Shown here: positions 1 to 44,476 of the stretch, one piece after another
Layout: the number at the start of each line of letters is the position of its first letter
Position numbering within the stretch: position 1 is the first letter of the stretch
From: Escherichia phage vB_EcoD_Pubbukkers
Sequence record: NC_073068.1
Reading direction: 5' to 3' (one strand)
DNA length: 44,476 bases
Notes under the pieces: model-generated
What the model was told of the DNA's origin: nothing
The model's database searches: none
What the model saw: the letters and a program-made list of their open reading frames with translations, nothing else
Position numbers and translations under genes: made by a program

Positions 1-55
1 TATAATCCCCCTTAGATGGCAGGGCCGTCTCCTATGTCGCCGATGGTCGGCGCAT

Positions 56-628
56 ATGCACAAAAGGGCTTATATCATGGCAGAAATCAAAGTTAAGGGC
101 CGACGCGCCAAACTGGACGGACGAGTAGCAGTAACCCCGCGCCGTAAACCAGGCGAGCAAACCGAGCACACCAATCTTGGACCTGAAATCGAGTACGGGA
201 AGCGCCGTAAAGGCGGCAAATGTGGACGCCCTACTGACTACCGATCCGTTTACTGCGACCAGCTTCGCCGCTATTTTGCCGACGCAGACGCCTGGCAGGT
301 CAACTACTCCGATAAAGGCGCTGCGCAAGTAATCCCTCGCAACAAAATGCCAACCTTCGGTCGATTTGCCGCGGAAATCGGTGTGGGCGTCGCTTGCCTG
401 TATCGCTGGGCGCGCGCACATGAGGAGTTCGCCGAGGCGATGGCTGACGCGATGGAGTTGCAGAAAACTTTCCTGATGGAAGCTGGCGGCGTGACCATCG
501 CGGCGGGCTTCGCTACGTTCCTGCTTAAAGCCAACCACGGCGTACGCGACGATATCCCACTGGATGACGACGAGGATGATAACGGCGATGTTGTTGTCGA
601 ACCAACCGGCAAAGGCCAGGGCGAATAA
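56..628 (+). CDS. terminase small subunit (putative)
   Basis: 190-aa ORF whose stop overlaps the TerL start (TAATG at 626-630); basic N-terminus, acidic C-terminus; ATG at 77 is an alternative start with better RBS spacing. Assigned by synteny only. Confidence 0.55.
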   Translation: MHKRAYIMAEIKVKGRRAKLDGRVAVTPRRKPGEQTEHTNLGPEIEYGKRRKGGKCGRPTDYRSVYCDQLRRYFADADAWQVNYSDKGAAQVIPRNKMPTFGRFAAEIGVGVACLYRWARAHEEFAEAMADAMELQKTFLMEAGGVTIAAGFATFLLKANHGVRDDIPLDDDEDDNGDVVVEPTGKGQGE

Positions 629-2013
629 TGCGTAACTATGCGGCAGAACACCGCGCACTGGAACGCGCGATCGCGAAGCGCAACCGACCACCGCGCCCGA
701 CACGCGTTGCGCAGGCGGTGCGGCTTTACCAGCCTGATTGCCTACCACACCAGGTCGAACTACTGCGGGACACGAAGACTAAAATCCTCGGCCTGTGTTC
801 CGGCTTCGGCGGCGGCAAGTCATGGGTCGCAGCCCGTAAGGTAATCCAGCTTTTAACCCTGAACCCGGGTCATGATGGCATCGTTACCGAACCGACTATT
901 CCACTCCTGGTTAAAATCATGTATCCGGAATTGGAAAAGGCTTTCGACGAGGCTGGCTTCCGGTGGAAGTTCAACAAGCAGGACAAGATCTATAGCGTTC
1001 TGGTGAAAGGCAAATGGACCCGCGTGATCTGTGAATCAATGGAGAACTATACCCGCCTGATCGGGGTCAACGCCGCGTGGATTGTTGCCGACGAGTTCGA
1101 CACCACGAAACAAGACGTCGCGCTGGCGGCATATCACAAATTGCTAGGTCGTCTGCGTGCGGGCTTCGTCCGCCAGTTCGTCATCGTATCCACGCCTGAA
1201 GGCTACCGGGCGATGTATCAAATTTTCGAGGTGGAGAAGGATAGCCAAAAGCGCCTGATCCGGGCGAAGACCACCGACAACCACCATTTACCGGCAGACT
1301 TTATCGACACGCTGCGCAGTCAGTACCCGGCTAACCTGATTGATGCGTACCTGAACGGCCTGTTTGTTAACCTTACGTCGGGCGCGGTGTACAAGATGTT
1401 CAACCGAGAGGAGAACGCCAGCACCGAAGAAGTGCAGCCGGACGACACGCTGATTATCGGTATGGACTTTAACGTCACTAAGATGGCGGCGGTTGTGTAC
1501 GTCAGACGGCAGCGAGTCACCGAGAACAAGGAGTTCCTCGACGAGATTCACGCGGTGGATGAATTTGTGGATCTGTTTGATACCCCGGCTATGATTGAGG
1601 CGATCGAGGAGCGCTACCCCGAACATTGTGCCGCCGGTCGTGTTGTCGTCTACCCGGATAGCAGCGGCAAATCCCGCAAAACGGTCAACGCGTCGTCGTC
1701 CGATATCGCGCAACTGGAAGATGCTGGCTTCGAGGTGGAGTACGACAGCGTTAACCCACCTGTGAAAGACCGATTGATCGCGATGAATACGATGATGTGC
1801 AACTCGAAGGGCGTGCGCCAGTATTTTGTCAACCTGGATAAATGCCCTACACTAGCGAAATGCCTGGAACAGCAGGTTTACGACCTGAAGAAAGGCGAGC
1901 CGGATAAAACTGCCGGTGTGGACCACATGAATGATGCCGCGGGCTACCCTATTGCGCACTTGTTCCCTGTGATTCGTCCGATCGCCGTTGTTCCTACTGT
2001 AGACTTCTACTAA
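628..2013 (+). CDS. terminase large subunit
   Basis: 461 aa; Walker A-like GLCSGFGGGKS and Walker B-like WIVADEFD; position directly before the portal gene. Confidence 0.88.
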   Translation: MRNYAAEHRALERAIAKRNRPPRPTRVAQAVRLYQPDCLPHQVELLRDTKTKILGLCSGFGGGKSWVAARKVIQLLTLNPGHDGIVTEPTIPLLVKIMYPELEKAFDEAGFRWKFNKQDKIYSVLVKGKWTRVICESMENYTRLIGVNAAWIVADEFDTTKQDVALAAYHKLLGRLRAGFVRQFVIVSTPEGYRAMYQIFEVEKDSQKRLIRAKTTDNHHLPADFIDTLRSQYPANLIDAYLNGLFVNLTSGAVYKMFNREENASTEEVQPDDTLIIGMDFNVTKMAAVVYVRRQRVTENKEFLDEIHAVDEFVDLFDTPAMIEAIEERYPEHCAAGRVVVYPDSSGKSRKTVNASSSDIAQLEDAGFEVEYDSVNPPVKDRLIAMNTMMCNSKGVRQYFVNLDKCPTLAKCLEQQVYDLKKGEPDKTAGVDHMNDAAGYPIAHLFPVIRPIAVVPTVDFY

Positions 2014-2024
2014 GGAAACCGACC

Positions 2025-3545
2025 ATGACCGTTAACGTTGACAACCAGCACCCGCTCTATGCGCGCATCGCGCCAGAGTGGAAAATGATCCGCGACTGCG
2101 TAGCGGGGGAGCGCGCCGTGAAGGCGTGCGGCCCCTTGTACCTGCCACACCCCGCAAGCGGCGACACCACCGACCCGAAATCACGGGCACGGTATAAGGC
2201 GTATAAGCAACGTGCTGTCTTCCTGAACGCCACCGCCCGCACACTTAACGCGCTGTTAGGTGTCGCCTTCGCCAAACCGGTGAGTATGGACCTTTCCGGG
2301 GCAATGGCTGACCTGATTGATGACGTTGACGGCAGCGGTATGCCGCTGGCGCAACTCCTGCGCGGTGCTATGTCTGAAGTTCTGCAGTCAGGCCGTGCCG
2401 GGTTTATGGTCGACTACGACCGCCAGGCGCATTTTGACGAACTGGGTAACGTAGTACCGCAGACCGCCGCTGAAATGGCGGCACACCGCCCGCTTATCCG
2501 CCTGTATACGGCTGAACAGATCATTAACTGGCGGCAGACCCACGGGGTCGACACGCTAATCGTGCTGAAGGAAACGGACGAAATCAGCACCGAAGACCCG
2601 GACGACTTCGCAAACCACGAAGTAACGATCTGGACCGAGCTTCGCATGATTGCGGGTAAGGCCCACGCCCGCCGCTGGTTTTACAACGCTGACACGTCCG
2701 AGGTGCAGATGGACTTGCCGCGAGGCTTCACCCGCACCGACCTTGTACCATTGGTGGATGCCTCCGGTAATGCGCTAACTCAACTGCCATTTTGCTGGTG
2801 TGGCGCGGTGGACAACAACGCGACACCGGACGCCGCACCGCTGGCGGATATTGCGTCCATCAACATTAAGCACTACAACGCCGAAGCGGACGTCGCCGAG
2901 ATTGCGCACATCGTGGGCCAACCTACACTCATTGCGACTGGTCTGACCCAATCATGGGCGGACAAGAACCTGAAAGGAGGCATCGCGCTCGGGGCAACTA
3001 AGGGCGTTATCCTGGGCCAGAACATGGACGCCAAACTGCTTCAGGCGGAGGAGCGCAACTTGTCTGTTGCACTGTGTGAGCGCCGCGAATTGCAAATGGC
3101 TAAACTGGGCGCGGCCCTGGTCGAGAAGGGGACCGCACCTAAGACGGCAACCGAGGCGGCCTATGATGCACAGACTGATAACAGTATCCTGTCACTGATT
3201 GCCGGTAACGTCGAGAAGGCTTTCAACCGTGCGCTGCAAATCGTCAAGCTGTTCACGGGCGACACCGCAGATCAACGCGTAACGCTGAATAAGTTCTACA
3301 CCGAAATCACGGTTGACGCACAGCTTATGACCGCAATGATGGCGGGTGTGCAGACCGGTACGGTCCGTCTGGCGGACTTTATCAAGTGGATGATGGCCCA
3401 GGGCGTTATTGATGACTCGCAAACCGTCGAGCAGGTGGAAGACGAACTGCGAAATCAGAATCCATTGCCTCAAATGTCCCCGGATGCGGTAGAATCGACC
3501 GAAGAAGCCCCGGACGAGGTAGCGGACAATGGCGAAGACAATTAA
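2025..3545 (+). CDS. portal protein
   Basis: 506-aa ORF immediately after TerL and before a MuF-like gene; size and synteny typical of portal; acidic C-terminal tail. Confidence 0.75.
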   Translation: MTVNVDNQHPLYARIAPEWKMIRDCVAGERAVKACGPLYLPHPASGDTTDPKSRARYKAYKQRAVFLNATARTLNALLGVAFAKPVSMDLSGAMADLIDDVDGSGMPLAQLLRGAMSEVLQSGRAGFMVDYDRQAHFDELGNVVPQTAAEMAAHRPLIRLYTAEQIINWRQTHGVDTLIVLKETDEISTEDPDDFANHEVTIWTELRMIAGKAHARRWFYNADTSEVQMDLPRGFTRTDLVPLVDASGNALTQLPFCWCGAVDNNATPDAAPLADIASINIKHYNAEADVAEIAHIVGQPTLIATGLTQSWADKNLKGGIALGATKGVILGQNMDAKLLQAEERNLSVALCERRELQMAKLGAALVEKGTAPKTATEAAYDAQTDNSILSLIAGNVEKAFNRALQIVKLFTGDTADQRVTLNKFYTEITVDAQLMTAMMAGVQTGTVRLADFIKWMMAQGVIDDSQTVEQVEDELRNQNPLPQMSPDAVESTEEAPDEVADNGEDN

Positions 3546-4632
3546 TCAATATATGGCGGATCGAATGATTCGCCGTCACATCTTCACCCAGCGCCTGAGT
3601 AATGACCAGGCGCGGAGGGTGTTGGCTATGTGGGAGAAGTTCCGGCCCACGTTACTGGGTAAGCTGACCGAGTTGCTTGATGGTAAAAAGTCCATGAGCA
3701 ACAAGGCGCTTACCACCCTGTTAACGCAACTCGACAAGACCATCAAAACGGAACTGCGCACCGAGTTTAAGGTGCTGGCTGAAAGCCTTCAGGAGTTCGC
3801 CGACACCGAGGCCGATTATCTAGCCGACACATTAACGGCAGCGATCCAGCCGGTGGTCGCCGTACCGGCGGTCGAGGTGGTTGGCGTAGTGACCGGCGCG
3901 CAGATCGCAGCAACGGCAATGACAAACCCGTTCCAGGGCAATACCATGATGCAATGGCCCGACTCACTTTCTGAGTGGACCAGGACGCAGATCGGTAATC
4001 AGGTGCGGGCGGGATTCATCCAGGGCAAGCCAACGATGGAAATTATCGCGGACGTGAGGCGCGCGCTAGGCGGTCGTAGTGCGCAAGCCATCTCAAGCGT
4101 TGTTAAGTCCGCAGTCAACCACTATGCGGCGACCGCCCGCGAACTAATGGTAAAAGCAAATGACGATATTCTCGAAGGTCGCCAATGGTTATCTACATTG
4201 GACACGCATACTTCTCCCATGTGCCAGCTACGCGATCGCCTGTTTTATCCGGTTGATGTTACTCCCGACACCAAAGGAAAGCGCGGCGGGAAAGTGGTGG
4301 CTGGGTCACAATATGGCGCTGGTCCGGGCAAGTTGCATTATTGCTGCCGCTCGACGGAGACGTGGAAAGTCAAAGGTATGGAAGATTGGCCCAGTGGTAA
4401 GCGTCCGGCACTGAAGGCTGACGCAGGCAGATTGCTGAGTGAGCAGGTCGACGCGCAGACTGATTTCTTCTCATGGGTGCAGCGCCAGCCGCGCCATATC
4501 CTGGAAGAATTATATGGAGTGCAACGCGCCGACCAGATTATGCGCGGCGTGAAAGTGCCGAAGATGTTCACCGATTCTGGCGAACTGATGACTGTTGCAC
4601 AGCTTAAAAACCGGGGGTTATGGCGTGATTAA
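3529..4632 (+). CDS. head morphogenesis protein (Mu gpF / SPP1 gp7-like)
   Basis: 367 aa; start overlaps portal end; contains LSTLDTHTSPMCQLRDRLFYP, matching the conserved D-x-x-T-S-x-x-C core of the MuF domain. Confidence 0.75.
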   Translation: MAKTINQYMADRMIRRHIFTQRLSNDQARRVLAMWEKFRPTLLGKLTELLDGKKSMSNKALTTLLTQLDKTIKTELRTEFKVLAESLQEFADTEADYLADTLTAAIQPVVAVPAVEVVGVVTGAQIAATAMTNPFQGNTMMQWPDSLSEWTRTQIGNQVRAGFIQGKPTMEIIADVRRALGGRSAQAISSVVKSAVNHYAATARELMVKANDDILEGRQWLSTLDTHTSPMCQLRDRLFYPVDVTPDTKGKRGGKVVAGSQYGAGPGKLHYCCRSTETWKVKGMEDWPSGKRPALKADAGRLLSEQVDAQTDFFSWVQRQPRHILEELYGVQRADQIMRGVKVPKMFTDSGELMTVAQLKNRGLWRD

Positions 4633-4954
4633 ATATGCAGCGATCGGGGTGGTTATCGGCCTGGCGGTTGGCTTCTGGCTGGGTGATTCCTACCGCGCTG
4701 GCGTTGTGGCGAGCGCGGCGCAAGAAGCGCAAGCGAAAGCCCGACGGCAGCAAACTAAGGTTGTCGAGGGGGCAGTGCAGGCAGAACAGGCCCGCGACGT
4801 AGAATACCGGACTATCACGAAAGAGGTTGTAAAATATGTTACGCGTCCTAACCGTCCTGATTGTAGTTTTGATGCTGAGCGCGTGCGGATCAAGCAACGT
4901 GCCGTTGATGCCGCTAACGGAGTCGGCACTGCGACCGCCGTGCAAGTTCGATAA
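4595..4954 (+). CDS. i-spanin (Rz-like), putative
   Basis: N-terminal TM helix (IKYAAIGVVIGLAVGFWLG) followed by charged coiled-coil-like region; contains an overlapping lipoprotein ORF in the +1 frame. GTG at 4625 is an alternative start. Confidence 0.5.
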   Translation: MHSLKTGGYGVIKYAAIGVVIGLAVGFWLGDSYRAGVVASAAQEAQAKARRQQTKVVEGAVQAEQARDVEYRTITKEVVKYVTRPNRPDCSFDAERVRIKQRAVDAANGVGTATAVQVR

Positions 4955-5066
4955 CCCGTCCGCGGACCCCGACGAAGATTTGATGATTGACGTGAAAAAT
5001 ATGGAATGCGGCGCGAAGCTAAGGGCGCAAGTGCTGGAGTTGCAGAAAATAATTCGGGGGCCGTGA
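4836..5066 (+). CDS. o-spanin (Rz1-like outer-membrane lipoprotein), putative
   Basis: 76 aa; lipoprotein signal with lipobox LSAC; Pro-rich mature part; starts inside the Rz-like ORF in another frame and runs past its stop (overlapped architecture); RBS AGAGG 9 nt upstream. Confidence 0.55.
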   Translation: MLRVLTVLIVVLMLSACGSSNVPLMPLTESALRPPCKFDNPSADPDEDLMIDVKNMECGAKLRAQVLELQKIIRGP

Positions 5067-5080
5067 TGGCCCCTTTTGTT
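5056..5080. terminator. rho-independent terminator between convergent genes
   Basis: GGGGCC-gtgat-GGCCCC stem followed by TTTTGTT; lies between the plus spanin ORF end (5066) and the minus gene end (5079). Confidence 0.6.
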
Positions 5081-5843
5081 AGCGTGGAATACCGCAGATT
5101 TCGTTTAACGTCTTCACATCCAGCGCCACCGCCGTGGACTTAGGCTTGTCCGGGTATGGAATGAACTGTTCCACTTCAGGCCACGCCTTGATCAGCTTCT
5201 TATCGGTATTGTGCATGTTCAGAACGCCGGTAACGGTTAGCTTGAACGCGTCATACTTAGCTCGCAACTCGCGTCGGGCCTTGTCGTTACGGTCCAGGCG
5301 CTTGCAGAAATCATGATCCGCCGGAAAATCAGCGCGGCAGCGTGGCTTATAGATCGGCAGCGCTTTCCCGTCCTCGTCCAATTCGCACACAGAAGCCAGC
5401 ATAACTTCTTCGTACCCAGGCACAATATCGCCGAGATCGGGAGATAGCATATTCATGTATTTATATTCCCAGTATCCGCGATGTATTCGGTATTGTCGTC
5501 CGTCACCGCTCAATGACAGTGTGCGCACATTTCCGCCTGCGTTGATTTCGAAAGTGGCGTCATAAACGCTGCCGATACCGTTCGGGCTGTCGGCGTCATA
5601 TCTATACGTCGCCTTGTTGGTGTATACGCAGACGCCGTACATCTGCGACGGGTCATCGCCGATTGCTTCAATGCGCTCACGTAGCTCGGCGAACGAATGA
5701 ATGCCTTCCGGCATACAGTCAAGCGTAATGGCGTACGCCAGATTTCGAGAGTCCATCATGATTGATTTGGCTTCGGTCGCGATTTCGTGGTCGCGCAGGA
5801 TGTTAGCCAGAATCTGGTTTTTAATGTCTTTCGTCAGTCTCAT
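5079..5843 (-). CDS. hypothetical protein (reverse-strand moron in head module)
   Basis: 255 aa starting MRLTKDIKNQ with RBS GAGGA; the ORF-track N-terminal extension (to 6224) is low-complexity antisense of the scaffold gene and is rejected. No recognisable motif. Confidence 0.6.
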   Translation of the reverse strand: MRLTKDIKNQILANILRDHEIATEAKSIMMDSRNLAYAITLDCMPEGIHSFAELRERIEAIGDDPSQMYGVCVYTNKATYRYDADSPNGIGSVYDATFEINAGGNVRTLSLSGDGRQYRIHRGYWEYKYMNMLSPDLGDIVPGYEEVMLASVCELDEDGKALPIYKPRCRADFPADHDFCKRLDRNDKARRELRAKYDAFKLTVTGVLNMHNTDKKLIKAWPEVEQFIPYPDKPKSTAVALDVKTLNEICGIPR

Positions 5844-5991
5844 TAGTGTGTCCTCGTTGTTGGTGTGCAACCAATATATGCAACCAATACGAGGATCGCA
5901 AGCGAATTTTGCGATTATTTTTATCGCTGATAATATTAGAAGCGTGAAGTCGAGCGGGTGGCCTGCTCTGCCACAATCCCAGGGGGATAGC

Positions 5992-6696
5992 ATGAAACTT
6001 ACTAAAGCAGAATATGACGCGTTGCCGGAAGGTATGAAGGCGCTTTTTGTTGCCGATGGCGACGGGTATAAATCAACTTTCATGACCGCAGAAGAAGTAC
6101 AGGCGGAAATCAAGGGTCTGAAAGAAAACAACGCGAAGCTGGTGAGCGAGAAGAAAGCAGAAGCCGAACGCCGCGCCGAAGCTGAGCGCCTTGCGAAAGA
6201 GAAAGAGGAAGCCGCCGCGCGCAAAAATGGCGACCTCGAAGCGATCGATAAGTCCTGGAAGGATAAGTTTGCGAAACACGAAGCAGATACATCGGGAAAA
6301 ATCGAAGCCTACCGCAAGCAGATCCACGACCTAACCATCGGCAGCGCTGCCAAAGACCTGGCATCGAAGCTATTCGGTAAGAATGCGGGCATCATGCAAC
6401 GCCACGTAATGGACCGCCTGACGCTGGAAGACGGCGAAGATGGCAGCTTGAAAGTGCGTGTCTTGCAGGATGGCAAACCGTCCGCGCTGACTATGGAAGA
6501 GCTTGAAAAAGAGTTCCGTAATAACGCAGATTTTGCATCCGTCCTGGCTGGCACGCCAGCCGGTGGCGCGCCTAGCAAACCGACGCAGGTTGTCGAAGAT
6601 GTGAAGTCGAAAATCACTATGGGCCACAGCTTCGGTATCACTGACCTTACGAAACAGGCAGGTGAAATCATCGCTAAGATGGGCGACGACGAGTAA
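5992..6696 (+). CDS. scaffolding protein (putative)
   Basis: 234 aa starting MKLTKAEYDALPEG with RBS AGGGGGA; long charged coiled-coil-like segment (AEAERRAEAERLAKEKEEAAARK); immediately upstream of the putative major capsid gene. Confidence 0.6.
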   Translation: MKLTKAEYDALPEGMKALFVADGDGYKSTFMTAEEVQAEIKGLKENNAKLVSEKKAEAERRAEAERLAKEKEEAAARKNGDLEAIDKSWKDKFAKHEADTSGKIEAYRKQIHDLTIGSAAKDLASKLFGKNAGIMQRHVMDRLTLEDGEDGSLKVRVLQDGKPSALTMEELEKEFRNNADFASVLAGTPAGGAPSKPTQVVEDVKSKITMGHSFGITDLTKQAGEIIAKMGDDE

Positions 6697-6702
6697 GCAG
6701 AT

Positions 6703-6727
6703 TGCCCGCGAAAGCGGGCAATTTTGC
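6703..6727 (+). terminator. rho-independent terminator
   Basis: TTGCCCGC-gaaa-GCGGGCAA stem followed by TTTT, just after the scaffold stop (6696). Confidence 0.65.
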
Positions 6728-6793
6728 GAGCGCGTAAATCTAAGGTAACATTAACGTCACTGGGCGAATGCTCACAACTCAAAGGATTTCGAT

Positions 6794-7894
6794 ATGTCTT
6801 TAACAGTGTTCCAGCGTAAACTCGTTACCGCGGTTACGCAAATGATCCCCGACAACCTGAACGTTTTCAACGCCGCCGCCAATGGCGCTGTTGTTCTCGG
6901 TACTGGTGAAGTGCTGAAGGATGTTATTGAGAAAATGTCCGTAGGCTTGATCGCCAACCTCGTTACCGACCGTAACGCCTACGCCCCTGTCGGTACTCCG
7001 GCAACCGCTAAAGTGCTGGCGCGTATGCTGACCAACTCCGTTAACCTATCCGCGAAAGTGGGTCCGGTAGCGATCACTAAGGCTATGATGGCTAAGATCG
7101 AAACCAACGTTAACAGCGTTGCGGCTGAGATTGCGGCGCAGGCCACTCAAGCGATTATGCTGCACTACCTGAAAGCGGGTATCGGTGCGGGTAAAGCGGC
7201 GATCGAAAGCAACGCAGCGGCAAAATACACCCAACCGGCGCGCGTTGACGGCGTTGGCGGTCGTACCTTCCCGACCCTGGCAGACTTCCCGCTGGCGGCT
7301 TCTAAGTTCGGCGATCAGGCGTCTTTGATTAAGTCCTGGTTTATGGACGGCGTTACCTGGGCAAACTTCATCGCGTACCAGGCACTCCCTTCCGCTGAAC
7401 AGGTATTCGCAATTGGCGATCTCCAGGTAATGGGTGATGGCCTGGGCCGTCGTTTCATTATCTCCGATGCCGCTGCCGATGCTATGGGCACGGGTAACAT
7501 GCTGGGTCTGGTCCCTGGCGCGGTTGCCGTTACCACCAACGGCCTCGATATGCTGGCGCAGGAGAAAGGCGGTAACGAGAACATCGAACGCTGGTGGCAG
7601 GGTGAGTTCGACTTCAACGTGGCTGTTAAAGGCTACCGTCTGAAGGCGTCCGCTCGTACCCCGATCGAAGGTGTGCGCTCGTTCAAACTGGACGATATTA
7701 CCACTTCCGCTAACTGGGAATTGGATCAGGGCCAGGTAGACAACGCACCGGCAACCGTTCAGGATGTTGGCGCGGTGGGTGATGGCGATACTAAAGGTCG
7801 TCGTAAGACCCAGGCCGCACAGGCAGTGCCTACCCGTCACATCAAGGAAACCGCTGGCGTACTGGTTACGCTGACGGCGACCACAGCGTCTTAA
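6794..7894 (+). CDS. major capsid protein (putative)
   Basis: 366 aa; follows scaffold gene; flanked by strong terminators; Ala/Gly/Val-rich composition typical of abundant structural proteins. No fold-level verification. Confidence 0.65.
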   Translation: MSLTVFQRKLVTAVTQMIPDNLNVFNAAANGAVVLGTGEVLKDVIEKMSVGLIANLVTDRNAYAPVGTPATAKVLARMLTNSVNLSAKVGPVAITKAMMAKIETNVNSVAAEIAAQATQAIMLHYLKAGIGAGKAAIESNAAAKYTQPARVDGVGGRTFPTLADFPLAASKFGDQASLIKSWFMDGVTWANFIAYQALPSAEQVFAIGDLQVMGDGLGRRFIISDAAADAMGTGNMLGLVPGAVAVTTNGLDMLAQEKGGNENIERWWQGEFDFNVAVKGYRLKASARTPIEGVRSFKLDDITTSANWELDQGQVDNAPATVQDVGAVGDGDTKGRRKTQAAQAVPTRHIKETAGVLVTLTATTAS

Positions 7895-7912
7895 TCGACG
7901 CACATCCCAAAT

Positions 7913-7938
7913 GGGCGGGCTTATGCCCGCCTTTTTTA
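7913..7938 (+). terminator. rho-independent terminator
   Basis: GGGCGGGC-ttat-GCCCGCC stem followed by TTTTTT, directly after the capsid gene stop (7894). Confidence 0.75.
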
Positions 7939-7952
7939 TAGGAGTGAATAAG

Positions 7953-8453
7953 ATGTATGGCGACCCGCAAACCTTTGTTGTTTATGCCGCTGCGCGAGGC
8001 GTTGAAATTACGCAGAGCGACGCAACGCGACACCTTACCATTGTTAATGACTTCCTTAACGGCATCGACTGGATCGGCGAACAAGCGGACCAGACAGGAA
8101 TAGACGCATGGCCCCGCATCAATTACCCATCGGACGGTAAGCCGGTGCGCGACACGCTCACTGAAGTTGTGGCAGTAGTGCCTGCAGGGCAGATCGTAGA
8201 TTTTGCATCAATCCCCATTGCCGTCGAGCAAGCCGTTTACAGGTTGGCGATGTTGGTGGCGGACGAGGTCGATATTTCTCCTGTTGGCAGTGGTAAGGAG
8301 ACTATCCGCGAAACTGTTGGCCCGATCACGATGGAATATGACCCTGCGACGATTGGTAGCGGTGTCTCGTTCCCGTGGTGGGATGGCTTGCTGAGCCACT
8401 GGGTTGATTCTGGCGGCAACGCCGCAGGCAATTTCGATGTATTCCGGGGGTGA
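7953..8453 (+). CDS. hypothetical structural protein (head-tail connector region)
   Basis: 166 aa from ATG 7953 with RBS TAGGAGTG; the ORF-track start at 7911 lies inside the terminator hairpin and is rejected. Confidence 0.6.
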   Translation: MYGDPQTFVVYAAARGVEITQSDATRHLTIVNDFLNGIDWIGEQADQTGIDAWPRINYPSDGKPVRDTLTEVVAVVPAGQIVDFASIPIAVEQAVYRLAMLVADEVDISPVGSGKETIRETVGPITMEYDPATIGSGVSFPWWDGLLSHWVDSGGNAAGNFDVFRG

Positions 8454-8551
8454 TATGAATCCTGCATTACTGGCGGCTATTATCGCCGCAAATACTAAAC
8501 GCCAACCAGAACAGGAGCCAGCACCAGAACCAGAACCACCGGTACAGGAGG

Positions 8552-8911
8552 ATGATAATGGCGGGCTTTAATTACGCAGGATTAAAGCGGAAAGTGAATC
8601 CGCTGATTAAAAAGTACGGCATGACCGTTACGGTTACGCGTCCTGGTACAGTCGACCGCGTAGACGGCGACGAAGTGGTCATCCCTCCGACCTCGTTTGA
8701 CGTCATCGGACTTCGTGAGGAGTACAAGCCAAGCGAGATCGACGGGACGCGTATCGTTGCCGGAGATGTGAAGTTTTTGTGTCAGGCAGTAAAGCCGGTG
8801 CAGGTCGGGGATTTGATTAGCCTGAACAATACAGACTACAGGGTCATCAACCCAAACCCCCTGCAACCGGCTGGCACTACCATGCTGTTTCAACTACAGC
8901 TAAGGGGCTAA
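8552..8911 (+). CDS. hypothetical structural protein
   Basis: 119-aa ORF with RBS CAGGAGG; the second ATG (8558) has better spacing; position in head-tail joining region. Confidence 0.55.
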   Translation: MIMAGFNYAGLKRKVNPLIKKYGMTVTVTRPGTVDRVDGDEVVIPPTSFDVIGLREEYKPSEIDGTRIVAGDVKFLCQAVKPVQVGDLISLNNTDYRVINPNPLQPAGTTMLFQLQLRG

Positions 8912-8912
8912 C

Positions 8913-9506
8913 GTGGCTGAAGTCTACTCATTCGCCGCCACTATTGCTACGTGGGTGGATAAGACGAAGGAGAACAACGACAAGGCGGTGCGGGCGTACG
9001 GTATGCAAATACTCGGACGCCTGATCGAGATCTCCCCAGTGGGCGACCCCCGCCGGTGGAAAATTAACAGGGCTTACGCGCTCGCCCGCCAGCACGCAAA
9101 CAAGGTGAACGCCGCACAGCGTCGCAAGAATGGCGGCAAACTGAAGCGCGGGCAGAAAAAGCACGCCAGCGTGCTGGTATCATTCAAGACTAAAAACGGC
9201 AACGTCACGTTCCGCCAGCGTGGCTGGGCTGCGAAGAATTACACCGGCGGACGCTTCCGGGGAAACTGGCAGGTTACGTTCGACCGCCCGGCTGTTGGCG
9301 CTATTGACCGCGTGGACAAGGCCGGAACGGCAACATTAGCCGCTGGGCGTGAAGTGTTAGCGCACTATGATTCGAGTGAATACGGGTCGATCTGGTTTAC
9401 TAACAACGTGCCATACGCGCAGCGACTTGAGTATGGCTGGAGTAAACAAGCGCCAGCGGGGATTGTTCGCGTCGTAGCGGCAGAAATTAATTCGAAGGTG
9501 AAATAA
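8913..9506 (+). CDS. hypothetical structural protein (neck / tail completion region)
   Basis: 197 aa; GTG start preceded by AAGGGG; abuts flanking genes; basic. Confidence 0.55.
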   Translation: MAEVYSFAATIATWVDKTKENNDKAVRAYGMQILGRLIEISPVGDPRRWKINRAYALARQHANKVNAAQRRKNGGKLKRGQKKHASVLVSFKTKNGNVTFRQRGWAAKNYTGGRFRGNWQVTFDRPAVGAIDRVDKAGTATLAAGREVLAHYDSSEYGSIWFTNNVPYAQRLEYGWSKQAPAGIVRVVAAEINSKVK

Positions 9507-9928
9507 TGAGCAATACCGCAATCCGCAAAGCGCTTAACAGCGTGGTTGAAGAGTTATCGGCAAGCCTGAGCACAAGCCAGCGTCCGATTAGGGTTAACTG
9601 GGAGAACGTGAGCGGCGACCACGCAAACGGCAGCGGTGTCTACCTGGAGCCGTACCTGCTACCGGCCCCGACCCAGTTTGTGGGCTTACAGCAGAAGGGT
9701 CGGGTCTATGCTGGCGTATATCAGGTTGCCGTGGTGTTTCCCGCAGGAACTGGAACACAGTACGCGAGCGAACTGGCGGACGCCATCGCTACGTCTGATA
9801 AGTGGCTGGAGGTGAAGATTTCCGGTGCGTCATTTCAGCTTCAGGACGCGCCATACACCAGTTCAGTGATTGAAGACGTTGATCGCGCCCGCATCGTGGT
9901 TACAGTACCCTACACCTGTTGCGCCTGA
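9506..9928 (+). CDS. hypothetical structural protein (tail terminator region)
   Basis: 140 aa; ATG overlaps the stop of the previous gene (TAATG); immediately upstream of the putative major tail gene. Confidence 0.55.
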   Translation: MSNTAIRKALNSVVEELSASLSTSQRPIRVNWENVSGDHANGSGVYLEPYLLPAPTQFVGLQQKGRVYAGVYQVAVVFPAGTGTQYASELADAIATSDKWLEVKISGASFQLQDAPYTSSVIEDVDRARIVVTVPYTCCA

Positions 9929-9989
9929 TTTGGCGCTATTCTGCGCGTGCTGTATCATTAAACCGTATATCTAAACAGGAGCGTTCATT

Positions 9990-10715
9990 ATGGGTTATCA
10001 ACTTCCTAACGGGTCTAGCGTCCAGATTGGGTCCGTACTGGGCAACGGCATCGCTGTTACGGCAGCTACCAACGCCGCCGCGTCGATCTCCGACCTTACG
10101 CAAGGTTGCGTAATTACCTGCGCGGAGTCTCACGGTCTGGTTGTTGGCGACGTTGTTATGTTCACTAAAACCCCGTGGGTCCGTGCGCTGAACCGCGCGT
10201 TCATCGTTGGTAAAGTATCGGGGAACGACGTTACACTGGCGCGCTTCGACACCGAAGACGTCACAAAATACCCGACCGGCGCTTTCAGCGTAGGCACTCC
10301 GGGCGAAGTGGTGAAGGTGTCGAGCTTTATCGACTTCCCTTTCATTACTAACGTTGCCGTGTCTGGTGGCGACCAGCAGACGACTACATTCCAGCCGTTG
10401 CAGGTGAACACCGCAATCAGTCTGAACACCACGAAAAACCCGTTGGTTCAGACTTACACCTTCACCCACGACGAAGAAGACCCGATCCGCCCAATCCTGG
10501 AAGACCTGGACGACACACAGAAAACCACTGTGATTAAGTTCACTAACCCGGCAGCGGCAAGCGGCAAAGGTGAGATCCGTATTTACCCGGCTAAGGTATC
10601 TTTCCAGAAGATTCCGTCCGCTGAAGTAAACAACGTGGAAACAGTACAATCCACTCTGACCATGCAGTCTGATATGGTTATCTACCGTAAGGATCTTGTC
10701 GAGGCATTGTCTTGA
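9990..10715 (+). CDS. major tail (tube) protein, putative
   Basis: 241 aa; directly upstream of the frameshifting chaperone pair and tape measure gene (lambda V-G-GT-H order); followed by a strong terminator. Confidence 0.65.
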   Translation: MGYQLPNGSSVQIGSVLGNGIAVTAATNAAASISDLTQGCVITCAESHGLVVGDVVMFTKTPWVRALNRAFIVGKVSGNDVTLARFDTEDVTKYPTGAFSVGTPGEVVKVSSFIDFPFITNVAVSGGDQQTTTFQPLQVNTAISLNTTKNPLVQTYTFTHDEEDPIRPILEDLDDTQKTTVIKFTNPAAASGKGEIRIYPAKVSFQKIPSAEVNNVETVQSTLTMQSDMVIYRKDLVEALS

Positions 10716-10745
10716 TTTGGTCGCTTAAATAGCGAGTGTTAATAT

Positions 10746-10769
10746 GGGGCCAGCACGGCCCCTTTTTTA
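10746..10769 (+). terminator. rho-independent terminator
   Basis: GGGGCC-agcac-GGCCCC stem followed by TTTTTT after the major tail gene. Confidence 0.75.
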
Positions 10770-10784
10770 TTGGAGAATACTACA

Positions 10785-11147
10785 ATGGCTAAAGCACCAC
10801 TCTTTACACTTGACCCTAAGCCGACCTTTAAGCTGCCGATTGAGATCCCGCGCCCAGGTGAGAACGAACCAGGCAAGATGACTTTTACCGTCCGCCACCG
10901 CCCGATCGACGAATTTTCGCAAACCATGCAGGACACCGAACGAAAGCTGTCGGAATATGACGACAATGACCCGGACGGCTTTAACGTTATGGTCGAGGCC
11001 ATCATGCACGTCGCGGAAGGCTGGAATCTGCCAGACGAATTTAACGCGGAGAACGTCCGGCGCCTGGTGGTCAACTATCCACGCGCGTTCGGGGTGTTCC
11101 ACACGTCGTACTATCTCGAACTGATGGGATTGCGTGAAAAAAACTAA
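10785..11147 (+). CDS. tail assembly chaperone (lambda gpG-like)
   Basis: 120 aa from ATG 10785 (MAKAPLF); acidic; ends with the slippery run GAAAAAAAC just before its stop; position between major tail and tape measure genes. Confidence 0.75.
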   Translation: MAKAPLFTLDPKPTFKLPIEIPRPGENEPGKMTFTVRHRPIDEFSQTMQDTERKLSEYDDNDPDGFNVMVEAIMHVAEGWNLPDEFNAENVRRLVVNYPRAFGVFHTSYYLELMGLREKN

Positions 11148-11461
11148 TTGAGGCGGCGCGACGCTTTTATGGCCCGCCGCCACCCTCCGAAGATTTAGCC
11201 GCGAGTTTATGGGGTGCAGCCCCTGAAGATGTTTGTCCGCCTGTTGCGCTATGGCCCGACAACGCGAAGGTAGTCGCAGTCTTCACAGATTGCTCCACGC
11301 AATGGCGCACCGGTTTTGGTGGCGCATACGGCATCGACTACGGCGTGCTGGAGTGGTTATTTAAGATGCACGGTATCGAAAACGAGCAGCGCGCGTTTAA
11401 AGATATCAAGCTAATGGAGCGAATCGCGCTTGATGAGATGGCGCAGCAGAACCCCGCATAA
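10785..11461 (+). CDS. tail assembly chaperone -1 frameshift fusion product (gpGT-like)
   Basis: The -1 frame is closed by TGA at 11135-11137 and opens exactly at the slippery heptamer A_AAA_AAC (11138-11144), then runs to TAA at 11459-11461 with no in-frame start codon near its beginning; a GGCGGCG/CGCCGCC hairpin (11152-11181) lies 8 nt downstream. Confidence 0.7.
11138..11181 (+). other. programmed -1 ribosomal frameshift site (slippery heptamer plus downstream stem-loop)
   Basis: A_AAA_AAC at 11138-11144 in the chaperone frame; inverted repeat GGCGGCG (11152-11158) / CGCCGCC (11175-11181) downstream. Confidence 0.65.
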
Positions 11462-11595
11462 TGAAGCGGGACAGGCGGGACGTCCCGTTTTGTCCCGCCT
11501 CTGTAAAACTGCATATCTACTCACTTCCACTGCATAAACTCAAAACGGGACAAGCGGGACGTCCCGCTTAGTCCCGCCCTGTAAATGTGCATACC

Positions 11596-11782
11596 TATGC
11601 AGTTTTATTGCATAAACTAAGCGGGACAAAAAGCGGGACAAACAAGGGGCGGGACAAAGCGGGACAGCACCCCGTCCCCGCCAGTGCTGCCGCGGTTTTC
11701 AGCCGATCGGGACAGCGGGACAGCACCCCAGTCTTTCAGACTAGACGGGGGTCAATGGCCCCCCTCGTCTGAGACTGAATAA
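11596..11782. repeat. copy 1 of a ~188-bp duplicated non-coding element (GCGGGACA iterons plus conserved stem-loop)
   Basis: Near-identical to 40076..40263; contains a TATGCA-gttttat-TGCATA palindrome, four tandem GCGGGACA units, two more after a divergent 26-bp segment, and the hairpin AGACGGGGG-loop-CCCCCCTCGTCT (11743-11770). Confidence 0.85.
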
Positions 11783-11845
11783 GGTTTGTTTTGAAATCGC
11801 TGATACAATATCCATCGGCAACTGCATAAAAAAGGGGACTGCATA

Positions 11846-14488
11846 ATGGCAGATCAGGCAGCAGGCATCACGCTAAAGGCTGATGTTGCACAAATCAGAA
11901 CGGCAAATACTGTGCTGGACTCCTTCGCACAGAAATCCGAGAACACAGAAAACAAGGTTAAGAAATTAAACGACACCCTCGGCAAATCCAAAAAGGTGAC
12001 GAGTGACGCCGCGGGCGGAATGGAAAAGCTGGCAAACGAATCGCAGCGCGCCGCCGATGGCATGACGAAACAGGAGCGACTCGCCAACAGGTTAGGCATG
12101 TCGACTAAAAACCTGGGCTTTGCCTCGCGTAACGCCGCATTCCAGTTACAGGATATCGCAGTTACGCTTGAGATGGGGATGCCGGTACACCGCGTTATGC
12201 TTCAGCAGTTACCGCAGCTAACTGGGGCGTTCGGTGGATTGGGTAACACTCTGCGTTATGTTGCTGGCTTCCTCGGTCCAGTTGGGATCGGCCTTGCTGC
12301 GGTAACGGCAACGTTAGGCGTGGGCGTAGCAATTACGTCCCGCGCAGAGAACCAGGTCGCAGCGCTTAACAAGACGCTGGCGCTGTCAGGTAACATTTCC
12401 GGCCTAACGGCAAACCAGATCCTGGTGCTATCCGAGAACGCCGAGCGCATGGGCGGATCATTCCGCAAGACGCGTGACACAATCCAGGCGCTGGCGGCGG
12501 CGGGTGTGAAAGCGGGGGCGGACTTCGGCGCGCTGGCGAAGGTTGTGAATGACTTCGCGAAGGCGTCTAATCAGCCGATCTCTGACGTGGTTGAATCCAT
12601 CTCAAAATTGTCGAACGACCCAGTGGGCGGACTGCGTGCGCTGGCGGATAAGTATCATGTCGTTACCGAGGCGCAGATCCAGCAGGTGCAATCGCTTGTA
12701 GATATGGGGCGTGAAACGGACGCGGTTGCTCTGGCTAACAAAACAGCCGCTGCGTCGTTCTCCAGCATGACCGATGAGGTAAAGTCCAACATGGGTACGC
12801 TTGAGCGGTCGATGAACGTAGTTACATCGGCAGCTAAATCTATGTGGGATGCCATCCTGGATGTGGGCCGCGCGCAGTCCTCGAATGAGTCCGAGATGAA
12901 AGCGCGTGAGTCCTTGCAGCGCATGACCACGGCGTACTATGCCGAGATGAGGGCGGTAAACGCTGCCGGTGGGGTGATGACCGAAGCGCAGAAAGCGCGT
13001 ATTAACATGCTTTACAGCGAACTGGTCGCCCAGGAAAAGGTAGTAGCGTCGCTCACCCTTCGCAACCGTGCCGAGCGAGACAGCGCCAGCGCCGCGGATG
13101 AAGCAGCAAAGGCGAACGAGGAGGCAAACCGCGCCGCCCGCGACCGCGCCGCGTTTGAGAAGGAGTACGCAACCAACGCGAAGCGGCGAGCCGACGAGAT
13201 CGCCCGCCTAAATTTGCTGAATAAGCGCGGTGTTATTAACGAGAAAGAACTAGCCGAGGCGGTGAAGCAGGTCAACGAGCGTTACAAAGACCCCGCGCCG
13301 AAGAAAGCGGCGGCAGTTCGAGTCGATGCCGGGCTGAAAATGCTGGAAGTCGCGCGAAGCGAATTAGCCCAGCTTCGTGAGTCTGGAAAGCAGATCGAAG
13401 CCAACGCATCGACGCAGACCCGCACGCAACGCGCGCAAGCGTCCCTGAACAAGCTGATTGCCGATAATGAGCAGTTAATCACCGCGAGCAAGGAGCGCGC
13501 ACTCACGGCAGCAGAAAAGCAGCAAACGGCGGCGTTCGAGGCGGTTAAATCGGTACGCGAGCAGATCGTCGAAGAAGCCAAATTGCTGGACGCGAAAGAG
13601 AAGCAGATCAAAGCACACGCCCAGGTCGATGCATTCATCAAGAACCAGAACGCCGAGCTAAAAGCCACCGCGGCGGGATATGCGCTTTCCACTCGCGAAG
13701 CGGCTAACCTGCGCGAAGAATTGCAGCTAATTGATCGCCTGAAGCGGGTGGGCGCTAACGATACCGATATTGATCTGGCGGTGTCTAAGCTGCGCGAAGT
13801 GCAGGAAGCACAGACCGGTGCTAACGCCTCGCTATGGGATGGCCTCAGCCGCGGGCTTAAGGATAGCGTTGATGAAATGGGTAACGGCTATACGCAGATG
13901 ACGTCACTCACAAAATTCACGTTCGGCGCTATGCAGGACACGATGAACGAGTTTTTCGAGACTGGCAAGCTGAACGCAAAAGATATGGTTAAGTCCATTC
14001 TGAGCGAATTAATAAAGCTGGCTACCTCGCAGGCATTCAAGTCCATCGTTAGCGCTTTCGGTGGCGACGGCGGCAAAAACGGATTGTTCGGCGCTATCTT
14101 CTCTGGCCTAACTAAGAATGCGGACGGAGGAGCGTACGCAGGGGGCAATCTCGCGGCCTATTCGGGGCAAGTGGTAAGCCAGCCCACCTTTTTCAGTTAC
14201 GGCGTCCAGGCGTTCGCAAAGGGCGCGGGATTGATGGGGGAGGCCGGACCAGAGGCCATCATGCCACTGAAGCGCGGCCCGGACGGCAAACTGGGCGTTG
14301 CCGCTGCCGGTGTAGGCGGAGGGATGATTGTAACGACCAACGTTAACATGGGGACCGGTAAGACGGATACCAGTGTTAGCGGTCCAGACCCGCGCACCGC
14401 GCAGGCGTTCGGAAAGCAAATCACCGAGTCGGTCAAGGCCGAGATCGTGAAGGCGACGAAACCGGGTGGTGTACTTTACAAACGATGA
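11846..14488 (+). CDS. tail tape measure protein
   Basis: 880 aa; long Ala/Gln/Glu-rich predicted helical protein with Gly-rich C-terminal region; lies between the G/GT chaperones and the minor tail genes. Confidence 0.88.
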   Translation: MADQAAGITLKADVAQIRTANTVLDSFAQKSENTENKVKKLNDTLGKSKKVTSDAAGGMEKLANESQRAADGMTKQERLANRLGMSTKNLGFASRNAAFQLQDIAVTLEMGMPVHRVMLQQLPQLTGAFGGLGNTLRYVAGFLGPVGIGLAAVTATLGVGVAITSRAENQVAALNKTLALSGNISGLTANQILVLSENAERMGGSFRKTRDTIQALAAAGVKAGADFGALAKVVNDFAKASNQPISDVVESISKLSNDPVGGLRALADKYHVVTEAQIQQVQSLVDMGRETDAVALANKTAAASFSSMTDEVKSNMGTLERSMNVVTSAAKSMWDAILDVGRAQSSNESEMKARESLQRMTTAYYAEMRAVNAAGGVMTEAQKARINMLYSELVAQEKVVASLTLRNRAERDSASAADEAAKANEEANRAARDRAAFEKEYATNAKRRADEIARLNLLNKRGVINEKELAEAVKQVNERYKDPAPKKAAAVRVDAGLKMLEVARSELAQLRESGKQIEANASTQTRTQRAQASLNKLIADNEQLITASKERALTAAEKQQTAAFEAVKSVREQIVEEAKLLDAKEKQIKAHAQVDAFIKNQNAELKATAAGYALSTREAANLREELQLIDRLKRVGANDTDIDLAVSKLREVQEAQTGANASLWDGLSRGLKDSVDEMGNGYTQMTSLTKFTFGAMQDTMNEFFETGKLNAKDMVKSILSELIKLATSQAFKSIVSAFGGDGGKNGLFGAIFSGLTKNADGGAYAGGNLAAYSGQVVSQPTFFSYGVQAFAKGAGLMGEAGPEAIMPLKRGPDGKLGVAAAGVGGGMIVTTNVNMGTGKTDTSVSGPDPRTAQAFGKQITESVKAEIVKATKPGGVLYKR

Positions 14489-14523
14489 TAAAATGGCCCT
14501 CACTACAACGTGGGGGCTTTTTT

Positions 14524-15123
14524 ATGGCGCAAGGTACAATCACACTAACTAAGGGAAGTAAGACCATCACAGGCGTGGGAACCGCGTTCCTGAGCGAGAT
14601 CGGGAAGGTCCGCGTATTTACCCGCATCGACGGCAACGACTACACCGGAAAAATTGCGGCATTCAACTCTAACACCGTCATCACCCTGGCGGATAACTGG
14701 GCCGGACCGACAAAAGCCGGCGCAGCTTATGAGCTAATCGAAGCGCACGACCCGCGATCAAACGAATGGCCCTATTACTGGCACATGCAATTGCAAGGCG
14801 GCGGAGACGTGCAGTTGGCTTTCCGGTCCGAGGAATTGCAGTTTGGTAACGGTTACGGTCAGAACATCGCGGACGGCCCGAACGCCGAAACGAAACAGTT
14901 CCCCGTGCAATTCATCGGACTGACTACTGACAAGTGGTGCAACCCTAAACTGGTTTACAACTTCCTTCGCGGGCACTTCGTCAAACCGTTTGTCGTCACC
15001 GCGCCGGATGGCGAAACAGGTTTATTCGTGGTCGAGCGTTCGAGCTTGTCGTACACTGACAACGGGCACTACACGGCAACGGTATCCGCCACCCTTAAGA
15101 CTGCTATTGGATTCGTAAGATGA
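14524..15123 (+). CDS. minor tail protein (lambda gpM position)
   Basis: 199 aa from ATG 14524 (MAQGTITLTKGSKTITGVGTAF); first gene after tape measure; N-terminal ~23 aa resemble the N-terminus of the side tail fibre (22006). Confidence 0.6.
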   Translation: MAQGTITLTKGSKTITGVGTAFLSEIGKVRVFTRIDGNDYTGKIAAFNSNTVITLADNWAGPTKAGAAYELIEAHDPRSNEWPYYWHMQLQGGGDVQLAFRSEELQFGNGYGQNIADGPNAETKQFPVQFIGLTTDKWCNPKLVYNFLRGHFVKPFVVTAPDGETGLFVVERSSLSYTDNGHYTATVSATLKTAIGFVR

Positions 15124-15908
15124 ATAAACTATATCGCGAGGCGACGCGCTTTGACCCATCGGGACGCGTTCGCCTGATTCACATTGATGCGCAGGACGTG
15201 GAACCGGGAGACGGCGCCATCGGTGCGGGTCATCACTATTTTCACTATTGCTTTATCCCTCACACTGCCGAGGATATTGCCGCCGCAGGCGGTGACGAGG
15301 ACAAGCTAAAACCTAAATCCATCTTCTTCGGCGGGCAGGAGTTCGAATTTTGGCCCTTCGATTTGTCCGGCCTCAACTTCTCCACATCAACGGCCGCAGA
15401 ACCGCAACTAACAATCGTCGATATTGGCGGCATAATAACCCGGCTGTCGCTGAATCACGACCAGCTACTGGGCGCGAAGGTTGAGATCATTGATACGTTC
15501 GCGAAGTTCCTGGACAACGGGACAGATCCAGACCCGACGCAGAAACGAGTTCAGGAGTATTACATTGACTCGCAGGTCGGGCGCAATCCTGGCAAGCAAA
15601 TCACCTTCGCACTATCCTCGCCTGCGGATATGGAAGGGCAGGTCGTTCCCCGTCGCCAAATCATGAATATGTGCGAGTGGGCGCTCAACGGGAAGTACGC
15701 CAGCGGGGACGGGTGCACCTGGAACCTTGCGAAGCCTGGTATAAAGTATTATGACGAGCGAGGTAATGAAGTCATCGCGATGAACATGGACCGATGCGGC
15801 GGCTGTTTGTCAGACTGTTATCTTCGATTTGGGCAAGGGCTTGCGGACCCTAAAGCGGCGGTGCTGGACTTCGGCGGCTTTCCGGGGTCCAGATTAATTA
15901 AGGGGTAG
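15120..15908 (+). CDS. minor tail protein L-like
   Basis: 262 aa; C-terminal Cys cluster (CGGCLSDC) as expected for the Fe-S-binding lambda gpL family; M-L-K-I-J synteny. Confidence 0.7.
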   Translation: MNKLYREATRFDPSGRVRLIHIDAQDVEPGDGAIGAGHHYFHYCFIPHTAEDIAAAGGDEDKLKPKSIFFGGQEFEFWPFDLSGLNFSTSTAAEPQLTIVDIGGIITRLSLNHDQLLGAKVEIIDTFAKFLDNGTDPDPTQKRVQEYYIDSQVGRNPGKQITFALSSPADMEGQVVPRRQIMNMCEWALNGKYASGDGCTWNLAKPGIKYYDERGNEVIAMNMDRCGGCLSDCYLRFGQGLADPKAAVLDFGGFPGSRLIKG

Positions 15909-15910
15909 TT

Positions 15911-16651
15911 ATGTTAACGAAAAAGGTTAAAAGCGATATAGCCGCACACGTCGCGGCGTGTCTGCCGGAAGAAGCCTGTGGCCTGGTTGTCATGGTGGGT
16001 CGTAAGCAAGTGTTCGTCCCATGTCTGAACGTATTCGAAGACCCGACCGGCGTGCGCTCCCGCAAAGACGCTTTTACGATTAGTGATATGGCCTGGATGG
16101 ATGCCGAGGATATGGGCGACGTCGTGCGCGTAGTCCACTCACACCCGGGTCAGCGCGAGTTAACCCCGTCGTTGGGCGACGTTAACGGATGCAACGGCAG
16201 CGGCGTCGTCTGGACCATCACTAACGAATATGGCGACTTTATCGAGATCGACCCGGAAGACCCGCCGCTGGTGGGTCGCCGATTTGTTCTCGGAATTACG
16301 GATTGTTATGGCCTCGTTATGGACTGGCACAAAAAGCAGGGAGTAAATTTGCCAGACTTCCGCGTGCCGTACAACTGGTGGGAGACCGGGGAGAACCTGT
16401 ACATGGATAACTGGTACGGTGCAGGCTTCAGAGAATGCGAGGAGAATACGCCTGGGGCGATGGTCATCATGCAGATTAGCGCGCCAGTGCCTAACCATGC
16501 CGGAATCTACCTTCCGGGCAACCAACTACTACACCATATCTACGGCAGCCTGTCGAGCGTGATACCCTTCCGGGCAGGATTTTTCCGCGACAATGTGGTT
16601 AAATGGGTACGTCATAAAGACCTACCGGGGAATATCACAGAATGGCAATGA
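15911..16651 (+). CDS. tail assembly protein K-like (JAB/MPN plus NlpC/P60)
   Basis: 246 aa; JAMM-like VVRVVHSHPGQ motif followed by a Cys/His pair (ITDCYGLVMDWH) consistent with an NlpC/P60 domain. Confidence 0.78.
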   Translation: MLTKKVKSDIAAHVAACLPEEACGLVVMVGRKQVFVPCLNVFEDPTGVRSRKDAFTISDMAWMDAEDMGDVVRVVHSHPGQRELTPSLGDVNGCNGSGVVWTITNEYGDFIEIDPEDPPLVGRRFVLGITDCYGLVMDWHKKQGVNLPDFRVPYNWWETGENLYMDNWYGAGFRECEENTPGAMVIMQISAPVPNHAGIYLPGNQLLHHIYGSLSSVIPFRAGFFRDNVVKWVRHKDLPGNITEWQ

Positions 16652-17259
16652 CCACATTTAAATTGTACGGCGTCTTAGGACGTCGTTTTGGTAAAGTGCA
16701 TAAGCTGGACTGCTTCACACCGGGCGAGGGTATCACCGGCCTGTGCGTGAAGTTACCCGGCTTACAGGACTTTCTAATGTCGGCCCACCTGGACAACATG
16801 ATGTTCAAAGTGCGCAAGGGCAATCACACTCTGACCGGCTACGATGAGCTAGGCGAGTTCCACGGCAATCGCGTAGTGACCATCGCGCCGGTTATGACTG
16901 GTGCAAAAAGCGGACTGGGCCAATTGCTGGCGGGTGTAGCAATCGTGGTGGCGTCGTTCTATACCGGCGGGCTTGCGACTGCCGCTTTTGGAGCTTCAGC
17001 GGCGACCGCGGCCTCTATCGGCGCAGCGACGTTTTCGTTCGGGATGTCGATGGCGCTGGGCGGCGTTATGCAATTGCTGTCGCCACAACCGAAAGGATTG
17101 CAGACACGGCAGGACGTGGATAACAAAGCGTCGTATGCGTTCGGCGGCCCGGTAAACACGACCGCGCAAGGTACGGCGCTTGGTGTATTATGGGGCGAGC
17201 GTGAGATCGGCGGCGCTATTATTTCAGCCGGAATCGTAACCGAGGACTTGAACGAATGA
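16642..17259 (+). CDS. tail assembly protein I-like
   Basis: 205 aa between the K-like and J-like genes; Gly/Ala-rich hydrophobic C-terminal half; assigned by synteny. Confidence 0.65.
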   Translation: MAMTTFKLYGVLGRRFGKVHKLDCFTPGEGITGLCVKLPGLQDFLMSAHLDNMMFKVRKGNHTLTGYDELGEFHGNRVVTIAPVMTGAKSGLGQLLAGVAIVVASFYTGGLATAAFGASAATAASIGAATFSFGMSMALGGVMQLLSPQPKGLQTRQDVDNKASYAFGGPVNTTAQGTALGVLWGEREIGGAIISAGIVTEDLNE

Positions 17260-20200
17260 CGATTATCTACGACGTCACAGGGCATAAAGGCGGCGGCGGC
17301 AAACAGCACACCCCACAGGAGACGCCAGATAGCCTGCATTCGCTGGCTAAAATCCGCATCTTGCTTGCGCTGGGGGAAGGGGAATTCGAAAGTATTACCA
17401 GCGCCAGCGAATTGCGGCAGCGTGTTTACCTTGATGGAACGCCGATCCAGAACGCTGACTTGTCCGAAAACTTCCCTGGCGCGCGTGTGGAGTTCCGCCC
17501 CGGCACACAGCACCAGGATGTGATCCACGGATTTTCAGCGGTGGAAAGTGAGCAATCTGTCGGCGTAAAACTGGAAAACGGTACGCCGTGGGTACGCCAG
17601 ATTAACGATACCAGTCTGGACGCCGTTCGCATTCGCATCGGAATTCCGGCCCTGTACACTAACGAAGATAATGGCGACCTGGTTGGCGGACGCATTGACT
17701 ATAAGATCGTTGTGTATACGGATAACGCCGACCCGCGTGAGTTCAGATTCGCCGCCGTTGGTAAAACAATGTCGCTGTATGAGCGCGACCACCGCATCGA
17801 ATTACCGCCGAACGTGAATACCGGCTGGCGCGTGGAGGTGCACCGCATAACGGCAGACTCCACATCGGCGAAAGTGGTTAATGATATCCGGGTGCAGTCC
17901 ATCACTGAGATTATTGACGCCCGCCTGCGTTACCCGCTAACCGCGCTGTTGTTTGTGGAGTTCGACGCCAAAGCGTTCCAGAACATCCCGCGCGTGTCCA
18001 TCAAGTGCAAAGGTCGCAAAGTTCTAATACCGAACAACTACGACCCGATCAATCATACCTATTCCGGGGACTGGGACGGCACGTTTAAACGCGCATGGAC
18101 GGATAACCCTGCGTGGCACTGGTACGATATTTGTATTACTGAGCGCTTCGGCCTCGGTCGGCGTATCAAACCGCAAATGCTAAACCGATACGCGCTCTAC
18201 CAGATTGCGCAGCGCTGCGATCAGTTGGTCAGCGACGGCAACGGTGGTCGAGAAATCCGCTTTAAGAATGATATGTACATTCAGTCACAGACGGATGCCT
18301 GGACCGTGCTTAAGGATTTAGCCGCCATCTTCGCCGGAATGACCTGGTGGGGCAACCAGATGTTGAATATCGTCAGTGACCAACCGGTCGCAGCAGTGTC
18401 GCACACTATCACCAACGCCTCGGTTATTGATGGGCGCTTCGACTACGCGTCCGGTAGCCAGAAAACTCGGTACTCCACGTTCGCAGTAGCATACGGCAAC
18501 CCGAAGAACCACTATGAAGATGCTATCGCAACGGGGCAACGTGTCGAACTGGTACGCCGCCATAAGATTAACCGTCTCGATATTACGGCGATCGGCTGTA
18601 CGCGTGAATCTGAAGCGCAGCGTCGCGGGCACTGGGCGCTAATTTCCAACCAGCTTGACCAGCAAGTTAGCTTTAAAGTTGGCATGGAAGGGTTATTCTT
18701 TATTCCCGGTAGCGTAGTCGCGATCGCGGATACAAACATTTCTGGCGGTTTTGAGACGCGCGGCGGTCGACTGTTGTCGGACCCCGGAACTCGTACCGTG
18801 CTGAACACGGACAGCGAAATCACATTCCGCCCTGGCGATAAGTTCCTGGTACGCACCGATAGCGGTAATGTGGAGACTCGCGAGATCGCCAGCGTCAACG
18901 GCAACAAGGTAACGCTAAAAACCGCACTGGACGCCAACCCTATTCCTGACCAGCCGTTTTGCGTTGATGGCGACGATATCCAGTTGCAGAAATTCCGCAT
19001 CACCGACCTGGAGTATGACGACTCTACGAGCACTTTCTCGGTGCGCGGGATTGAGTACAACGATAGCAAGTATGATGCCGTTGATAATGGCGCGCGCCTT
19101 GATCCGGGTATCTTTACGCAAGTGCCTGACGGGGTAATGAAGGGGCCGGAATCCGTGACCATCACCCCGTCGCAGATTTCATCGCAAGGGCAGCTAATCA
19201 CCAACGTGGATATTGTATTCCCTCCGGTGAAGGATGCCGTGGTGTATGAAATCCAGTGGAGGCGTACCAGCCTTCAGAATATGGAAATCCAGTGGGGTAA
19301 CGACTGGGTGAATATCCCACGCACGGCGTCGAATGGGGCGCACATCCCTAACGTGTTCTCCGGTAACTACCAGGCACGCGTCCGCGCGATCGGTATGGGC
19401 GAGATTTCATCTCCGTGGGTGTCGTCCGCCATCACGCCGGTGGAAGGTCGTCTCGGTGGGCTTAACGCACCAATCATCACCAACGCTATTTCGGGCCTTC
19501 ACCAGATCTTGTGGAAGTGGAACCACAACAACGCCGCTACTGATATCTCGTACACCGAGCTTGAAGTGCGCAAGACCGGTGAGACTGAATGGAAATTCCT
19601 TACCAACGTCCCATATCCGGGGGCGGAGTATGCGCAAACATCGCTGGAGTTCGGAATTTACCAGCAGTTGCGCGCCCGTGTAGCGGATAAAATCGGCAAC
19701 CTGTCGGACTGGTCGGCCCCGTTTGAAGGGCAGGTGAGTGACAAAGTTGACGAGTACATGAAGGGGCTTGATGACGAGTTCTTGACTTCCGAGGATGGTA
19801 AACGCTTCCAGGAAGCAATCAACACGATCCCGCAGGGTATTTACGAGGCGATGCTCACCGACGCGCAGCAATTGTTCAACGCCCGCGCCGAGTACAAGGG
19901 TATTTATGCGGAAATCTCGGTCGCGTATAACGTGGCGGCGGACGCCCACAAGGCGGTCGCTCAACTGGAGACGTTGATCGGCACGCGACTTGATGACGCG
20001 GAAGCTGCGATCCACACGTTGCAGACCGCGCAGAGCACACAGGAACAAGCGTTCGCCCAGTACCAGCAAACTGTTGCCGCTAAGTTCGGGGAACAGGAAG
20101 CCGCCATCCAGCAGGTACAAACGGCAACCGCAGACGTGGCGGGAGCGCTGGCGGAATATAAGACCCAGGTCGCTACACAGTTCGGTCAGCAGTCCGCCGC

Positions 20201-20675
20201 TATCGAGCAGAAGATGACGTCCTCGTTTAACCACTCTGGTGGTAGCGCCACGTATAGCCTTAAGGCTGGCGTGACATATAACGGGACTTATTATGACGCC
20301 GGTATGCAGCTTTCAGTTGTTGCGGAAGGTGGCGCGGTTAAATCCCGCATCGCGTTCAAGGCGGACCAGTTCTACATCATGCACCCATCTAACGGGTCGC
20401 TTTCGTCCGCGTTTATTGTAGACGGCGGCGCGGTGTATATTGACACGGCACGCATCAAAGACGCGACTATCAACTTCGCGCAGATTACGGACACGTTGCA
20501 ATCGAATAACTACGACGGCTACTCGCGTGGTTGGCGTTTAGGGAAAGACGGAACGTTTATCAACCTGGGAACCGGTAACGGTGGCGGGATGAAACAGACA
20601 AACACGCAAATCAGCGTCAGGGACGGAAACGGCGTGCTCCGCGTGCAGATTGGTGAGATCACAGGTTATTGGTAA
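17256..20675 (+). CDS. central tail fibre / host specificity protein (lambda gpJ-like)
   Basis: 1139 aa, matching gpJ size and position after M/L/K/I-like genes; C-terminal region likely receptor-binding. Confidence 0.85.
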   Translation: MTIIYDVTGHKGGGGKQHTPQETPDSLHSLAKIRILLALGEGEFESITSASELRQRVYLDGTPIQNADLSENFPGARVEFRPGTQHQDVIHGFSAVESEQSVGVKLENGTPWVRQINDTSLDAVRIRIGIPALYTNEDNGDLVGGRIDYKIVVYTDNADPREFRFAAVGKTMSLYERDHRIELPPNVNTGWRVEVHRITADSTSAKVVNDIRVQSITEIIDARLRYPLTALLFVEFDAKAFQNIPRVSIKCKGRKVLIPNNYDPINHTYSGDWDGTFKRAWTDNPAWHWYDICITERFGLGRRIKPQMLNRYALYQIAQRCDQLVSDGNGGREIRFKNDMYIQSQTDAWTVLKDLAAIFAGMTWWGNQMLNIVSDQPVAAVSHTITNASVIDGRFDYASGSQKTRYSTFAVAYGNPKNHYEDAIATGQRVELVRRHKINRLDITAIGCTRESEAQRRGHWALISNQLDQQVSFKVGMEGLFFIPGSVVAIADTNISGGFETRGGRLLSDPGTRTVLNTDSEITFRPGDKFLVRTDSGNVETREIASVNGNKVTLKTALDANPIPDQPFCVDGDDIQLQKFRITDLEYDDSTSTFSVRGIEYNDSKYDAVDNGARLDPGIFTQVPDGVMKGPESVTITPSQISSQGQLITNVDIVFPPVKDAVVYEIQWRRTSLQNMEIQWGNDWVNIPRTASNGAHIPNVFSGNYQARVRAIGMGEISSPWVSSAITPVEGRLGGLNAPIITNAISGLHQILWKWNHNNAATDISYTELEVRKTGETEWKFLTNVPYPGAEYAQTSLEFGIYQQLRARVADKIGNLSDWSAPFEGQVSDKVDEYMKGLDDEFLTSEDGKRFQEAINTIPQGIYEAMLTDAQQLFNARAEYKGIYAEISVAYNVAADAHKAVAQLETLIGTRLDDAEAAIHTLQTAQSTQEQAFAQYQQTVAAKFGEQEAAIQQVQTATADVAGALAEYKTQVATQFGQQSAAIEQKMTSSFNHSGGSATYSLKAGVTYNGTYYDAGMQLSVVAEGGAVKSRIAFKADQFYIMHPSNGSLSSAFIVDGGAVYIDTARIKDATINFAQITDTLQSNNYDGYSRGWRLGKDGTFINLGTGNGGGMKQTNTQISVRDGNGVLRVQIGEITGYW

Positions 20676-20712
20676 CACAGGGGCTTTGGCCCCTTTCTTA
20701 GGGAGGTATAGC

Positions 20713-21015
20713 ATGGCTTTCGGTGTAGCAACATGGGACGCGCAAGGGCGTCCAAACAACTACGGGATCAAGCCCGTTTCGGTTGTCGGAATTATTAAAC
20801 TGGCACAAGGTCAAACATCAGGGGCGTGGTCATTCGATATTCCGTCAGGGATGAAAGTAGGTTTTGCGGTTACGCTGGACGTAGGTGGCACTACGGTCGG
20901 TCGGGCGATCCGCGCCAGCGGGAACACGATAACAGTATATGCGGCGAACAGCGTCGGTATTGGAAACTACCCCGCATCAGAATGTGAAGTAGTAGTTTTT
21001 GTGGAGAAAGCGTAA
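20713..21015 (+). CDS. hypothetical tail-associated protein
   Basis: 100 aa from ATG 20713 (MAFGVATWDAQG) with RBS GGGAGG; directly downstream of the J-like gene. Confidence 0.5.
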   Translation: MAFGVATWDAQGRPNNYGIKPVSVVGIIKLAQGQTSGAWSFDIPSGMKVGFAVTLDVGGTTVGRAIRASGNTITVYAANSVGIGNYPASECEVVVFVEKA

Positions 21016-21017
21016 AA

Positions 21018-21689
21018 ATGGCAAACTTCGGCGCGTTAATCGATAACAACAACGGCAACCCATTCGTCACGCCAAACTCAACGCCATTCGTGCTCTATGC
21101 TAAGGTGTCCGCAAATTCAGTTGACGCAGGTGCGGGTTATAAGACCGCGAGTGGCGCAGTGGATATCCCCGCGAACTATCCGGCGATGGTGTTCATGCGG
21201 TCTAATAACCGTTGTGTACTCGCAGCGTCCCGGTCAGGAAACAGGATTTTATTTAGCGGAAGCATTCAGGGGCGGAATAACCCACATTTTACCGTCACGG
21301 CGTATGTATTCGCGCGATTCCCACAGCCGCTGCCGAAATGGGGATTTGCTATTTGGGACGCCAGCGGGACTTGCATACTAACCAACGAGAGCAAGGTGCT
21401 CACCGATCTAGTCACTGTTGGCAGCTTCGGTAATAACGGCGGGATCAACATAGACCAGACGTTGCCGGGTAAGTACGCGGTGTCGCCAATGTTAATGGGG
21501 GCTACTCTAATCCGAATATTCGTGCAAGGACAGCCGCAAATAATCCAGATTTCGGCGGGCGCAGGCGCTTATGACAACGGAAGCGGCACTCGTATTAACG
21601 CAGTCGCAACGCAGGCGGGGTCTGGTAGCATCGCAGGATATCAAAACACCGGCGTTGCTCTGACTGCAATTAACGTTGATGGGATATGA
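21018..21689 (+). CDS. hypothetical tail-associated protein
   Basis: 223 aa; Gly/Asn/Ser-rich; shares a W-D-A-x-G segment with the preceding small protein (possible paralogue). Confidence 0.5.
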   Translation: MANFGALIDNNNGNPFVTPNSTPFVLYAKVSANSVDAGAGYKTASGAVDIPANYPAMVFMRSNNRCVLAASRSGNRILFSGSIQGRNNPHFTVTAYVFARFPQPLPKWGFAIWDASGTCILTNESKVLTDLVTVGSFGNNGGINIDQTLPGKYAVSPMLMGATLIRIFVQGQPQIIQISAGAGAYDNGSGTRINAVATQAGSGSIAGYQNTGVALTAINVDGI

Positions 21690-21707
21690 GTAAACCCCTT
21701 TCGGGGT

Positions 21708-21926
21708 TTACTTGCAGGTTGTGCTTTTGAAATGGTCAACTGACACATACTGGAAGTTGAACGGGTATCCCGCCCTTAGCATTTTATGCCCGGAGAAGTC
21801 CGCAACACCATACACAGGGACCACATAATCCATGCCGCTATTCTGGTATGTGGCGTCGCAGACTTTAGCGGGCATGTCGGCGCAACCGGACAAAAGAACC
21901 GCACAAATCATAATTAAAGTTTTCAT
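21708..21926 (-). CDS. small lipoprotein, candidate superinfection-exclusion protein (Cor/Llp-like)
   Basis: 72 aa from ATG 21926 (MKTLIMICAVLLSGCADMP) with lipobox LLSGC and RBS AGGGGATGA; on the opposite strand between tail genes and the side fibre gene. Confidence 0.6.
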   Translation of the reverse strand: MKTLIMICAVLLSGCADMPAKVCDATYQNSGMDYVVPVYGVADFSGHKMLRAGYPFNFQYVSVDHFKSTTCK

Positions 21927-22005
21927 GGTATCATCCCCTATATTTGGTTGAGTTTTAGTATTACACCGCTCAGCCAGGATTGCAACCAATTACGAGGATT
22001 TAGCT

Positions 22006-23577
22006 ATGGCAGCGGGTACGCTATCCGTAACGAACAATAGCAAGGCGGTAGTAGGGGTCGGCACAACGTTTACCTCGTTTAACGCTGGCGACTTCTTAAC
22101 GCTGGTGGTAGGACAAGTCCCCTACACCGTAGCAATCGCGTCCATTGAAAGCGAAACCGCGCTTACGCTGGTGCTGCCGTTCGACGGCCCAACGGCAACC
22201 GGCCTCGCGTGGGATGGCGTTAAGCGCGATACCATGTCACTGGCTACGATGGGTGTTACCGTCCAGGCACAGAAAGCACTACGCTTGATGATTGCAGATG
22301 AAAACAACTGGCGTGCAATCTTCGGCGACGCTGAAGAAATCACAGTGACGTTACCTAACGGGCAGGTTATGCAGGGCATGTCATGGGGCTATCTGTCACA
22401 GCTAATGAAGCAGATCGACCCTGTTGAGATGCGCAACCTGCAACAGCAAGCCGCCGCATCGGAAGCAGCCGCGCAGGGATTTCGCGATCAGGCCGAAGAA
22501 TGGGCGAAAAGCGTAAACCCCGACAACCTACTAACCAAATCCGGCAACCTAGCGGGGCTTGCGGACAAAGGCGCGTCGTGGGCTAACCTTATGCCGCCCG
22601 GACCGCTTCGCATAGGTGCGGACCCCGTAAACCACCTGGACGCTGCGACTAAAGGGTGGGTGTGGCGCGGTCTTGATGACGTGGGGCTTTGGGGCTTACG
22701 CAATAACTACGCTTCAGAACCCGCAGGGGGTGCAGAAGTATACGGCGGGCGCTTTGACTCCTCTATGAACGTCGCAGGGGCCGAAAAATATAGAATGTCG
22801 ATACAGCTTCAGGGCTTAAATAACGTAGACGCCTGGACCCGCTTGGCGACCGTTGACGCCAGCAGCATGGCTACCGAGGCGTCGTGGGACTTTAAATATG
22901 ATGGCAAGATTATTTTCAACAAAGGATTGTCGCCATCGTCCACCTCGGCGTCGCCAGGTAATACCTACGTAACCCTTGCGAATACATGGATGGGCGACCA
23001 ATATTCGGGACACGTCGGCTTTGTTGGAGGCGGGGCGGGGACGAGTGGTGGCGGGTGGCGTAACTTTATTTCGTTCGGCGCGCTGATCCACCCGCCCACC
23101 GGTAACTCGCACCCCCATGCTATGATTGCGCAGGTCTTTGATTATGATTTGGCGTCCGGTACACAGCCTAACGGCGATATCGTTCGAAACACTACATTCA
23201 ACCCCGAAGCATACGATATCACCTTCGGCAACAACTCAGGGACTGTTAACTATATTTTCGCAAAGTCCCCGGTATCCGATAGGGCGCTGAAGCATGATAT
23301 CGCCCGGATCGATACTCAAGTTGCGTACGATAACGTTATGACTATGGAGTACTCGTCCTTTGTTTATAACTACGACAAAAAAGAGACGGTTAGACGTGGT
23401 TTTATCGCGCAGCAGTTGGAAGAGATCGACCCGCAGTATGTCCGCAAGTACACCAACGCAACCGGTAAAGAGTTTCTGGCATTAGACGAAAACGTCCTAC
23501 TACTTGACCTTGTCGCGACTGTTCAGCATTTGGCGGCGAAGGTTGAGGCGTTAGAAAGTAAGTTAGCGGAGAAATAA
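22006..23577 (+). CDS. side tail fibre with C-terminal intramolecular chaperone (peptidase S74-like)
   Basis: 523 aa; C-terminal SDRALKHDIARIDTQVAYDNVMTMEYSSFVYNYD...RRGFIAQQLEEIDPQYV resembles the auto-cleaving chaperone domain of endosialidase/T5-type fibres. Confidence 0.75.
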   Translation: MAAGTLSVTNNSKAVVGVGTTFTSFNAGDFLTLVVGQVPYTVAIASIESETALTLVLPFDGPTATGLAWDGVKRDTMSLATMGVTVQAQKALRLMIADENNWRAIFGDAEEITVTLPNGQVMQGMSWGYLSQLMKQIDPVEMRNLQQQAAASEAAAQGFRDQAEEWAKSVNPDNLLTKSGNLAGLADKGASWANLMPPGPLRIGADPVNHLDAATKGWVWRGLDDVGLWGLRNNYASEPAGGAEVYGGRFDSSMNVAGAEKYRMSIQLQGLNNVDAWTRLATVDASSMATEASWDFKYDGKIIFNKGLSPSSTSASPGNTYVTLANTWMGDQYSGHVGFVGGGAGTSGGGWRNFISFGALIHPPTGNSHPHAMIAQVFDYDLASGTQPNGDIVRNTTFNPEAYDITFGNNSGTVNYIFAKSPVSDRALKHDIARIDTQVAYDNVMTMEYSSFVYNYDKKETVRRGFIAQQLEEIDPQYVRKYTNATGKEFLALDENVLLLDLVATVQHLAAKVEALESKLAEK

Positions 23578-23583
23578 GGATAA

Positions 23584-23608
23584 GGGGCCGTATGGCCCCT
23601 ATTTTTAG
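23584..23608. terminator. bidirectional rho-independent terminator
   Basis: AGGGGCC-gtat-GGCCCCT stem followed by ATTTTT; between the plus fibre gene end (23577) and the minus gene end (23605). Confidence 0.7.
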
Positions 23609-24180
23609 TTTGAGTTTTCCCAGTCCATTTTGCGCCGCACCAGCGGGCTTTCGTAATATTCCTTTCCTTCCACTTCCACCAAAGGCCAGTCGTTCACAAT
23701 CACGTATGGCTCCGCGATATCCTCAATCACGCCGTGCGCGCTTTGCGGCCCTAACGACACACCAACCAGGATAACACCGGCAACGCGACGGGTCAGATAT
23801 TCGCGAGCACAACGCGCCTCTACCAGCCCGCGACGGATGCCGCTGGTGGCTTTAACCTCGTAGGTCCAGACGGCATCGATCACATGCTCGCGGAAGTCGG
23901 GGCCGGACTTTACCTTGCGCTTGCCGACCATGATGATATCGCCGCGGTCAATGGTATTGGCGCTAAACAGGCCGGTACGCATAAGTAAGCCTTGCGGTAT
24001 GCAACTACGCCCGCCCGCCTGCCCTTCAAGGTACATGCCTGCAAACATTTCGCCCAGCACACCGACCAGTCGGCTTTGCTTGCACGCGTCAGACTTTAAG
24101 CGCCACTGATCAAACTCGATGCTTGCTATCATTGCCGCCAGGTGGAATTGTTTACCGGATATTTCATATTCGCCGTACAT
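23605..24180 (-). CDS. hypothetical protein
   Basis: 191-aa ORF at the distal end of the leftward operon; no motif recognised. Confidence 0.55.
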   Translation of the reverse strand: MYGEYEISGKQFHLAAMIASIEFDQWRLKSDACKQSRLVGVLGEMFAGMYLEGQAGGRSCIPQGLLMRTGLFSANTIDRGDIIMVGKRKVKSGPDFREHVIDAVWTYEVKATSGIRRGLVEARCAREYLTRRVAGVILVGVSLGPQSAHGVIEDIAEPYVIVNDWPLVEVEGKEYYESPLVRRKMDWENSN

Positions 24181-24222
24181 CGTGTGGCCCTCATTGATGC
24201 GGGCCAGAGCCCGCGATTAGAA

Positions 24223-24777
24223 TTATTTCAGTGCACCAGTCACCAGTGTTTTTTCCATGTTACGGAAATCTTCCTGCGTCATGCAGATTTTCGATCCGTC
24301 TTCGCCGGTGCGCACGACCATAGGCTGGACGTCCTGGGCTACAACTCCAAAATTGGCGGCCCTAACAGTCTTTCCGAACGAGGCCACCGTGTCCTCTGCA
24401 ACGCGAATTGCGTTGTTATACGCATTAATCTCGCCGTCCAGGCGCACGGACAGGCCTTTGAGGCTGTCGAATTGTGCTGCCGTTGTGTCGATCTGAATCT
24501 CGTCATGCACGGTCATGTACGACTCGCCCAGCAATGCGGCATACGCTACCAGGTCCACGATATTATCTTCCTGGTGCTTACGGTGCTGGCGTACCAGCTT
24601 CAGGCAGATCAAGAAGGTCCAGGCTTCTTGCTCGGTCAGGTCGCGACCGGTAAGCGCATTAAACACGGCAGCGATCTGTTTAGCGCTGCGTTCTTCTTTC
24701 GCGTTGTCATAGCCGTTTTCTTTCCCGCGCTGTTCCATAGTGGTGGCGGCGTTTTTGCAGTATTCGTATGCTTTCAT
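24223..24777 (-). CDS. hypothetical protein (all-alpha, possibly MazG-like NTP pyrophosphohydrolase)
   Basis: 184 aa; start ATG at 24777 sits directly downstream of a promoter-like palindromic motif; functional guess is weak. Confidence 0.5.
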   Translation of the reverse strand: MKAYEYCKNAATTMEQRGKENGYDNAKEERSAKQIAAVFNALTGRDLTEQEAWTFLICLKLVRQHRKHQEDNIVDLVAYAALLGESYMTVHDEIQIDTTAAQFDSLKGLSVRLDGEINAYNNAIRVAEDTVASFGKTVRAANFGVVAQDVQPMVVRTGEDGSKICMTQEDFRNMEKTLVTGALK

Positions 24778-24839
24778 TATGTGGTCCTTTTTAGTTGGGG
24801 GCGGTATTGCCCCGACGCGTTAACTATAGTGCAACCAAC

Positions 24840-25310
24840 CTATTGGTTGCAAGTGAATTTCGCAACGTTTATTGCGTAAATATTCGGGACCAAATCGCTA
24901 CACGCCCGACGGATAGCTGCAATGTTCTTCGGGCAGTCTTCAATGATGACCAGTTCCGACACGTCTGCGTAGCAGACCATTTTGAACACGGTGCACGCCT
25001 TAAACTCCGGCGGCGGGGTGTCGTCCAGCATGTGGCGCATAAACAACCGGCCTGCCGGGAATACTTCCAGTTGCTCGGCGGTAGTCTCCCAACATTCGCG
25101 CTGCCGGTTAGTCAGATACGCTATCTCGAAGCCTTGCTCTTTGTACATGCGCAACAGCGGCAGCATATCCATGTTCAGGTCTTCGCGAACGTGCGCTTTG
25201 TGCCACTTCGCCCAAAAGGTGGATTTCGTTTTTATGCCTGGCACCAGGTCGGCGCGGGCATCACTCGAACCATTAATGACGCCATCCAGATCACAAATCA
25301 GTAATTTCAT
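24840..25310 (-). CDS. HAD-superfamily phosphatase (putative)
   Basis: 156 aa from ATG 25310 (MKLLICDLDGVINGS): the DxDGV motif I of haloacid dehalogenase-like hydrolases sits at the N-terminus; the ORF-track extension to 25376 is rejected. Confidence 0.6.
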   Translation of the reverse strand: MKLLICDLDGVINGSSDARADLVPGIKTKSTFWAKWHKAHVREDLNMDMLPLLRMYKEQGFEIAYLTNRQRECWETTAEQLEVFPAGRLFMRHMLDDTPPPEFKACTVFKMVCYADVSELVIIEDCPKNIAAIRRACSDLVPNIYAINVAKFTCNQ

Positions 25311-25531
25311 TTTAATTCCTCGATCAAATTCATACGAACAGCACGGGCGGATAACGTGTCGCACACTAGATGACAACGGGCGGTCATTACGAGCCAGCCG
25401 GTAAGATCCATCCCAAGCAATTGCTCGGGGCGGATAACGCGACGTACTTTATTCTCCCTCGGGTTGATTTGGTAGCGTTTAACAATTTCGTCCACGACGC
25501 GCAGACTGCGATCAACGACTAAGATATTCAA
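25307..25531 (-). CDS. hypothetical protein
   Basis: 74-aa ORF with TTG start per ORF track, tightly packed between flanking genes. Confidence 0.4.
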   Translation of the reverse strand: MNILVVDRSLRVVDEIVKRYQINPRENKVRRVIRPEQLLGMDLTGWLVMTARCHLVCDTLSARAVRMNLIEELK

Positions 25532-25997
25532 GGAGTTCTCCTTCGCTCATTATTTCAATTTTTGCGCTGCCGATTGGTGGCGCTTCGTCAAAGATTATCA
25601 ATTGCTGGCACTTGTTATTGCTCGGCCCGACTTCGCCGGTGACGGCGTGAATGAATCTAATCCGCCAGTCCAGAAGAATTATCAGGTTTGCAGTCTTCCG
25701 GGCCAACTTCGCCCACTTCGTCGACGTGTCCTGATTCAGTAGCATGACAGTCCGGCGACCGTGCGCTGCGCATTCCACCCACGGCAGCGGGTCGGAATAC
25801 GGCGGATTGCACCATTTCCACCCTTTCAACTCTGCCCAGTCCACATCAAGCGCGCTGTGCTCCGCCGTGAAGTAACGCGGTAGCAGATGATTGGCGTCGC
25901 TCGCCGCCATATCGTAACGGAATCGGAACTTACGGCGCAGCGGTTTGAATAAAGCTGGCGGCGTGCGCCAGCTATCTTTTTGCTCACTCTTCTGCAT
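25512..25997 (-). CDS. DNA N6-adenine methyltransferase (phage N6A-MTase family)
   Basis: 161 aa; catalytic NPPY motif (WCNPPYSD) and the N-terminal WRTPP...LF segment typical of small phage Dam-like methylases. Confidence 0.78.
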   Translation of the reverse strand: MQKSEQKDSWRTPPALFKPLRRKFRFRYDMAASDANHLLPRYFTAEHSALDVDWAELKGWKWCNPPYSDPLPWVECAAHGRRTVMLLNQDTSTKWAKLARKTANLIILLDWRIRFIHAVTGEVGPSNNKCQQLIIFDEAPPIGSAKIEIMSEGELLEYLSR

Positions 25998-26448
25998 GAC
26001 CTGGATCTATCGCGTATAAAGGGACTTTATTGCCGGTTTTCATAACGCGCTGGACGCGCTTTGACTCCTCGGCGCTCATTGGGCGCATATCAGTGCTATA
26101 ACCACCGTTTGATGTGTGCCGCCACGCTATCAGCACCAGATCTTTCCGGTCGATCTTAGACTGGCGGCCCTTCGGTCGCACGTACGCCTCGGCCAGTTTG
26201 CAATGCTCGCGCAGACCTTCGGCAGTGATGCGGTTTAGCGCGACGGTGGTTGTGTACCCGGTGCGCTGCATAATACCCATCAACTCATACAGCAGTTCGA
26301 AGCGCTCCTCTAACTCCTTGCGCATCTTTTCCTCGCCTTCATAGCTCGCCAGGTAGGTATCCGCCAGCGCGTTCGCCCGTTCGACCTGTTCGCGGGCTTC
26401 GAGGCATTGCGCGGCCCAGTAATTTTTCTCTTCTTGTAAAATTTTCAT
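25984..26448 (-). CDS. hypothetical protein
   Basis: 154 aa; charged, helical-looking N-terminus; no motif recognised. Confidence 0.5.
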   Translation of the reverse strand: MKILQEEKNYWAAQCLEAREQVERANALADTYLASYEGEEKMRKELEERFELLYELMGIMQRTGYTTTVALNRITAEGLREHCKLAEAYVRPKGRQSKIDRKDLVLIAWRHTSNGGYSTDMRPMSAEESKRVQRVMKTGNKVPLYAIDPGHAEE

Positions 26449-26691
26449 TTATTTAATCTCCGTAGTGCGGATTTCCTTGCGAGGAATAAATTTGCCGTCT
26501 TTCTCGACCCAGCAAGTTCCGTAACGCCATTGGGTATTACGGCCTGTTTGCTCGGCATATACGGTCTTGCATTCGTAGCGTTCCGAGTAGTAAATAGCCG
26601 CGGTAGGTACGAAAATACAAACGGCAAACATGAGGGTGAGTATCACCCAAAATCGAAGGTCGCCGTCGTAGTCGAAAAATAATGATCTCAT
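26449..26691 (-). CDS. small membrane protein
   Basis: 80 aa with one hydrophobic helix (FWVILTLMFAVCIFVPTAAIYY); ATG at 26691 downstream of a promoter-like motif pair. Confidence 0.45.
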   Translation of the reverse strand: MRSLFFDYDGDLRFWVILTLMFAVCIFVPTAAIYYSERYECKTVYAEQTGRNTQWRYGTCWVEKDGKFIPRKEIRTTEIK

Positions 26692-26705
26692 TGTGTCGTC
26701 TCCGG

Positions 26706-26736
26706 GTATTAAAAAGGGCGTCCAAACCGGACACCC
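26706..26736 (-). terminator. rho-independent terminator on minus strand
   Basis: On the minus strand GGGUGUCC-gguuu-GGACGCCC followed by UUUUUAAU; immediately downstream of the motif pair at 26746-26772. Confidence 0.5.
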
Positions 26737-26772
26737 TCAATATAATGCAACCAATACGGTTACGCAACCAAT

Positions 26773-27096
26773 TTACGAATAAAAATTTGGGTCGCGCGCA
26801 ACGTCTACCAGATACAGGTTACTAATGCGGTTGCCGTAGTGCCCTGGAGTGCGCTGGCGGCACACAACGGCGAAGCCTGGAGGGATTGTATTGCCCGTCG
26901 CAATAATCCACGCCACGCGTGCGCCAGACAGCGTCTTGCCGTTGCATTCGATACGGGTTCCGCCATCGGCGGTGTTGATGTTGCCAATCTTGCATCCGGT
27001 GGACTTCAGACGGATGACTCCGGTTTTGCTGTCGTATGTGAATAGCTGGTTAGTCATTGCGACCGAAAAATCGATTGGTTCGAATGTAGCGTTCAT
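26773..27096 (-). CDS. HNH endonuclease-like protein (possibly degenerate)
   Basis: 107 aa; N-terminal LFTYDSKTGVIRLK resembles the FxYDxxTGxLxWK start of small phage HNH endonucleases; C-terminal GHYGNRISNLYLV resembles the N-R-x-x-N-L core, but the usual DHxxG His position is altered. Confidence 0.45.
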   Translation of the reverse strand: MNATFEPIDFSVAMTNQLFTYDSKTGVIRLKSTGCKIGNINTADGGTRIECNGKTLSGARVAWIIATGNTIPPGFAVVCRQRTPGHYGNRISNLYLVDVARDPNFYS

Positions 27097-27803
27097 TTTA
27101 AATTTTCCTCGTTAACCGCTATCGCGAAGCCGCGCGGAGTGAGTGAGCGGATTAATTTTGTACGAGCGGATTTACCACCGAGGCGACTATACTGTTTCGA
27201 GTACCCTTTTTCAACGAAAACAGGTTTCTTCTCTGGCATACGGAAGCCGTTGCCGGTCCATAAGCAGGTCAGCTTCGGATATGAATCGCGGGCGTTGATG
27301 TATTCCGGGAAAAGCGGGTGTACGTCATCTTCCGGCAGATATCCCCCATACTCCCACGGGTCGAATGAGTGATCCGGCTTGCGCCACTGGGTGGAAAGCA
27401 CACTGCGCGGATTCTCAATCATATATGGCACTTCGAAGAAGTCACCCAGGTAGGCGGCGATCTTCGCGGTGCGCACCGCCTTAAGCTGAAAGGCGGGGTC
27501 TTTTGCACGCTTGCGCGGGAAAGCTGGCGCTCCGCTCACTGCCAGATCCGTACACGGAGGGAACGCATAGATTATATCCGGCGTACCGAAATCGCCATTC
27601 ATCGCGCGGTCCACAAAGTCCATATCGATAAACTCATTGCGATATCGGATTCCACGACCATAAATCCGGTAGTCAAGGTATGATCCGTGATCGGCTTCGG
27701 AGTAGTTGAAGCAATAACACTTATGCCCCATCTCGGCAGCACGCTCAATCATCAAGCCGCTGCCGTCAAACAATGACCAGATTGTCATTTTCGCAATAGT
27801 CAT
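27093..27803 (-). CDS. DNA cytosine-C5 methyltransferase-like protein (short)
   Basis: 236 aa; motif I-like SLFDGSGL, motif IV-like FPPCTDLAVSG (Pro-Cys catalytic dipeptide) and motif VI-like MIENPRSV; no obvious target-recognition domain, so the substrate is uncertain. Confidence 0.5.
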   Translation of the reverse strand: MTIAKMTIWSLFDGSGLMIERAAEMGHKCYCFNYSEADHGSYLDYRIYGRGIRYRNEFIDMDFVDRAMNGDFGTPDIIYAFPPCTDLAVSGAPAFPRKRAKDPAFQLKAVRTAKIAAYLGDFFEVPYMIENPRSVLSTQWRKPDHSFDPWEYGGYLPEDDVHPLFPEYINARDSYPKLTCLWTGNGFRMPEKKPVFVEKGYSKQYSRLGGKSARTKLIRSLTPRGFAIAVNEENLK

Positions 27804-29224
27804 TTGCGCGCCTTCTTAGCTTTCATGTATTCCATCAAGTCGTCCTGAATGTCTCGCTTACTGTCGCGACGCTCGGCGACCAATTCGTCCAGTGTCCCGC
27901 GAGCCTGGATAATGTAGACGAATACTGGTCGAGGGTGTCCGGCTTGCATCTGGCGAACCGGCCCAATACGTTCAACGATCTGCGAAAAGTGTTCAAAGTT
28001 CCAGGTGTCGGAGAAGATTGCCAGGTGATGACCGCCGTCCTGCAAGTTAAGGCCGTGGCCCGCCGATGCCGGGTGTGCAAACATGATGGGGATCTCGCCC
28101 CTGTTCCATGCTTCCATATCCTTATTGCCCTGCTTTCCTTTACCCAACGCAACGCCGTGCGGAAATTTCTTCTTAAGACGAGCCAGGTCATGTTTATACT
28201 GATACGCGACGAGCAACGGCGCACCGTTCAACTCCTCCACAATACTTTCCAGCGCGTCCAGTTTAGCGTCGTGGATTTTAACCCATTCGTCGGTGCGCTC
28301 GCCGTCTTCGTCGACCTTATACACGGCCCCGGAAGCAAGCTGAAGGCACTTAATAGTCTTCGACGCAGCGTTCGCCGCCTCCACTGTTCCGCTTTCCAGT
28401 TCCGCAAATAGCTCCGCTTCGAACTGGTCATAAATCTTGCGGGCTTTCTTCGGCAGGTCCACAACAACCGGCGTATATATTGGCTTGTCACATCCGAAAT
28501 ATTCAGCCGCATCAACGGTTAGCGACACGTCTGACAGGCGTTGTTGTATTTCTTTCTCGGAGTTTTTTAGCGGGGCGTGCTGCATAGTGAAGCTGCCAGG
28601 CTTAACCGGCTTGCTAATAAACCAGCGGTCTGTGAATGCCTTATAACTACTGCCGAGGCGTTCGCCACCGTCGACAAACCACGTCTGACCCCATAAGTCC
28701 TTCAGCCCGTTTGGTGCGGGTGTGCCGGTAAGGTTAATCCAGCGTTTGACGTGCTTATGCGCAATAGCCGCCAGCGCGCGGGCGCGCTTACTCCCCTGCT
28801 TGCTTCTATAGCCTTTCAGCTTAGTGGATTCATCGGCAACAACGACCGTAAAGGGCCACTCGTCGCCGCAATACTCGACAAGCCACTCAACCACATCATA
28901 GTTAACACAAACTACGTTAGCGTCGCTCTCAAGCGCAGCGATGCGGTCCTTCTCTGGTCCGGTGCCGTCTACTACCAGCAGGGCAGGGAAGCGCCATTTT
29001 TCTTGCTCCGGGGGCCATGTACCGGACGCAACGCGCAGCGGGGCCAGCACCAGTACGCGGTCCTCCTGGTTGGATAGGATGCCGGTCTGGAACATTTTAT
29101 TCAGCGCCCACATAGTCGCGCCGGTTTTACCAGACCCCATTGTCGCCCATATATTGCATCGCTTATGCTTGAGGATGAACGCGGTTATCAACTTCTGATA
29201 TTCGCGACGTCGGAAACGTGCCAT
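27800..29224 (-). CDS. SNF2-family helicase
   Basis: 474 aa from ATG 29224 (MARFRRREYQ); Walker A MGSGKTG, DExx box VVADESTKLKG, motif III NLTGTPAPNGLKDLW; the 30-aa low-complexity N-terminus in the ORF track is rejected. Confidence 0.78.
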   Translation of the reverse strand: MARFRRREYQKLITAFILKHKRCNIWATMGSGKTGATMWALNKMFQTGILSNQEDRVLVLAPLRVASGTWPPEQEKWRFPALLVVDGTGPEKDRIAALESDANVVCVNYDVVEWLVEYCGDEWPFTVVVADESTKLKGYRSKQGSKRARALAAIAHKHVKRWINLTGTPAPNGLKDLWGQTWFVDGGERLGSSYKAFTDRWFISKPVKPGSFTMQHAPLKNSEKEIQQRLSDVSLTVDAAEYFGCDKPIYTPVVVDLPKKARKIYDQFEAELFAELESGTVEAANAASKTIKCLQLASGAVYKVDEDGERTDEWVKIHDAKLDALESIVEELNGAPLLVAYQYKHDLARLKKKFPHGVALGKGKQGNKDMEAWNRGEIPIMFAHPASAGHGLNLQDGGHHLAIFSDTWNFEHFSQIVERIGPVRQMQAGHPRPVFVYIIQARGTLDELVAERRDSKRDIQDDLMEYMKAKKARK

Positions 29225-29228
29225 ATCT

Positions 29229-29447
29229 TTATTCCGCCTTTTTCCAGACTTCTGTTTCACTGTTCCAGTTCCTTTTTGTGGCGTCGTAGTTGGTGGCGTG
29301 TCCGATGTGCACACCGGTAGCCCGGAAGCTCTTAAATTTTTGCCAGCACACCGTCAACGGCAGCGGATCATTCATGCCCGCGATAAACCATACGCGATCG
29401 CCCGGTTTACATTCGCCCAGCTTGGTGAGTCGGTAGTGTTCTTTCAT
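29229..29447 (-). CDS. hypothetical protein
   Basis: 72 aa from ATG 29447 (MKEHYRLTKL) with RBS GGGAGA 7 nt upstream; stop abuts the helicase start. Confidence 0.45.
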   Translation of the reverse strand: MKEHYRLTKLGECKPGDRVWFIAGMNDPLPLTVCWQKFKSFRATGVHIGHATNYDATKRNWNSETEVWKKAE

Positions 29448-29457
29448 CGTCATGTCT

Positions 29458-29480
29458 CCCAAAAATGGCGGGACAAGCCC
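29458..29480 (-). terminator. rho-independent terminator on minus strand
   Basis: GGCGGG-loop-CCCGCC stem (plus 29464-29480) followed on the minus strand by AUUUUU; downstream of the zinc-ribbon gene. The stem contains GCGGGACA. Confidence 0.5.
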
Positions 29481-29490
29481 GCCGTATTAA

Positions 29491-29664
29491 TTATTTTTGT
29501 TCTGCACGGTAGCGGCGCTGCCGTTCGCGCTCTTTCTTATTGCGGCACGATTTGCACTCTGCCCGATACCCGTCTGGACTTCGCGCAGTCTTACCGGTGT
29601 ATTTGTGGAACTGGGACAGCGGCTTGATGCAGCCGCAATTACTACAACGTTTTTCTTCAATCAT
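29491..29664 (-). CDS. small zinc-ribbon protein
   Basis: 57 aa from ATG 29664 (MIEEKRCSNCGC...ECKSCRNK) with two CxxC pairs and RBS AGGA. Confidence 0.45.
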   Translation of the reverse strand: MIEEKRCSNCGCIKPLSQFHKYTGKTARSPDGYRAECKSCRNKKERERQRRYRAEQK

Positions 29665-29704
29665 TTCTAAAATCCTAGGTAGTGCTATCCGGCACACTAT
29701 ACCG

Positions 29705-29983
29705 CTATGCGACCAATTCAGCAACCAATAAATCGCAGTCGGATATGTTGTCGATAACGCGAACGTCAGCACCGCGGCGGGCCATTCGCTCATGTTCACG
29801 TACCTGGTGCGGCTTCGGTTTTCCTCCGGGGCGCTTCACTTCGACGAACACTATTTTGCCGTTGATGATAATAATCAGGTCGGGCGCACCTGCGCGCCCC
29901 TCCCATGCCAGTTTTCGGCAGAATCCGCCTACCTCTTTCACCCGTCGCATCAGGTGACTTTGAATCTTGCCTTCTGGTGTCAT
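29705..29983 (-). CDS. VRR-NUC domain nuclease
   Basis: 92 aa; PD-(D/E)xK-type core DLIIIINGKIVFVEVKRPGGKPKPHQ typical of VRR-NUC; start overlaps the polymerase stop. Confidence 0.7.
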   Translation of the reverse strand: MTPEGKIQSHLMRRVKEVGGFCRKLAWEGRAGAPDLIIIINGKIVFVEVKRPGGKPKPHQVREHERMARRGADVRVIDNISDCDLLVAELVA

Positions 29984-32900
29984 TACTTCCTGTACCTGTA
30001 CATGATGTCGCCTTCAGCGGCAAGCGGGAAGCCTTTCGCCCAAATAGGCAGGTCGCACATCAGCGCGCAAAGCTCCTCGGTCGTGTAGTCGTCGGTGTCC
30101 GGAACTTCGGTGATCAATTCATCGTGCACTGACAGGACGATTTCATATCCGGCAGCTTCAACGCCAGGCATGGACCACGCGAGGATATCGCGGCACAGCG
30201 CCTGTACGATGTTTTCCGTCAGTTTGCCGCCGTAGGTGTACTGGAACCCCCACTGGCGCGTCGTCTGATTCTCGCCCTGATATTTAATGCGGGTGCTGGT
30301 GCGCTTCTTGCCGGTGTCTTCGTCAATCTCGGTCGTGACCGACAGCGCGATGCCGGGGTAACTCATGATGCGCCCCGACGGCAACTCAATTTTCAACCAC
30401 CACCCCGCGGCGTTCGGGTCGTCGCGCTCCTCGTCAAAGGTTGGGTCGTGCTTCGCCTTCGTACGGACAATCTTGAGCGCTTTTCTACCGTCCGGGCGAA
30501 CGGTAGCGCCAGCCCAGTATGCTTTGCCCGGATTGCGTATTGCACACAACACCGCGTCCTCAAGCTCGGCCCAAAAGGCTACCGTCTTCGGGTGCGCCTC
30601 TCGCCACATGCGTTTAATCGCATCACACGTAAGCCATACGTTTTTCGGCAGTATGTAAGTCGGGCGCTCGTCCTTCTTGCCCGGCTTCGGCGGTCGCTTC
30701 GCTTCGTTAATGCGGGCGTACTCATAACCCCGTTTAGCCGCTGCCCAAATGTGATTGGGGAATGTGCCCTTCATGACGTCCGCCATCGCGTAAAGGTCGA
30801 GGCCCAGGTTTTTAGCGAACTGCAAGAACGCCGCGACGCCGCCACCATAGCCCAGGCCAAGCTCGCAGTTATGCGCCACCAGAAAACCAGACTTAGACGC
30901 AATAAGGAACCGGTTTCCGTCTTCCACATCAATCAGGTCGTAAACCGGCTCGCAATAGGTTAACTTCCCGTTCCAGTTCAGCAATGCGGGTAAGGGCTTC
31001 ATCGTACTTTCGCTGAAGCTCGGGCACGCTGCGCCGGTTACGGCAGTTTTCCGAACGGCTGACAAACCGAAGGTTTCCAGGCTCATAGTTGCTGTCTGTA
31101 TCGATCCGGTCCATTTCGAAGTCTGGATTATCCCAGCCGTCCAGCGTTTGAACGTAGAGAAGAAACGACCTTTTATCTCTCTGCCATTCGTCACATACGG
31201 CAATCCCACGACCGCCGTAGTTTTTATACCCTTTGGCGCGGGGGTTTGTCGTTCGTGATATTGCCGCTGACAGCCGGTTGAGCAACCGCGTTCTGTGCGC
31301 ATCGTCTGGCATTGCGTCATCGTAGCAAAAATACTGTTTACGATACCGCTTTGTCGCTTCAATTGCGCAGAGGTTGCATTGGGATGTTTTACCCCTTCGG
31401 ACGTTGTCATACCCGACGCGTCCTGGCATCGCTCCGCAATCACATTGGGCCAGCAGTTGTCTGTGCCCCTGTCGTTTTGGTAATTCGCGCAGGATAACCA
31501 GGCGTCCATACCTCTCGCCAGGGCGCGGGCCATCGTGCACCTGTCTGAAACGAGTTGCCTTGCCTCCTTCCATGAATGCGTCAAGATTTTGTGGTCTTCT
31601 GTCATCAAGACCCCGTCCACGTCTATCACTGGTTTCCACCCCATAAGGTGCGCGCCTTTTGTACTCACCCATTTTTCGCCGTTCCATACTTTATCCGTTG
31701 ATGTTACGGCCATAATATCCTTGAACCCGCCATCGGTCAATACTTGGGTATGGCGGTGCAAGCAAGCCTTCCCTATCTGGCGTAAGTCCTTGCGGTTAGC
31801 TTTAATGTAGTCCGGGTCCAGGCCGAACATCTTACCGGCAGTCTCACAATAGATATCACGACCGGCCTTAAACACCATTAGCGCGGTTTTCTCGCCAGCG
31901 ATCCAGGCAAGTCCACGCCCTTCCACGTTGGAGTAGTCCGCTACGACAAACTTCTTGCCCTTAGCCGGGATAATGCACCCGCGAACGGTCGAGGCTGTTA
32001 GCTTCGATATGTCGTACGCCCAGTGTGCGGTCCCGCGTAGCAGGGAATTGATGCCGTTGGTGAGCATGTGCGACCGGACCCAAAAAGCAACGTCGCTCTC
32101 GCCTTCGCGGCGCTTAATCTTCCCTTCGTGATCGTCGCTATACTCGCCGCGTGCCAGGTTTTGAGGCTGGAAGCCTTTACCGGCCCAGCGTAGCGTGCGC
32201 TTTGCCCCTCCATACTGAAGACAACCTCGGCGGCGACCGTCGGCGGATAGGCCATTAACGAGCGGATTGTACTTAGTCGACGCCGTGGATGACGCACCGA
32301 GGCGCATCTCGATAAGCACTTTGCCCTCGTCGGGGAAGTCTGGATCTTCCAGCAGGTCGTTAAGCGTGGATTTCTGCGCATTGTGGATTGTGAACGCAGG
32401 CGCGAGGTCGCGCAGCGCTGGCAGGAAGTCATTGCCGGTCAGCTTACCGCCGAAGCGCTCCCAGGCTTCTTCCTTCAATTCTTCCTTATGCGCCTGCACC
32501 GCTTTGATCGCGGCGTTCGCCAGGTCAACGTCCACATAGAAGCCGCGGTCATTGATCAACTGGTCGATAAGCAGGATTTCATCTTCCTTCGGGGTATTAC
32601 CCCAGTCCGGTATGCGCCAGTAGACCTCCCGCATCGCGATAATATCCAGCGCGGCATATCGCAGAAATTTGGCCCATTCTTCAGGGTGAGTCTCGCGAGT
32701 GTAGCGGCGGATTTTGTAAGTCTTAGGGGTAGGCTTGCAGAATCGTTTAATCAGCGCCTTGCCTGCCTTATCCTTCGCGTGCTCTGCGTCAACGCCCAGC
32801 ACCTGACACTGCATATCGAGGCTGCCCGGCAGCGCGTGCCGAAAGGCCATAATCATGGTATCTTCGATCTGGCTTACCGGCAGGTCGATTCCCCACTTTT

Positions 32901-33171
32901 CACGGATAACCAGGCGGTCAAACAGGAGGCCGTTAGCCATCACGATTTTTGCTTTCTTGCGGGATACCTGACGGAGCGCCTTGCGCAGTTCACGCGGCAT
33001 TGTTGGTGATTCAGTGGCATCCCATGTCTGCACGCGGCCTTCGTCGATGGCGTAGGTGCAAATCATGATCTCGGTGGTTGGGTGCTCTGCGTAGGCGTAC
33101 GCCCCTACTTTCTTCAGGTCCACCCCGCTAAATGTCTCGGTATCGAGAAACAGGCGTTCAAAGTTTTTCAT
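29983..33171 (-). CDS. DNA polymerase I family (3'-5' exonuclease plus polymerase) interrupted by an intein
   Basis: 1062 aa; Exo I FLDTETFS; motif A VADYSNVEGRGLAW; motif B split as RQIGKA | intein | CELGLGYGGG; motif C VLSVHDELITEV. Intein residues 470-768 carry block A (CLHRHTQVLTDGG), block B (ILTHSW), block F (VYDLIDVEDGNRFLIA) and block G (FLVAHN followed by +1 Cys). Confidence 0.85.
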   Translation of the reverse strand: MKNFERLFLDTETFSGVDLKKVGAYAYAEHPTTEIMICTYAIDEGRVQTWDATESPTMPRELRKALRQVSRKKAKIVMANGLLFDRLVIREKWGIDLPVSQIEDTMIMAFRHALPGSLDMQCQVLGVDAEHAKDKAGKALIKRFCKPTPKTYKIRRYTRETHPEEWAKFLRYAALDIIAMREVYWRIPDWGNTPKEDEILLIDQLINDRGFYVDVDLANAAIKAVQAHKEELKEEAWERFGGKLTGNDFLPALRDLAPAFTIHNAQKSTLNDLLEDPDFPDEGKVLIEMRLGASSTASTKYNPLVNGLSADGRRRGCLQYGGAKRTLRWAGKGFQPQNLARGEYSDDHEGKIKRREGESDVAFWVRSHMLTNGINSLLRGTAHWAYDISKLTASTVRGCIIPAKGKKFVVADYSNVEGRGLAWIAGEKTALMVFKAGRDIYCETAGKMFGLDPDYIKANRKDLRQIGKACLHRHTQVLTDGGFKDIMAVTSTDKVWNGEKWVSTKGAHLMGWKPVIDVDGVLMTEDHKILTHSWKEARQLVSDRCTMARALARGMDAWLSCANYQNDRGTDNCWPNVIAERCQDASGMTTSEGVKHPNATSAQLKRQSGIVNSIFATMTQCQTMRTERGCSTGCQRQYHERQTPAPKGIKTTAVVGLPYVTNGREIKGRFFSTFKRWTAGIIQTSKWTGSIQTATMSLETFGLSAVRKTAVTGAACPSFSESTMKPLPALLNWNGKLTYCEPVYDLIDVEDGNRFLIASKSGFLVAHNCELGLGYGGGVAAFLQFAKNLGLDLYAMADVMKGTFPNHIWAAAKRGYEYARINEAKRPPKPGKKDERPTYILPKNVWLTCDAIKRMWREAHPKTVAFWAELEDAVLCAIRNPGKAYWAGATVRPDGRKALKIVRTKAKHDPTFDEERDDPNAAGWWLKIELPSGRIMSYPGIALSVTTEIDEDTGKKRTSTRIKYQGENQTTRQWGFQYTYGGKLTENIVQALCRDILAWSMPGVEAAGYEIVLSVHDELITEVPDTDDYTTEELCALMCDLPIWAKGFPLAAEGDIMYRYRK
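30868..31764 (-). mobile_element. intein inserted in DNA polymerase motif B
   Basis: 299 codons between extein residues ...RQIGKA and CELGLGYG...; starts with Cys, ends with His-Asn followed by Cys; canonical Hint blocks at both ends; the central ~180 codons show no endonuclease motifs in the polymerase frame. Confidence 0.8.
30929..31687 (-). CDS. HNH homing endonuclease encoded in the -1 frame inside the polymerase intein
   Basis: 252-aa ORF offset by one nucleotide from the polymerase frame; contains GRLVILREL...CDCG...SQCNLC, KGYKNYGGRGIAVCDEW and DRIDTDSNYEPGNLRFVSRSENCRNR (HNH core). Likely true start at Met39 (31573); no strong RBS seen. Confidence 0.6.
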   Translation of the reverse strand: MERRKMGEYKRRAPYGVETSDRRGRGLDDRRPQNLDAFMEGGKATRFRQVHDGPRPGERYGRLVILRELPKRQGHRQLLAQCDCGAMPGRVGYDNVRRGKTSQCNLCAIEATKRYRKQYFCYDDAMPDDAHRTRLLNRLSAAISRTTNPRAKGYKNYGGRGIAVCDEWQRDKRSFLLYVQTLDGWDNPDFEMDRIDTDSNYEPGNLRFVSRSENCRNRRSVPELQRKYDEALTRIAELEREVNLLRAGLRPD

Positions 33172-33338
33172 TGCTTAATCCTCACTACGGCGTCCGCGCT
33201 GCCGACCATGGAGAAGATGCCGTCAGACAGGGCAATCTCTTCGCCATTGTTGCGAATCTCGGCAACTGTGAAATATTCCCCCAGTAGCTTGGACCATACT
33301 TGCATTCCGACTTTTACTTCGCTGGCTTTAATACGCAT
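33168..33338 (-). CDS. small hypothetical protein translationally coupled to the polymerase
   Basis: 56-aa ORF (MRIKASEVKVGMQVWSKL...) whose stop overlaps the polymerase ATG (ATGA); AGGA upstream. Below the ORF-track size cutoff; found by reading. Confidence 0.4.
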   Translation of the reverse strand: MRIKASEVKVGMQVWSKLLGEYFTVAEIRNNGEEIALSDGIFSMVGSADAVVRIKQ

Positions 33339-33357
33339 TTTTCATTGTCCTATTTAA

Positions 33358-33380
33358 AAGCCCGCATTAAGCGGGCTTGA
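33358..33380 (-). terminator. possible terminator on minus strand
   Basis: AAGCCCGC-attaa-GCGGGCTT stem (plus 33358-33378) followed on the minus strand by a short U/A run; downstream of the SSB-like gene. T-tract is weak. Confidence 0.35.
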
Positions 33381-33396
33381 ATAGTGGGCTTTGCCC

Positions 33397-34173
33397 TTAA
33401 CGGCGGCGACGTTTACGTGGCGCTTCGTCTTCGTCGTCGTCCTCATCTTCGTCATCGCGTGGCTTACGACGTTTACGTGGTGCTTCATCTTCGTCGTCGT
33501 CATCGCGGCGCTTGGACTTTTTGGACTTGCGCGGCTTGTCGTCTTCGTCATCGTCATCACGACGTTTTGACTTTTTGGACTTACGCGGGCTTTCGTCTTC
33601 GTCATCGTCGCCCAGGTCTTCGTCGGAACATGAAGACCCGCCACCTCCGAAGGCTTCGCCGTCTTCACGGAATCGCAGACCCAGCAAGCCTGCCCCGAGT
33701 CCCTTGCCGTTGGTATTGTTCCACGCCCAAATATCAAGGGACACGTTGCAATAACAACCGGAGTAGATCTCCTGGCCTTCAATCTCGTCGCCTTCTACGG
33801 TCAGACCTTGTTCAGTCTGCTTCTCGCCGAGTGACGTTTGAATGATAGGCTGTTTGAACGATTTGGCGTTGATATACAACATGCCTTCGAATTCTTCGGT
33901 CACTTCGTCGCGCTCGTCACCGTCGCGGACTGCGCATTCCTTCGAATCCTGGGCGTAGTGGCGGTCCATCCACTTATCGGCATTCTTCTCGGATTTCAGC
34001 TTGTCGGTGAGCACTGCGCGCGCTGCCGCTTCCACTTTGTCCACCTGCGGATCTTCTTTATCCAGAAGAATCACGGCACGGTATGCCGGTTTTTGCCCAT
34101 CCTGTTTAGGGGTATCACGTTCCCAAATTTTAAGGAAGCATACGCGCACATTTTTCAGGTTGACTTTAGCCAT
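33397..34173 (-). CDS. ssDNA-binding protein-like (DUF2815-like N-domain) with alternating acidic/basic repeat tail
   Basis: 258 aa from ATG 34173 (MAKVNLKNVRVCF) with RBS GAGGAA; C-terminal ~80 aa are repeats of D/E-rich blocks followed by PRKSKKSKRR-like blocks, ending RKRRRR; encoded by imperfect tandem DNA repeats. Confidence 0.5.
   Translation of the reverse strand: MAKVNLKNVRVCFLKIWERDTPKQDGQKPAYRAVILLDKEDPQVDKVEAAARAVLTDKLKSEKNADKWMDRHYAQDSKECAVRDGDERDEVTEEFEGMLYINAKSFKQPIIQTSLGEKQTEQGLTVEGDEIEGQEIYSGCYCNVSLDIWAWNNTNGKGLGAGLLGLRFREDGEAFGGGGSSCSDEDLGDDDEDESPRKSKKSKRRDDDDEDDKPRKSKKSKRRDDDDEDEAPRKRRKPRDDEDEDDDEDEAPRKRRRR
33408..33610. repeat. imperfect tandem repeats within the SSB-like gene 3' region
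   Basis: Two ~35-bp units (cgacgtttacgtggYgcttcRtcttcgtcgtcgtc) and two ~45-bp units (ttggactttttggacttRcgcgg...tcgtcttcgtcatcgtc) encoding the charged repeat tail. Confidence 0.6.
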
Positions 34174-34263
34174 TTTCCAATTCCTCATTTTCACATGTAT
34201 CGGGGTTATTGGAAGCCACCCCGTTCGGCTTGGTTGCTAATCTACTTGGTTGCGCCTTAGCGG

Positions 34264-34506
34264 TCAAGCGTTTTTATTAAAAAGATTTCGTGTCACGTAG
34301 TTGGTGGCGTTCTCGATCCAGCTTAACGGCGGGCGGTCGATATTCCTCTCCACCCAGTCGACGGCAGCGTCGCTATAACCGTTGTCCAGCCAGCGGGTCG
34401 GATGTCGAATCATCCACGCCACCATTAATACGCCTTGTACGCAATGCAGAATAAAACCCAGCGCGCCGAGCAAAAACATCAATAAGATTGCGAATACTTT
34501 ATTCAT
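34264..34506 (-). CDS. small membrane protein
   Basis: 80 aa with N-terminal hydrophobic helix (VFAILLMFLLGALGFILHCV); start overlaps the stop of the upstream nuclease gene. Confidence 0.45.
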   Translation of the reverse strand: MNKVFAILLMFLLGALGFILHCVQGVLMVAWMIRHPTRWLDNGYSDAAVDWVERNIDRPPLSWIENATNYVTRNLFNKNA

Positions 34507-35929
34507 TGCTTAAGTCCTCGTCAGTAGCTTCAGACCACGCAGGGCGCGGGTCGTCTATTGGCGCTAATACCGGTTTAGCCGGTGCGCGCGTGATTTTATC
34601 ACACAGCTTCGCCCATACTTTCGGCTTCTCGTCCTTCAGTACCTTCTCGGCATCGGTAGGACTGAGTAATGTTTCTTTGTACATCACATCGCGCTTGATC
34701 CGGGCCTTAGTGAAGATTTCAATCACTTCGCGTTCGTCCGCCCACTTGCGAATCCCTTCCTTACCGGCAACCATCTTGAGGCCCAGCGATTCGCCATCAC
34801 CCGCCATTACGGCCTTGAATACCGCGGACTCGATAGCCTTGATGTGCTGGCGCATTGCGTCTAGACCCTCATATGCCTTGCGCAGTTCCGCCGCGCTCAT
34901 AGCGCCTGGTGCCGCTTCTCTCTTACTACGCTTCGCACGTCGTGCCGCTTTGCGGGCTTCGCGGGCCATATTGCGGTCGTGATTGGCGCATTCTTCCTCG
35001 GTCGCCACGCTCACGTCGTCGCCCAGGTCTTCGTCGGTTGCCGTTGGAGGTGTCATCGTGTCGATTGCGGCCTTAGCGCGGGCACTACACTGATCCGCAA
35101 ATCGACACCACTGGCACGCATCAACGCTGGGCCGGAAGTCTGCGCGGGTAAGCCCCTTCTTGCCTCGGGAATACGCCTCCAGTGCGGCAATAGCGCGCTT
35201 GGATGCAAACTTCGCGAATATCTCCAGCGCTTCTACCGAAATATCCCACTCCGACGCCCCGCCGCAATACGGCTGGAAGATAACCAGTCGCACGGTTGTA
35301 ATGTCGTACATAGTTTGCAGCTTGCGCAGCAGTCCGAGCGCGTACAACATAAGCTGTTTGTTCTCTTTCGCCTCGACCTTATGCCGCCCGGTCTTCAGGT
35401 CGCCAACAATCAGCATGTACGTTCCATCGGTCTTTTTCATGACCATGACCATATCGGCAGTACCGAACGTTTTAATCCTGTTGCCGTCGATCTCGTAGCC
35501 TGAGTGAAGGACGCGGGTCAGATCGGCGCGCATCTCAAGCTGGACAAACTCCGCCACTTCGAGGAGCGGTCGCCAGTGGTCGATGTACGCGTCGCACTGT
35601 TTCACCATGTCGTCGTTGACCAGTACGCCGCCTTTCGGTGCGTTAGGGTGTGCCTTTACTGGCCCCTTGCCTTCGTTCTCGACGTAGCACCCTTTATACG
35701 TCTTCGCGGTTATCAGCTTCTCACCGGCGATAATGCGGTTTAGCACCACCTCAGATACGGTGTGCATACTCGTACCGTTAATCGCGGCTTGCCCGGATTC
35801 GTTCGGGATATCTTTTTCCACCACCAGGGCGGCAGGGCAACCCATCCATTTTTTAGCACCGGATGGACCAAGTAATGAGTGTTCCGTATTGCTACCGGAT
35901 TGCGTTTTACGTTTTGGTTTAATCGCCAT
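34499..35929 (-). CDS. PD-(D/E)xK nuclease, DUF2800 / Cas4-like
   Basis: 476 aa; N-terminal LGPSGAKKWMGCPA, central VGDLKTGRHK (D-x-K) and C-terminal Cys cluster (ACQWCRFADQCS) as in Cas4/RecB-family exonucleases; adjacent to the SSB-like gene. Confidence 0.68.
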   Translation of the reverse strand: MAIKPKRKTQSGSNTEHSLLGPSGAKKWMGCPAALVVEKDIPNESGQAAINGTSMHTVSEVVLNRIIAGEKLITAKTYKGCYVENEGKGPVKAHPNAPKGGVLVNDDMVKQCDAYIDHWRPLLEVAEFVQLEMRADLTRVLHSGYEIDGNRIKTFGTADMVMVMKKTDGTYMLIVGDLKTGRHKVEAKENKQLMLYALGLLRKLQTMYDITTVRLVIFQPYCGGASEWDISVEALEIFAKFASKRAIAALEAYSRGKKGLTRADFRPSVDACQWCRFADQCSARAKAAIDTMTPPTATDEDLGDDVSVATEEECANHDRNMAREARKAARRAKRSKREAAPGAMSAAELRKAYEGLDAMRQHIKAIESAVFKAVMAGDGESLGLKMVAGKEGIRKWADEREVIEIFTKARIKRDVMYKETLLSPTDAEKVLKDEKPKVWAKLCDKITRAPAKPVLAPIDDPRPAWSEATDEDLSNE

Positions 35930-36117
35930 TATTCCACCCTTGAAAACTGAGCAATGTAATATTCATGTTTAACCCCAGCCCGCTTCGCGGCTTCGTTCAT
36001 GGTAGCCGCCAGTCCTCTGGCGTGAGTCCAGCAGCAATTCCAGTTCTGATTCATAACGATTTCCGGTTGCTCATCGCCGGTAATACGGCAACGAAATAAA
36101 ACAAAGAATATAGCCAT
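35929..36117 (-). CDS. hypothetical protein
   Basis: 62-aa ORF tightly packed between flanking genes. Confidence 0.4.
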   Translation of the reverse strand: MAIFFVLFRCRITGDEQPEIVMNQNWNCCWTHARGLAATMNEAAKRAGVKHEYYIAQFSRVE

Positions 36118-36369
36118 TTATTTTGTCTCCCAGCGGTCAATTGTTTTTGCTTCGGACGCAACGGCGAAGCGAACATATTCCAGATTGGAGTCCGCCCAAA
36201 TATAAAAGTCGGGGTTAGTAAAGGTGGTGCGCTTAATTTGCGCGGGGGTATTGCGGCGTTTGTCTATTACGGCAACGCGGGACTTAAAATTGCCGATGCG
36301 TTCGAATAGCCAATAATACGGGCGCTGGTCGCGGGAGTCCACCGCCTCGATTAGCGTGAAGCGTGCCAT
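36118..36369 (-). CDS. hypothetical protein
   Basis: 83 aa; ATG at 36369 lies immediately after the terminator that follows the acidic-protein gene. Confidence 0.45.
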   Translation of the reverse strand: MARFTLIEAVDSRDQRPYYWLFERIGNFKSRVAVIDKRRNTPAQIKRTTFTNPDFYIWADSNLEYVRFAVASEAKTIDRWETK

Positions 36370-36380
36370 TGTCTCGTCCT

Positions 36381-36410
36381 CTAAAAAGAGGCCCGCTAAT
36401 CTGCGGGCCG
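36381..36410 (-). terminator. rho-independent terminator on minus strand
   Basis: GGCCCGC-agatta-GCGGGCC followed by UCUUUUUAG on the minus strand; separates the first early gene from the rest of the leftward operon with no room for a new promoter. Confidence 0.65.
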
Positions 36411-36417
36411 GAATATA

Positions 36418-36933
36418 TTAATCTTCCAGTTCGAAATAGGTTTCGACGATTTCTTTTAGCTCTTCGTGGAAGTCTTCGACGTCGTCATCTTCCAGCTTGG
36501 CGATTGATTTGATCTCGAACGATTCCAGCAGGTTGTCGAATTCGTCGTTCGCATCGTCGTCATCGCCACCGGCGATAATCGCGGCATACTGTTTGATTTC
36601 GTCGCGCATCTCTGCCAGCGGGTCGGCATCTTTCTTACCTTTGCCTTTCGCCGGTGCTTTCTTAGACTTAGCCGGTTTTTCGTCTTCGGCATCGTCGTCG
36701 TCATCTTCTACGACTTCTTTTTTAGCCTTACCTTTCGCCGGGGATTTTTTAGATTTAGCCGGTTTTTCGTCTTCGGCGTCATCGTCGTCATCTTCGACAA
36801 CTTCTTTTTTGGCCTTAGACGGCTTCTTATCTTCCTGTTTACCAACGGCAGCGCCAACGGTTTCATAATGCTTTGCAATGGTTTCCAGTGCTACTACGCC
36901 GCGAGTGATCAGGTTTACGATTTGCTCAAACAT
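36418..36933 (-). CDS. acidic/basic repeat protein (first gene of the leftward early operon)
   Basis: 171 aa from ATG 36933 (MFEQIVNLITRG) with RBS GGAG; two tandem ~28-aa repeats (KKEVVEDDDDDAEDEKPAKSKKxPAKGKxKK) and an acidic C-terminus; has its own promoter and terminator. Confidence 0.6.
   Translation of the reverse strand: MFEQIVNLITRGVVALETIAKHYETVGAAVGKQEDKKPSKAKKEVVEDDDDDAEDEKPAKSKKSPAKGKAKKEVVEDDDDDAEDEKPAKSKKAPAKGKGKKDADPLAEMRDEIKQYAAIIAGGDDDDANDEFDNLLESFEIKSIAKLEDDDVEDFHEELKEIVETYFELED
36635..36814. repeat. tandem ~90-bp repeat (2 units) inside the acidic-protein gene
   Basis: Units 36635-36727 and 36728-36814 are imperfect copies (ttacctttcgccgg...agccggtttttcgtcttcggc...atcgtcgtcatcttc...cttcttttttRgcc). 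Confidence 0.7.
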
Positions 36934-37129
36934 GGTATATCTCCGATTGGTTAAGTTTAGGTGTCGGCAGTTAACTTCGTCGGTGGCCTTAACATATTGC
37001 CAGGTTACGCGTTCTCCCGTTCGGGTAGTGGACCTGGTTATATAATCACGGTTGGGAATCCTGACACTTCGATCCGGCCCCTGCGTTACCCCTCTCCAGT
37101 TTGCGTCCTGCATCCTGTCGACGGGGTGA

Positions 37130-37159
37130 ATAATAGATTGGTTGCAGGATGGGTGTCAA
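37130..37159 (-). promoter_or_regulatory. sigma70-like promoter for the acidic-protein gene
   Basis: On the minus strand: -35 TTGACA (37159-37154), 18-bp spacer containing TGCAACCAAT, -10 TATTAT (37135-37130); a 7-bp inverted repeat CATCCTG/CAGGATG (37111-37117 and 37146-37152) brackets the -10. Confidence 0.5.
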
Positions 37160-37170
37160 CAACTAATTTC

Positions 37171-37206
37171 AAAAAAAAAAGCGCCGAGGCAAAATGCGAC
37201 GGCGCT
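37171..37206 (-). terminator. strong rho-independent terminator on minus strand (A10 on plus = U10 on transcript)
   Basis: On the minus strand AGCGCCG-13 nt loop-CGGCGCU followed by ten U; stem at plus 37180-37206. Confidence 0.65.
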
Positions 37207-37234
37207 AACCAATAAGAGACAATGAGACGGGAGT

Positions 37235-37263
37235 ATTATTACACGCGTGCGCGCCCGTTTCAA
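37235..37263 (-). promoter_or_regulatory. sigma70-like promoter on minus strand upstream of the U10 terminator
   Basis: -35 TTGAAA (37263-37258), 17-bp spacer, -10 AATAAT (37240-37235) on the minus strand; would give a ~55-60 nt transcript ending at 37171. Confidence 0.4.
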
Positions 37264-37335
37264 TATCCAAAGGATTTGACACCTTGCGGTTTTAGGTGTA
37301 GTTTCGTTGATCATTAACCAACTGAGGGCAGAGCA

Positions 37336-37665
37336 ATGAATGTAAACGACGCAATCGAAATGTTAACGAAGACTGTTTGCAGTGAGACTAGCCGGTCCTG
37401 GGCTTATACCGATGCCGTTGGGGAGGTGTTATTTGAAATCGAACGACTGCGCAGTGTCGAAAAAGAATTACGCGCCAGGCTGGAATTGCTCAACGGTACG
37501 GCGGCCAGCAAGCTGCAAAAGCACAATGAAGAAATGGAAGAATACAAAAAGCAGGTTATCCGTTTGCGCGCCGAGGGCAAATCCTGGGCGATGATTGCCG
37601 AGTTGACCGGAATTAATCAGAGCACAGTGCGCTCCTGGGTACGCAATAATAAAACTTCTAAGTAA
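37336..37665 (+). CDS. HTH DNA-binding protein (putative transcriptional regulator)
   Basis: 109 aa; C-terminal helix-turn-helix-like GKSWAMIAELTGINQSTVRSWVR; first gene of the rightward arm; perfect -35 TTGACA at 37276-37281 upstream. Confidence 0.55.
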   Translation: MNVNDAIEMLTKTVCSETSRSWAYTDAVGEVLFEIERLRSVEKELRARLELLNGTAASKLQKHNEEMEEYKKQVIRLRAEGKSWAMIAELTGINQSTVRSWVRNNKTSK

Positions 37666-37675
37666 GGCCACGGCA

Positions 37676-39940
37676 ATGAGCTTAATTAAATTCGCTGTAA
37701 CACGACCCGCTAAAAAAGGCGAAAAAGCCAGGGCGGAAAACTTCCAGATGACTACCGAAGAGTTTTTCGAATTTATCAATGATGCGAAAGAAATCTCCTC
37801 GGTGCATATCAACAAGACGGAAGATAAAGCCGAGTATGCGCGCCGCAAGCGTAAGGCCGATGGCATCGTAGCGTATACCAGTGACGGCTTACGCCGCAAG
37901 ACCAGTGCGGTGGACCGCTCGATCCTGTTCTTCGATATTGACCGTACCGACACCCGCACCCTACGCCGCTGCCGTAAGGCGTTCATCGACGCGGGACTGG
38001 AGCACGTCTTCCACACCACAACCGGCGACCGCCATCCGCTGAAAGGCGGCACGCGTTGCGCTCGATTCCTGGTACTCACGGACAAGCCTGTACCGGCTGA
38101 AGACCTGGGCCGTGTCCAGTATGCGCTATTACACCAACTGGGTCTGTCAGATGTGGACTTCGACGATTGCACGAAAGACACAAACCGCCTTATGTACCTG
38201 CCACACCAGCAATCGGTTGTTAAGTGTCACTACGGCAAACGCGCCCGCGTCCGTCGTCTTCTTCGCCTGGCTGATAAGCTGGGAATGGAAAAAGAGGAAG
38301 TCCGCCGCGAACTGACCCAGGGCGACGACGCAGTGGCAGACGGCATTCTGGACTGGTGCTTCCAGGCAGGATTCGAGGAGTTATCTTCCGGGCGGGGCTA
38401 TGAAGTGCCGTGCCCTAACGAACACCTACACAGCGGCGAAGGGTCCACCGCTATTATGGTCAAGGATGGCGAGATCCGTTTCAAGTGTATGCACACCGGC
38501 AACGAGTGTTGCTCGGAACTGAATAGACACCAGCACCTGGCGCTACGTCTTATCGGGATCCCGGACCACCTGAACGTCGAACCGCACAACATGTCACGTA
38601 AGCAAATCGCCGCCATCCTCCCAGGGCTGGACGACGAGGAAGTCGAATCATTATATGAACATATTGTTGATGCGGTTGGCGACGGCGAAGAATACGGCGT
38701 GTGCACCGATGCGGATCTGGATAACGAGCCGGTTGCGCTGTTCAGTAAGCACGACCCGATCATAGAAGGCCTGGTCAACTTCAAATCGACCTGGTATCTT
38801 GCTGGCGAGTCGAACATCGGTAAATCGTTCTACGTGCTGGGGCAAATGGGTGCGGTTGCCGCGGGGATTCCGTTCGGTGGCGCGAAGGTCGTCCAGTCTC
38901 ATTGCTTCTATTTCGACGCGGAAGGTGGCGAAGCCTCTAACCAGCGCAAAGAAGCATTGCAGATTAAATATGAGCACGACCTGGACAAGCTGCACATTAT
39001 CGATCTGCAATCACGCGGCTGGGATATCACCAGCAAATCCGGCTTGCGTGAAGTTATCAGCTTCATCAACCGCACCGCTAACGGCGAGCCGGTTGGCCTG
39101 GTGGCGTTCGACTCACTCAACCAGACTGTCGCGCTGCGGTCCGCCGATGCCAAACCGTTCGACGAGAACAACGCCAGCGATATGGGTGAAGTGGTCAAAG
39201 CGCTGAAGGCCATCGCGGAAAATACAGGCGGCAGCGCGGGCGTCATCCACCACCCGGCGAAGGGTGCAAACGGCAGCAGAACCCCCCGAGGGTCCGGCGC
39301 GCTGCATGGTGCTGTCGATTCTGCGTTCTTCCTGGAACAGCCGGACGACAACCAGCCCGGACAATTGAACCTGTATCATGAGAAGTCACGTAACGGCATC
39401 AAGCAAGCGCCGCGTGGCTTCGTCCTGCTCAAGTGCAAGGTGAAGGTGGATCTCCGCAAGTCCGAGGCGTTCGAGGCGCACCAGTCCACCAGCACCGGGC
39501 CAGACTTCGGCGATGTGGTTGCCGGTTGGGACGTCAAGCCAATTGCCTCCACGCCACGCGACGAGACTCTTTACCTCGTACCGGTCGCCCTGGCACCGTT
39601 CGCCATCGAGCAGGCGAAGTCCGCGGGCAAGGCCGCAGTTAAGGAAGAGAACGCCGCGGGACCGCGCAACGAAAAAGAGAAAGTGCTTTATGCGGCCCTG
39701 GAAAAACTGATGGAAGATAACCCGGACCATACTGGTTTCAGTAAATCGGCAATTGTCCGCCAGGCGGGACTCGCGAAGGGTGGTACTTCGACGAAGGCAA
39801 TCGACGATATGGTCGAGCGCGGCGTACTCGGTTTTTATACCGATCCGCACACCGGGGCCATCTATGGGTCGTCGAATATCGTCATCAAAACGAACATACC
39901 AATCACGCTTTCGGCGACCGATGATGATTTAAAAGATTAA
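37676..39940 (+). CDS. DNA primase/helicase (AEP prim-pol-like N-domain plus RecA-like ATPase)
   Basis: 754 aa; N-terminal ILFFDIDRTD (acidic D-x-D motif as in archaeo-eukaryotic primases); Cys/His cluster (CPNEHLHSGEG...FKCMHTGNECC); Walker A GESNIGKSF and VAFDSLNQ Walker B-like segment. Confidence 0.75.
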   Translation: MSLIKFAVTRPAKKGEKARAENFQMTTEEFFEFINDAKEISSVHINKTEDKAEYARRKRKADGIVAYTSDGLRRKTSAVDRSILFFDIDRTDTRTLRRCRKAFIDAGLEHVFHTTTGDRHPLKGGTRCARFLVLTDKPVPAEDLGRVQYALLHQLGLSDVDFDDCTKDTNRLMYLPHQQSVVKCHYGKRARVRRLLRLADKLGMEKEEVRRELTQGDDAVADGILDWCFQAGFEELSSGRGYEVPCPNEHLHSGEGSTAIMVKDGEIRFKCMHTGNECCSELNRHQHLALRLIGIPDHLNVEPHNMSRKQIAAILPGLDDEEVESLYEHIVDAVGDGEEYGVCTDADLDNEPVALFSKHDPIIEGLVNFKSTWYLAGESNIGKSFYVLGQMGAVAAGIPFGGAKVVQSHCFYFDAEGGEASNQRKEALQIKYEHDLDKLHIIDLQSRGWDITSKSGLREVISFINRTANGEPVGLVAFDSLNQTVALRSADAKPFDENNASDMGEVVKALKAIAENTGGSAGVIHHPAKGANGSRTPRGSGALHGAVDSAFFLEQPDDNQPGQLNLYHEKSRNGIKQAPRGFVLLKCKVKVDLRKSEAFEAHQSTSTGPDFGDVVAGWDVKPIASTPRDETLYLVPVALAPFAIEQAKSAGKAAVKEENAAGPRNEKEKVLYAALEKLMEDNPDHTGFSKSAIVRQAGLAKGGTSTKAIDDMVERGVLGFYTDPHTGAIYGSSNIVIKTNIPITLSATDDDLKD

Positions 39941-40015
39941 ATTTTGCGCGCATTGGTCGCCGTTATGGGAATCCCCATATCGGTAAAAGATTAAATTTTG
40001 CGCGCATTGGTTGCC
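39930..40015. repeat. pair of 32-bp direct repeats (31/32 identical) overlapping the primase stop
   Basis: taaaagattaaattttgcgcgcattggtYgcc at 39930-39961 and 39984-40015, 54-bp period; each ends in an ATTGGTYGCC motif. Confidence 0.8.
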
Positions 40016-40075
40016 ATTTTGCGTGCTTTTAGCTGGTCGTATTGGTTGCCGTGTAGTGTAAATATAATGAATAGT

Positions 40076-40263
40076 TATGCAGTTTTATTGCATAAAGTAA
40101 GCGGGACAAAAAGCGGGACAGACCAGGGGCGGGACAAAGCGGGACAGCACCCCTGTCCCGCCCCGGATGACGCGGCCTGGCGAGGAGCGGGACAGCGGGA
40201 CAGCACCCCAGTCTTTCAGACTAGACGGGGGGTCTGGCACCCCCCTCGTCTGAGACTGAATAA
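40076..40263. repeat. copy 2 of the ~188-bp duplicated element (GCGGGACA iterons plus conserved stem-loop)
   Basis: Aligns with 11596-11782: same TATGCA...TGCATA palindrome, four plus two GCGGGACA units and the same stem (loop sequence differs). Confidence 0.85.
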
Positions 40264-40475
40264 AATCCGGGATTGCATAACGCACGGCAACAAGATGCGG
40301 AGTGCGGTCGTCGATGAACTAGGCAACCAACGCGAGATGCATTATGCTGAGTGAAAAATTCAGTTTGCAGTTGCAGCAGATAGCGATCAACTTTTTCATG
40401 CGCGTGATTGATATTGGTTGCATTCGTCCTGCCAGGGTGTTAGATTGGTTGCATATCAAACGAAGGAGGGCATTC

Positions 40476-40781
40476 ATGAAGGCTTTAATCTGGAATTACA
40501 CATCAGCGGTCGCAGCGCTCTATGAAGCGAAGGCGCTGAACGGCAACGTAGACCGTGCGCGCCAGTTTGCGACACTGGCACACCAGTCAATCATGTGTGC
40601 GCTAGACGATATGGACGCCAGCATGGATGACCTGGGTCCGCTGCGTAAGGCAATCCATGAATACGCGCTGGCATTCTCCCGTGAGCGCCTGGCTTATCGC
40701 TTCGGTATTGGCGAGAAGGCAGTGACAAACGTAGCCAGGATTAAAGCCCAGCGTGAGCTATTCGCCCAGCTTGCGAAATAA
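40476..40781 (+). CDS. hypothetical protein
   Basis: 101 aa from ATG 40476 (MKALIWNYTS) with RBS AAGGAGGG; the ORF-track start at 40344 is rejected. Confidence 0.55.
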   Translation: MKALIWNYTSAVAALYEAKALNGNVDRARQFATLAHQSIMCALDDMDASMDDLGPLRKAIHEYALAFSRERLAYRFGIGEKAVTNVARIKAQRELFAQLAK

Positions 40782-40790
40782 GGGGCCAAA

Positions 40791-41066
40791 ATGGGGCGTA
40801 GACGAGCAAAACAGCTTTCGTGGCATATTCCCCTGCATTGCATACGAATATGGGCGGAGAATGCGACTGAGGGCGATTCTGTATTCTGGTGCTATCGCGA
40901 TGACGTGAAGCCACTGACGCAGACTCGCTACTTACACCAGTTCGCAGCACAACACGATTTCAGGGTGCGGACTTCCTTGAAACCAATGGGAATACGTATT
41001 ACATTACGCCGGAAGCCCGCCGTTGAGCGGGTAGGCAAACACTGGAGACTGCGCAAATGTTCTTAG
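40791..41066 (+). CDS. hypothetical protein
   Basis: 91-aa basic ORF with RBS AAGGGG. Confidence 0.45.
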   Translation: MGRRRAKQLSWHIPLHCIRIWAENATEGDSVFWCYRDDVKPLTQTRYLHQFAAQHDFRVRTSLKPMGIRITLRRKPAVERVGKHWRLRKCS

Positions 41067-41187
41067 ACGGAATATCGCAGGCGTTTATCGACCTGCATAT
41101 GTGCGTACTTGACTACGAACAAAACGGCATCGCTACGGTATGCGATGGCGACTATAAGACTGTTGACGAGATTGAGGAGACTGAGCA

Positions 41188-41730
41188 ATGAAATTACTAT
41201 TCCGCCGTAAGCACGATGGGCGCATCCTGAAGCCGATCCAGACCCTGGATTCCTACGTCCGCTTGCAAGACGCGGCAGGCAATCGGGTGTGGTGGGCGGT
41301 GAAAGACAAGCTGCCTGAAAACTTTGACGTACTCACACACGATATCGAGCGGGGCGATGTTCTGCGTAATATTCGCGACGGGCAATTGTGGGTCGTGGAG
41401 TATGTCGGACAGCACGCCTTGCGTATGCAGACCCGCAAGGGTGGCGTATCGGGCAACATGATTAGGGGAATGACGTACTTCGGGCTAATCCACTACGAGC
41501 GCGTTGGTCGCAAATACAGCCTTCGCGACCGCCAGCCGCATGAGCGCGCTACTTACGACGCGACCCAGGTGCAATCTAAAATTCGCCAGGCCACGCGTGA
41601 GATAGTCAATCGCTTTGATGCCGTGACGAACGCACAGCGCCATGCGCAGGAGTACGGTGTGGGATTCATCCGCGTCGAACAGGACGGCAGCATGAACGCT
41701 ATTGACCCGCGCTCGGTGATTCTGAAATGA
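41188..41730 (+). CDS. hypothetical protein
   Basis: 180-aa ORF; its ATG overlaps the stop of an upstream 44-codon ORF (41057-41191). Confidence 0.5.
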   Translation: MKLLFRRKHDGRILKPIQTLDSYVRLQDAAGNRVWWAVKDKLPENFDVLTHDIERGDVLRNIRDGQLWVVEYVGQHALRMQTRKGGVSGNMIRGMTYFGLIHYERVGRKYSLRDRQPHERATYDATQVQSKIRQATREIVNRFDAVTNAQRHAQEYGVGFIRVEQDGSMNAIDPRSVILK

Positions 41731-41955
41731 GTGCGACGATCCGTGATATGCTTCAGCACAACCGCTTTGAGATAGGCGGTCGGGTGTTTCGCAATTACTT
41801 CGTGGCGCGTGCATGGGCGCGCCATATTGGCAAACCGGAAGGGGCAATTCGATGCTATACGTCTTCGCGGTAGTATGTGGCGGTAGTCTGGTGGCCCTGG
41901 TGCTGTTGGCGTCGGCAAGTGGTCCATTTTCGATTAATTATGCAAGCGTGATATA

Positions 41956-41990
41956 GTCCCAGTGAGCTAAAACTTACTGGGACTTTTTTA
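41956..41990 (+). terminator. rho-independent terminator / RBS-occluding hairpin immediately upstream of the holin
   Basis: GTCCCAGTGAG-ctaaaa-CTTACTGGGAC stem followed by TTTTTT and then the holin ATG at 41990. Confidence 0.6.
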
Positions 41991-42280
41991 TGGATAAGCT
42001 AAACGAGTGGTTATTTGCCCTCGCATGTCTGGCAGGCGGCTTCGTAGGCGCACGCATTCACGGCGAGGCTACGAAAGGGCCGCTAAACTTCGTGTTATAT
42101 ATCGTAGTTGGCTTCCTGTGTGCCATCTTTGGTGCGCCAGCTATCGCCGAGTGGGCTGGCTTATCTGGCGAGCGCACTGTCGCCGGTTTGGGCTTCGTAA
42201 CTGCCATCTTCTGGATGCCAATAGCTGACCGGATCCGGGAGACAATTGCGTCGCTACACCTTCCGGGGGGCGCAAAATGA
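41990..42280 (+). CDS. holin (putative)
   Basis: 96 aa with three hydrophobic segments and a charged C-terminus; first gene of a three-gene cassette ending in a lysozyme. Confidence 0.6.
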   Translation: MDKLNEWLFALACLAGGFVGARIHGEATKGPLNFVLYIVVGFLCAIFGAPAIAEWAGLSGERTVAGLGFVTAIFWMPIADRIRETIASLHLPGGAK

Positions 42281-42522
42281 TTATCACCGTCCTGTTGTTT
42301 GTTATCATAGGGGCTTCGTCCCTGTTTAACGTGTATGCGCCGTCCGTTCAGGATGGCTTCTTCGGTCGGGTGTTATATCTGCTAACAGCAATGACCTGTA
42401 TTGTCGGGCTGTTGCAAACGGGAGACGTCTCTGATGCCACCTGGACCGCGTTAATCTGGCTGTTTGCATTGCGCACCCTGCGTAATGCTGTGTTGAATGG
42501 GGTAAAACATGCGATTCAGTGA
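42277..42522 (+). CDS. second holin-like membrane protein (holin or antiholin)
   Basis: 81 aa with two or three hydrophobic helices; start overlaps the previous stop; overlaps the endolysin start. Confidence 0.5.
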   Translation: MIITVLLFVIIGASSLFNVYAPSVQDGFFGRVLYLLTAMTCIVGLLQTGDVSDATWTALIWLFALRTLRNAVLNGVKHAIQ

Positions 42523-43000
42523 TAACGGTCTAAGATTTACGGCAGCATGGGAGGCTTTCAGCCCGGTGCCGTATTTCGCGACCAAGAAAGAGCAGGCCCG
42601 CGGCCTGTACACCTGGGGTTATGGGCACACTGGCACTAATCCGCCACGAAGCATTACCCGTGCGGAAGCGCTGGAACTGCTCAAGCGCGATGTGGCGTAT
42701 GCTGAGGACTGGGTGAACAAATACGCACATCCGAGCATTAACCAGGCGCAATTCGACGCGCTGGTGGATCTGGTAATCAACGCCGGTCCAGGTCCGATCG
42801 TCCCGGATGACGTCGCGACCGACTTTGATGATGCGGTGCGACTGGGCGACTGGGCGAAGGTGCGGGCTATACTGCCACAATTCCGCAAGCAAGGCGGTGT
42901 AGTGCTCAAGGGGCTTGTCCGTCGTGCAATCGGCAGGCAAGCGCTATTCGATGGTAAGCAGTGGGACGTTGCCGAGCGAATCGGTCGTAACGCTGCATAA
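42509..43000 (+). CDS. endolysin, phage lysozyme (GH24-like)
   Basis: 163 aa; N-terminal GLRFTAAWEAFSPVPY...GLYTWGYGHT matches the catalytic-Glu region and the Y-T-I-G-x-G-H core of T4-type lysozymes. Confidence 0.72.
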   Translation: MRFSDNGLRFTAAWEAFSPVPYFATKKEQARGLYTWGYGHTGTNPPRSITRAEALELLKRDVAYAEDWVNKYAHPSINQAQFDALVDLVINAGPGPIVPDDVATDFDDAVRLGDWAKVRAILPQFRKQGGVVLKGLVRRAIGRQALFDGKQWDVAERIGRNAA

Positions 43001-43201
43001 TACGAGGTGACACGATATGTTAAAAAGTATTCTTGATCATAATGCGGACGCGCTCGCCGCGCTGGCTAAAACCGAAGACCCTGGCGCACGCGCTATCATC
43101 GCGGACACTATCAGCCATGCAGGCGTCTTTGACGCGAAGCTGCCTAGCCCGCCGCCACAGGAAGAATCTGGCCCAGTGACGTAAACAATCAAGCCCGGTT
43201 A

Positions 43202-43227
43202 ATTCCGGGCTTTTTTATTTATTGCCC
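43202..43227 (+). terminator. rho-independent terminator
   Basis: AGCCCGG-ttaatt-CCGGGCT stem followed by TTTTTTATTT after the lysis cassette. Confidence 0.7.
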
Positions 43228-43279
43228 CAGTACCGTGGTATATTGCATCCAGGTCATCTCAATCTGGAAGTAAATTAAT

Positions 43280-44422
43280 ATGCACCCGCAAACTAAAATC
43301 ACCGACGAGCAATTGATCGCAGAATTGCAATCCGGCACTACCGCGAAAGAGATTGCGAAGAAGTACGGCCTTTCCCTACGAAATGTCTACATGCGCAAAG
43401 CCCGCCTGTCGAAGAAAGGTATTGGTCATGGTAACGATGCCGTAATCCGTAAGCGCGTTGCCGATGGCTTTGGCGTTAAGCGCGTATCCGCCCTGGTGCG
43501 CGGCAATGGTGAAGAGGTCATGTCGTGGGTTATCACTGAGCAGGACAAGGAGCGCCAGCTTGAAGCAATGCGCGCAGTGCTGGACGGCATGAACAGCGAA
43601 ATCACACCGGCAGCACCAGTTAGCGCCCCGCCAGTCCCGATCCAGGCGCTGGACTTGCTCAACCTGTACACCGTGTCTGACTTCCACCTGGGCATGTTGG
43701 CCTGGGGCGAGGAGACTGGCGAAGACTGGGATATGGCGATCGCCGAAGACCTGTTCTACCGCTGGTTTGTCGAAGCCTTCGCACGCGCCCCGGACGCAGG
43801 CACTGCCGTAATTAATATCCTCGGTGATATGGCCCACTTTGATAGCCTCGATGCTGTCACTCCGGCAAGTGGTCACATACTGGACGCCGACACCCGCTAC
43901 CAGAAACTGGTCCGATACATGATTCGCATGGTGCGCAACGTCGTCGAACTGGCGCTGCAAAAACACCACAAAGTCAAACTGCTAATCGTCCAGGGAAATC
44001 ATGACGAGTCGGGTATGATTTGGCTGGCTGAGATGTTCAATACTCTGTACGAGAACGAGCCGCGCGTCGATGTGGATACGTCCCCGGACGTCTACAAAAT
44101 GGTGCAGCACGGCAAGACCACGCTATTTTTCCACCACGGGCATAAAGCGCGCTTTGACGCTATCGAAACCGTCATGATTTCTAAATTCAGACAGGCTTTC
44201 GGGGCCAGTGAGTACAGCTACGCGCATGTCGGTCACTTGCACCACCAGAAGATTGTTGAATCCCGCAACATGATTGTTGAACAGCACCGGACCCTCGCAG
44301 CGAAAGACGCATATGCCAGCCGTGGTGGTTGGATGTCCGGTCGCAGTGCCAACGTAATCACCTATAGCGCCAACTACGGCGAAGTGGCGCGCTTAACCAT
44401 TAGCCCGGAAATGTTGAAGTAA
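43280..44422 (+). CDS. calcineurin-like metallophosphoesterase (SbcD/Mre11-like) with N-terminal HTH
   Basis: 380 aa; N-terminal HTH-like TAKEIAKKYGLSLRNVYMRK; phosphoesterase motifs DFHLG, GDMAHFD, GNHDE and HHGH; extended -10 TGgTATATT at 43246-43254 upstream. Confidence 0.65.
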   Translation: MHPQTKITDEQLIAELQSGTTAKEIAKKYGLSLRNVYMRKARLSKKGIGHGNDAVIRKRVADGFGVKRVSALVRGNGEEVMSWVITEQDKERQLEAMRAVLDGMNSEITPAAPVSAPPVPIQALDLLNLYTVSDFHLGMLAWGEETGEDWDMAIAEDLFYRWFVEAFARAPDAGTAVINILGDMAHFDSLDAVTPASGHILDADTRYQKLVRYMIRMVRNVVELALQKHHKVKLLIVQGNHDESGMIWLAEMFNTLYENEPRVDVDTSPDVYKMVQHGKTTLFFHHGHKARFDAIETVMISKFRQAFGASEYSYAHVGHLHHQKIVESRNMIVEQHRTLAAKDAYASRGGWMSGRSANVITYSANYGEVARLTISPEMLK

Positions 44423-44476
44423 CGGCGACCCGTAAGCCTCCCAGCCTGCCGATTTGGTGGGCTTTTTTGTGCCTGT

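Follow-up and report, generated by a model that had tools for sequence, protein, structure and literature searches.

What does the short reverse-strand open reading frame among the tail genes of Escherichia phage vB_EcoD_Pubbukkers (NC_073068.1) encode, and if its product blocks a receptor, which one? The original prediction, made on the whole 44,476-nucleotide stretch (called the window here), had described a 72-amino-acid (aa) lipoprotein gene antiparallel to the tail genes and had proposed a receptor-blocking product of the Cor or Llp kind. The reading frame proves to be exactly as described, with a lipobox, a Shine-Dalgarno sequence and conservation in relatives. The proposed function is supported by protein family models (NCBIfam NF047972 and PHROG 1119), by invariant residues, by the surrounding gene cassette and by a predicted Llp-like fold. 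By analogy with better-known relatives, this gene, cor, very probably encodes an outer-membrane lipoprotein that inactivates FhuA, the most probable terminal receptor of the phage.

The phage itself belongs to the genus Dhillonvirus and is thus a virulent coliphage of the HK578/SO-1-like kind. The DNA around cor is 88–90% identical to that of many Dhillonviruses (e.g. McMelon, CEC_Kaz_2018, B2 and SSL-2009a), and the best DNA match for positions 20600–23700 is 90%. The features discussed below are collected in Table 1.

Table 1. Features of the cor locus and neighbouring genes (positions in the window)
Feature	Position	Strand	Remarks
J-like central tail fibre / tail tip protein gene	17256..20675	+	Annotated as J-like tail tip protein in relatives
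100-aa cassette gene	20713..21015	+	PHROG 557; starts in fact at ATG 20713, in line with the annotation of relatives
223-aa cassette gene	21018..21689	+	PHROG 425; homologues in T1, phi80, HK022 and N15-type phages
Hairpin GTAAACCCC-TTTC-GGGGTTTAC	21690..21711		9–11 bp, G+C-rich, conserved; between the convergent 223-aa gene and cor
cor	21708..21926	-	Coordinates include the stop codon; encodes a 72-aa prelipoprotein of the Cor superinfection-exclusion family
Mature Cor domain after the lipidated Cys	21711..21881	-	All-beta; conserved C23 and C71; RAGYPF motif
Signal peptide and lipobox MKTLIMICAVLLSGC	21882..21926	-	Cys15 codon at 21882–21884
Shine-Dalgarno AGGGGA	21934..21939	-	7 nt 5' of the cor ATG; kept in relatives
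Putative sigma-70 promoter of cor	21957..21985	-	TTGCAA (21980–21985), 17-nt spacer, AATACT (21957–21962)
Recurrent motif copy (TT)GCAACCAAT	21980..21990	+	Overlaps the cor -35 hexamer; 15 nt between its end and the lateral tail fibre ATG
Lateral tail fibre gene	22006..23577	+	C-terminal S74 chaperone domain (Pfam PF13884, PHROG 1980); divergent from cor

The cor gene and its family

The cor product, MKTLIMICAVLLSGC followed by ADMPAKVC...TTCK (full translation MKTLIMICAVLLSGCADMPAKVCDATYQNSGMDYVVPVYGVADFSGHKMLRAGYPFNFQYVSVDHFKSTTCK), has the lipobox L-S-G-C with the cysteine at residue 15 and alanine at position +2 (MKTLIMICAVLLSG/C-A-D), and the G-C pair is invariant in family alignments. 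In Lol sorting, alanine at +2 specifies the outer membrane as destination. A 93-aa version of the frame that starts at a TTG (21708–21989) was dropped, because every homologue begins at MKT and a Shine-Dalgarno sequence precedes the MKT ATG.

The frame is a real gene under purifying selection. Among seven Dhillonvirus alleles pN/pS is 0.05–0.27, with pS reaching 0.63, and by tblastn 243 phage records carry an intact cor frame. A homologue search with the single sequence gave only six near-identical proteins, and a search with the family profile was needed to retrieve 120 database clusters, for the majority of which the NCBI name is 'phage exclusion lipoprotein Cor' or 'cor protein'. A representative-library search gave 17 clusters, of which two, the long repeat proteins P0009 and P0014, were judged spurious. 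Against the NCBIfam equivalog NF047972, 'phage exclusion lipoprotein Cor', the protein scores 60.2 bits (cutoff 31) with residues 2–71 covered, and it matches PHROG 1119, 'Cor superinfection exclusion protein', over its full length (E = 2.2e-27); Pfam has no family for Cor, nor for the 100-aa and 223-aa cassette proteins. Residues invariant in comparison with the Cor proteins of T1, phi80 and HK022 are the lipobox G-C, C23, C71, R51–F56 (RAGYPF), V61–S62 and F66, and all of these beyond the lipobox are invariant or at least 90% conserved across 82 aligned sequences. The protein thus has the conserved core of the family, namely two further cysteines, a putative disulfide, and the (R/K)AGYPF motif.

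Judged by sequence, cor is a typical Cor family gene, of a known and annotated type and in its usual place. The matching gene in the records of relatives is already labelled 'Cor superinfection exclusion protein' or 'super-infection exclusion protein', so its novelty is low. The original prediction had overrated it in this respect, and the cassette to which the gene belongs has also been described in FhuA-targeting Dhillonviruses (PMC13164509).

The cassette and the probable receptor

The cor gene is the last of the J / 100-aa / 223-aa / cor cassette (17256–21926), and the gene order is the same in SSL-2009a, Teewinot, phi80, T1 and HK022. J matches the NCBIfam model lambda_TipJ with E = 1.4e-107 and 360.6 bits, a score far below the model's curated cutoff of 1950. 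The 223-aa gene product is regarded in the literature as a bona fide candidate receptor-binding protein (RBP). The cassette is present in T1, HK022, N15, ES18 and phi80, all FhuA-dependent (PMC13164509, citing Wietzorrek et al. 2006), and is reported to be confined to FhuA phages, including the FhuA-targeting Drexlerviridae and Dhillonvirus members of the BASEL collection (PMC13164509).

Two side observations on the layout may be recorded here. The orientation of cor differs with lifestyle. In virulent T1, Dhillonvirus and Hanrivervirus it runs against the tail genes, and in temperate phi80 and HK022 it runs in their direction. Between the J stop codon and the 100-aa gene, at 20676–20712, lies a hairpin rich in G+C, AGGGGCTTTGGCCCCT, with a T-rich stretch behind it, and this hairpin is kept in all five Dhillonviruses compared, whichever cassette is present.

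Membership in the Cor family does not by itself fix the receptor, since Cor-like proteins accompany BtuB use in some T5-like phages, the BtuB-dependent Markadamsvirinae (PMC13164509). Closer comparison within the genus is more informative. The Cor protein is 95.8% identical to those of Teewinot and GeorgBuechner (Bas16), 88.9% to that of JLBYU60 and 84.7–86.1% to those of KarlBarth (Bas17) and PaulFeyerabend (Bas15). For the 100-aa and 223-aa proteins, identity is 94% and 96% with PaulFeyerabend and only 71% and 53% with Teewinot. Teewinot and JLBYU60 depend on FhuA by experiment (PMC10373560), as do Bas15, Bas16 and Bas17 (PMC8594841, S5 table, BASEL), so that both cassette allele groups include phages experimentally shown to be FhuA-dependent.

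The Dhillonviruses that use other receptors have different genes at this position. Oekolampad (Bas18), an LptD phage, has a reverse-strand RBP gene and a 73-aa lipoprotein gene there. PTXU06, which is reported to be BtuB-dependent (PMC10373560), has three reverse-strand genes, including one for an 89-aa lipoprotein. The mature lipoproteins of both the LptD and the BtuB types are unrelated in sequence to Cor. The sequence identity of the present cassette with those of Dhillonviruses that depend on FhuA by experiment points to this receptor and away from BtuB and LptD, and these comparisons make FhuA by far the most likely target.

We also note that the FhuA-type Dhillonviruses carry two alleles of the candidate RBP genes (53% identity for the 223-aa protein and 71% for the 100-aa protein), which are reassorted relative to the cor alleles. 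The present phage has 100-aa and 223-aa genes of the Bas15/SSL-2009a type and a cor gene of the Teewinot/Bas16 type, and therefore combines RBP-candidate and cor alleles of different groups.

A junction at the lipobox cysteine

The boundary between the cassette and the rest of the genome lies inside the lipoprotein gene. The segment 21882–22005 (reverse strand), comprising promoter region, leader and signal peptide, is near-identical DNA in Dhillonviruses with three unrelated mature lipoprotein domains. The signal peptide and lipobox MKTLIMICAVLLSGC are encoded by the present phage, SSL-2009a and Teewinot (Cor type), by gp26 of Oekolampad (LptD type) and by gp37 of PTXU06. Near-identity runs from the start of the lateral fibre gene through the intergenic region to the lipobox codon irrespective of the cassette, and similarity among these Dhillonviruses ends 0–2 codons past the lipobox cysteine. 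As promoter, leader and signal peptide are common to three unrelated receptor-specific lipoproteins, the junction falls at the lipobox cysteine. A 163-nt query (21878–22040) that takes in the codons of the signal peptide, the intergenic region and 35 nt at the start of the fibre gene matches 134 phage records. By type of mature domain, the Cor type is found in 75 records at 76% identity or more, the LptD type in 64 at 80% or more, and the PTXU06 type in five at 90% or more.

The other junction lies within J. In the LptD type it is about 55 codons before the end of the gene; the Oekolampad sequence departs at about 20511, matches to J in LptD-type phages reach no further than query position 3256, and the C-terminal approximately 55 codons of J co-vary with the cassette type. 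The same arrangement on the lipoprotein side is seen in two Hanriverviruses, as Bas07 (FhuA, Cor type) and Bas06 (BtuB type) have the upstream region and signal peptide in common up to the lipobox.

These patterns lead us to favour, with some reserve, the idea that small siphoviruses swap a receptor cassette by recombination with its right junction inside the exclusion-lipoprotein gene, at the lipobox cysteine. Promoter, 5' leader and signal peptide would then belong to the backbone, and only the mature, receptor-matched domain would travel with the RBP genes. If this is true, a single pair of crossovers changes the entry receptor and the matching block together and leaves expression and export signals undisturbed. 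The junction also suggests a design rule for re-targeting, namely to exchange the whole segment that begins about 55 codons short of the J terminus and runs to the lipobox codon. It is the only element of the cor analysis that is even mildly novel. We did not find a junction at the level of the lipobox stated in the literature examined, and the words 'signal peptide' and 'lipoprotein' are absent from the main text of the BASEL paper (PMC8594841), but it may be known.

Putative promoter, recurrent motif and hairpin

A promoter-like element upstream of cor and a terminator-like hairpin beyond its end were both part of the original prediction. Consensus scans list neither of them, and they were therefore judged by conservation and folding. 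The promoter-like element is present (TTGCAA-17-AATACT), and its -10 hexamer is preceded by TG-T, that is, an extended -10. The window contains no other match of this kind, and five Dhillonviruses keep the element, with a spacer that varies in PTXU06; T1 has TTGCAA-17-TACAAT at the corresponding place upstream of its cor. On the other hand, it reaches only 8 of 12 in the consensus scan, under the threshold of 9.

The hairpin is likewise present and folds at -19/-17.9 kcal/mol (z = -3.1 for the plus and -4.8 for the minus strand). Its third stem pair shows compensatory changes, being A-T here, G-C in SSL-2009a and T1, and T-A in Teewinot. It includes the cor stop codon and abuts the stop of the convergent 223-aa gene. 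What it does not have is a U-tract on either strand, which is why it is missing from the terminator scan output. It is probably a bidirectional terminator or an RNA-stabilising stem.

The recurrent motif that had been noticed within the promoter-like element is borne out by counting, as GCAACCAA occurs 18 times in the window against 1.36 expected, and the copy at 21982–21989 overlaps the cor -35 hexamer. Looked at across the window, GCAACCAA(T) is about 13-fold over-represented and often paired, including an inverted pair at 24831/24850. The sites are 5867, 5880, 13169, 16518, 21982, 24831, 24850(-), 26747, 26764, 29721, 34237(-), 34253(-), 37145(-), 40014(-), 40049(-), 40323, 40421(-) and 40452(-). 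Copies often lie inside or just 3' of sigma-70-like hexamers, such as TTGACA-18-TATTAT at 37145 and TATAAT-GCAACCAAT at 26747, and upstream of the lipoprotein gene of the Hanriverviruses Bas06 and Bas07 a copy closely follows a TATAGT hexamer. With this distribution the motif resembles a start-site element or an operator bound by a phage regulator. A 109-aa protein encoded at 37336–37665 (forward strand; PHROG 9366, 'transposase'), with weak matches to HTH DNA-binding proteins, adjoins the divergent promoter region that has the motif at 37145, and is a possible candidate for a regulator that binds it.

Predicted structure and proposed mode of action

We know of no structure of Cor with FhuA. 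The AF2 model of Cor has a pLDDT of 87, and of all PDB folds it comes closest to the FhuA-bound form of Llp, which also gives the best Foldseek TM-scores, 0.60/0.57; in this comparison the model has the Llp fold. In sequence the relationship is much less visible. A phmmer search of Cor against all PDB chains at E ≤ 10 returned no Llp, only chance matches to hepatitis E capsid domains (E about 0.7), and the identity between Llp and Cor has been given as about 20% (PMC9586334). The Llp authors expect Cor to act likewise (PMC9586334), models of Cor and Llp have a common fold (bioRxiv 10.64898/2026.03.26.714494), and an AF3 model docks a T1-like Cor on periplasmic FhuA (PMC13164509). In the literature as it is cited in PMC13164509 and bioRxiv 10.64898/2026.03.26.714494, expression of the Cor proteins of phi80, N15, HK022 and mEp167 excludes FhuA-dependent phages and abolishes FhuA functions.

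We infer the mode of action of Cor from that of Llp. The cor gene would have a promoter of its own, TTGCAA-17-TGTAATACT, read by host RNA polymerase, with a transcript running away from the lateral fibre gene and towards the tail genes, and the shared hairpin would end or stabilise both convergent transcripts. Sec would export the precursor, which would receive its lipid at Cys15 and be cut by signal peptidase II, and a disulfide between C23 and C71 probably locks the 57-residue beta domain. [quoted passage not shown] Adsorption of FhuA-dependent phages (this phage, T1, T5 and phi80) to the infected cell, and to the debris left after lysis, would then fail, and ferrichrome uptake would be lost once Cor blocks FhuA.

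Alternative explanations

Two other readings concern what the frame is. That it might be a chance frame or a decayed, functionless gene is suggested by its shortness, its position on the strand opposite to the surrounding tail genes and the lack of a Pfam match. Conservation and selection rule this out, however, since pN/pS is low, the frame is intact in so many records, the Shine-Dalgarno sequence and start are conserved and the family invariants are kept, and we give it practically no weight. A role in lysis as an outer-membrane o-spanin (Rz1-like) lipoprotein is suggested by small size, lipobox and outer-membrane sorting signal, all of them typical of o-spanins as well. The holins and endolysin of this phage are encoded 20 kb from cor, at 41990–43000 (two holins at 41990–42522, endolysin at 42509–43000), and this makes such a role unlikely. 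In addition there is no adjacent i-spanin gene, the neighbours of cor being tail genes, and the protein matches Cor models only and is not proline-rich (3 Pro in 58 mature residues). An o-spanin is thus highly improbable. As an aside on the lysis region, no spanin was identified among the frames scanned in 40344–44422, and a 55-aa frame directly after the endolysin gene (43017–43184, forward strand; PHROG 11068) has neither signal peptide nor lipobox.

The remaining readings accept a blocking lipoprotein and differ in its target or its benefit. Cor might act indirectly or on another receptor, via OmpA, OmpC and the like, or by blocking another TonB-dependent transporter such as BtuB. The Cor-like proteins of the BtuB-dependent Markadamsvirinae (PMC13164509) speak for this, and the use of FhuA by this particular phage is something that we infer. 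Yet Cor and the cassette genes have 94–96% identity with their counterparts in phages whose need for FhuA has been shown, the lipoproteins of BtuB-type and LptD-type Dhillonviruses are of unrelated sequence, and the best structural match is to the FhuA-bound state of Llp, so another target appears quite unlikely. The benefit is a more even matter. The blockade of FhuA could be the same and yet have been selected because it spares progeny virions irreversible adsorption to FhuA in debris or vesicles after lysis, and not for superinfection exclusion. The window has no sign of lysogeny near cor and the genus is treated as virulent; for virulent phages the literature stresses the debris-adsorption role at least as much as exclusion proper (PMC12685063, PMC13164509); and cor is antiparallel in virulent T1 and the Dhillonviruses, in contrast to the co-directional moron of temperate phi80 and HK022. 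Against this, the sequence holds nothing that separates the two benefits, and a sigma-70-type promoter of its own would permit early expression, which fits either role. Progeny protection as the selected benefit is a serious possibility, if somewhat short of an even chance, and it is compatible with the main explanation, that Cor inactivates FhuA.

What the locus means

As an annotation the result has little weight, and it confirms a standard cassette for FhuA entry and blocking in this phage. With that cassette present, the terminal receptor (FhuA) and the spectrum of cross-exclusion (T1, T5 and phi80-like phages) should be predictable from the sequence. Such prediction is useful for assembling phage cocktails or picking production strains that are resistant. 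Behind it stands the general question of how a 6-kDa periplasmic lipoprotein shuts a TonB-dependent transporter from the inside, for which the present cor allele is one more test case. To our knowledge Llp alone has a solved structure for a transporter block of this kind.

Comparison with known exclusion lipoproteins

The nearest well-known counterpart among virulent phages is Cor of the FhuA-dependent phage T1 (Drexlerviridae), a member of the same protein family. T1 has the same cassette of J, an approximately 100-aa gene, an approximately 225-aa gene and cor, with cor antiparallel to the tail genes, a conserved hairpin between the convergent genes and its own TTGCAA-17-nt cor promoter. The T1 protein is, however, only 45–47% identical to the present Cor and has another signal peptide, and the divergent neighbour of cor is a recombination gene in T1 and the lateral tail fibre gene here.

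The experimentally characterised Cor proteins of phi80, HK022, N15 and mEp167, all temperate FhuA phages, belong to the same NCBIfam equivalog. Those of phi80 and HK022 keep the lipobox, the two cysteines, RAGYPF and the C-terminal TTC(K), and their genes lie in the same cassette after J. They differ in that identity to the temperate-phage proteins is 42–44% and that the mature N-terminus is three residues longer in phi80 and HK022. The temperate-phage genes are also co-directional with the tail genes and expressed as prophage morons, whereas here the gene is antiparallel and the phage virulent.

Llp of T5 (PDB 8A60, 7QJF) is more distant. It has no sequence match to Cor at E ≤ 10, is partnered with a different RBP (pb5) and comes from a different phage family.

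The LptD-specific exclusion lipoproteins Rtp45 and Oekolampad gp26 (PDB 9RPS) have mature domains that are unrelated in sequence to Cor; no homology between the mature domains was detected, their tblastn families are disjoint within Dhillonvirus, and they are absent among the best 50–60 of about 650 fold matches of the Cor model. Their target is LptDE, and they are co-transcribed with their RBP on the reverse strand. In the Dhillonviruses they nevertheless occupy the same locus and strand as cor, Oekolampad gp26 has the promoter region, leader and signal peptide MKTLIMICAVLLSGCA in common with cor, and the logic is the same as that of Cor, with a periplasmic lipoprotein that disables the receptor.

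Follow-up and report, generated by a model that had tools for sequence, protein, structure and literature searches.

We propose that a short asymmetric box, with the core GCAACCAA, is set into the core of about ten sigma70 promoters of the Dhillonviruses and their wider relatives, where its copies would serve as operators for a phage-encoded sequence-specific protein, each box forming one recognition unit. This is the overall best explanation of the data, and we put its probability at roughly 0.6. The perfect palindrome at 24830-24851 would then consist of two such boxes, adjacent to one another and facing each other in this lineage, and within the box regulon it is ordinary.

The window, by which we mean the whole stretch of 44,476 nucleotides that was analysed, is a complete or nearly complete Dhillonvirus genome, that is, the genome of an HK578-like virulent E. 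coli siphophage. Its gene order is collinear with that of Escherichia phage Oekolampad (Bas18), whose annotation was carried over to the window by tblastn, and 157 phage records match a 3.7-kb stretch around the palindrome at 80-95% identity. The gene blocks, the boxes and the promoters that they accompany are collected in Table 1. No integrase or repressor module was found among the genes of annotated relatives, and the group is described as virulent (BASEL paper, PMC8594841).

Table 1. Genes, promoters and box clusters of the window (positions are counted from its first nucleotide; layouts are written in the direction of transcription or on the strand named)
Feature	Position	Strand	Details
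Packaging, head and tail genes	77 to 23577	plus	
Nuclease, SSB, PolA, SNF2 helicase, Dcm, HNH, Dam, phosphatase and DUF6378 genes	37113 down to 23605	minus	
HTH protein, primase/helicase-like AAA_25 protein, small genes, lysis	from 37336	plus	
Box pair in divergent hyp7 (Nmad5)/scaffold region	5866..5887	+	minus-strand promoter TTGCGA-17-TATATT; P(hyp7) layout TTGCGA-N8-TTGGTTGCA-TATA-TTGGTTGCA; one box abuts the -10, the other overlaps it
Degenerate partner of tail-fibre box	21944-21951		TTGGTTGA
Box upstream of tail-fibre gene	21981..21989	+	16 nt before ATG
hyp28	23605-24180		comes after hyp29
hyp29 (DUF6378 domain protein)	24223..24777	-	gene downstream of P(hyp29)
5'-UTR stem-loop	24798..24813	-	GGGGC-N6-GCCCC; just downstream of predicted start
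-10 hexamer of P(hyp29)	24823..24828	-	TATAGT, from consensus scan; P(hyp29) layout t-TGCAACCAA-tagg-TTGGTTGCA-c-TATAGT
Proximal box of palindrome	24830..24838	+	TTGGTTGCA read on minus strand; occupies promoter spacer, ends 1 nt short of -10
TAG stop of phosphatase gene	24840..24842	-	within 4-nt palindrome spacer
Distal box of palindrome	24843..24851	-	TGCAACCAA; codes for the C-terminal Cys-Asn-Gln of the phosphatase
HAD-like phosphatase gene	24843-25310	minus	
P(hyp34) box pair	26746..26771	+	minus strand: TTGGTTGCG-N8-TTGGTTGCA-t-TATATT
P(hyp39) box pair	29708..29728	+	minus strand: TTGGTTGCT-gaa-TTGGTCGCA-N6-TATAGT
P(SSB) box pair	34230..34254	-	TTGACC-N7-CGCAACCAA-g-TAGATT-AGCAACCAA
P(hyp48) single box	37138..37146	-	in spacer of near-consensus TTGACA-18-TATTAT (37159-37130); layout TTGACA-N7-TGCAACCAA-tc-TATTAT
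hyp50 promoter	37277-37305		TTGACA-17-TAGTTT
hyp50, candidate box-binding protein	37336..37665	+	109 aa; first gene of rightward arm
Three boxes upstream of 'hyp52' element	39953..40050	-	plus strand: TTGGTCGCC, TTGGTTGCC, TTGGTTGCC
Three boxes upstream of hyp53	40322..40453	40322+, 40414-, 40445-	P(hyp53) layout TTGGTTGCA-N22-TTGGTTGCA, made by the last two boxes and giving TTGCAT-17-TAGATT on plus strand

The palindrome reads exactly TGCAACCAA-CCTA-TTGGTTGCA, the perfect 9+9 inverted repeat with a 4-nt spacer that the initial annotation had recorded. It is also the sole inverted pair of the motif, as had been claimed, given that nowhere else in the window do two copies face each other. The reported overlap with the stop codon of the HAD-like gene holds as well: the TAG sits in the spacer of the palindrome, and the minus (transcribed) strand reads TGC AAC CAA TAG, the Cys-Asn-Gln-stop of the phosphatase gene. 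A consensus scan likewise returned the proposed sigma70-type minus-strand promoter, TTGCAA-18-TATAGT, for the gene at 24223-24777 (hereafter P(hyp29)). The palindrome had been placed just upstream of this promoter; instead, the two overlap. The distal box together with the T before it is the -35 hexamer TTGCAA (24852-24847) and the proximal arm lies in the spacer, and so the palindrome is inside the promoter. In close relatives the -10 of P(hyp29) is TATAGT or TATATT, and the base that separates it from the box varies. The stem-loop in the 5'-UTR is not followed by a U-tract, and its stem differs among relatives both in length and by paired substitutions (GGGGC/GCCCC, GGGGGC/GCCCCC and GGGAGGC/GCCTCCC). 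Such changes fit a 5'-terminal mRNA hairpin, which supports the promoter call for P(hyp29).

A 9-bp inverted repeat as such is not rare, and the non-random part of the palindrome is the sequence of its arms. Seven perfect 9-bp inverted repeats with spacers of 0-10 are present in the window, against about 2.2 (maximum 6) in Markov-1 random sequences. The arm TGCAACCAA occurs 9 times where 0.53 occurrences are expected, a count reached by 0 of 100 shuffles; the earlier statement that the palindrome is built from a recurrent motif was well founded. Alignment of all copies defined an asymmetric box of 9-10 bp, t-GCAACCAA-T, in which eight positions are essentially invariant. The 8-mer core occurs 18 times in the window (about 1.3 expected), and 14 of these copies fall within the non-coding 6.2% of the window (hypergeometric P = 3e-14). 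Of the four 'coding' copies, two coincide with the final codons of the phosphatase gene and the VRR-NUC gene and belong to the next promoter. When intergenic enrichment was tested over all 7-mers, the words of the box took ranks 1-3 (P = 1e-15 to 1e-10; best 1.4e-15), whereas the other 8-mers that abound in the window come from coding sequence and show no intergenic bias. The window also contains a separate repeat family, the GCGGGACA arrays.

Across the window, 17 promoter-region boxes form about ten clusters, each of which is associated with a sigma70-like promoter aimed at the downstream gene. At P(hyp48), P(SSB), P(hyp29) and P(hyp7) the boxes overlap promoter-like sites returned by the scan, while at P(hyp34), P(hyp39) and P(hyp53) the overlap was found by inspection of alignments. 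Boxes lie over the -35, in the spacer beside the -10, or on or after the -10, and they occur in both orientations. They are mostly paired, 12-35 bp apart, and outside the palindrome the window holds only single boxes and direct pairs, the latter with start-to-start distances of 12, 13, 16, 17, 31 and 35 bp. At P(SSB) (TTGACC-17-TAGATT), one box is in the spacer and the other directly follows the -10. The -10 TATATT of P(hyp7) is made up of TATA and the first TT of the second box, and the -10 of P(hyp53) consists of the last four spacer bases plus the first TT of the second box. The P(hyp39) pair falls within the VRR-NUC gene hyp40, at its 3' end, and the box upstream of the tail-fibre gene is, on the minus strand, the -35 of a divergent small-gene promoter, TTGCAA-16-TAATAC. 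The first 'hyp52' box lies within a 54-bp tandem duplication that is absent from some relatives. Where the -35 is a near-consensus TTGAC, as at two promoters, the box stands 'forward' in the spacer, and at promoters with a TTGCxx -35 the TTGC is supplied by a 'reverse' box.

In a comparison with 9-16 distinct relatives per region, identity to the window was 99.0% for the box core columns, of which 86% were invariant, versus 86.8% and 58% for other intergenic columns; the -10 hexamers are 94.5% identical to the window in the same comparison. Spacers of paired boxes are free in sequence and kept in length (8 nt at P(hyp34), 22 nt at P(hyp53)). The phosphatase/hyp29 junction carries the inverted pair in 16 of 19 close relatives, the window and Oekolampad included. 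In two of these, L009 and L015, the 4-nt spacer is flipped, CCTA replacing TAGG, with the result that the stop is lost and the phosphatase extended. In slur05, McMelon and Bas84, the same junction carries a direct pair, TGCAACCAA-taa-TGCAACCAA-c/t-TATATT or TACATT, and at least 8 GenBank records match this slur05-type allele at ≥99%, with 4 more at 90-95%. Four distant metagenomic relatives have a direct pair of the opposite sense, TTGGTTGCA-N4/N8-TTGGTTGCA/G, with a -10 of TATATT, TATAGT or TATCTT 1 to 6 nt beyond the pair. Their phosphatase is only 44-53% identical, yet box pair, -10 and 5' hairpin all persist. Since the orientation differs by lineage and the other clusters are single or direct, the conserved trait is the presence of two boxes over a core promoter and not a dyad. 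Both boxes, their register to the -10 and the hairpin that follows are thus old and conserved, and the relative orientation of the boxes is free. The unit is one box, and not the palindrome, and the mirror symmetry is an accident of this lineage.

The most likely binder of the box is hyp50, an early HTH protein, which may well be the regulator in question. Pfam scans took in 33 window proteins, mostly hypothetical, and among these hyp50 gave the only HTH match above the Pfam thresholds (HTH_23, 30.8 bits against a cutoff of 24.6; Sigma70_r4_2, 27.7 bits against 25.7; HTH_28, 28.4 bits, also above cutoff). The Sigma70_r4_2 match covers residues 65-103 and is not accompanied by the region 2 expected of a sigma-70 family protein. 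An AlphaFold2 model (pLDDT 84) predicts a short N-terminal helix, a 55-residue helix (residues 25-79) and a terminal HTH. In a Foldseek search of the PDB, the HTH alone matched LuxR/GerE, resolvase and IstA domains with E about 1 (rmsd 0.4-1.5 Å over 34-46 residues), and no fold match to the whole protein was returned. A profile search of 1.84 billion representative proteins yielded no full-length relatives outside this phage group, all other matches being to the HTH only. Database names for the family vary between transposase, resolvase and 'Gam'.

Among 17 homologues of hyp50, the last 60 residues are almost invariant and the first 45 highly variable or replaced. In one lineage the C-terminal domain has kept 82% identity, against 27-80% for the other proteins. 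This steadiness of the HTH and conservation of its domain would fit, as circumstantial evidence, a protein locked to many dispersed sites. Diverged orthologues in genomes that keep the box are slightly cautionary for hyp50 as the putative binder; no covariation ties the protein to the box. In one of these, L301, the orthologue P0025 is 45% identical in the C-terminal domain (recognition helices compare as STIKNWIYRK versus STVRSWVRNN), and GCAACCAA is still the top intergenic word; in another, the orthologue CHD5UKE2 gp38 is 47% identical and the genome keeps GCAACCAA. The promoter of hyp50 itself contains no canonical box. Outside candidates for the binder are hyp39, a 57-aa CxxC protein, and hyp65, a 380-aa metallophosphatase-like protein with a weak N-terminal HTH.

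We infer that the effect of box binding on promoters is negative, which on balance is its likelier sign. What favours repression is the placement of boxes within spacers and on or behind -10 hexamers, together with their free orientation. At P(hyp29), two occupied boxes would occlude the -35 and the spacer; as the boxes cover both elements, the bound protein would compete with RNA polymerase and lower transcription from this promoter. It could also impede read-through from the phosphatase operon. Hyp50, as the early product of the first gene of the rightward arm and with a box-free promoter of its own, would act on the dispersed sites. Repression of all replication-gene promoters by the earliest gene product is one possible logic among others, and the weak TTGCxx -35 supplied by the box itself would suit an activator too.

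An activator or promoter-specificity element would indeed account for several of these features. A phage factor, such as hyp50, would recruit host RNA polymerase to 'middle' promoters with a weak -35, or re-target it to them, or would effect an early-to-middle switch, and the same factor could repress the two TTGAC-type promoters with a box in the spacer. In most box promoters the -35 is of the TTGCxx kind, and a 'reverse' box provides its first four bases (P(hyp34), P(hyp39), P(hyp53), P(hyp7) and those of distant relatives); at the TTGACA and TTGACC promoters the box lies within the spacer and is oppositely oriented; the above-cutoff Sigma70_r4_2 match of hyp50 and its box-free promoter point the same way. 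However, box positions vary (about -39..-31, -35..-27, -22..-14 and -8..+1) and both orientations are used, with flips between lineages at one and the same promoter, P(hyp29). Boxes over or after the -10, as at P(SSB), P(hyp7) and P(hyp53), are hard to square with activation, and in the Pfam scans that covered the small proteins neither MotA nor AsiA was matched at E <= 0.1. We consider activation, the main rival, unlikely. A particular version of it, which we find more doubtful again, casts a coiled-coil/sigma-region-4-like protein as a switch that works in either orientation, activating middle TTGC-type promoters and repressing the two early TTGAC-type promoters; hyp50 would then substitute for or assist sigma region 4 wherever a 'reverse' box gives the TTGC. 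If this version were true, one 109-aa protein and one 9-bp box would be enough for the early-to-middle switch of a virulent siphophage that has neither an RNA polymerase nor a sigma factor of its own.

The initial annotation had favoured an operator for a phage HTH protein, which we too judge to be the most reasonable function, with hyp50 as the candidate binder, but its reading of the palindromic layout as a dimeric, dyad-symmetric operator special to P(hyp29) does not stand up to the comparison with relatives. The perfection of the repeat and its short spacer, its presence in most close relatives, its coverage of the -35 hexamer and spacer of TTGCAA-18-TATAGT, and a long predicted helix through which hyp50 could dimerise are all compatible with such an operator. 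Nevertheless, the pair at this junction is forward-reverse in 16 sequences, forward-forward in 3 and reverse-reverse in 4, and so the dyad symmetry of a Cro/CI/LacI-type operator is not maintained: slur05, McMelon, Bas84 and the four distant relatives have direct pairs, and two relatives have the spacer flipped. All other clusters in the window are single or direct, with variable spacing, and we regard a dimeric operator as improbable. A hairpin, whether it acted as a terminator, as a 3'-end stabiliser of the phosphatase mRNA or as a cruciform, is very improbable. Folding prediction gives an RNA stem-loop of -11.7 kcal/mol (z = -3.5), and the flipped spacer in L009 and L015 suggests that the palindrome may occasionally be processed as a hairpin; but lineages with direct repeats cannot form one, which removes an RNA- or DNA-hairpin function. 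The arms, moreover, show no compensatory change, being simply the invariant box, the other clusters form no hairpin, and the mixed orientation of boxes relative to transcription argues against a role at the RNA level. Neither strand has a following U-tract, and no Rfam family was matched anywhere in the window. An intrinsic terminator was rejected on the lack of a T-run after the palindrome on either strand and its absence from the output of the terminator scan, and an N4-type hairpin promoter on the absence of a virion RNA polymerase gene among the annotated genes. Slightly less probable than the dimeric operator is a host (E. coli) transcription factor site exploited by the phage. The motif outlives strong divergence of the candidate HTH protein, and its half ACCAAT resembles a half-site of PdhR, a GntR-family factor of E. 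coli whose box is the dyad ATTGGT-N3-ACCAAT. However, the PdhR layout (TGGT-N3-ACCA) is found at no cluster; a PdhR box was discarded, as the half-sites of the palindrome stand in the opposite order (ACCAA-N4-TTGGT) and no dyad is present at the other clusters. We know of no E. coli factor whose consensus fits eight invariant bases at about ten phage promoters, and to our knowledge neither the consensus nor the arrangement of IHF or sigma54 sites suits the box. A search of 185,579 bacterial genomes gave at least 120 stretches with an inverted pair; among the approximately 80 matches listed, the taxa were unrelated, as expected for chance, and none was enterobacterial. Least probable of all is a DNA-level signal outside transcription, serving replication, packaging, recombination or a homing endonuclease, to which the dispersal of the repeat and the nearby HNH endonuclease and recombination genes might point. 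The boxes are restricted to promoter cores and keep their register to the -10 across lineages, and the GCGGGACA arrays, which fit such a role better, are the better candidate for an origin or pac-type element.

The boxes are thus best read as operators of a phage regulon marked by a short repeated sequence, a known kind of system, for which no earlier description of the motif itself was found in the searchable literature (queried with motif strings and for Dhillonvirus/HK578 transcription); nor did these searches find a description of the Dhillonvirus transcription programme. A scan of IMG/VR for the palindrome returned 13 Dhillonvirus contigs and one unrelated jumbo-phage terminator, which was taken as a chance match. 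A scan of the same database for direct pairs found dispersed boxes in no other phage group, the non-Dhillonvirus matches being chance or coding tandem repeats. In collections, Dhillonviruses rank among the commonest siphophages of E. coli, with more than 150 GenBank genomes and several members in the BASEL set, and one conserved box at about ten promoters would provide a ready map of their transcription units. It would also offer a testable regulator-operator pair, namely the gene at 37336-37665 and GCAACCAA, and a control element, compact and portable, with which these phages could be engineered. For the reading of sequences in general it carries a caution: a perfect palindrome that arises from a repeated motif need not be a dimeric operator; in this case the relatives reveal that orientation is free.

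Several known systems bear comparison with the box regulon. Like T4 MotA boxes and the TTGC-N6-TTGC site of lambda CII, it combines a phage-specific 9-bp box or direct TTGC repeats near the -35 with a retained sigma70-type -10. MotA and CII sites act positively from a fixed position and in a fixed orientation, whereas the boxes are also found over or after the -10; they do not keep to a position of about -30 or to one orientation as a MotA box, which replaces the -35, does, and the Pfam scans of the small proteins revealed no MotA/AsiA-like factors. The proposed role of hyp50 recalls lambda Cro, in that an early HTH protein from the first gene of the rightward arm would lower early promoters at their core elements. 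Cro, however, binds dyad-symmetric 17-mers at two loci, and the boxes are asymmetric, are spread over about ten promoters and have no conserved dyad. At the level of the protein, the C-terminal 40 residues of hyp50 resemble, by profile and by fold, the tri-helical HTH of LuxR/GerE, resolvase, IstA-type and sigma-70 region 4 proteins, but its long helix and N-terminus have no counterpart in these families. The stoperators of mycobacteriophage L5, bound by gp71, comprise about 20-30 asymmetric 13-bp sites in short intergenic gaps of co-directional gene arrays, where the bound protein blocks transcription. They belong to a temperate phage, are fixed in orientation and act on elongation, while the boxes lie on the -35, spacer and -10 and take both orientations, even at one promoter across lineages.

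The C1 repressor of P1 controls many operons through short asymmetric operators of 17 bp that are dispersed over the genome and overlap promoters, either singly or in pairs and sometimes as incomplete palindromes, as part of a circuit for lysogeny and immunity. The box shares with these operators its asymmetry, its many genome copies concentrated at promoters, and purifying selection on its sites relative to their flanks (99.0% versus 86.8% identity). It differs from them in its length of 9-10 bp, in the virulent nature of the phage group and in a candidate binder with no detected relation to C1, hyp50 having matched generic HTH families only. Although the boxes are not a member of any of the systems compared, they are closest in logic to the P1 C1 operators and the L5 stoperators.

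Two relatives, represented by loci L009 and L015 (IMG/VR 2706796374 and 2706796375), differ at the palindrome, the inverted box pair that spans the end of the phosphatase gene and the promoter of the DUF6378 gene. Their 4-nt spacer is flipped (CCTA versus TAGG on the transcribed strand; homologous to 24839-24842 of the window) while both arms are unchanged, and the flip removes the stop codon, so that the phosphatase gains at least 8 residues. This looks like a palindrome-mediated inversion. At the same junction, Escherichia phage McMelon (L297, positions 491-880) features an additional, inserted 111-aa gene that separates the DUF6378 gene from the box-pair promoter. A copy of the 5' stem-loop (GGGAGGC...GCCTCCC) is present on either side of this gene, as if the stem-loop had served as an insertion or recombination joint.

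Further features near the boxes, the short asymmetric motifs that recur in promoters of this phage, and elsewhere in the window were collected.

Additional features of the window
Feature	Position	Strand	Remarks
Stem-loop GGGTGTCC-N5-GGACGCCC, then T5	26700-26745	minus	directly 3' of the P(hyp34) -10
Promoter TTGAAA-17-TGTAATAAT	37263-37235	minus	very conserved
Hairpin GCGCCG...CGGCGC + T10	within 37160-37263	minus	~60 nt after the TTGAAA-17-TGTAATAAT promoter
In-frame insertion, 299 aa	30868-31764	minus	inside PolA gene 29983-33171
Element of ~190 bp, two copies	11466-11780 and 40067-40255		annotation in relatives: small proteins, paralogous (hyp18/hyp52)
Partial dyad TTGGTGTGCAACCAA	5860-5874		hyp7/scaffold region
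Partial dyad GTTGGTCATTAACCAAC	37305-37321		~+5 to +21 on the transcript of the HTH gene itself; sequence as in most relatives
Nmad5 (nucleotide modification associated domain 5) gene hyp7	5082-5843	minus	Pfam E = 1.8e-56

The stem-loop at P(hyp34), a box-bearing minus-strand promoter, may terminate upstream transcripts and be escaped by those initiated at P(hyp34), because the predicted transcription start of this promoter falls within the 5' arm. The conserved promoter and T10 hairpin at 37160-37263 may together constitute a small RNA or an attenuated leader, for which no Rfam family was matched. This unit is arranged back-to-back with, and divergent from, the promoter of the HTH gene (the candidate box binder) and lies immediately upstream of P(hyp48), another box-bearing promoter. 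It is overlapped by a 35-aa ORF, 'hyp49', annotated at this position in relatives, which may not be a gene.

The two partial dyads, both of the TTGGT-N5-ACCAA type and near box clusters, could be weak autoregulatory sites; one arm of the HTH-gene dyad is mutated in the window itself. The Nmad5 gene is probably controlled by the 5866/5879 box pair and is oddly placed within the head-gene block.

Each hyp18/hyp52 element contains six to seven copies of GCGGGACA, which occurs 17 times in the whole window versus ~1.9 expected, and terminates in a long hairpin whose stem is kept and whose loop is variable. Instead of genes, these elements look like iteron-type arrays or a structured RNA, possibly an origin or pac. 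The 40-kb copy is directly downstream of the TTGGTTGCC boxes; upstream of this copy, a third box, TTGGTCGCC, comes from a 54-bp tandem duplication at 39941-39994 that roughly half of the relatives share. A Logan contig from a distant relative (L301, SRR33991138) carries, besides GCAACCAA, a second word, TGGCACCCC/GGGGTGCCA, at six positions, all intergenic; in the window, the long hairpin at 40213-40250 has a loop and stem that resemble this word.

The PolA insertion is missing from the PolA of Oekolampad (Bas18), a collinear annotated relative, and Pfam analysis identified no domain within its 299 residues at E ≤ 0.001. It begins with Cys (CLHRH...) and its last residues are ...VAHN, followed by Cys, and these termini are hallmarks of an intein.

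Follow-up and report, generated by a model that had tools for sequence, protein, structure and literature searches.

Does a virulent phage that carries two solitary DNA methyltransferase genes, one of them coding for a short cytosine C5 enzyme, use them for plain methylation or in a base-modification pathway? The question arises at positions 25512-27803 of the window, that is, the whole 44,476-nucleotide stretch analysed from Escherichia phage vB_EcoD_Pubbukkers (NC_073068.1), a virulent Dhillonvirus phage of E. coli. A sequence-only reading had assigned this locus two methyltransferase genes and suggested that the short C5-like product might have an unusual specificity or serve a pathway other than simple methylation. 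We find that the locus is best explained by two orphan, self-protective SAM-dependent DNA methyltransferases, a Dam-type enzyme forming m6A, probably at GATC, and a DNMT3-like enzyme forming 5mC, probably at CCWGG; we put the probability of this explanation at about 0.85. The reality of the genes, their family membership, the fold and the conservation of the motifs are established here, and formation of 5mC by the Dcm-like protein would follow by analogy with a 54%-identical homolog.

Results

Two conserved genes in the replication block

Both open reading frames lie on the minus strand at exactly the coordinates given earlier. The Dam-like N6-adenine DNA methyltransferase gene (161 aa, PF05869 family) occupies 25512-25997 and the short Dcm-like C5-cytosine DNA methyltransferase gene (236 aa, PHROG 757 family) occupies 27093-27803. 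Their earlier placement in the early arm agrees with their position within a minus-strand block of replication genes. The Dcm-like gene is joined to the helicase and HNH genes by 4-nt overlaps (ATGA) of start and stop codons, which indicates co-transcription. Comparison with phage Oekolampad gave dN/dS values of 0.02 for the Dcm-like and 0.055 for the Dam-like gene, showing that both are under strong purifying selection, and the region is present over at least 80% of its length in 149 of 159 related phage records. The low dN/dS and this coverage identify both frames as real genes rather than chance ones. The pair is conserved and already known: GenBank relatives label the two products "Dam-like" and "Dcm-like", both genes can be found, with names assigned, in about 150 Dhillonvirus genomes, and one such record, TH11, contains a 236-aa protein identical to the Dcm-like protein of the window.

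A minimal Dam-family protein

The 161-aa protein matched the Pfam family PF05869 ("Dam") at E=1.3e-35 with 123 bits, where 28.1 is the cut-off, the match running nearly end to end over profile positions 5-151 of 169, and it matched phrog_111 ("DNA methyltransferase") at 6.3e-55. Its score against NCBIfam TIGR01712, 86.3 bits, is under the equivalog cut-off of 97.05 and therefore indicates membership at the family level, not equivalog status. The catalytic motif IV, NPPY, is found at residues 64-67 (25797-25808, minus strand). Homologs in Stx and T1-like phages are annotated as Dam; the protein shares the family profile and NPPY with these Stx-converting and T1-like enzymes at 30-37% identity (37% to the Stx-phage Dam, 30% to the Dam-like protein of phage KarlJaspers), whereas the T1-like Dam is longer (233 aa in KarlJaspers). 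The 161-aa protein is thus predicted to be a minimal Dam-family enzyme that would form N6-methyladenine, probably at GATC, a specificity assumed from the family annotation.

A compact C5-methyltransferase fold missed by standard profiles

The 236-aa protein matched phrog_757 at 5.5e-84 over residues 2-234. This family comprises 823 representative clusters, mostly of 210-260 aa, and is found in 1510 phage records. Pfam gave no match of the protein to PF00145 at E<0.1, a search of NCBIfam gave no match at all, and only 2 of 68 relatives reached PF00145 at E<0.01; the family is often labelled "hypothetical" because Pfam and NCBIfam miss it. Searching PDB sequences by phmmer and by profile returned non-significant noise in which DNMT3 and HaeIII scored E~1. 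Alignment by hhalign to the single sequence of Dcm or of HhaI was also non-significant, with motifs I, IV and VI in register.

Two comparisons were informative for placing the protein. Foldseek with a high-confidence structural model retrieved 59 PDB matches at E<=1e-3 with DNMT3A/B on top, and hhalign against DNMT3A aligned motifs I-IV at E=1.5e-4, an alignment that is supportive only. According to the model, the protein has the C5-methyltransferase fold and can be classed as a compact, DNMT3-like methyltransferase of the C5-cytosine type. The likeness to DNMT3 reflects structural analogy inside the superfamily and not orthology.

The earlier description of this protein as atypically short holds in comparison with the canonical enzymes of bacteria, for example the 472-aa Dcm of E. 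coli, and fails within its own family, where 210-260 aa is the norm. That it has no obvious target-recognition domain is true in a sense, as about 86 residues separate the ENP motif (residues 130-132) from the C-terminal RSLTPRG helix (219-225) and the entire family is of this compact size.

Conserved catalytic motifs

Translation confirmed all the motifs quoted earlier for the two proteins (NPPY, motif I, PPC and ENP). In the Dcm-like protein, the SAM-binding glycine loop of motif I, FDGSG, spans residues 12-16 (27756-27770, minus strand), and F12, G14, S15 and G16 do not vary in alignment A1. FPPC, the motif IV that holds the predicted catalytic Cys84, maps to 27552-27563, and motif VI, ENP, whose Glu130 is predicted to protonate cytosine N3, maps to 27408-27416, both on the minus strand. 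In the diverse alignment A2 of 68 relatives, F81, P82, C84, E130, N131 and K177 each reach at least 90% conservation, with P132 invariant. FDGSG aligns by hhalign with SLFDG of DNMT3A and FAGIGG of Dcm, FPPC with the PC dipeptide found in DNMT3A, HhaI and Dcm, and ENP with ENV in both Dcm and HhaI; the pairings with DNMT3A and M.HhaI are supportive only.

The two C-terminal signatures are less evident. No RxR of motif VIII (QxRxR) is recognisable in the Dcm-like protein; the conserved strand D173-x-Y175-x-K177-x-T179 is likely its counterpart, and hhalign gave no confident alignment of the two. The GN signature of motif X is likewise not recognisable, and LGGKS (208-212) pairs with LLGRS of DNMT3A only in a low-confidence hhalign extension. 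The lack of recognisable signatures, the failure against PF00145 and the sub-threshold TIGR01712 score of the Dam-like protein would fit one or both proteins being relics without catalytic activity, or regulators that bind DNA and have lost the ability to methylate it. We consider this very unlikely: the catalytic cysteine, the ENP glutamate, the glycine loop and NPPY have each stayed intact and are conserved, dN/dS is 0.02-0.055, and a homolog of the C5-like protein is active in vivo.

That homolog is the Dcm of phage KarlJaspers/K42 (Drexlerviridae, Hanrivervirus), which belongs to a different phage family. The KarlJaspers Dcm-like protein is of equal length (236 aa, 711-bp gene) and aligns colinearly over its full length with 54% identity (E 1e-86); in both phages the gene stands solo near a helicase gene. 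Its ortholog, K42 Dcm, is reported to have raised 5mC on the msDNA of retron Ec86 in vivo as measured by LC-MS, and the quadruple mutant of K42 Dcm C82A/E128A/K175A/K176A produced no 5mC on msDNA (bioRxiv 10.1101/2023.08.16.553469). FPPC, ENP and YxK are common to the two proteins, such that K42 C82, E128 and K175 correspond to Cys84, Glu130 and K177 here while K176 corresponds to Leu178. Three of the four residues mutated together in the inactive K42 enzyme, including the catalytic pair, are therefore kept. The finding is thus real but ordinary, as a 54%-identical relative has already been shown to make 5-methylcytosine.

Target sites

The Dcm-like protein probably recognises CCWGG. Mutation of either C in the CCTGG of Ec86 msDNA abolished retron defence, and the CCWGG assignment of K42 Dcm derives from this site mutation, not from a methylome (bioRxiv 10.1101/2023.08.16.553469). 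The window contains 156 GATC sites (observed/expected 0.78) and 156 CCWGG sites (0.94), both abundant and not strongly avoided, and motif over- or under-representation in the window provided no decisive clue to specificity. Literature searches found no phage methylome data for Dhillonvirus.

A less likely alternative is that the 236-aa enzyme, while still a genuine C5 methylase, has a target other than CCWGG, perhaps a shorter or degenerate site that would give broader protection. Such a site would be expected from a TRD-poor, DNMT3-like enzyme, since its nearest structural relatives, DNMT3A/B, read only a dinucleotide through short loops. The greatest divergence from K42 Dcm falls in the loop at about residues 188-207, GYSKQYSR here and DNPGWAK in K42 Dcm; this loop is the best candidate for the recognition element, and it splits the family into "GYSxQ" and "DNPGW" types. 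The msDNA studied came from dcm+ MG1655, yet the control samples were low in 5mC (bioRxiv 10.1101/2023.08.16.553469), so the phage enzyme does not simply behave like the host Dcm, which evidently did not bring about equal msDNA methylation or toxicity. Against a different target stand the mutated msDNA site and the high conservation of residues 140-187 across the short Dcm-like family, a pattern suggestive of a common way of contacting DNA.

Base modification and genomic context

The proposal of a base-modification pathway in place of plain methylation finds no support, given the 5mC product of the K42 homolog and the genomic context. Pfam scanning of 24 ORFs of the window identified no CmoA, CmoY-type ligase or TET; none was found in the annotated, collinear and 92%-identical Oekolampad genome, and no TET, CmoA or ligase adjoins the homologs in five further lineages of phages. 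In Dhillonvirus, Hanrivervirus, Webervirus, Seunavirus, Guernseyvirinae and Krischvirus the short methylase gene stands solo among replication and small early genes. With no hypermodification partners here or in the five lineages, orphan self-protective methylases made together with the replication genes are the best explanation.

The window also encodes an Nmad5 protein (5079-5843), a member of the Nmad domains that reportedly originate with Iyer et al. in 2013. We rejected it as a pathway partner because its taxonomic distribution does not follow that of the short methylase. The 266 phage records with Nmad5 (Dhillonvirus, Stx phages and YuA/M6-like Pseudomonas phages) and the 1510 with the short methylase belong for the most part to different taxa, and the two are thus uncoupled.

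A related proposal, which we likewise regard as very improbable, is that a group other than methyl is transferred, for instance carboxymethyl from the Cx-SAM of the E. coli CmoA to yield 5cxmC, or that 5mC feeds further modification. Exchange of Asn for Lys at the position equivalent to HhaI Asn304 turns M.MpeI into a carboxymethyltransferase. CmoX of Synechococcus phage S-B43 (PDB 8yf3), a DNA cytosine C5-carboxymethyltransferase, takes Cx-SAM from a phage-encoded CmoA, has SPPC and Arg350, where the phage protein here has FPPC, and often neighbours a CmoY ligase. In the Dcm-like protein Lys211 falls at the HhaI Asn304/CmoX Arg350 position only in a low-confidence alignment and is not conserved in the wider family, and DNMT3A/B have an Arg at the same position yet are plain methylases. 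The 5mC made by the K42 homolog, the missing partners and the uncoupling from Nmad5 also argue against non-methyl transfer.

One could still imagine an enzyme that is not a plain CCWGG methylase and might also accept Cx-SAM from the E. coli CmoA, given the Lys apparently at the cofactor-pocket position where an Arg defines natural CmoX, or, in a weaker version, one that reads a short DNMT3-like site. We give this little credence. If true, DNA of Dhillonvirus and T1-like phages would carry some 5-carboxymethylcytosine with no phage-encoded CmoA; under the weaker version, methylation would be much denser than that of the Dcm type.

Discussion

Taking the two proteins as orphan methyltransferases, the preferred explanation runs as follows. 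Cys84 of FPPC would attack C6 of a flipped-out cytosine, Glu130 of ENP would protonate N3, and the methyl group of SAM would be transferred to C5 to yield 5-methylcytosine, probably at a Dcm-type CCWGG site; the Dam-like enzyme would form N6-methyladenine, probably at GATC. Replicating phage DNA would in this way be rapidly self-methylated and shielded from restriction enzymes cutting unmethylated GATC or CCWGG. The earlier identification of a Dam-family N6-adenine and a compact C5-cytosine methyltransferase, both orphan, is supported, and an anti-restriction role of both enzymes is plausible. In the BASEL study the methyltransferase genes of phages did not relate in any simple way to resistance against restriction, and Dhillonviruses remain sensitive to many RM systems (PMC8594841).

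As a side effect, the cytosine methylase would be the kind of protein sensed by retron Ec86/Eco1. K42 Dcm is the trigger of this retron defence (bioRxiv 10.1101/2023.08.16.553469), and by analogy carrying the short C5 methylase may expose the phage to it. Beyond correct annotation the finding has little import, as the short C5 family already has an experimentally studied member. The practical point is that a common C5-methylase family, with its 1510 phage records, is missed by Pfam and NCBIfam.

The solved structures closest to the Dcm-like protein, the mammalian DNMT3A and DNMT3B catalytic domains at 12-16% identity, are about 285 aa in size, form oligomers with DNMT3L and act on CpG. E. coli Dcm and the M.EcoRII-type enzymes (PF00145) share with it the chemistry and the motif order I, IV, VI and possibly the CCWGG target, but E. 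coli Dcm bears a large target-recognition domain, unlike the 236-aa phage protein.

Two conserved orphan methyltransferase genes

ORF analysis placed a Dam-like N6-adenine methyltransferase gene of the PF05869 family (25512-25997, minus strand; 161 aa) and a Dcm-like C5-cytosine methyltransferase gene (27093-27803, minus strand; 236 aa) exactly at the coordinates given in the sequence-only reading. The motifs it had named are also present, NPPY at residues 64-67 of the Dam-like protein and C5 motifs I, IV and VI as FDGSG (12-16), FPPC (81-84) and ENP (130-132) in the 236-aa product. Against NCBIfam TIGR01712 the Dam-like protein scored 86.3 bits, below the equivalog cut-off of 97.05. Purifying selection on both genes is strong, with dN/dS values versus phage Oekolampad of 0.02 (Dcm-like) and 0.055 (Dam-like).

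The 4.4-kb stretch around the two genes shares 90-93.5% nucleotide identity with many Dhillonvirus Escherichia phages, including vB_Eco_Maverick, Sponge, Oekolampad and EK99P-1, and at least 80% of it is covered in 149 of the 159 matching records. The Oekolampad genome (44.9 kb) is collinear with the whole window (GC content 54.6%); its structural arm lies on the plus strand and its replication arm on the minus strand, and no integrase is annotated in it. GenBank relatives name the pair "Dam-like N6-adenine methyltransferase" and "Dcm-like C5 cytosine methyltransferase", and the unannotated record of phage TH11 codes for a 236-aa protein 100% identical to that of the window. The identification of the pair is real and right in outline; these are conserved, previously annotated orphan methyltransferases, already known and ordinary, and the family of the short C5 member already has an experimentally characterised representative.

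The 236-aa gene starts within an ATGA that also contains the stop codon of the upstream SNF2-type helicase gene, and its stop codon likewise overlaps (ATGA) the start of the downstream HNH homing-endonuclease gene; the 236-aa gene therefore belongs to the replication operon. The HNH-like gene (26773-27096, minus strand; phrog_99, 6.9e-16) sits between the Dam-like and Dcm-like genes. In Shigella phage 1b, the match to the methylase is limited to its last 24% and adjoins a "putative homing endonuclease". The neighboring 154-aa protein (25984-26448, minus strand) matches phrog_10530, labelled "DNA ligase", at 1.6e-96 and had no Pfam or NCBIfam match; one relative's annotation reads "Possible DNA ligase but no evidence", and the label looks unreliable.

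The short methylase is a divergent DNMT3-like enzyme

Pfam and NCBIfam searches with the 236-aa protein returned no match, and nothing significant was found among PDB chain sequences, family-profile searches included. The protein matches PHROG 757 "DNA methyltransferase" at 5.5e-84, which makes it a clear member of that family. At 90% identity, the PHROG 757-type family splits into more than 2,880 clusters; at 50% identity (E<=1e-3), 823 representative clusters were obtained. The enzyme occurs in 1,510 phage records, including Escherichia, Klebsiella, Salmonella, Vibrio and Cronobacter phages, and its length is consistently about 210-260 aa. Thus, the size described as atypically short stands, but it is the norm of the family rather than a truncation.

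Alignment of 68 diverse members showed conservation in at least 90% of sequences at positions that include F81, P82, C84, E130, N131 and P132, as well as D173, Y175, K177, T179 and W182 and the C-terminal R219, P223 and G225. A profile-sequence alignment to the catalytic domain of DNMT3A, to be taken as supportive only, matched motifs I to IV (E=1.5e-4), pairing SLFDG with SLFDG and the phage FPPCTDLAVS with GSPCNDLSIV. The matches to E. coli Dcm and M.HhaI (the latter again supportive only) were non-significant, yet motifs I, IV and VI fell in register. The 236-aa protein is therefore placed in the C5-methyltransferase superfamily as a compact and divergent DNMT3-like enzyme. Only 2 of its 68 relatives reached PF00145 at E<0.01; current Pfam models miss the family.

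No support for a base-modification pathway

The sequence-only reading had also proposed that the short enzyme might act in base modification. The natural phage cytosine C5-carboxymethyltransferase CmoX is marked by an SPPC motif and by an Arg that binds the carboxylate group of Cx-SAM from the position equivalent to M.HhaI Asn304, and it co-occurs with a phage CmoA and often also a CmoY ligase (PMC12783734). The window protein instead has FPPC. CmoA, ligase and TET-like genes were absent from the 24 window ORFs scanned with Pfam and from the annotated Oekolampad genome. The homologs in Hanrivervirus, Webervirus, Seunavirus (PVP-SE1), Guernseyvirinae (AH01) and Krischvirus (MIZ2) also lie alone among helicases and small early genes. 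When the DNMT3A alignment was extended, at low confidence, LGGKS (208-212) fell on LLGRS, and Lys211 would then occupy the Asn304/Arg350 position. DNMT3A/B, with Arg at that site, are nonetheless plain methylases; across the 68-member alignment, Lys211 is unconserved.

Within the structural arm, a gene of opposite orientation (5079-5843, minus strand; 5079-6224 when started from an upstream TTG) encodes a "nucleotide modification associated domain 5" (Nmad5) protein (PF18757, E=6.9e-56, full profile). Nmad5 occurs in 266 records from Dhillonvirus, Stx(-converting) phages and YuA/M6-like Pseudomonas phages, a distribution that does not track that of the short methylase; the two are therefore judged not to be coupled, and Nmad5 was rejected as a pathway partner. 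A single K-to-E change in a Dhillonvirus Nmad5 allows escape from the Tmn defence while deletion of the gene does not, and the gene is toxic to clone (PMC11846954). Given the FPPC motif, the absent partners, the unconserved Lys211 and the apparently uncoupled Nmad5, the pathway idea is unsupported.

Likely function and recognition site

Self-protective methylation is the simplest reading of the pair. Both enzymes would methylate replicating phage DNA faster than host Dam and Dcm could, and this methylation would shield it from restriction enzymes cutting unmethylated sites; being recognised by retron Ec86/Eco1 would be the price of carrying the cytosine methylase. In the BASEL study, small siphoviruses including Dhillonvirus were comparatively sensitive to the restriction-modification systems tested, and among related Drexlerviridae methyltransferase genes and resistance showed no simple relation (PMC8594841).

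The recognition sequences of both enzymes are putative. With 156 occurrences each in the window, GATC (O/E 0.78) and CCWGG (O/E 0.94) are not strongly avoided. CTAG is strongly under-represented (19 observed versus 53.8 expected), and GGCC (O/E 0.65), GANTC (0.69) and GGWCC (0.70) are moderately depleted. Residues ~188-207 of the short enzyme, most likely the counterpart of the DNMT3 target-recognition loop, are where the studied homolog K42 Dcm differs, and CCWGG specificity is therefore given moderate confidence only.

Other features of the genome

The family-A DNA polymerase I gene (29983-33171, minus strand) encodes 1062 aa versus 763 aa in Oekolampad, the gap being one in-frame 299-aa insert at residue 470 (30868-31764, minus strand). 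The insert interrupts the conserved IGKAC|ELGLGYGG segment, starts with Cys (CLHRHT...) and ends in ...VAHN followed by Cys; such a Cys start and HN end before Cys are the classic intein boundary signature. Pfam detected no Hint or endonuclease domain in the insert, nor any match for a 252-aa ORF that overlaps it in another frame (30929-31687). A 380-aa protein encoded at the genome's right end (43280-44422, plus strand) has weak calcineurin-like metallophosphoesterase matches and a weak, sub-threshold N-terminal helix-turn-helix match.

Comparison with the retron-triggering Dcm of phage K42

The 711-bp dcm of phage K42 (KarlJaspers strain, Drexlerviridae) was found in a 2023 preprint to be what triggers retron Ec86: dcm was disrupted in escaper phages, and its expression was toxic only in Ec86-carrying cells (10.1101/2023.08.16.553469). 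By LC-MS, C5-cytosine methylation of msDNA was high with wild-type K42 Dcm and not with C82A/E128A/K175A/K176A, and Ec86 defence was lost when the CCTGG site of the msDNA stem was mutated (10.1101/2023.08.16.553469). Later papers cite the trigger result as established. The KarlJaspers "Dcm-like C5 cytosine methyltransferase" (236 aa) is 54% identical to the window protein over its full length (E=1e-86). KarlJaspers C82, E128 and K175 correspond to C84, E130 and K177 in the window protein, whereas K176 is replaced by L178; comparison with the herni ortholog gave the same residue picture.

Follow-up and report, generated by a model that had tools for sequence, protein, structure and literature searches.

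The element described here lies in a long leftward block of replication and DNA-modification genes, where it fills the gap between a 107-aa HNH-like ORF (26773-27096) and an 80-aa ORF (26449-26691), both encoded on the minus strand. All positions refer to the window, i.e. the whole stretch of 44,476 nucleotides that was analysed. The 2.5 kb around the element matched 156 phage records at 80-96 % identity, nearly all of them Escherichia phages of the genus Dhillonvirus (HK578-like siphoviruses), with vB_Eco_Maverick as the top match (95.6 %). The genome to which the window belongs is a Dhillonvirus, an HK578-like coliphage. Dhillonviruses are virulent, and neither an integrase nor a repressor was encountered in the annotated relatives or in Pfam scans of selected window ORFs.

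The HNH-like ORF is the final gene of a helicase / Dcm-like methylase / HNH unit and was found in all relatives sampled; its TAA stop codon (26775-26773) directly abuts the first copy of a 9-bp motif. The product of the 80-aa gene gave no match in a Pfam search. This gene is optional, owing to a gene-precise indel among the relatives, and it is missing from WF5505, HK578 and about half of the relatives. The features of the locus are as follows, in minus-strand order.

26773-27096, minus strand: upstream ORF of 107 aa, HNH-endonuclease-like (PHROG 99 HNH endonuclease, E = 7e-16)
26772-26788, minus strand: A/T-rich tract AAATTTTTATTCGTAAA directly upstream of the candidate -35, also coding for the C-terminus of the HNH protein
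26764-26772, minus strand: ATTGGTTGC copy 1, intact in 29 of 29 independent loci and in the distant relative L029
26756-26763, minus strand: inter-motif spacer of 8 nt, with at least 13 variants in 29 loci, once 7 nt long
26747-26755, minus strand: ATTGGTTGC copy 2, at about -23 to -15 and thus inside the spacer of the promoter, separated from the candidate -10 by 2 nt
26739-26744, minus strand: candidate -10 TATATT, separated from TTGCGT by 17 bp and from the hairpin by 2 nt
26732, minus strand: predicted +1, a G 7 nt past the -10 by sigma-70 geometry, plausible range 26734-26731
26714-26738, minus strand: putative terminator hairpin, 10 bp when extended, called from folding, our own scan and the relatives
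26711-26715, minus strand: U-tract TTTTT, followed by AATA
26700-26703, minus strand: Shine-Dalgarno sequence GGAG, 8 nt ahead of the ATG (26691), 3' border of the conserved cassette
26449-26691, minus strand: downstream ORF of 80 aa with one predicted transmembrane (hydrophobic) helix (PHROG 18961, unknown function)

From the stop codon onwards the minus strand thus reads TAA, ATTGGTTGC, 8 nt, a second ATTGGTTGC, TATATT, two bases, the hairpin, T5, GGAG and ATG. The original prediction had named a pair of 9-mers, a TTGCGT-17-TATATT promoter, a hairpin and a U-tract in this interval, and direct reading of the minus strand found each of them in its place. The two ATTGGTTGC copies are 17 nt apart, start to start. 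The candidate -35 hexamer TTGCGT (26767-26762) is made up of the TTGC of motif copy 1 and the next two bases, GT. The tract AAATTTTTATTCGTAAA ahead of it appears to resemble the UP element consensus reportedly defined by Estrem et al. (1998); it remains A/T-rich in the relatives, though coding also constrains it.

The hairpin has the core GGGTGTCC-GGTTT-GGACGCCC (26736-26716), with GGUUU as the RNA loop, and if the first two U's of the U-tract are allowed to pair (G·U and A-U), its stem grows from 8 to 10 bp (26738-26714). The folding energy of this 8-10 bp stem was -14.2 to -17.1 kcal/mol. The 99-nt region folded with z = -2.4, and 3 of 200 shuffled sequences folded as well. Our own terminator scan of the window returned three strict terminators on the minus strand, of which the hairpin is one. 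A consensus promoter/terminator scan of the window reported neither the cassette promoter nor the hairpin; the hairpin was missed apparently because the stem had been extended into the T-run, leaving too few T's. The orthologous hairpin of phage WF5505 (MK373790.1) was annotated by its depositors as a 'putative transcriptional terminator'.

To avoid bias, the relatives used for comparison were sampled through the flanking proteins and not through the element itself, and complete genomes were then added. The resulting set comprised 29 independent loci (26 distinct sequences) and the distant L029, 30 loci altogether. Scans of IMG/VR and metagenomes gave mostly close relatives, and the useful divergence came from contigs found via the HTH protein described below. 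In the 29 loci the two bases after the -10 and the stem were almost invariant, as was motif copy 2, which was intact in 28 of them and differed by one base in HK578 (ATTGGCTGC); the third codon positions of the adjacent HNH gene varied freely. Judged from these alignments, the conservation is a footprint-like pattern and not general sequence similarity. In L029, whose HNH protein is 59 % identical, the whole architecture of the cassette was kept with a different filling: stop codon, ATTGGTTGC, 8 nt, ATTGGTTGC, GG, TAACTT, one base, a 10-bp hairpin, TTAATTTT, GGAG and ATG. At the Shine-Dalgarno end most of the close relatives kept GGAGAC, with GGATTT in the Envy group and GGAGTG in the distant L029.

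The stem was found in seven sequence versions among the 30 loci, all of them able to pair. Two independent A-to-G changes opposite U and one C-to-U change opposite G were recorded, one version had gained a U in the 5' arm together with a matching A in the 3' arm, and the stem of L029 differed at three positions in both arms at once (U·G to G-C, G-C to C-G and G-C to U·G). These pairs were counted on a manual structural alignment, the arms being out of register in the MAFFT alignment. Under a simple model, the chance that pairing would be kept jointly across the stem versions was ~0.002. The wobbles form G·U pairs on the minus-strand (leftward) RNA only; on the other strand they would be A·C mismatches. 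The U-tract was TTTTTAATA in most of the 29 loci, with one T6, one TTTCT and one TTTTTAACA as the exceptions, and TTAATTTT in the distant L029. The hairpin and U-tract together behave like a strand-specific RNA structure under selection, sited as an intrinsic terminator would be, and this reading is well supported by the comparison of sequences. The terminator proposed originally thus gained backing from the relatives, with seven pairing versions and strand-specific wobbles, and from the WF5505 annotation. Since the U-tract is only 5 U long, termination may be partial. A bidirectional terminator was considered and rejected, as on the plus strand the wobbles turn into mismatches and the tail, TCAATATAAT, has few T's.

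The gene that follows the cassette changes among the relatives. The cassette was kept from the stop codon to the Shine-Dalgarno sequence upstream of three different genes, namely the 80-aa gene of the window, a 154-aa 'ligase-like' gene (WF5505, SO-1) and Dam (HK578), and in about half of the 156 relatives the homology ended at or just before the start codon. The indel junctions run from ATG to ATG with only ATGA(A/G)A as microhomology, and no second cassette flanks the indel. Since the cassette stands unchanged before three different genes, its role belongs to the transcription-unit boundary and not to the membrane-protein gene. The promoter had been assigned to the membrane-protein gene at 26691; it does lie upstream of that gene, but it is not tied to it, given the three alternatives.

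The case for the overlapping promoter was less uniform. TATATT matches the -10 consensus at 5/6 positions. In the relatives the hexamer is TATATT or TATCTT, and TAACTT in L029, with T1, A2 and T6 invariant over the 30 loci and positions 3-4 variable. The -35 TTGCGT (or TTGCAT) matches TTGACA at 3/6 positions, which is not close to the consensus and leaves the site below the scan threshold. The -35/-10 spacer is 17 bp long, 16 bp in L032, and never outside 16-18 bp in the 30 loci. Taken alone, the pattern TTGC-N19-TAnnnT occurred at chance level (8 found vs 5.4±2.2 expected), the frequency of TAnnnT being ~0.01 per position. The register of motif + 19 nt + TAnnnT, which equals the 17-bp spacer when reckoned from TTGC, occurred three times (at the cassette, 29721 and 40413) vs 0.01 expected, that is at 3 of 25 motif copies (P ~0.002). 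The distant relatives L026, L028 and L029 had it at 6 of 40 motif copies (P ~8e-6), and there the spacer sequences were unrelated. Furthermore, ATTGGTTGC occupies the sole available upstream regions of the opposite-strand genes at 5880/5867 and 21982, which are transcribed against their neighbours and therefore need promoters of their own. Because the motif-to--10 register recurs at other promoters and in distant relatives, a sigma-70-type promoter overlapping the hairpin is likely, as far as can be told from sequence.

Several observations weaken the call. A/T-rich -10-like hexamers stand directly upstream of most terminator stems in the window (e.g. TAATAT before 10746), so TATATT could belong to the context of the terminator and not be a -10. 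The terminators at 36409, 29483 and 33378 of the same operon leave no room for a downstream promoter; read-through must therefore be common there, and consequently a restart promoter is not strictly required at the cassette. A second overlap of promoter and hairpin, at 36409 (TATATT-cc-hairpin), was rejected for want of a usable -35 and of the motif, so that the operon does not use such an overlap as a general design. In the literature outside subscription journals, a search returned no transcript map (starts or ends) for any Dhillonvirus.

The 9-mer itself reaches far beyond the cassette. Exact ATTGGTTGC occurs 14 times in the window, and with at most one mismatch 27 matches were counted vs 12.1±3.6 in shuffled sequences. 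The 8-mer core TTGGT[TC]GC is present in 25 copies in the window, where about 2.9 would be expected. Five complete Dhillonvirus genomes carry 23-25 core copies each vs ~3 expected, at orthologous positions in drifting surroundings; distant relatives that also keep the HTH protein have 9-17 motif copies vs ~1 expected, and in L029 the core is the most frequent 8-mer of all. Across the genome ATTGGTTGC was found in both orientations at about ten promoters, in the following placements.

Motif at the -35, the spacer containing a further direct copy: the cassette, 29721 and several sites in relatives
Motif 1-2 nt upstream of the -10: 26747, 24831 and 5880
Motif placed across the -10 and the start (TAnATTGGTTGC): 5867 and 40444
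Inverted motif within or just after strong promoters: TTGACA-18-TATTAT at 37137 and TTGACC-17-TAGATT at 34245/34229

The inverted copies at 37137 and 34245 lie 0-1 nt upstream of the -10. Nine invariant bases, occurrence in both orientations and a pair spacing of 12-35 bp argue for a protein-binding site rather than for polymerase contact alone. ATTGGTTGC looks like a genus-wide promoter/operator motif and a candidate factor-binding site. What had been taken for a local, promoter-like motif pair is therefore present in both its copies, but the motif is not local, being spread over the genome and the genus and placed at ~10 promoters.

Other identities of the motif were tried and rejected. The spacing does not suit a sigma-54 site (GG-N10-GC), and TTGC ahead of the -10 is 1-2 nt off the position of an extended -10 (TGn). 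Host-factor sites (the CytR octamer GTTGCATT, the FadR site and the marbox) gave only partial matches, which lie in non-conserved flanks. No description of the motif was found in the literature outside subscription journals, where text matches to the 8- or 9-mer were primer noise only.

One gene stood out in the search for a protein that could read the motif.

37336-37665, plus strand: 109-aa HTH protein, first gene of the rightward operon, candidate motif binder

Its product matched Pfam HTH_23, HTH_28 and Sigma70_r4_2, all above the gathering scores, and contained the sole clear DNA-binding domain among the small proteins scanned. Its homologues do not vary in the C-terminal 60 residues, to which the putative recognition helix belongs, and have diverged almost completely in the N-terminal 45; phages that encode such homologues keep the motif. 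The AF2 model (pLDDT 84) has a long helix followed by a C-terminal HTH of the LuxR/sigma-region-4 type. In a PDB fold search this HTH superposed locally on LuxR/GerE and on the DNA-binding domains of serine recombinases, and since these matches were short and non-significant (E about 1), no specific family was assigned. The 109-aa protein is a candidate for binding ATTGGTTGC, as its predicted domain and its distribution suggest. At every promoter that bears the motif, a copy lies inside the core promoter, which makes repression or shut-off via the motif the most economical reading; activation at the direct-copy promoters with a weak -35 is possible.

The reading that we consider somewhat better than an even proposition is that of a composite terminator/promoter cassette set between two transcription units of the leftward block, with the 9-mers as factor-binding sites. 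Transcripts arriving from the helicase / Dcm / HNH unit would carry the full 8-10 bp hairpin and U5, and some or all of them would stop there. Initiation at about 26732 would take place within the 5' arm, so that the new RNA could not form the terminator. Folding agreed with this: in RNA started at 26732, the predicted +1, only 4 bp of the stem remain, with -5.4 kcal/mol vs -17.1 kcal/mol for the read-through RNA. With only 4 stem bp left, promoter-started RNA should escape termination. The geometry put forward originally, a start inside or just after the stem, agrees with these figures, the +1 falling within the 5' arm and the promoter-started RNA retaining only 4 bp. Such RNA would continue into the next gene, which is the 80-aa membrane protein gene here and the 154-aa 'ligase-like' gene or Dam in the relatives. 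The 9-mers at about -40 to -32 and -23 to -15 would be bound by a phage-encoded factor, for which the 109-aa HTH protein is the best candidate, and this factor would set the timing of the cassette promoter. As a whole, the model of insulation and restart is a reasonable one on the present sequence comparison.

Four other explanations were weighed against the composite cassette. The 9-mers might form an operator or roadblock beside an intrinsic, probably partial, terminator and modulate elongation or termination like stoperators, in which case there would be no promoter and the downstream genes would be served by read-through only. Such an arrangement would fit a -35 with 3/6 matches and a site under the scan threshold, a hexamer pair at chance level amid -10-like hexamers before most terminators, read-through that must occur at three other operon terminators with no possible downstream promoter, and a motif that directly abuts the stop codon. 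A pure roadblock, however, leaves unexplained why the motif and TAnnnT keep a fixed 19-nt register at other sites and, across diverged spacers, in distant relatives; the invariance of T1, A2 and T6 beside variable positions 3-4, and the same motif architecture before opposite-strand genes that need their own promoters, speak against it as well, and we hold it to be rather unlikely. Somewhat less probable again is the proposal that ATTGGTTGC is no repressor operator and represents the extended -35 or promoter consensus of the lineage, read by host RNA polymerase alone or with a MotA-like activator. It would account for copy 1 lying exactly at the -35 in fixed register, for the weak TTGCnn -35 of the direct-copy promoters, such as activator-dependent promoters have, and for a candidate protein with a sigma-region-4-type HTH. 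Yet many copies are off the -35, being placed in the spacer 0-2 nt from the -10, over the -10/+1 (TAnATTGGTTGC) or inverted in TTGACA/TTGACC promoters, and all nine bases are invariant, whereas sigma-70 needs none of the five upstream of TTGC.

The hairpin could also serve mainly in mRNA processing or stability, for example as a barrier that shields the upstream message from RNase III or RNase E, or it could act in the translation of the downstream gene. Downstream of other promoters in the window come hairpins that have no U-tract (about 24810 and about 34215), so a hairpin near the 5' end may serve RNA stability in this phage; the U-tract of the cassette, with its 5 U, is short. Against this, most of the 29 loci retain the U-tract immediately behind the stem, the hairpin stays clear of the Shine-Dalgarno sequence, the element is kept before three unrelated genes, and Rfam gave no match for the region at E ≤ 1 or for the whole window at the gathering score; this explanation is very improbable. 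The weakness of the individual hexamers would suit a repeat, an A/T-rich patch and a hairpin that had come together by chance and have no function, but all genomes examined show an enrichment of the motif of about 8-fold, and footprint-like conservation is combined with structure-preserving stem changes across the 30 loci, so that coincidence is effectively refuted by the comparative data.

The composite cassette is a known kind of phage control element, and its closest known analogue is the PeSL, the promoter-early stem-loop cassette of T4-type phages (Arbiol et al. 2010, PMC2839356; Comeau et al. 2014, PMC4122927). Both the promoter and the terminator activity of PeSLs were shown experimentally, and their stem-loop can sit just downstream of the -10 (PMC2839356, PMC4122927). 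The principle of one DNA segment acting as a terminator for incoming transcripts and as a non-terminating leader for its own has thus already been demonstrated for PeSLs in T4-like phages. Both elements are intergenic units that extend from a stop codon to the Shine-Dalgarno sequence or ATG and combine (here, putatively) a sigma-70-type promoter with a stem-loop that terminates upstream transcription, and both are associated with variable, optional genes, the downstream gene content differing among the relatives of the cassette. The differences are also clear. PeSLs occur in ~50 copies per genome of T4-like myoviruses, which are concentrated in hyperplastic regions and similar enough to recombine, whereas the siphovirus window has a single site: no other site in it has a motif promoter overlapping a terminator hairpin, the other terminators being without -35 and motif, and no sign of inter-cassette recombination creating the indels was seen at the cassette. 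PeSL promoters are near-consensus and strong, in contrast to the 3/6 match of the cassette -35, and they lack a separate operator-like 9-mer, of which the cassette carries two.

The cassette shares with an ordinary intrinsic terminator and internal operon promoter the G+C-rich hairpin with a U-tract after the stop codon and the putative restart promoter for the next unit, and standard tools already predict a terminator for the WF5505 orthologue. In the ordinary arrangement, however, the terminator is followed by the promoter, whereas in the cassette the candidate -10 lies upstream of the stem and the predicted start site inside it, so that one stretch of DNA would specify a terminator for one class of transcripts and a leader that does not terminate for the other.

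Two other phage systems resemble the motif regulon, though by analogy only. Mycobacteriophage L5 is temperate, and its immunity repressor binds asymmetric stoperators, which are found in Cluster A phages as well; these stoperators are multi-copy repressor sites, reportedly described by Brown et al. (1997). The 9-mer is similarly a short asymmetric site with tens of copies per genome, placed at promoters and near stop codons and mostly co-oriented with transcription, and by analogy a small HTH protein may be its reader. Unlike L5 with its repressor, Dhillonviruses are virulent, and most of the copies here lie in core promoters and not within operons. In the middle promoters of T4 the MotA box replaces the -35. 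The likeness to the present motif lies in a phage-specific 9-bp box in the -35 region beside a normal sigma-70 -10, which by analogy would imply a phage-encoded adaptor. A MotA-type activator would nevertheless not suit the extra copies, which lie in the spacer, cover the -10/+1 or are inverted, and no MotA or AsiA domains were present in the small proteins scanned.

We tentatively propose, as a possibility well short of probable, that ATTGGTTGC is the operator of a previously uncharacterised genus-wide switch, in which the 109-aa protein would act on about 20 asymmetric sites to shut early promoters and to gate or activate weak ones. If this were true, the strong early promoters, with inverted copies in the spacer or after the -10, would be shut off, the weak TTGCnn promoters with direct copies at the -35 would be gated or activated, and at the cassette, where the switch would be coupled to a terminator, the optional gene slot would be shielded from transcription arriving from upstream and be timed separately.

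Dhillonviruses, several of which are included in the BASEL collection, are widely used in work on phage defence and phage therapy. For these phages the cassette and the motif give a testable transcription map with ~10 promoters that share the 9-mer, a short list of terminators and one candidate regulator. The cassette also offers phage engineering a natural slot for inserting genes: the relatives carry zero, one or two extra genes right after it, each inheriting the same putative promoter, terminator and ribosome-binding site. The cassette itself is of modest interest, and the genus-wide 9-mer with its candidate regulator is the more interesting lead.

The 9-base motif ATTGGTTGC, a putative factor-binding site found throughout the genus, was located at the following places outside the terminator-promoter cassette:

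5867-5888
21982-21990
24831-24850
29709-29729
34229-34253
37137-37145
39952-40049
40413-40452

Sigma-70-like promoters were present at each of these sites. Direct copies of the motif were found on weak TTGCnn promoters, with copy 1 (the upstream member of the pair) at the -35 position, whereas inverted copies accompanied strong TTGACA or TTGACC promoters and were placed in the spacer or right after the -10, and this difference suggests that regulation through ATTGGTTGC is orientation-dependent. Two motif promoters are followed on the minus strand by G+C-rich hairpins devoid of a U-tract, GGGGC...GCCCC at ~24800-24815 and GGGGT...ACCCC at ~34205-34225. Both lie no more than about 10 nt away from the predicted transcription starts and may act as 5'-end stabilisers.

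Further features of the phage are listed below:

29705-29729, minus strand, motif pair plus -35 belonging to the promoter of a small Lar-like gene, embedded in the VRR-NUC ORF at its 3' end
5079-5843, minus strand, gene for an Nmad5-domain protein (Pfam E = 2e-56)
11466-11715 and 40101-40203, main clusters of the second family of repeats, (A)GCGGGACA(G), which occurs 17 times in the window
29983-33171, minus strand, DNA polymerase ORF, 1062 aa, DNA_pol_A (Pfam)
26449-26691, minus strand, 80-aa membrane-protein ORF, a gene-precise indel among relatives
37100-37345, minus strand, divergent control region
37336-37665, plus strand, gene for a 109-aa HTH protein, opening the rightward operon

At 29705-29729 coding and regulatory constraints coincide, as the motif pair and the -35 also encode LLVAELVA of the VRR-NUC ORF; this arrangement is kept in distant relatives. 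The Nmad5-domain gene lies on the strand opposite to the late structural operon enclosing it and is driven by a predicted motif promoter containing the palindrome TTGGTTGCACACCAA.

Most copies of the second repeat are grouped in its two intergenic clusters, the counterparts of 'region A' and 'region B', proposed in the record of the related phage SO-1 as a possible origin. The cluster at 40101-40203 adjoins three ATTGGTTGC/ATTGGTCGC copies.

The DNA polymerase comprises 1062 aa in comparison to 763 aa in the related HK578, with an in-frame insertion of 299 aa between ...RQIGKA and CELGLGY. The insertion begins with Cys and ends with His-Asn followed by Cys, and these boundaries are intein-like. 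In the SO-1 record the equivalent segment is annotated as a group I intron carrying an HNH gene; in a Pfam search of the 1062-aa ORF, DNA_pol_A was the sole domain recognised.

The 80-aa ORF indel spans 243 nt from ATG to ATG, with ATGA(A/G)A microhomology, and some relatives also lack the next gene, encoding a 154-aa ligase-like protein. The position behind the cassette is therefore a natural accessory-gene slot.

The divergent control region contains, in minus-strand order, TTGAAA-16-TAATAA, a leader of about 65 nt with the near-copies ATTGGTTAGC and GTTGGTTAA of the motif, a hairpin with T10 (at about 37195-37165, minus strand) and TTGACA-18-TATTAT. The main leftward promoter would thus be preceded by a small RNA or a short, terminated leader. 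The 109-aa protein, labelled 'transposase' or 'Gam' in annotations of relatives, carries an HTH of the sigma-region-4/LuxR type; among homologues its C-terminal 60 aa are invariant and its N-terminal 45 aa hypervariable. It is the candidate for the protein that binds ATTGGTTGC.

What the first reader, a model, noticed from the sequence alone, without database searches (positions are those of the whole stretch)
30868..31764. DNA polymerase intein with its HNH homing endonuclease encoded in the -1 reading frame
The polymerase ORF (29983..33171, minus) is open through a 299-codon insertion in motif B (RQIGKA | ... | CELGLGYG). The insertion has canonical intein blocks at both ends (CLHRHTQVLTDGG, ILTHSW, VYDLIDVEDGNRFLIA, VAHN followed by Cys), but its central ~180 codons are compositionally odd and motif-free in the polymerase frame. 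The same DNA in the -1 frame encodes a 252-aa ORF (30929..31687) with a clear HNH homing-endonuclease signature (CDCG...C..C zinc motif, KGYKNYGGRGIAVCDEW, DRIDTDSNYEPGNLRFVSRSENCRNR). Inteins normally carry their endonuclease as an in-frame domain, so two long overlapping open frames here suggest either a free-standing endonuclease gene nested out of frame in a mini-intein, expression by frameshifting or internal initiation, or a formerly in-frame domain. I am not aware of this arrangement being described, but cannot search to confirm.
Basis: partly seen in the sequence, partly recalled or inferred. Interest (0 to 1): 0.88.

Follow-up and report, generated by a model that had tools for sequence, protein, structure and literature searches.

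The report
Polymerase intein with overprinted homing-endonuclease gene
A self-splicing protein insert (intein) in this phage's DNA polymerase carries its own mobility gene in a different reading frame of the same DNA; the arrangement is real, under selection in both frames, found in hundreds of phages, and of a kind first described only in 2025.

Summary
The minus-strand PolA gene (29983..33171) carries a precise 897-nt insertion (30868..31764) in motif B. The insertion has class-1 intein residues: Cys1, TxxH, His-Asn, then Cys+1. A 247-aa ORF (30929..31672) lies in the -1 frame. About 160 sequenced phages carry the same element. 68 of 68 more distant viral contigs also have the ORF in the -1 frame of a PolA motif-B intein. 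Selection switches frame along the element. At the intein ends omega is 0.03-0.07 in the polymerase frame. In the centre omega is 0.10-0.14 in the ORF frame and about 1-1.5 in the polymerase frame, which is nevertheless kept free of stops. Intein-free Dhillonvirus alleles are 97-100% identical to the window's flanks, while intein-bearing relatives share a 99% identical intein in 88-96% identical flanks. This indicates recent homing. Free-standing relatives of the ORF sit just downstream of intein-free polA genes. The "HNH" label is only partly met: the catalytic His is an invariant Arg, and Pfam does not recognise the protein. The same architecture was reported in 2025 for actinophage inteins with a different nuclease. 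This is therefore a new, very widespread member of a recently described kind.

The parts
29983..33171 (-). PolA (family A DNA polymerase) precursor ORF, 1062 aa, containing the intein
   Evidence: ORF. Pfam DNA_pol_A matches aa 393-469 and PHROG DNA polymerase families match both halves. Intein-free Dhillonvirus polymerases align contiguously across the junction.
30868..31764 (-). Intein, 897 nt / 299 codons, inserted in motif B after RQIGKA (position K+2), followed by Cys+1 of CELGLGYG
   Evidence: Boundaries. Cys1, TxxH, terminal HN and Cys/Ser+1 are present in 54/54 related inteins. A profile of the splicing ends finds solved inteins as its top PDB matches.
31510..31764 (-). N-terminal splicing region (intein aa 1-85): block A CLHRHTQVLTDGG and block B TEDHKILTHSW
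   Evidence: omega is 0.03-0.07 in the polymerase frame for nt 1-90. Variable sites lie at polymerase codon position 3. Aligns to the Neq Pol and Spl DnaX inteins.
31000..31509 (-). Central 170-codon linker in the polymerase frame: the 'shadow' translation of the nested gene, kept open but not conserved as protein
   Evidence: omega in the polymerase frame is 1.0-1.5, yet there are 0 stops. Pairwise identity is 0.29-0.30 in the polymerase frame against 0.50-0.61 in the nested frame. The AlphaFold model gives pLDDT about 20 and no secondary structure, from a thin alignment.
30868..30999 (-). C-terminal splicing region (intein aa 256-299): blocks F/G VYDLIDVEDGNRFLIA...GFLVAHN
   Evidence: omega is 0.04-0.05 in the polymerase frame for nt 837-897. 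HN followed by Cys/Ser is conserved in 54/54.
30929..31672 (-). Nested -1-frame gene for a 247-aa homing-endonuclease-like protein (ATG 31672, TGA 30929-30931). The longest ORF form starts at ATG 31687.
   Evidence: ORF. PHROG 374 'HNH endonuclease' E=6.5e-47. 1714 homologues. omega is 0.10-0.14 in this frame. The AlphaFold model has pLDDT 87. Jersey phages have a stop just upstream, so ATG 31672 is the shared start.
31682..31685 (-). Shine-Dalgarno-like GGAA, 9 nt upstream of ATG 31672, built from the intein's Trp-Asn-Gly codons
   Evidence: Duplex energy with the anti-SD is -3.9 kcal/mol here and -6.0 (GGAG) in Jersey copies. It is -6.4 to -11.5 in many distant lineages at the equivalent ATGs, intein nt offsets 92/98. 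Function is inferred.
31352..31525 (-). Zn-ribbon / small beta-barrel DNA-binding domain of the nested protein (aa 50-107; CxC...CxxC)
   Evidence: C77, C79, C99 and C102 are invariant. 26/120 homologues match Pfam PF21817, the CapR homology domain, a DNA-binding domain shared by phage homing endonucleases (PMC8096241).
31040..31120 (-). beta-beta-alpha-metal-like motif of the nested protein (aa 185-211, FEMDRIDTDSNYEPGNLRFVSRSENCR)
30944..31027 (-). C-terminal long helix / coiled coil of the nested protein (aa 216-243), overlapping the approach to intein block F
   Evidence: Helix 216-243 in the model. Homologues give bZIP and coiled-coil Pfam noise hits.
30853..30867 (-). First 15 nt of the C-extein (TGC GAG CTT GGC CTG): synonymous signature shared by intein-bearing alleles
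   Evidence: All 3 intein-bearing Dhillonvirus alleles and 3 of the 5 Jerseyvirus alleles listed read GAG CTT GGC. The other two Jerseyvirus alleles (SE2, AG11) read GAA CTG GGC. The 6 intein-free Dhillonvirus alleles read GAA TTG GG(G/A/C).
31712..31740 (-). sigma-70-like TTGACC-17-TATTAT inside the intein, about 40 nt upstream of the nested ATG (possible internal promoter; weak evidence)
   Evidence: Consensus scan finds 1 site against 0.8 expected by chance. The site is conserved in Dhillon and Jersey copies but lies in amino-acid-constrained sequence.

Best explanation
This is a mobile, composite selfish element in motif B of the phage's family-A DNA polymerase gene. It consists of a class-1 intein whose 'endonuclease slot' is occupied by a separately translated homing-endonuclease gene (HEG), overprinted in the -1 frame. 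Translation of polA in frame 0 gives a precursor in which two HINT half-domains are joined by about 170 residues. The half-domains are about 85 N-terminal and about 45 C-terminal residues. The linker has no sequence constraint other than 'no stop codon'. The intein then splices (Cys1, TxxH, His-Asn, Cys+1) and restores an intact motif B. Independently, ribosomes start at ATG 31672, whose start codon and purine-rich upstream tract are made from the intein's conserved Trp/Asp-Asn/Gly codons. They make a 247-aa protein with four parts: a poorly constrained N-terminal tail, a CapR-type zinc-ribbon DNA-binding domain, a helical region followed by a beta-beta-alpha-metal nuclease-like motif (D188-R189...Y196...N200...N209), and a C-terminal coiled coil. 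In mixed infections this protein is inferred to cut intein-less polA alleles near motif B, after which recombinational repair copies intein plus HEG into them. The element most likely arose when a free-standing HEG that targeted polA, relatives of which still sit just downstream of intein-free polA genes, inserted into a mini-intein. It was then kept out of frame, with every stop purged from the host frame. What is shown: the anatomy, dual-frame selection, stop purging, a precise empty site, horizontal spread, and wide conservation of the same relative frame. What is inferred: splicing, internal initiation, nuclease activity and the target.
For: Anatomy is. It is not an artefact: 161 phage records carry the element, and 68/68 distant IMG/VR loci have the nested ORF always in the host frame -1, with 0 host-frame stops and 6-32 stops in the third frame. 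Five further metagenomic cases are L015, L016, L019, L020 and L107. Intein identity: 54/54 have C1, TxxH, HN and C/S+1, and a profile of 34 splicing-end sequences has solved inteins as its top PDB hits (Neq Pol E=1.4e-4, Spl DnaX E=1.2e-3, Mtu RecA about 0.07-0.17). The insertion is precise relative to 6 intein-free alleles. Selection: variable sites lie at polymerase position 3 at the ends (6/1/12 and 1/0/11) and at nested-frame position 3 in the centre (15/75/34). NG86 omega in the centre is 0.10-0.14 in the nested frame and 1.0-1.5 in the polymerase frame; at the ends it is 0.03-0.07 in the polymerase frame. Across 45 lineages, identity is 0.50-0.61 in the nested frame against 0.29-0.30 in the polymerase frame. 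Stop purging: 0 observed against about 5 expected (p about 1e-4 to 7e-4), while free-standing homologues have 19. Mobility: the window's exteins are 97-100% identical to intein-free JLBYU37 over most of the gene. SO-1 and EP23 share a 98-99% identical intein in 88-96% identical exteins. Against Jerseyvirus the intein is 80-88% identical and the exteins 56-76%. A synonymous flank signature is shared by intein-bearing alleles. About 150 Dhillonvirus genomes lack the intein and 7 carry it. Expression signals: a conserved ATG at intein offsets 77/92/98, with SD-like GGGAYGG/GGAGGAG upstream of the ATGs at offsets 92 and 98. HEG nature: PHROG HNH families, the CapR homology domain, a confident model with a beta-beta-alpha motif, BFVD neighbours named HNH or homing endonucleases, and free-standing relatives next to polA (L017, L106).
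Confidence: 0.8

Rival explanations
1. The nested protein is no longer a nuclease. It is a DNA-binding protein derived from a homing endonuclease, acting as a regulator or a helper, and the element's spread depends on another nuclease or on ordinary recombination.
For: The catalytic His of HNH is replaced by Arg in all 120 aligned homologues. There is no Pfam HNH hit in any member. Its zinc-ribbon domain is the one found in CapR, a domesticated endonuclease that acts purely as a repressor. Structural matches to nucleases are weak.
Against: D188, N200 and N209, the metal-site positions of the beta-beta-alpha motif, together with Y196, are invariant across lineages. That would be unexpected for a dead active site. 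PacI, the best structural nuclease match, is an active enzyme in which the His base is replaced by Tyr. The element shows the hallmarks of recent homing. Free-standing relatives sit next to their presumed target gene, as active HEGs do.
Confidence: 0.1
2. The nested frame is reached by programmed -1 ribosomal frameshifting from the polymerase frame. This would yield an N-extein/N-intein/endonuclease fusion rather than an independently initiated protein.
For: In the window and in Jersey copies the frame junction reads GGC GAA AAA TGG. A Lys-tRNA on AAA could re-pair in the -1 frame, and the next -1 codon is the ATG.
Against: There is no canonical X XXY YYZ heptamer. The A-run is absent in most other lineages, which have for example GGC CAA TCA TGG or GGT GTT GAA TGG, whereas an ATG at fixed offsets with an SD-like tract is conserved. 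Jersey copies place a stop immediately upstream of the ATG in the -1 frame, which defines a discrete ORF. Free-standing homologues start at an equivalent N-terminus with their own SD.
Confidence: 0.05
3. The nested ORF is a decaying relic of a past invasion and the two open frames are a transient accident.
For: The homing-cycle model predicts endonuclease decay after fixation. The intein appears near-fixed in Jerseyvirus.
Against: omega is 0.10-0.14 in the nested frame. The ORF is intact in 68/68 divergent loci, with 40-55% identity and invariant motif residues. There has been recent spread among Dhillonvirus.
Confidence: 0.03
4. The insertion is not an intein. It is either a group I intron with an intron ORF, as the SO-1 GenBank note says, or a non-splicing insertion tolerated in the polymerase, like the ShiLan element in a methylase.
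For: The SO-1 annotation calls it a 'type I self-splicing intron'. Pfam and NCBIfam intein models do not match. A non-splicing out-of-frame HNH insertion exists in actinophage methylases (PMC11855218).
Against: No Rfam intron match at E<=1. The host frame is kept open in every copy. Purifying selection acts on the polymerase frame at both ends, and the catalytic residues C1, TxxH, HN and C+1 are invariant. The profile matches solved inteins. The insertion splits the essential motif B of an essential enzyme.
Confidence: 0.02
5. Sequencing or assembly error: two compensating indels hide an ordinary in-frame HNH intein.
For: One old record (SS3e) has indels here and an annotated chimeric 'HNH endonuclease' that starts in the polymerase frame and continues in the nested frame.
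Against: About 160 independently sequenced phages have the identical 897-nt arrangement. More than 70 divergent metagenomic copies keep the same relative frame. The codon-position pattern switches frame without any indel.
Confidence: 0.01

Closest known systems
[quoted passage not shown]
   Same: The architecture is the same. The endonuclease ORF lies on the same strand between the splicing blocks, in 'frame 3' of the intein, which is the -1 frame. The in-frame translation of that stretch has no recognisable fold. The endonuclease has free-standing relatives. The proposed origin is invasion of an intein by a free-standing HEG.
   Different: The nuclease family differs: theirs is EndoVII-like with its core at residues 1-67, whereas this one has a CapR-type Zn ribbon plus a C-terminal beta-beta-alpha motif with Arg in place of His. 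The host genes named in that survey do not include a family-A DNA polymerase; its polymerase entry is the Pol III alpha subunit. The hosts also differ: actinophages there, enterobacterial and environmental phages here. This family is far larger (329 IMG/VR relatives, 1714 protein homologues) and occupies three positions in one motif.
Fractured genes: split inteins with a free-standing HEG between the two gene halves (Dassa et al. 2009, PMC2677866)
   Same: An intein is associated with a separately translated endonuclease gene located where the endonuclease domain would be. Both support the 'HEG invades intein' model.
   Different: Here the host gene is not split. The host frame reads through the HEG, so the intein splices in cis and the two genes overlap for about 740 nt.
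ShiLan element: out-of-frame HNH gene inserted in a phage DNA methylase (Arsenault et al. 2025, PMC11855218)
   Same: A hidden endonuclease ORF lies in an alternative frame of an insertion that keeps the host frame open. It has a homing-like distribution, and how it is translated is an open question.
   Different: ShiLan has no splicing domain and is thought to remain in a non-essential protein. Here the insertion is flanked by a complete set of intein catalytic residues and interrupts an essential motif.
[quoted passage not shown]
   Same: Same life style (splicing plus homing) and the same position of the endonuclease-coding DNA between blocks B and F.
   Different: In those the endonuclease is part of the intein polypeptide or is encoded on the opposite strand. 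Here it is a separate polypeptide from the -1 frame of the same strand.
Free-standing phage HEGs next to their target gene (intronless / collaborative homing, e.g. T4 seg/mob genes; recalled from established literature)
   Same: Relatives of the nested protein (L017, L106) sit immediately downstream of intein-free polA genes, as such HEGs do.
   Different: The window's copy lies inside the target gene and depends on protein splicing to be harmless.

Membership tests
Class 1 intein | In-frame insertion at a conserved site of a host protein, absent from close homologues | tested here: met
   A precise 897-nt insertion in PolA motif B. Six intein-free Dhillonvirus alleles align contiguously across the site.
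Class 1 intein | Catalytic residues: Cys/Ser1 (block A), TxxH (block B), penultimate His and terminal Asn (block G), Cys/Ser/Thr at +1 | tested here: met
   C1, T55-E-D-H58 and H298-N299 followed by Cys in the window. All are present in 54/54 related inteins. Note that C1 and HN were also used to find the boundaries; TxxH was not.
Class 1 intein | Homology to known HINT domains, or a HINT fold | tested here: inconclusive
   Pfam, NCBIfam and single-sequence PDB searches are negative. A profile of 34 splicing-end sequences has solved inteins as its best PDB hits, with E=1.4e-4 and 1.2e-3. The AlphaFold model is of too low confidence to use.
Class 1 intein | Protein splicing activity | not testable with these tools
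   Inferred from the viability of about 160 isolated phages with an interrupted essential motif, and from purifying selection on the splicing blocks.
HNH (beta-beta-alpha-metal) endonuclease | General-base His at the end of strand 1 (the first H of H-N-H) | tested here: not met
   The position is Arg189, invariant in 120 sequences (D188-R189). PacI shows that active enzymes of this fold can lack the His, but the canonical feature is absent.
HNH (beta-beta-alpha-metal) endonuclease | Structural Asn in the loop and a metal-ligand Asn/His in the helix, with an Asp before the base | tested here: met
   D188, N200 and N209 are invariant.
HNH (beta-beta-alpha-metal) endonuclease | beta-beta-alpha fold, or a match to curated HNH models | tested here: inconclusive
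HNH (beta-beta-alpha-metal) endonuclease | Metal-dependent DNA cleavage | not testable with these tools
   No biochemical data were found.
Homing endonuclease gene (functional definition) | Sporadic distribution, with the element more similar between genomes than its flanks | tested here: met
   7 of about 160 Dhillonvirus genomes carry it. The intein is 98-99% identical against 88-96% for the flanks. The closest extein relative lacks it.
Homing endonuclease gene (functional definition) | Co-conversion or immunity changes next to the insertion site | tested here: met
   The synonymous GAG CTT GGC is shared by the 3 intein-bearing Dhillonvirus alleles and 3 of the 5 Jerseyvirus alleles listed; SE2 and AG11 read GAA CTG GGC. 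The 6 empty alleles read GAA TTG GGN. The sample is small.
Homing endonuclease gene (functional definition) | Cleavage of the empty allele and super-Mendelian inheritance | not testable with these tools
   Needs enzyme assays and phage crosses.
Intein with out-of-frame, same-strand HEG (Gosselin et al. 2025) | A complete endonuclease ORF between the splicing blocks, on the same strand, in another frame, with the host frame open through it | tested here: met
Intein with out-of-frame, same-strand HEG (Gosselin et al. 2025) | Purifying selection on the endonuclease in its own frame, and free-standing relatives | tested here: met
   omega is 0.10-0.14. Free-standing relatives are L017 and L106.
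Fractured gene / naturally split intein (Dassa et al. 2009) | Host gene split into two ORFs, each ending or starting with an intein half | tested here: not met
   A single uninterrupted 1062-aa ORF in the window, and uninterrupted host frames in 68/68 related loci.
Group I intron with intron-encoded endonuclease | Conserved intron RNA structure; the exon frame need not be open | tested here: not met
   No Rfam match at E<=1. The host frame is always open and under protein-level selection at both ends.

The most novel reading that the evidence does not exclude
The out-of-frame state is not a short-lived intermediate on the way to a canonical in-frame intein-endonuclease. It is an ancient, evolutionarily stable and co-adapted symbiosis. 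One family of PolA motif-B inteins, spread over hundreds of phage lineages and three insertion positions (K+2, K+3, K+6), has kept its endonuclease gene in the same -1 frame throughout. The endonuclease's start codon and ribosome-binding tract are built from the intein's own conserved Trp/Asp/Gly/Glu codons, and its nuclease motif has an Arg where HNH enzymes have their catalytic His. If so, this would be the largest natural system of gene overprinting between two selfish elements. It would also be a directly testable model for how inteins acquired endonucleases.
Probability: 0.45. Interest if true: 0.75.

Novelty: new member of a known kind. Interest (0 to 1): 0.6.

Why it matters
How inteins came to carry homing endonucleases is a long-standing question, framed as 'splicing first, then invasion by a free-standing HEG'. 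Until 2025 the evidence was split inteins with a HEG between the halves and a few antisense cases. This locus belongs to a very large natural family. In that family the proposed precursor state (a free-standing HEG beside polA) and the nested state (a HEG overprinted in an intact, cis-splicing intein) both exist and can be compared base by base. The host phages are easy to grow and to cross: E. coli Dhillonvirus and Salmonella Jerseyvirus, with natural intein-free partners that are 97-100% identical in the flanks. The model can therefore be tested by experiment. The locus is also a clean example of about 740 nt of dual coding in which one frame is selected only to stay open. This is useful for annotating phage genomes, where the nested gene is usually missed or the polymerase is mis-split. 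It is also useful for engineering inteins with long unstructured inserts. Finally, it points to a widespread beta-beta-alpha nuclease variant that lacks the canonical histidine.

Tried and rejected
Curated profile libraries. Pfam and NCBIfam gave no hit for the intein in the polymerase frame. They gave no HNH hit for the nested protein or for any of its 119 aligned homologues.

Single-sequence search of the intein against PDB found nothing.

Comparison with the Npu DnaE intein. These results are not used as evidence.

AlphaFold of the 299-aa intein with a 10-row alignment gave pLDDT 33, so no fold search was run on it.

Fold searches of the nested-protein model. Foldseek against PDB found nothing with E<0.1. 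The afdb50 library was not available.

The search for homologous proteins with the intein, first alone and then as a 4-sequence profile, returned only 5 and 10 proteins. Full-length phage polymerases seem under-represented in that index.

Contig L108 (P0129) was examined as a possible split-intein relative. It looks chimeric and was set aside.

Programmed frameshifting was considered and rejected for lack of a conserved slippery site.

A group I intron was rejected by the Rfam search and by the open, selected host frame.

Eight literature searches found no paper describing this particular PolA intein's nested ORF. Subscription journals and InBase could not be searched, so an earlier description cannot be excluded.
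Full report
1. What is in the sequence

The minus strand carries a 1062-aa ORF (29983..33171). Its two ends match family-A DNA polymerases (Pfam DNA_pol_A; PHROG polymerase families). Between RQIGKA and CELGLGYG, which is motif B, lie exactly 299 extra codons (30868..31764). Over these 897 nt the polymerase frame has no stop and the third frame has 24. The frame displaced by 2 nt (the -1 frame) is open for 252 codons (30929..31687).

2. It is not an artefact

blastn against phage genomes finds the element in 161 records. Seven are Dhillonvirus (95-99% identity; Sodalis phage SO-1, Shigella phage EP23 and others). About 150 are Salmonella Jerseyvirus (82-84%). In the rows listed the match is exactly 897 nt without gaps, except in the old SS3e record. 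In ten fetched copies the polymerase frame has 0 stops, the third frame 24-31, and the nested frame stays open. RefSeq already annotates the nested CDS in SO-1 (gp39, 'HNH endonuclease'), with a note calling it a group I intron. Jerseyvirus records call the host gene an 'intein-containing DNA polymerase precursor'.

3. Which frame is read where

Among 11 copies, variable sites at the two ends of the insertion fall on polymerase codon position 3. Counts by polymerase position 1/2/3 are 6/1/12 for nt 1-92 and 1/0/11 for nt 837-897. In the centre (nt 258-716) the counts are 15/75/34, so variation falls on polymerase position 2, which is position 3 of the nested frame.

Nei-Gojobori estimates between the window and three Jersey copies agree:
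- Intein ends: omega 0.03-0.07 in the polymerase frame.
- Centre: omega 0.10-0.14 in the nested frame and 1.0-1.5 in the polymerase frame.
- Two transition zones: intermediate values in both frames with lowered dS, as expected for true dual coding.

Across 45 divergent copies, mean pairwise amino-acid identity in the centre is 0.50-0.61 in the nested frame and 0.29-0.30 in the polymerase frame. Over the first 45 nested codons the polymerase frame is the better conserved (0.45 against 0.30).

The centre of the polymerase frame is therefore not selected as protein, yet it never has a stop. Shuffling synonymous codons of the nested ORF gives about 5 stops in the polymerase frame, and only 0.01-0.07% of shuffles have none. 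Free-standing homologues have 19 stops in that frame. The host frame is under selection only to stay open.

4. The insertion is an intein

Six intein-free Dhillonvirus polymerases align without a gap across the junction, and they already have the Cys that becomes +1. The insertion starts with Cys, has TEDH (block B, TxxH), and ends in His-Asn before that Cys. The same set of residues is present in 54 of 54 related insertions.

Curated intein models do not match, nor does the single sequence against PDB. A profile built from the first 82 and last 40 residues of 34 family members does better. Its best PDB hits are all inteins: Nanoarchaeum Pol split intein E=1.4e-4, Spl DnaX mini-intein E=1.2e-3 over nearly the full profile, then Mtu RecA mini-inteins.

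No Rfam intron model matches. An AlphaFold model of the whole intein was of low confidence (pLDDT 33). Its central 150 residues had pLDDT about 20 and no secondary structure. That fits an unstructured linker, but the alignment was thin, so I do not lean on it. Splicing itself is inferred from the interruption of an essential motif in about 160 viable, cultured phages.

5. The nested gene

The start shared by all close copies is ATG 31672. Jersey copies have a stop just upstream, which gives 247 aa.

The protein matches PHROG families annotated as HNH endonucleases (E=6.5e-47). It has 1714 homologues in the large protein collection.

An AlphaFold model from 120 homologues is confident (pLDDT 87) and shows these parts:
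- residues 1-21 disordered, and low confidence up to about residue 45;
- a small beta domain with the invariant CxC...CxxC;
- helices;
- a strand-strand-helix motif at 185-211;
- a long C-terminal helix.

26 of the 120 homologues match Pfam's CapR homology domain over the zinc-ribbon region. This is a DNA-binding domain shared by phage homing endonucleases and by the domesticated repressor CapR (PMC8096241).

I therefore call it a homing-endonuclease-like protein with a non-canonical beta-beta-alpha motif, not a verified HNH enzyme.

6. Evidence that the element moves

The window's exteins are 97-100% identical to intein-free phage JLBYU37 over most of the gene. SO-1 and EP23 carry a 98-99% identical intein, yet their exteins are only 88-96% identical. 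Against a Jerseyvirus the intein is 80-88% identical and the exteins 56-76%. Only 7 of roughly 160 Dhillonvirus genomes carry the intein.

Immediately 3' of the insertion, the three intein-bearing Dhillonvirus alleles read GAG CTT GGC. Three of the five Jerseyvirus intein-bearing alleles examined read the same; the other two (SE2, AG11) read GAA CTG GGC. Six empty Dhillonvirus alleles read GAA TTG GG(G/A/C). All these differences are synonymous. This is what a short co-conversion tract, or immunity changes at a cleavage site, would look like.

7. How wide the family is

Searching IMG/VR with the homologue alignment gave 329 relatives. The best 80 loci were kept, and 68 of these lie outside the Dhillon/Jersey groups (40-55% identity). 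In all 68 the ORF lies inside a 600-1126-aa open frame that is always the ORF's +1 frame. That host frame has 0 stops, against 6-32 in the third frame. Wherever the N-terminal junction could be parsed, the host is PolA motif B. The inteins are 277-299 aa and are inserted at K+6 (44 loci), K+2 (7 loci, plus the window's group) or K+3 (2 loci) after the motif's Lys.

Five further metagenomic contigs show the same arrangement (L015, L016, L019, L020, L107). Two relatives are free-standing genes immediately downstream of intein-free polA genes that lack the Cys at these positions (L017, L106). The nested, -1-frame state is thus old and stable, and a plausible precursor state still exists.

8. How the nested gene is probably expressed

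Its ATG falls at fixed offsets in the intein (nt 77, 92 or 98). It is created by an xxA-TGG (Trp) or GT-ATG-C codon pair of the conserved WDGxxWV segment. At offsets 92 and 98 it is preceded at 6-10 nt by GGGAYGG or GGAGGAG, with duplex energies to the anti-SD of -6.4 to -11.5 kcal/mol. The window has the weaker GGAA (-3.9) and Jersey copies have GGAG (-6.0).

There is no conserved slippery heptamer. The A-run at the junction in the window is absent in most lineages. Internal initiation is therefore the best-supported route, but it remains an inference. A sigma-70-like TTGACC-17-TATTAT lies about 40 nt upstream of the ATG and is conserved in the close copies. One such match is expected by chance, and the sequence is also constrained by the intein protein.

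9. Comparison with what is known

The closest description is the 2025 preprint on actinophage inteins (10.1101/2025.01.02.630785). It reports an endonuclease VII-like gene 'in frame 3 relative to the intein', along with antisense LAGLIDADG and VSR-like genes. It proposes invasion of inteins by free-standing HEGs. The present element has that architecture but a different nuclease family, host gene and phage group, and it is far more numerous.

It differs from the 'fractured genes' of Dassa et al. 2009 because the host gene is not split. It differs from the ShiLan out-of-frame HNH insertion (PMC11855218) because it has a complete set of splicing residues.

Eight literature searches found no paper on this PolA intein's nested ORF. 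Subscription literature and InBase were not searchable.

10. Verdict

The finding is real and robust. The 'canonical HNH' label and the claim that the arrangement is undescribed need correcting. I rate it a new and unusually widespread member of a recently described kind, with an interest score of 0.6. It offers experimentally tractable phage pairs for testing how inteins and homing endonucleases became associated.

Noticed in passing
window 29983..30000 region (just downstream of polA), compared with L001 4518-5182 and L018 3391-3582: The short interval between polA and the VRR-NUC gene (29705..29983) is polymorphic. SO-1 has an extra 603-nt gene here (gp37, 'putative HNH endonuclease'). JLBYU37 has an extra 192-nt ORF. 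The window has neither. This looks like a second hot spot for free-standing mobile genes next to polA.
   Followed up: partly
window 33397..34194 (-): The Gp2.5-like ssDNA-binding protein ends in a repetitive acidic/basic tail. DDDEDE...PRK(S/R)KKSKRRDDDDED units are repeated several times, and the opposite strand and other frames also show long open repeats.
   Followed up: no
window 29491..29799 (-): A 102-aa ORF overlapping the VRR-NUC gene's 3' end. It has CSNC...CKSC cysteine pairs and a basic tail (RNKKERERQRRYRAEQK). It may be a small zinc-finger protein; it was not examined.
   Followed up: no
window 31712..31740 (-): A sigma-70-like TTGACC-17-TATTAT lies inside the intein's N-terminal coding region, about 40 nt upstream of the nested gene's ATG. 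It is conserved in Dhillon and Jersey copies. One such match is expected by chance, so its function is unknown.
   Followed up: partly
L031-L100 (IMG/VR loci), motif B of PolA: Related inteins occupy three positions within one motif: 2, 3 or 6 residues after the conserved Lys. Each sits before a Cys (once a Ser), and all have the nested ORF in the -1 frame. This suggests either repeated invasions or a shift of the insertion site.
   Followed up: partly
L012 / L033 (Salmonella phage SS3e, AY730274.2) and protein P0007: This old record is 899 rather than 897 nt here and has frame breaks. As a result an annotated 268-aa 'HNH endonuclease' starts in the polymerase frame and continues in the nested frame. 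It is probably a set of sequence errors, but it mimics an in-frame N-intein/endonuclease fusion.
   Followed up: partly
one search hit list (proteins P0002-P0120): Most metagenomic homologues sit on contigs of about 900-1100 nt, close to the size of the intein. This may be because intein presence/absence polymorphism breaks assemblies at the intein borders. That would be an indirect sign of polymorphic populations.
   Followed up: no
L002 5587-6399 (Salmonella phage PIZ SAE-01E2): The Jerseyvirus helicase downstream of polA is annotated as a second intein-containing precursor. I did not check whether that intein also hides an out-of-frame ORF.
   Followed up: no
L108 (JGI 3300042944 contig, protein P0129): Both the polymerase frame and the nested frame break at the same point and run into AT-rich unrelated sequence. 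The contig is probably chimeric rather than a split-intein variant.
   Followed up: partly

Follow-up and report, generated by a model that had tools for sequence, protein, structure and literature searches.

The replicative SSB of Escherichia phage vB_EcoD_Pubbukkers carries a long C-terminal tail of alternating acidic and basic runs, an architecture that is unusual only at the level of its protein family and is standard inside the phage's own lineage. We consider it somewhat probable that this tail joins a docking motif at its base to duplicated charge units and an arginine tip, and that it acts as an electrostatic modulator. The window referred to throughout is the whole stretch of DNA analysed, 44,476 nt of record NC_073068.1; the gene and its flanking signals lie within it as follows.

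33397..34173, minus strand: SSB gene, gp2.5/Enc34-type, 258 aa plus stop (PF10991, phrog_112).
33350..33384, minus strand: terminator-like hairpin, 8-bp GC-rich stem followed by UUUU, about 20 nt past the SSB stop (MFE).
34239..34267, minus strand: candidate sigma-70-like promoter, TTGACC-17-TAGATT, just upstream of the SSB gene (consensus scan).

The product is a replicative gp2.5/Enc34-type (PF10991) SSB of a Dhillonvirus, and the annotation is correct as to its identity and core function. The PF10991 match covers aa 10-200, numbered from the GTG, at an E-value of 2.4e-31 and a score of 109.2 bits (cutoff 26), phrog_112, the 'Gp2.5-like ssDNA binding protein', matches at 9e-58, and the neighbors expected of a replication module are present, in agreement with the initial annotation, which had called a gp2.5/DUF2815 SSB in such a module: a DUF2800 nuclease (34499..35929), PolA (29983..33171) and an AAA_25 primase-helicase (37676..39940). 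The order of these genes is identical in related loci L017, L019, L021 and L023-L028; 178 phage records match the DNA of the SSB region, and 671 have a relative of the OB domain. The longest open reading frame listed for the gene begins at a GTG (33397..34194), and the true start is almost certainly the ATG at 34173 (MAKVNL…), because a GAGGA Shine-Dalgarno sequence lies 8 nt upstream and because the orthologues of phages SECphi4 and SECphi18 are annotated likewise. Those orthologues behave genetically as phage SSBs in that they trigger Retron-Eco8 and ShosTA, which gives genetic support for the selective ssDNA binding predicted of the protein here. We regard the overlapping reading frames at 33384..33845 and 33512..33754 (plus strand) and 33354..33782 (an alternative minus-strand frame) as by-products of stop-poor GAY/GAR repeats that are probably non-coding. 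The hairpin, with an MFE of -23.7 kcal/mol (z = -5.7 versus shuffles), was overlooked by a simple terminator scan. The consensus scan weakly suggests the promoter, and SECphi4 escapers of Retron-Eco8 have been mapped to intergenic DNA ahead of this gene.

The N-terminal two-thirds of the protein form the DNA-binding core.

33649..34173, minus strand: OB-fold ssDNA-binding domain, aa 1-175 (AF2, Foldseek).

AF2 models residues 1-170 with pLDDT 94-98, and the Foldseek matches at the top of the list are 4klk, 5odl, 5odj, 4jg2 and 1je5, with E 3e-12 and TM 0.77 for Enc34 ORF6 (5odl) and E 9e-7 for T7 gp2.5 (1je5). The DNA-contact residues of Enc34 were taken from the residue list of the structure paper and mapped through a phmmer alignment of about 22% identity, in which, on our reading, Y37, K46, W150 and N154 correspond to Y31, K39, W150 and N154 here, R112 probably to Lys, and Y156 to a non-aromatic Asn for which the adjacent W152 might substitute, such that four or five of the six contacts would be retained. 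The mutations recorded in the SECphi4/18 SSBs that escape defense (T21P, T56P, F95L, F106V and N152H) all fall in the OB domain and none in the tail; they are thus uninformative on tail function and were dropped as a clue to its role.

The tail and the elements within it are located as follows.

33400..33648, minus strand: predicted disordered block-polyampholyte C-terminal tail, aa 176-258 (sequence, kappa, pLDDT).
33559..33588, minus strand: basic block 1, PRKSKKSKRR, aa 196-205.
33505..33534, minus strand: basic block 2, PRKSKKSKRR, aa 214-223.
33457..33480, minus strand: basic block 3, PRKRRKPR, aa 232-239.
33400..33420, minus strand: basic C-terminal tip, PRKRRRR, aa 252-258 (identical in 14/15 related Dhillonvirus loci).
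33484..33609, no strand assigned: imperfect tandem DNA repeat, period 54 nt, or 18 codons.

Its first half reads GGGGSSCSDEDLGDDDEDES-PRKSKKSKRR-DDDDEDDK-PRKSKKSKRR, and its second half continues DDDDEDEA-PRKRRKPR-DDEDEDDDEDEA-PRKRRRR before the stop, so that 83 residues are arranged in four units of acidic run–x–Pro–basic run. They include 24 D, 10 E, 15 R and 12 K, with the 27 K/R residues in four blocks, and part of the tail is encoded by the tandem repeat (Tandem Repeats Finder: 2.3 copies, 86% matches, score 187). The initial annotation had described a tail of about 80 alternating residues with a basic terminus, encoded by imperfect tandem DNA repeats, and was correct in each respect; the coordinates it gave, 33397..33640, are essentially right but miss the first few tail codons and leave the strand unstated. 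Charged residues make up a fraction of 0.73, the net charge per residue is -0.08, and the charge-segregation index kappa is 0.58 as compared with 0.113 +/- 0.046 (maximum 0.34) in 2000 residue shuffles, which places the blockiness of the tail far above chance. AF2 gives the tail a pLDDT of 46-58 with no secondary structure, and the model has no confident contact that would dock the tail onto its own core. In charge fraction, near-neutral net charge, segregation and predicted disorder, the tail fits the block polyampholyte or mixed-charge disordered class, a physical class and not a homology family, and the canonical features of SSB tails are absent, as it is neither a short D/E-only tail nor one with an acidic-plus-hydrophobic tip (…DDDIPF, …DGDF, …DDDL). 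Both KSKKSK units are coded TCC-AAA-AAG, part of a dnaX-like C_AAA_AAG site at which the -1 frame would stop within 5-6 codons to yield a truncated SSB; programmed -1 frameshifting was ruled out because synonymous positions of the site vary, the codons being AAG-AAG, AAG-AAA or AAA-AAA in L005, L006, L010 and L016.

An unbiased sample of 148 PF10991 representatives shows how this tail stands in its family. Purely acidic tails without a basic block are found in 128/148 (median tail 25 aa), and Enc34 ORF6 is of this kind, as had been claimed in naming a short acidic tail the family norm; alternating tails number 11/148. The claim that the tail is unusual therefore stands across the family and fails within the lineage, where it is the conserved norm: the homologues with which a comparison had been proposed carry it in all sampled Dhillonviruses, in SE2, Bas76 and VLCpiS11a, and in more than 100 metagenomic protein clusters, where there are up to 13 units. 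Among 16 Dhillonvirus sequences (15 independent IMG/VR loci and the window), every length variant (2-4 units) stays in frame, with the base and tip conserved, and the OB domains are 93-100% identical. A minimal tail of one unit (…DLEDDEDEAPRRERRR and stop) is present in Jerseyvirus SE2 and the Kagunavirus-like phage Bas76, and the SSB of Klebsiella phage VLCpiS11a also has an alternating, basic-tipped tail. Among the matches listed, the alternating architecture spans 96% to about 26% identity; 98% of the 106 alternating tails collected are net negative, with a median net charge per residue of -0.12. SSBs 37-58% identical to this one terminate in RRRRR, RRSRR or RRERRR, and distant alternating-tail homologues still end in an acidic-plus-hydrophobic DDDVA, DDDDL or DDDDY. 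The trait is phylogenetically clustered, with 14 parsimony steps versus 40 under the null, and every lineage SSB sampled keeps the acidic-run-plus-basic-tip unit. These patterns indicate that the tail is selected and is not junk; codon counts of the dN/dS style on its base and tip were set aside, as the 16 Dhillonvirus sequences are too alike and the variants come mostly from the divergent L016. We define here a basic-tipped polyampholyte-tail subgroup of PF10991 by a [ST]xDDL base, at least one unit and an arginine-rich C-terminus, its scope being Dhillonvirus, Guernseyvirinae and metagenomic relatives; these traits are found in the SSB here, 15/15 Dhillonvirus loci, SE2, Bas76, VLCpiS11a, P0013 and the P0016-P0054 cluster representatives. 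Searches of open-access papers and bioRxiv turned up no account of gp2.5/DUF2815 SSBs whose tails alternate in charge or end in a basic tip.

The base of the tail carries a short motif that recurs in two other proteins of the module, an observation that is new here.

33613..33627, minus strand: tail-base motif SDEDL, aa 183-187, a candidate docking motif (motif count, conservation).
34511..34525, minus strand: TDEDL at the C-terminus of the DUF2800/PD-(D/E)XK nuclease (…EATDEDLSNE and stop).
35024..35038: second TDEDL motif copy of the DUF2800 nuclease.
39917..39931, plus strand: TDDDL at the C-terminus of the primase-helicase (…SATDDDLKD and stop).

The pattern [STA]D[DE]DL occurs four times in the proteome of the window as compared with 0.11 expected (0/2000 shuffles), and all four copies are in the SSB, the nuclease and the primase-helicase (peptides SCSDEDLGDDDE, SEATDEDLSNE and LSATDDDLKD). 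We defined the motif post hoc from the window and then confirmed it in independent relatives; it is conserved across nine related lineages. Moreover, the tail-base motif and the nuclease terminus change together in distant relatives, where the nuclease C-terminus and the SSB motif pair as DEFNED (terminal) with SEFDDDED, EDEFEPLE (terminal) with DADFDALE, and GGFDDL… with EDEFEDLE, and for this reason SDEDL is likely a docking element, if a putative one. The motif is internal in the SSB, about 70 residues from the C-terminus, and within 1-3 residues of the end of both the nuclease and the primase-helicase, so that equivalence of these copies is not guaranteed.

A second charged repeat array lies elsewhere in the module.

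36418..36933, minus strand: small acidic protein of the replication module (171 aa, phrog_3127) whose charged linker varies.
36640..36810, minus strand: two 28-aa repeats KKEVVEDDDDDAEDEKPAKSKK[SA]PAKGK in this protein (TRF period 87, 2.2 copies).

For the function of this protein, Pfam returns only a sub-threshold low-complexity match to BUD22 and PHROGs a family of unknown function, and all 106 homologues are 'hypothetical' or unnamed. Loci L017 and L019 have charged repeats in both the SSB and the small protein. The initial annotation had read the likeness of the two arrays as a shared module or recombination, and an exchange between them by recombination or gene conversion now appears very improbable. 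The best local DNA match is a single stretch of 41 nt at 83% identity, equalled in 3/500 codon shuffles and in 20/1000 block-preserving shuffles (p ~0.02), and the two proteins have the peptide DD.EDE.P.KSKK in common; the match is significant in some Dhillonviruses only, being stronger in L015 (0/300 shuffles) and L012 (1/300) but non-significant in L004, L007 and L009 and in the more distant L017 and L019. Moreover, such matches are always short (30-70 nt), in-frame and made of two-codon families (GAY/GAR/AAR codons in the 41-nt one), the repeat numbers of the two genes vary independently, and the 7/10 same-amino-acid positions that share a codon (our own count in the 41-nt alignment) are judged no more than codon bias gives. 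The sequences are best described by a common charge pattern, without sign of recent recombination.

A simpler account of the tail, which we think unlikely, is that it is an ordinary polymerase-contact tail, lengthened, in which acidic blocks contact basic patches on DNA polymerase or helicase and the basic blocks contribute nothing themselves beyond spacing or balancing solubility. The contact role is established for the T7 gp2.5 tail and is cited in PMC5686142, the acidic residues exceed the basic ones in 98% of alternating tails, and the acidic-plus-hydrophobic tip is retained in the distant homologues; the enterobacterial lineage, however, terminates in a conserved arginine run (PRKRRRR in 14/15 Dhillonvirus loci), the opposite of a spacer, and the minimal Jerseyvirus tail retains exactly one acidic run and the basic tip. 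Neutral low-complexity expansion, by slippage or unequal recombination on GAY/GAR/AAR/CGN repeats and tolerated with the frame alone mattering, would fit the tandem DNA repeat, the change from two to four units beside nearly invariant OB domains, and the linker of the neighboring acidic protein, which ranges from 17 to 81 residues and in some natural variants is without any acidic runs. It is nevertheless quite unlikely, as the architecture is kept down to about 26% identity among the matches listed and in upwards of 100 clusters, in which the net charge is consistently negative and the acidic–x–Pro–basic order recurs, and none of the lineage SSBs sampled is without the acidic-run-plus-basic-tip unit. 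The probability that the repeats are an assembly or sequencing artefact is negligible: indel errors do happen in this region, since the tail is out of frame in two public gene calls, P0005 (phage vB_EcoS-22664B1) and P0008, but the in-frame tail is present in 15 independent IMG/VR contigs, SECphi4/18 and many cluster representatives, including one for a cluster of 537 sequences, and these independent assemblies already refute it. The repeats are thus real.

In the three-part electrostatic modulator that we favor, the acidic/hydrophobic S-D-E-D-L at the tail base would serve protein docking, the internal units would have been multiplied through in-frame tandem duplication and deletion of the 18-codon DNA unit, and the arginine-rich tip would be the conserved third part. 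The SDEDL segment may correspond to the proximal tail that lies in the neighbor's concave beta-sheet in the Enc34, DUF2815 and gp2.5 crystals, and the nuclease and primase-helicase C-termini bear what may be a matching motif. The polyampholyte extension would tune cooperativity and DNA selectivity electrostatically: acidic blocks, acting as DNA mimics, would control access to the OB cleft, as shown for T7 gp2.5, while the basic blocks and tip would bind the DNA backbone, the acidic blocks of neighboring SSB molecules, or both, giving multivalent, salt-sensitive cooperativity. Net negative charge would keep autoinhibition, and the tolerance of 2-4 units implies that any importance of the internal units is quantitative.

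Parts of this proposal have precedents. T4 gp32 has a basic N-terminal B-domain (the KRKST 'LAST' motif) needed for cooperativity, its acidic C-terminal A-domain binds partners and is autoinhibitory, and its OB contains zinc; it pairs both electrostatic functions proposed here but at opposite ends, unrepeated, and in a different fold subtype. The T7 helicase-primase gp4 has an acidic tail similar to that of gp2.5, a likeness that parallels the DxDL common to SSB, nuclease and primase-helicase here. T7 gp2.5 itself (1JE5) has the same OB-fold variant at only about 11-14% sequence identity, and its tail of about 26 residues is acidic with an essential terminal Phe (PMC13402713; DARNA preprint 10.64898/2026.02.22.705581) and, unlike that of the SSB here, is without basic blocks or a basic tip; the gp2.5 tail and ssDNA compete for the cleft, and the tail also contacts polymerase and helicase. 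Enc34 ORF6 (5ODJ/5ODK/5ODL), the type member of PF10991 (DUF2815), resembles the SSB here in family, fold, probably most DNA-contact residues, the module of DUF2800 nuclease, SSB and PolA, and a disordered C-terminal tail. The proximal part of that tail packs into the neighbor's beta-sheet over 842 A^2, and its deletion unmasks the dsDNA binding that the acidic tail suppresses (PMC5686142); it is, however, about 29 residues long and purely acidic, with 16 D/E and an end implied by the primer sequence to be …WDEDEDEV (PMC5686142), as compared with 83 residues including 27 K/R and a PRKRRRR end. The closest comparisons are the SSBs of Salmonella phage SE2 (gp07, Jerseyvirus) and Bas76, of the same lineage at 37-40% identity and in the same module, with the same tail grammar of S-x-D/N-D-L, acidic run, A-P and arginine tip (…VDDLEDDEDEAPRRERRRNR and stop) and with a nuclease and a helicase-primase that end in T-E-x-D-L-E; these SSBs are 208 aa with one unit, whereas Dhillonviruses have 2-4 from tandem duplication. 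A conserved basic tip on a disordered C-terminal tail is also present in PRD1 P12, which is contrasted explicitly with acidic-tipped SSBs and in which tail deletion lowers ssDNA binding and cooperativity (PMC11886824), although P12 has an unrelated OB-like open pincer fold, serves protein-primed replication, and lacks alternating charge blocks in its tail. Eukaryotic mixed-charge domains such as that of Nopp140 (bioRxiv 10.1101/513978) are likewise blocky polyampholytes of high charged fraction with length polymorphism through changes in repeat number; they are without homology and act in another cellular context, and are an analogy for physical behavior only.

Two linked extensions, a tail-driven mode of SSB assembly and the tail-base motif as a replisome hub, are together possible, if rather doubtful. 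A multivalent acid-base 'zipper' between neighboring tails, and with DNA, might give highly cooperative filaments or condensate-like replication foci, with valency tuned in evolution through repeat number, from 1 to 13 units, in which case the basic-tipped tail would mark a mechanistically separate subclass of gp2.5-type SSBs. Similarly, DxDL or DEFxxL could be a short linear motif across the DUF2815-DUF2800 module, through which SSB, DUF2800 nuclease and primase-helicase would compete for one docking groove.

The usual description of SSB C-terminal tails is of acidic hubs for protein interaction. The finding overturns nothing, and presents a large, well-sampled lineage (Dhillonvirus, Jerseyvirus and Kagunavirus-like phages) in which an arginine tip replaces the acidic one, and in which Dhillonvirus has inflated the tail to a repeat array. 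The co-varying motif of SSB, nuclease and primase-helicase offers a concrete and cheap docking-site hypothesis. SECphi4, SECphi6 and SECphi18, used in studies of anti-phage defense, are closely related to the phage of the window, and since these SSBs trigger Retron-Eco8 and their mutations escape ShosTA, constructs made without the 'flexible tail' may miss some of the biology. Work on the tail could show how the patterning of charge in a disordered region tunes SSB cooperativity and discrimination between ssDNA and dsDNA, and would bear on the organization of the replisome in very common therapeutic and model coliphages.

The longest ORF of the SSB gene starts at a GTG codon, and we take the gene as 33397..34173 (minus strand, 258 aa) because GAGGA precedes the ATG at 34173 at the right spacing and because annotation of the SECphi4 and SECphi18 orthologues begins at MAKVNL. 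The features needed here are:

33397..34194, minus strand: longest ORF of the SSB gene, GTG start (ORF listing)
33484..33609: tandem repeat in the SSB tail DNA, period 54 nt (18 codons), 2.3 copies, 86% matches (Tandem Repeats Finder)
36418..36933, minus strand: acidic protein, 171 aa, phrog_3127

The surrounding 3.9 kb (33300..37200) is matched by 178 phage records, of which 156 reach at least 90% identity (the best 95.7%); vB_EcoD_Over9000, SECphi18 and Sodalis phage SO-1 are among the matching records. The phage belongs to Dhillonvirus (HK578-like E. coli siphoviruses). Two records labelled 'Campylobacter phage A144' and 'Acinetobacter phage NJ01' share about 94% identity with the same interval; their host labels look doubtful, with contamination or mislabelling possible. 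The protein scores 109 bits with PF10991 (Enc34_ssDNA-bd, formerly DUF2815), for which the cutoff is 26, and also matches phrog_112, 'Gp2.5-like ssDNA binding protein'. An AlphaFold2 model with an input alignment of 60 sequences gives pLDDT 94-98 for residues 1-170 and 46-58, without secondary structure, for residues 177-258; in the PDB the model is closest to the DUF2815 structures 4klk and 4jg2, Enc34 ORF6 (5odl, TM 0.77) and T7 gp2.5 (1je5). By our reading of the alignment, equivalents of the Enc34 DNA-contact residues Y37, K46, W150 and N154 are kept, and that of Y156 is not. The gene's neighbors encode a DUF2800/PD-(D/E)XK nuclease, a family-A polymerase and an AAA_25 primase-helicase, and on either side of it lie a site resembling a promoter and a strong terminator-like hairpin (-23.7 kcal/mol, z = -5.7). 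There is little doubt that this is a T7-type SSB in identity and architecture, and public records already name the gene and its core function, with entries such as 'Gp2.5-like ssDNA binding protein' and 'DUF2815 family protein'.

Residues 176-258 form a tail that reads GGGGSSCSDEDLGDDDEDES-PRKSKKSKRR-DDDDEDDK-PRKSKKSKRR-DDDDEDEA-PRKRRKPR-DDEDEDDDEDEA-PRKRRRR*, with 34 D/E and 27 K/R among 83 residues, a fraction of charged residues of 0.73 and a net charge per residue of -0.08. Its charge-segregation index (kappa) is 0.58, compared with 0.113 +/- 0.046 and a maximum of 0.34 in 2000 shuffles. The initial annotation described these alternating acidic and basic repeats correctly, its coordinates (33397..33640) missing only the first tail codons.

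A search with the whole SSB found alternating tails in over 100 cluster representatives, the lowest at about 26% identity, although this search is skewed towards similar tails because candidates were picked by shared 5-residue words. To avoid this skew, the OB domain alone was searched against 1.84 billion 50%-identity representatives. Among its best 148 near-full-length matches, 128 tails lack a basic block (median 25 aa, the usual last residue being F, A, I, L or V), nine have one block and 11 have two or more. Enc34 ORF6, the member studied by experiment, carries a tail of about 29 residues that is acidic throughout (PMC5686142). Judged against the family, the present tail thus departs from the norm. 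Within its own lineage the alternating, basic-tipped tail is the rule. It is present in all 15 IMG/VR Dhillonvirus loci with a full SSB gene, with 2, 3 or 4 basic blocks in proteins of 224-261 aa, always in frame; the tail base FGGGGSSCSDEDL… is conserved across these loci, and 14 of the 15 end in EDEAPRKRRRR* or a near-identical variant. The OB domain was found in 671 phage records by tblastn, from which three more distant ones were sampled: Klebsiella phage VLCpiS11a has three blocks and ends in PRRRRR*, and Jerseyvirus SE2 and the Kagunavirus-like Bas76 have a minimal …S(V/A)xDLEDDE(E)DEAPRRERRR(N)R*, with a single acidic run and a basic tip. The earlier view of the tail as unusual thus holds for the family, whereas in the subfamily it is a conserved, ordinary feature. 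The open-access literature searched gave no account of an alternating or basic-tipped tail in these SSBs.

In a collection of 106 alternating tails, length varies from 41 to 175 aa and the number of basic blocks from 2 to 13; 98% are net negative, and the tips are basic (53), acidic-plus-hydrophobic (22), acidic (14) or other (17). The trait is strongly clustered (14 parsimony steps versus 40.1 expected) on an OB-domain neighbor-joining tree that is weak, with 155 columns and about 30% identity, and on the same weak tree it occupies at least two large clades. One is the enterobacterial-phage clade; the two sampled members of the second (loci L018 and L022) have an acidic/hydrophobic tip and adjoining GpA-type terminase genes, L022 also having an integrase. 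In two homologues, P0005 (Escherichia phage vB_EcoS-22664B1) and P0008, gene calls read the tail in a shifted frame (…AMTKMKHRARLRSPNVV…KGKAHYSSPLNAGFLIGQ), which probably reflects indel errors in the repeat region of the assemblies rather than biology.

A motif at the tail base recurs in the replication module. When every six-frame ORF of 50 aa or longer in the window was scanned for [STA]D[DE]DL, a pattern defined post hoc, exactly four occurrences came up, compared with 0.11 expected and with none of 2000 residue shuffles reaching four:

33613..33627, minus strand: CSDEDLGDD, SSB tail base
35024..35038, minus strand: ATDEDLGDD, DUF2800 nuclease linker
34511..34525, minus strand: ATDEDLSNE*, DUF2800 nuclease C-terminus
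39917..39931, plus strand: ATDDDLKD*, primase-helicase C-terminus

The primase-helicase also has a weaker internal copy, CTDADLDNEP (38705..38719). The motif is conserved in 9 related lineages, and these relatives' sequences confirm it; a matching S/T-x-D-D-L stands at the SSB tail base in every lineage L017, L019-L021 and L023-L026. In distant modules the motif is altered jointly in the nuclease C-terminus and the SSB tail base.

Motif forms in related phage loci
L017: primase-helicase end ASDEDLE*; nuclease end ATDEDLE*
L019: primase-helicase end ASDEDLNS*; nuclease end ASDDDLE*
L020: primase-helicase gene outside locus; nuclease end TSDSDLA*
L021: primase-helicase end DDSDLEN*; nuclease end VKDDLGD*
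L023: primase-helicase end ATDGDLE*; nuclease end VSDEDLSN*
L024 (SE2): primase-helicase end TTEGDLE*; nuclease end VTEDDLEA*
L025 (Bas76): primase-helicase end VTEEDLE*; nuclease end VTEEDLE*
L026 (VLCpiS11a): primase-helicase cut by locus end; nuclease end ASDEDLS*
L018, L022: nuclease end DEFNED*; SSB tail base SEFDDDED
L027: nuclease end EDEFEPLE*; SSB tail base DADFDALE
L028: nuclease end GGFDDLDMNLL*; SSB tail base EDEFEDLE

Crystal structures of Enc34 ORF6, the two DUF2815 structural-genomics proteins and T7 gp2.5 all show the proximal tail resting in a neighbor's concave beta-sheet; in Enc34 the contact buries 842 A^2, and its authors suggested that it serves higher-order assembly (PMC5686142). 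We infer that the docking element is the tail base rather than the polyampholyte extension, and that its receptor is also the one used by the termini of the nuclease and primase-helicase. This receptor could be the SSB groove or a shared partner, for instance the polymerase, much as in T7 the tails of gp2.5 and gp4 have a site in common. No description of a DxDL motif common to these three proteins was found in the open-access literature searched.

The acidic protein has an N-terminal hydrophobic helix, a charged linker holding two 28-aa repeats, KKEVVEDDDDDAEDEKPAKSKK[SA]PAKGK, and an acidic helical C-terminal domain. It is a conserved replication-module member in Dhillonvirus, SE2, Bas76 and VLCpiS11a, with homologues at the same place in L017, L019, L021 and L023-L026. 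Its linker is hypervariable (17-81 residues), some natural variants being without any acidic run, and its acidic C-terminus carries aromatic residues (…TYFELED*, …KYFEEE*; …DDDDI* in a distant member). The initial annotation proposed a shared module or recombination with the SSB tail. The best DNA match between the genes is 41 nt at 83% identity, equalled in 3 of 500 codon shuffles and in 20 of 1000 shuffles keeping the charge-block pattern; by shuffle tests, matches are clearly significant in the Dhillonvirus loci L015 and L012 but not significant in L004, L007 and L009, nor in L017 and L019. Every match is a short stretch of GAY/GAR/AAR codons that both genes read in one frame, and repeat numbers of the two genes show no correlation. 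The likeness is thus genuine at the level of a common grammar (acidic run–x–Pro–Lys-rich run), and the rival of a module exchanged between the genes finds no evidence of recent recombination in the matches, shuffles or repeat numbers across loci.

The extension is predicted to be disordered, with strongly segregated charges, duplicable units and a conserved tip. Rival readings are neutral filler made by slippage and an ordinary but long polymerase-contact tail with basic blocks as spacers; an assembly artefact is excluded. The acidic tail of T7 gp2.5 competes with ssDNA for the cleft, and in T4 gp32 a basic N-terminal motif confers cooperativity and an acidic C-terminal domain autoinhibition and partner contacts; gp32 splits between its termini what the present lineage would have in one tail. 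Deletion of the Enc34 ORF6 tail unmasks dsDNA binding (PMC5686142), and the disordered tail of PRD1 P12, with its conserved basic tip, adds to ssDNA binding and cooperativity (PMC11886824). The most economical reading is that both electrostatic functions sit in one tail: acidic blocks would gate the OB cleft, and the basic blocks together with the tip would attach to the DNA backbone or to neighbors' acidic blocks, giving multivalent, salt-sensitive cooperativity with valency set by repeat number. We put this gating-and-cooperativity mechanism at slightly short of an even chance.

The orthologues in SECphi4, SECphi6 and SECphi18 were identified genetically as the SSB triggering Retron-Eco8, and mutations in them also allow escape from a second system, ShosTA by our reading of the table. 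The recorded escape mutations (T21P, T56P, F95L, F106V, N152H) all lie in the OB domain, and papers on these SSBs explicitly omitted the 'flexible C-terminal residues'. Directly downstream is a 56-aa ORF (33168..33338, minus strand; MRIKASEVKVGMQVW…, phrog_10102), whose orthologues, one residue different, are listed as 'protein of unknown function (56aa)', with an E21 frameshift among SECphi18 and SECphi6 defence-escape mutants (bioRxiv 10.1101/2022.08.27.505566 supplementary table). The polymerase ORF (29983..33171, minus strand) has 1062 aa, compared with 726-751 aa in L017, L019 and L021; its insertion of about 310 aa, starting CLHRHTQVLTDGG and ending LVAHN|C, looks like an intein, and a 252-aa ORF nested within the insertion in another frame (30929..31687, minus strand) has HNH/AP2-like motifs. 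Polymerases of similar length, about 1030-1050 aa, occur in L020 and L023. In Salmonella phage SE2 (L024, 6676..9775) the annotation divides the polymerase between two successive CDSs, gp06 and gp05; this could be a split gene or another insertion reminiscent of the present one.

A distinct form of SSB assembly, working as an 'electrostatic zipper' or a condensate and tuned by repeat number, together with a hub motif used across the DUF2815-DUF2800 module, is an unlikely reading. The tail itself is a real, conserved, low-complexity elaboration of a well-understood protein.
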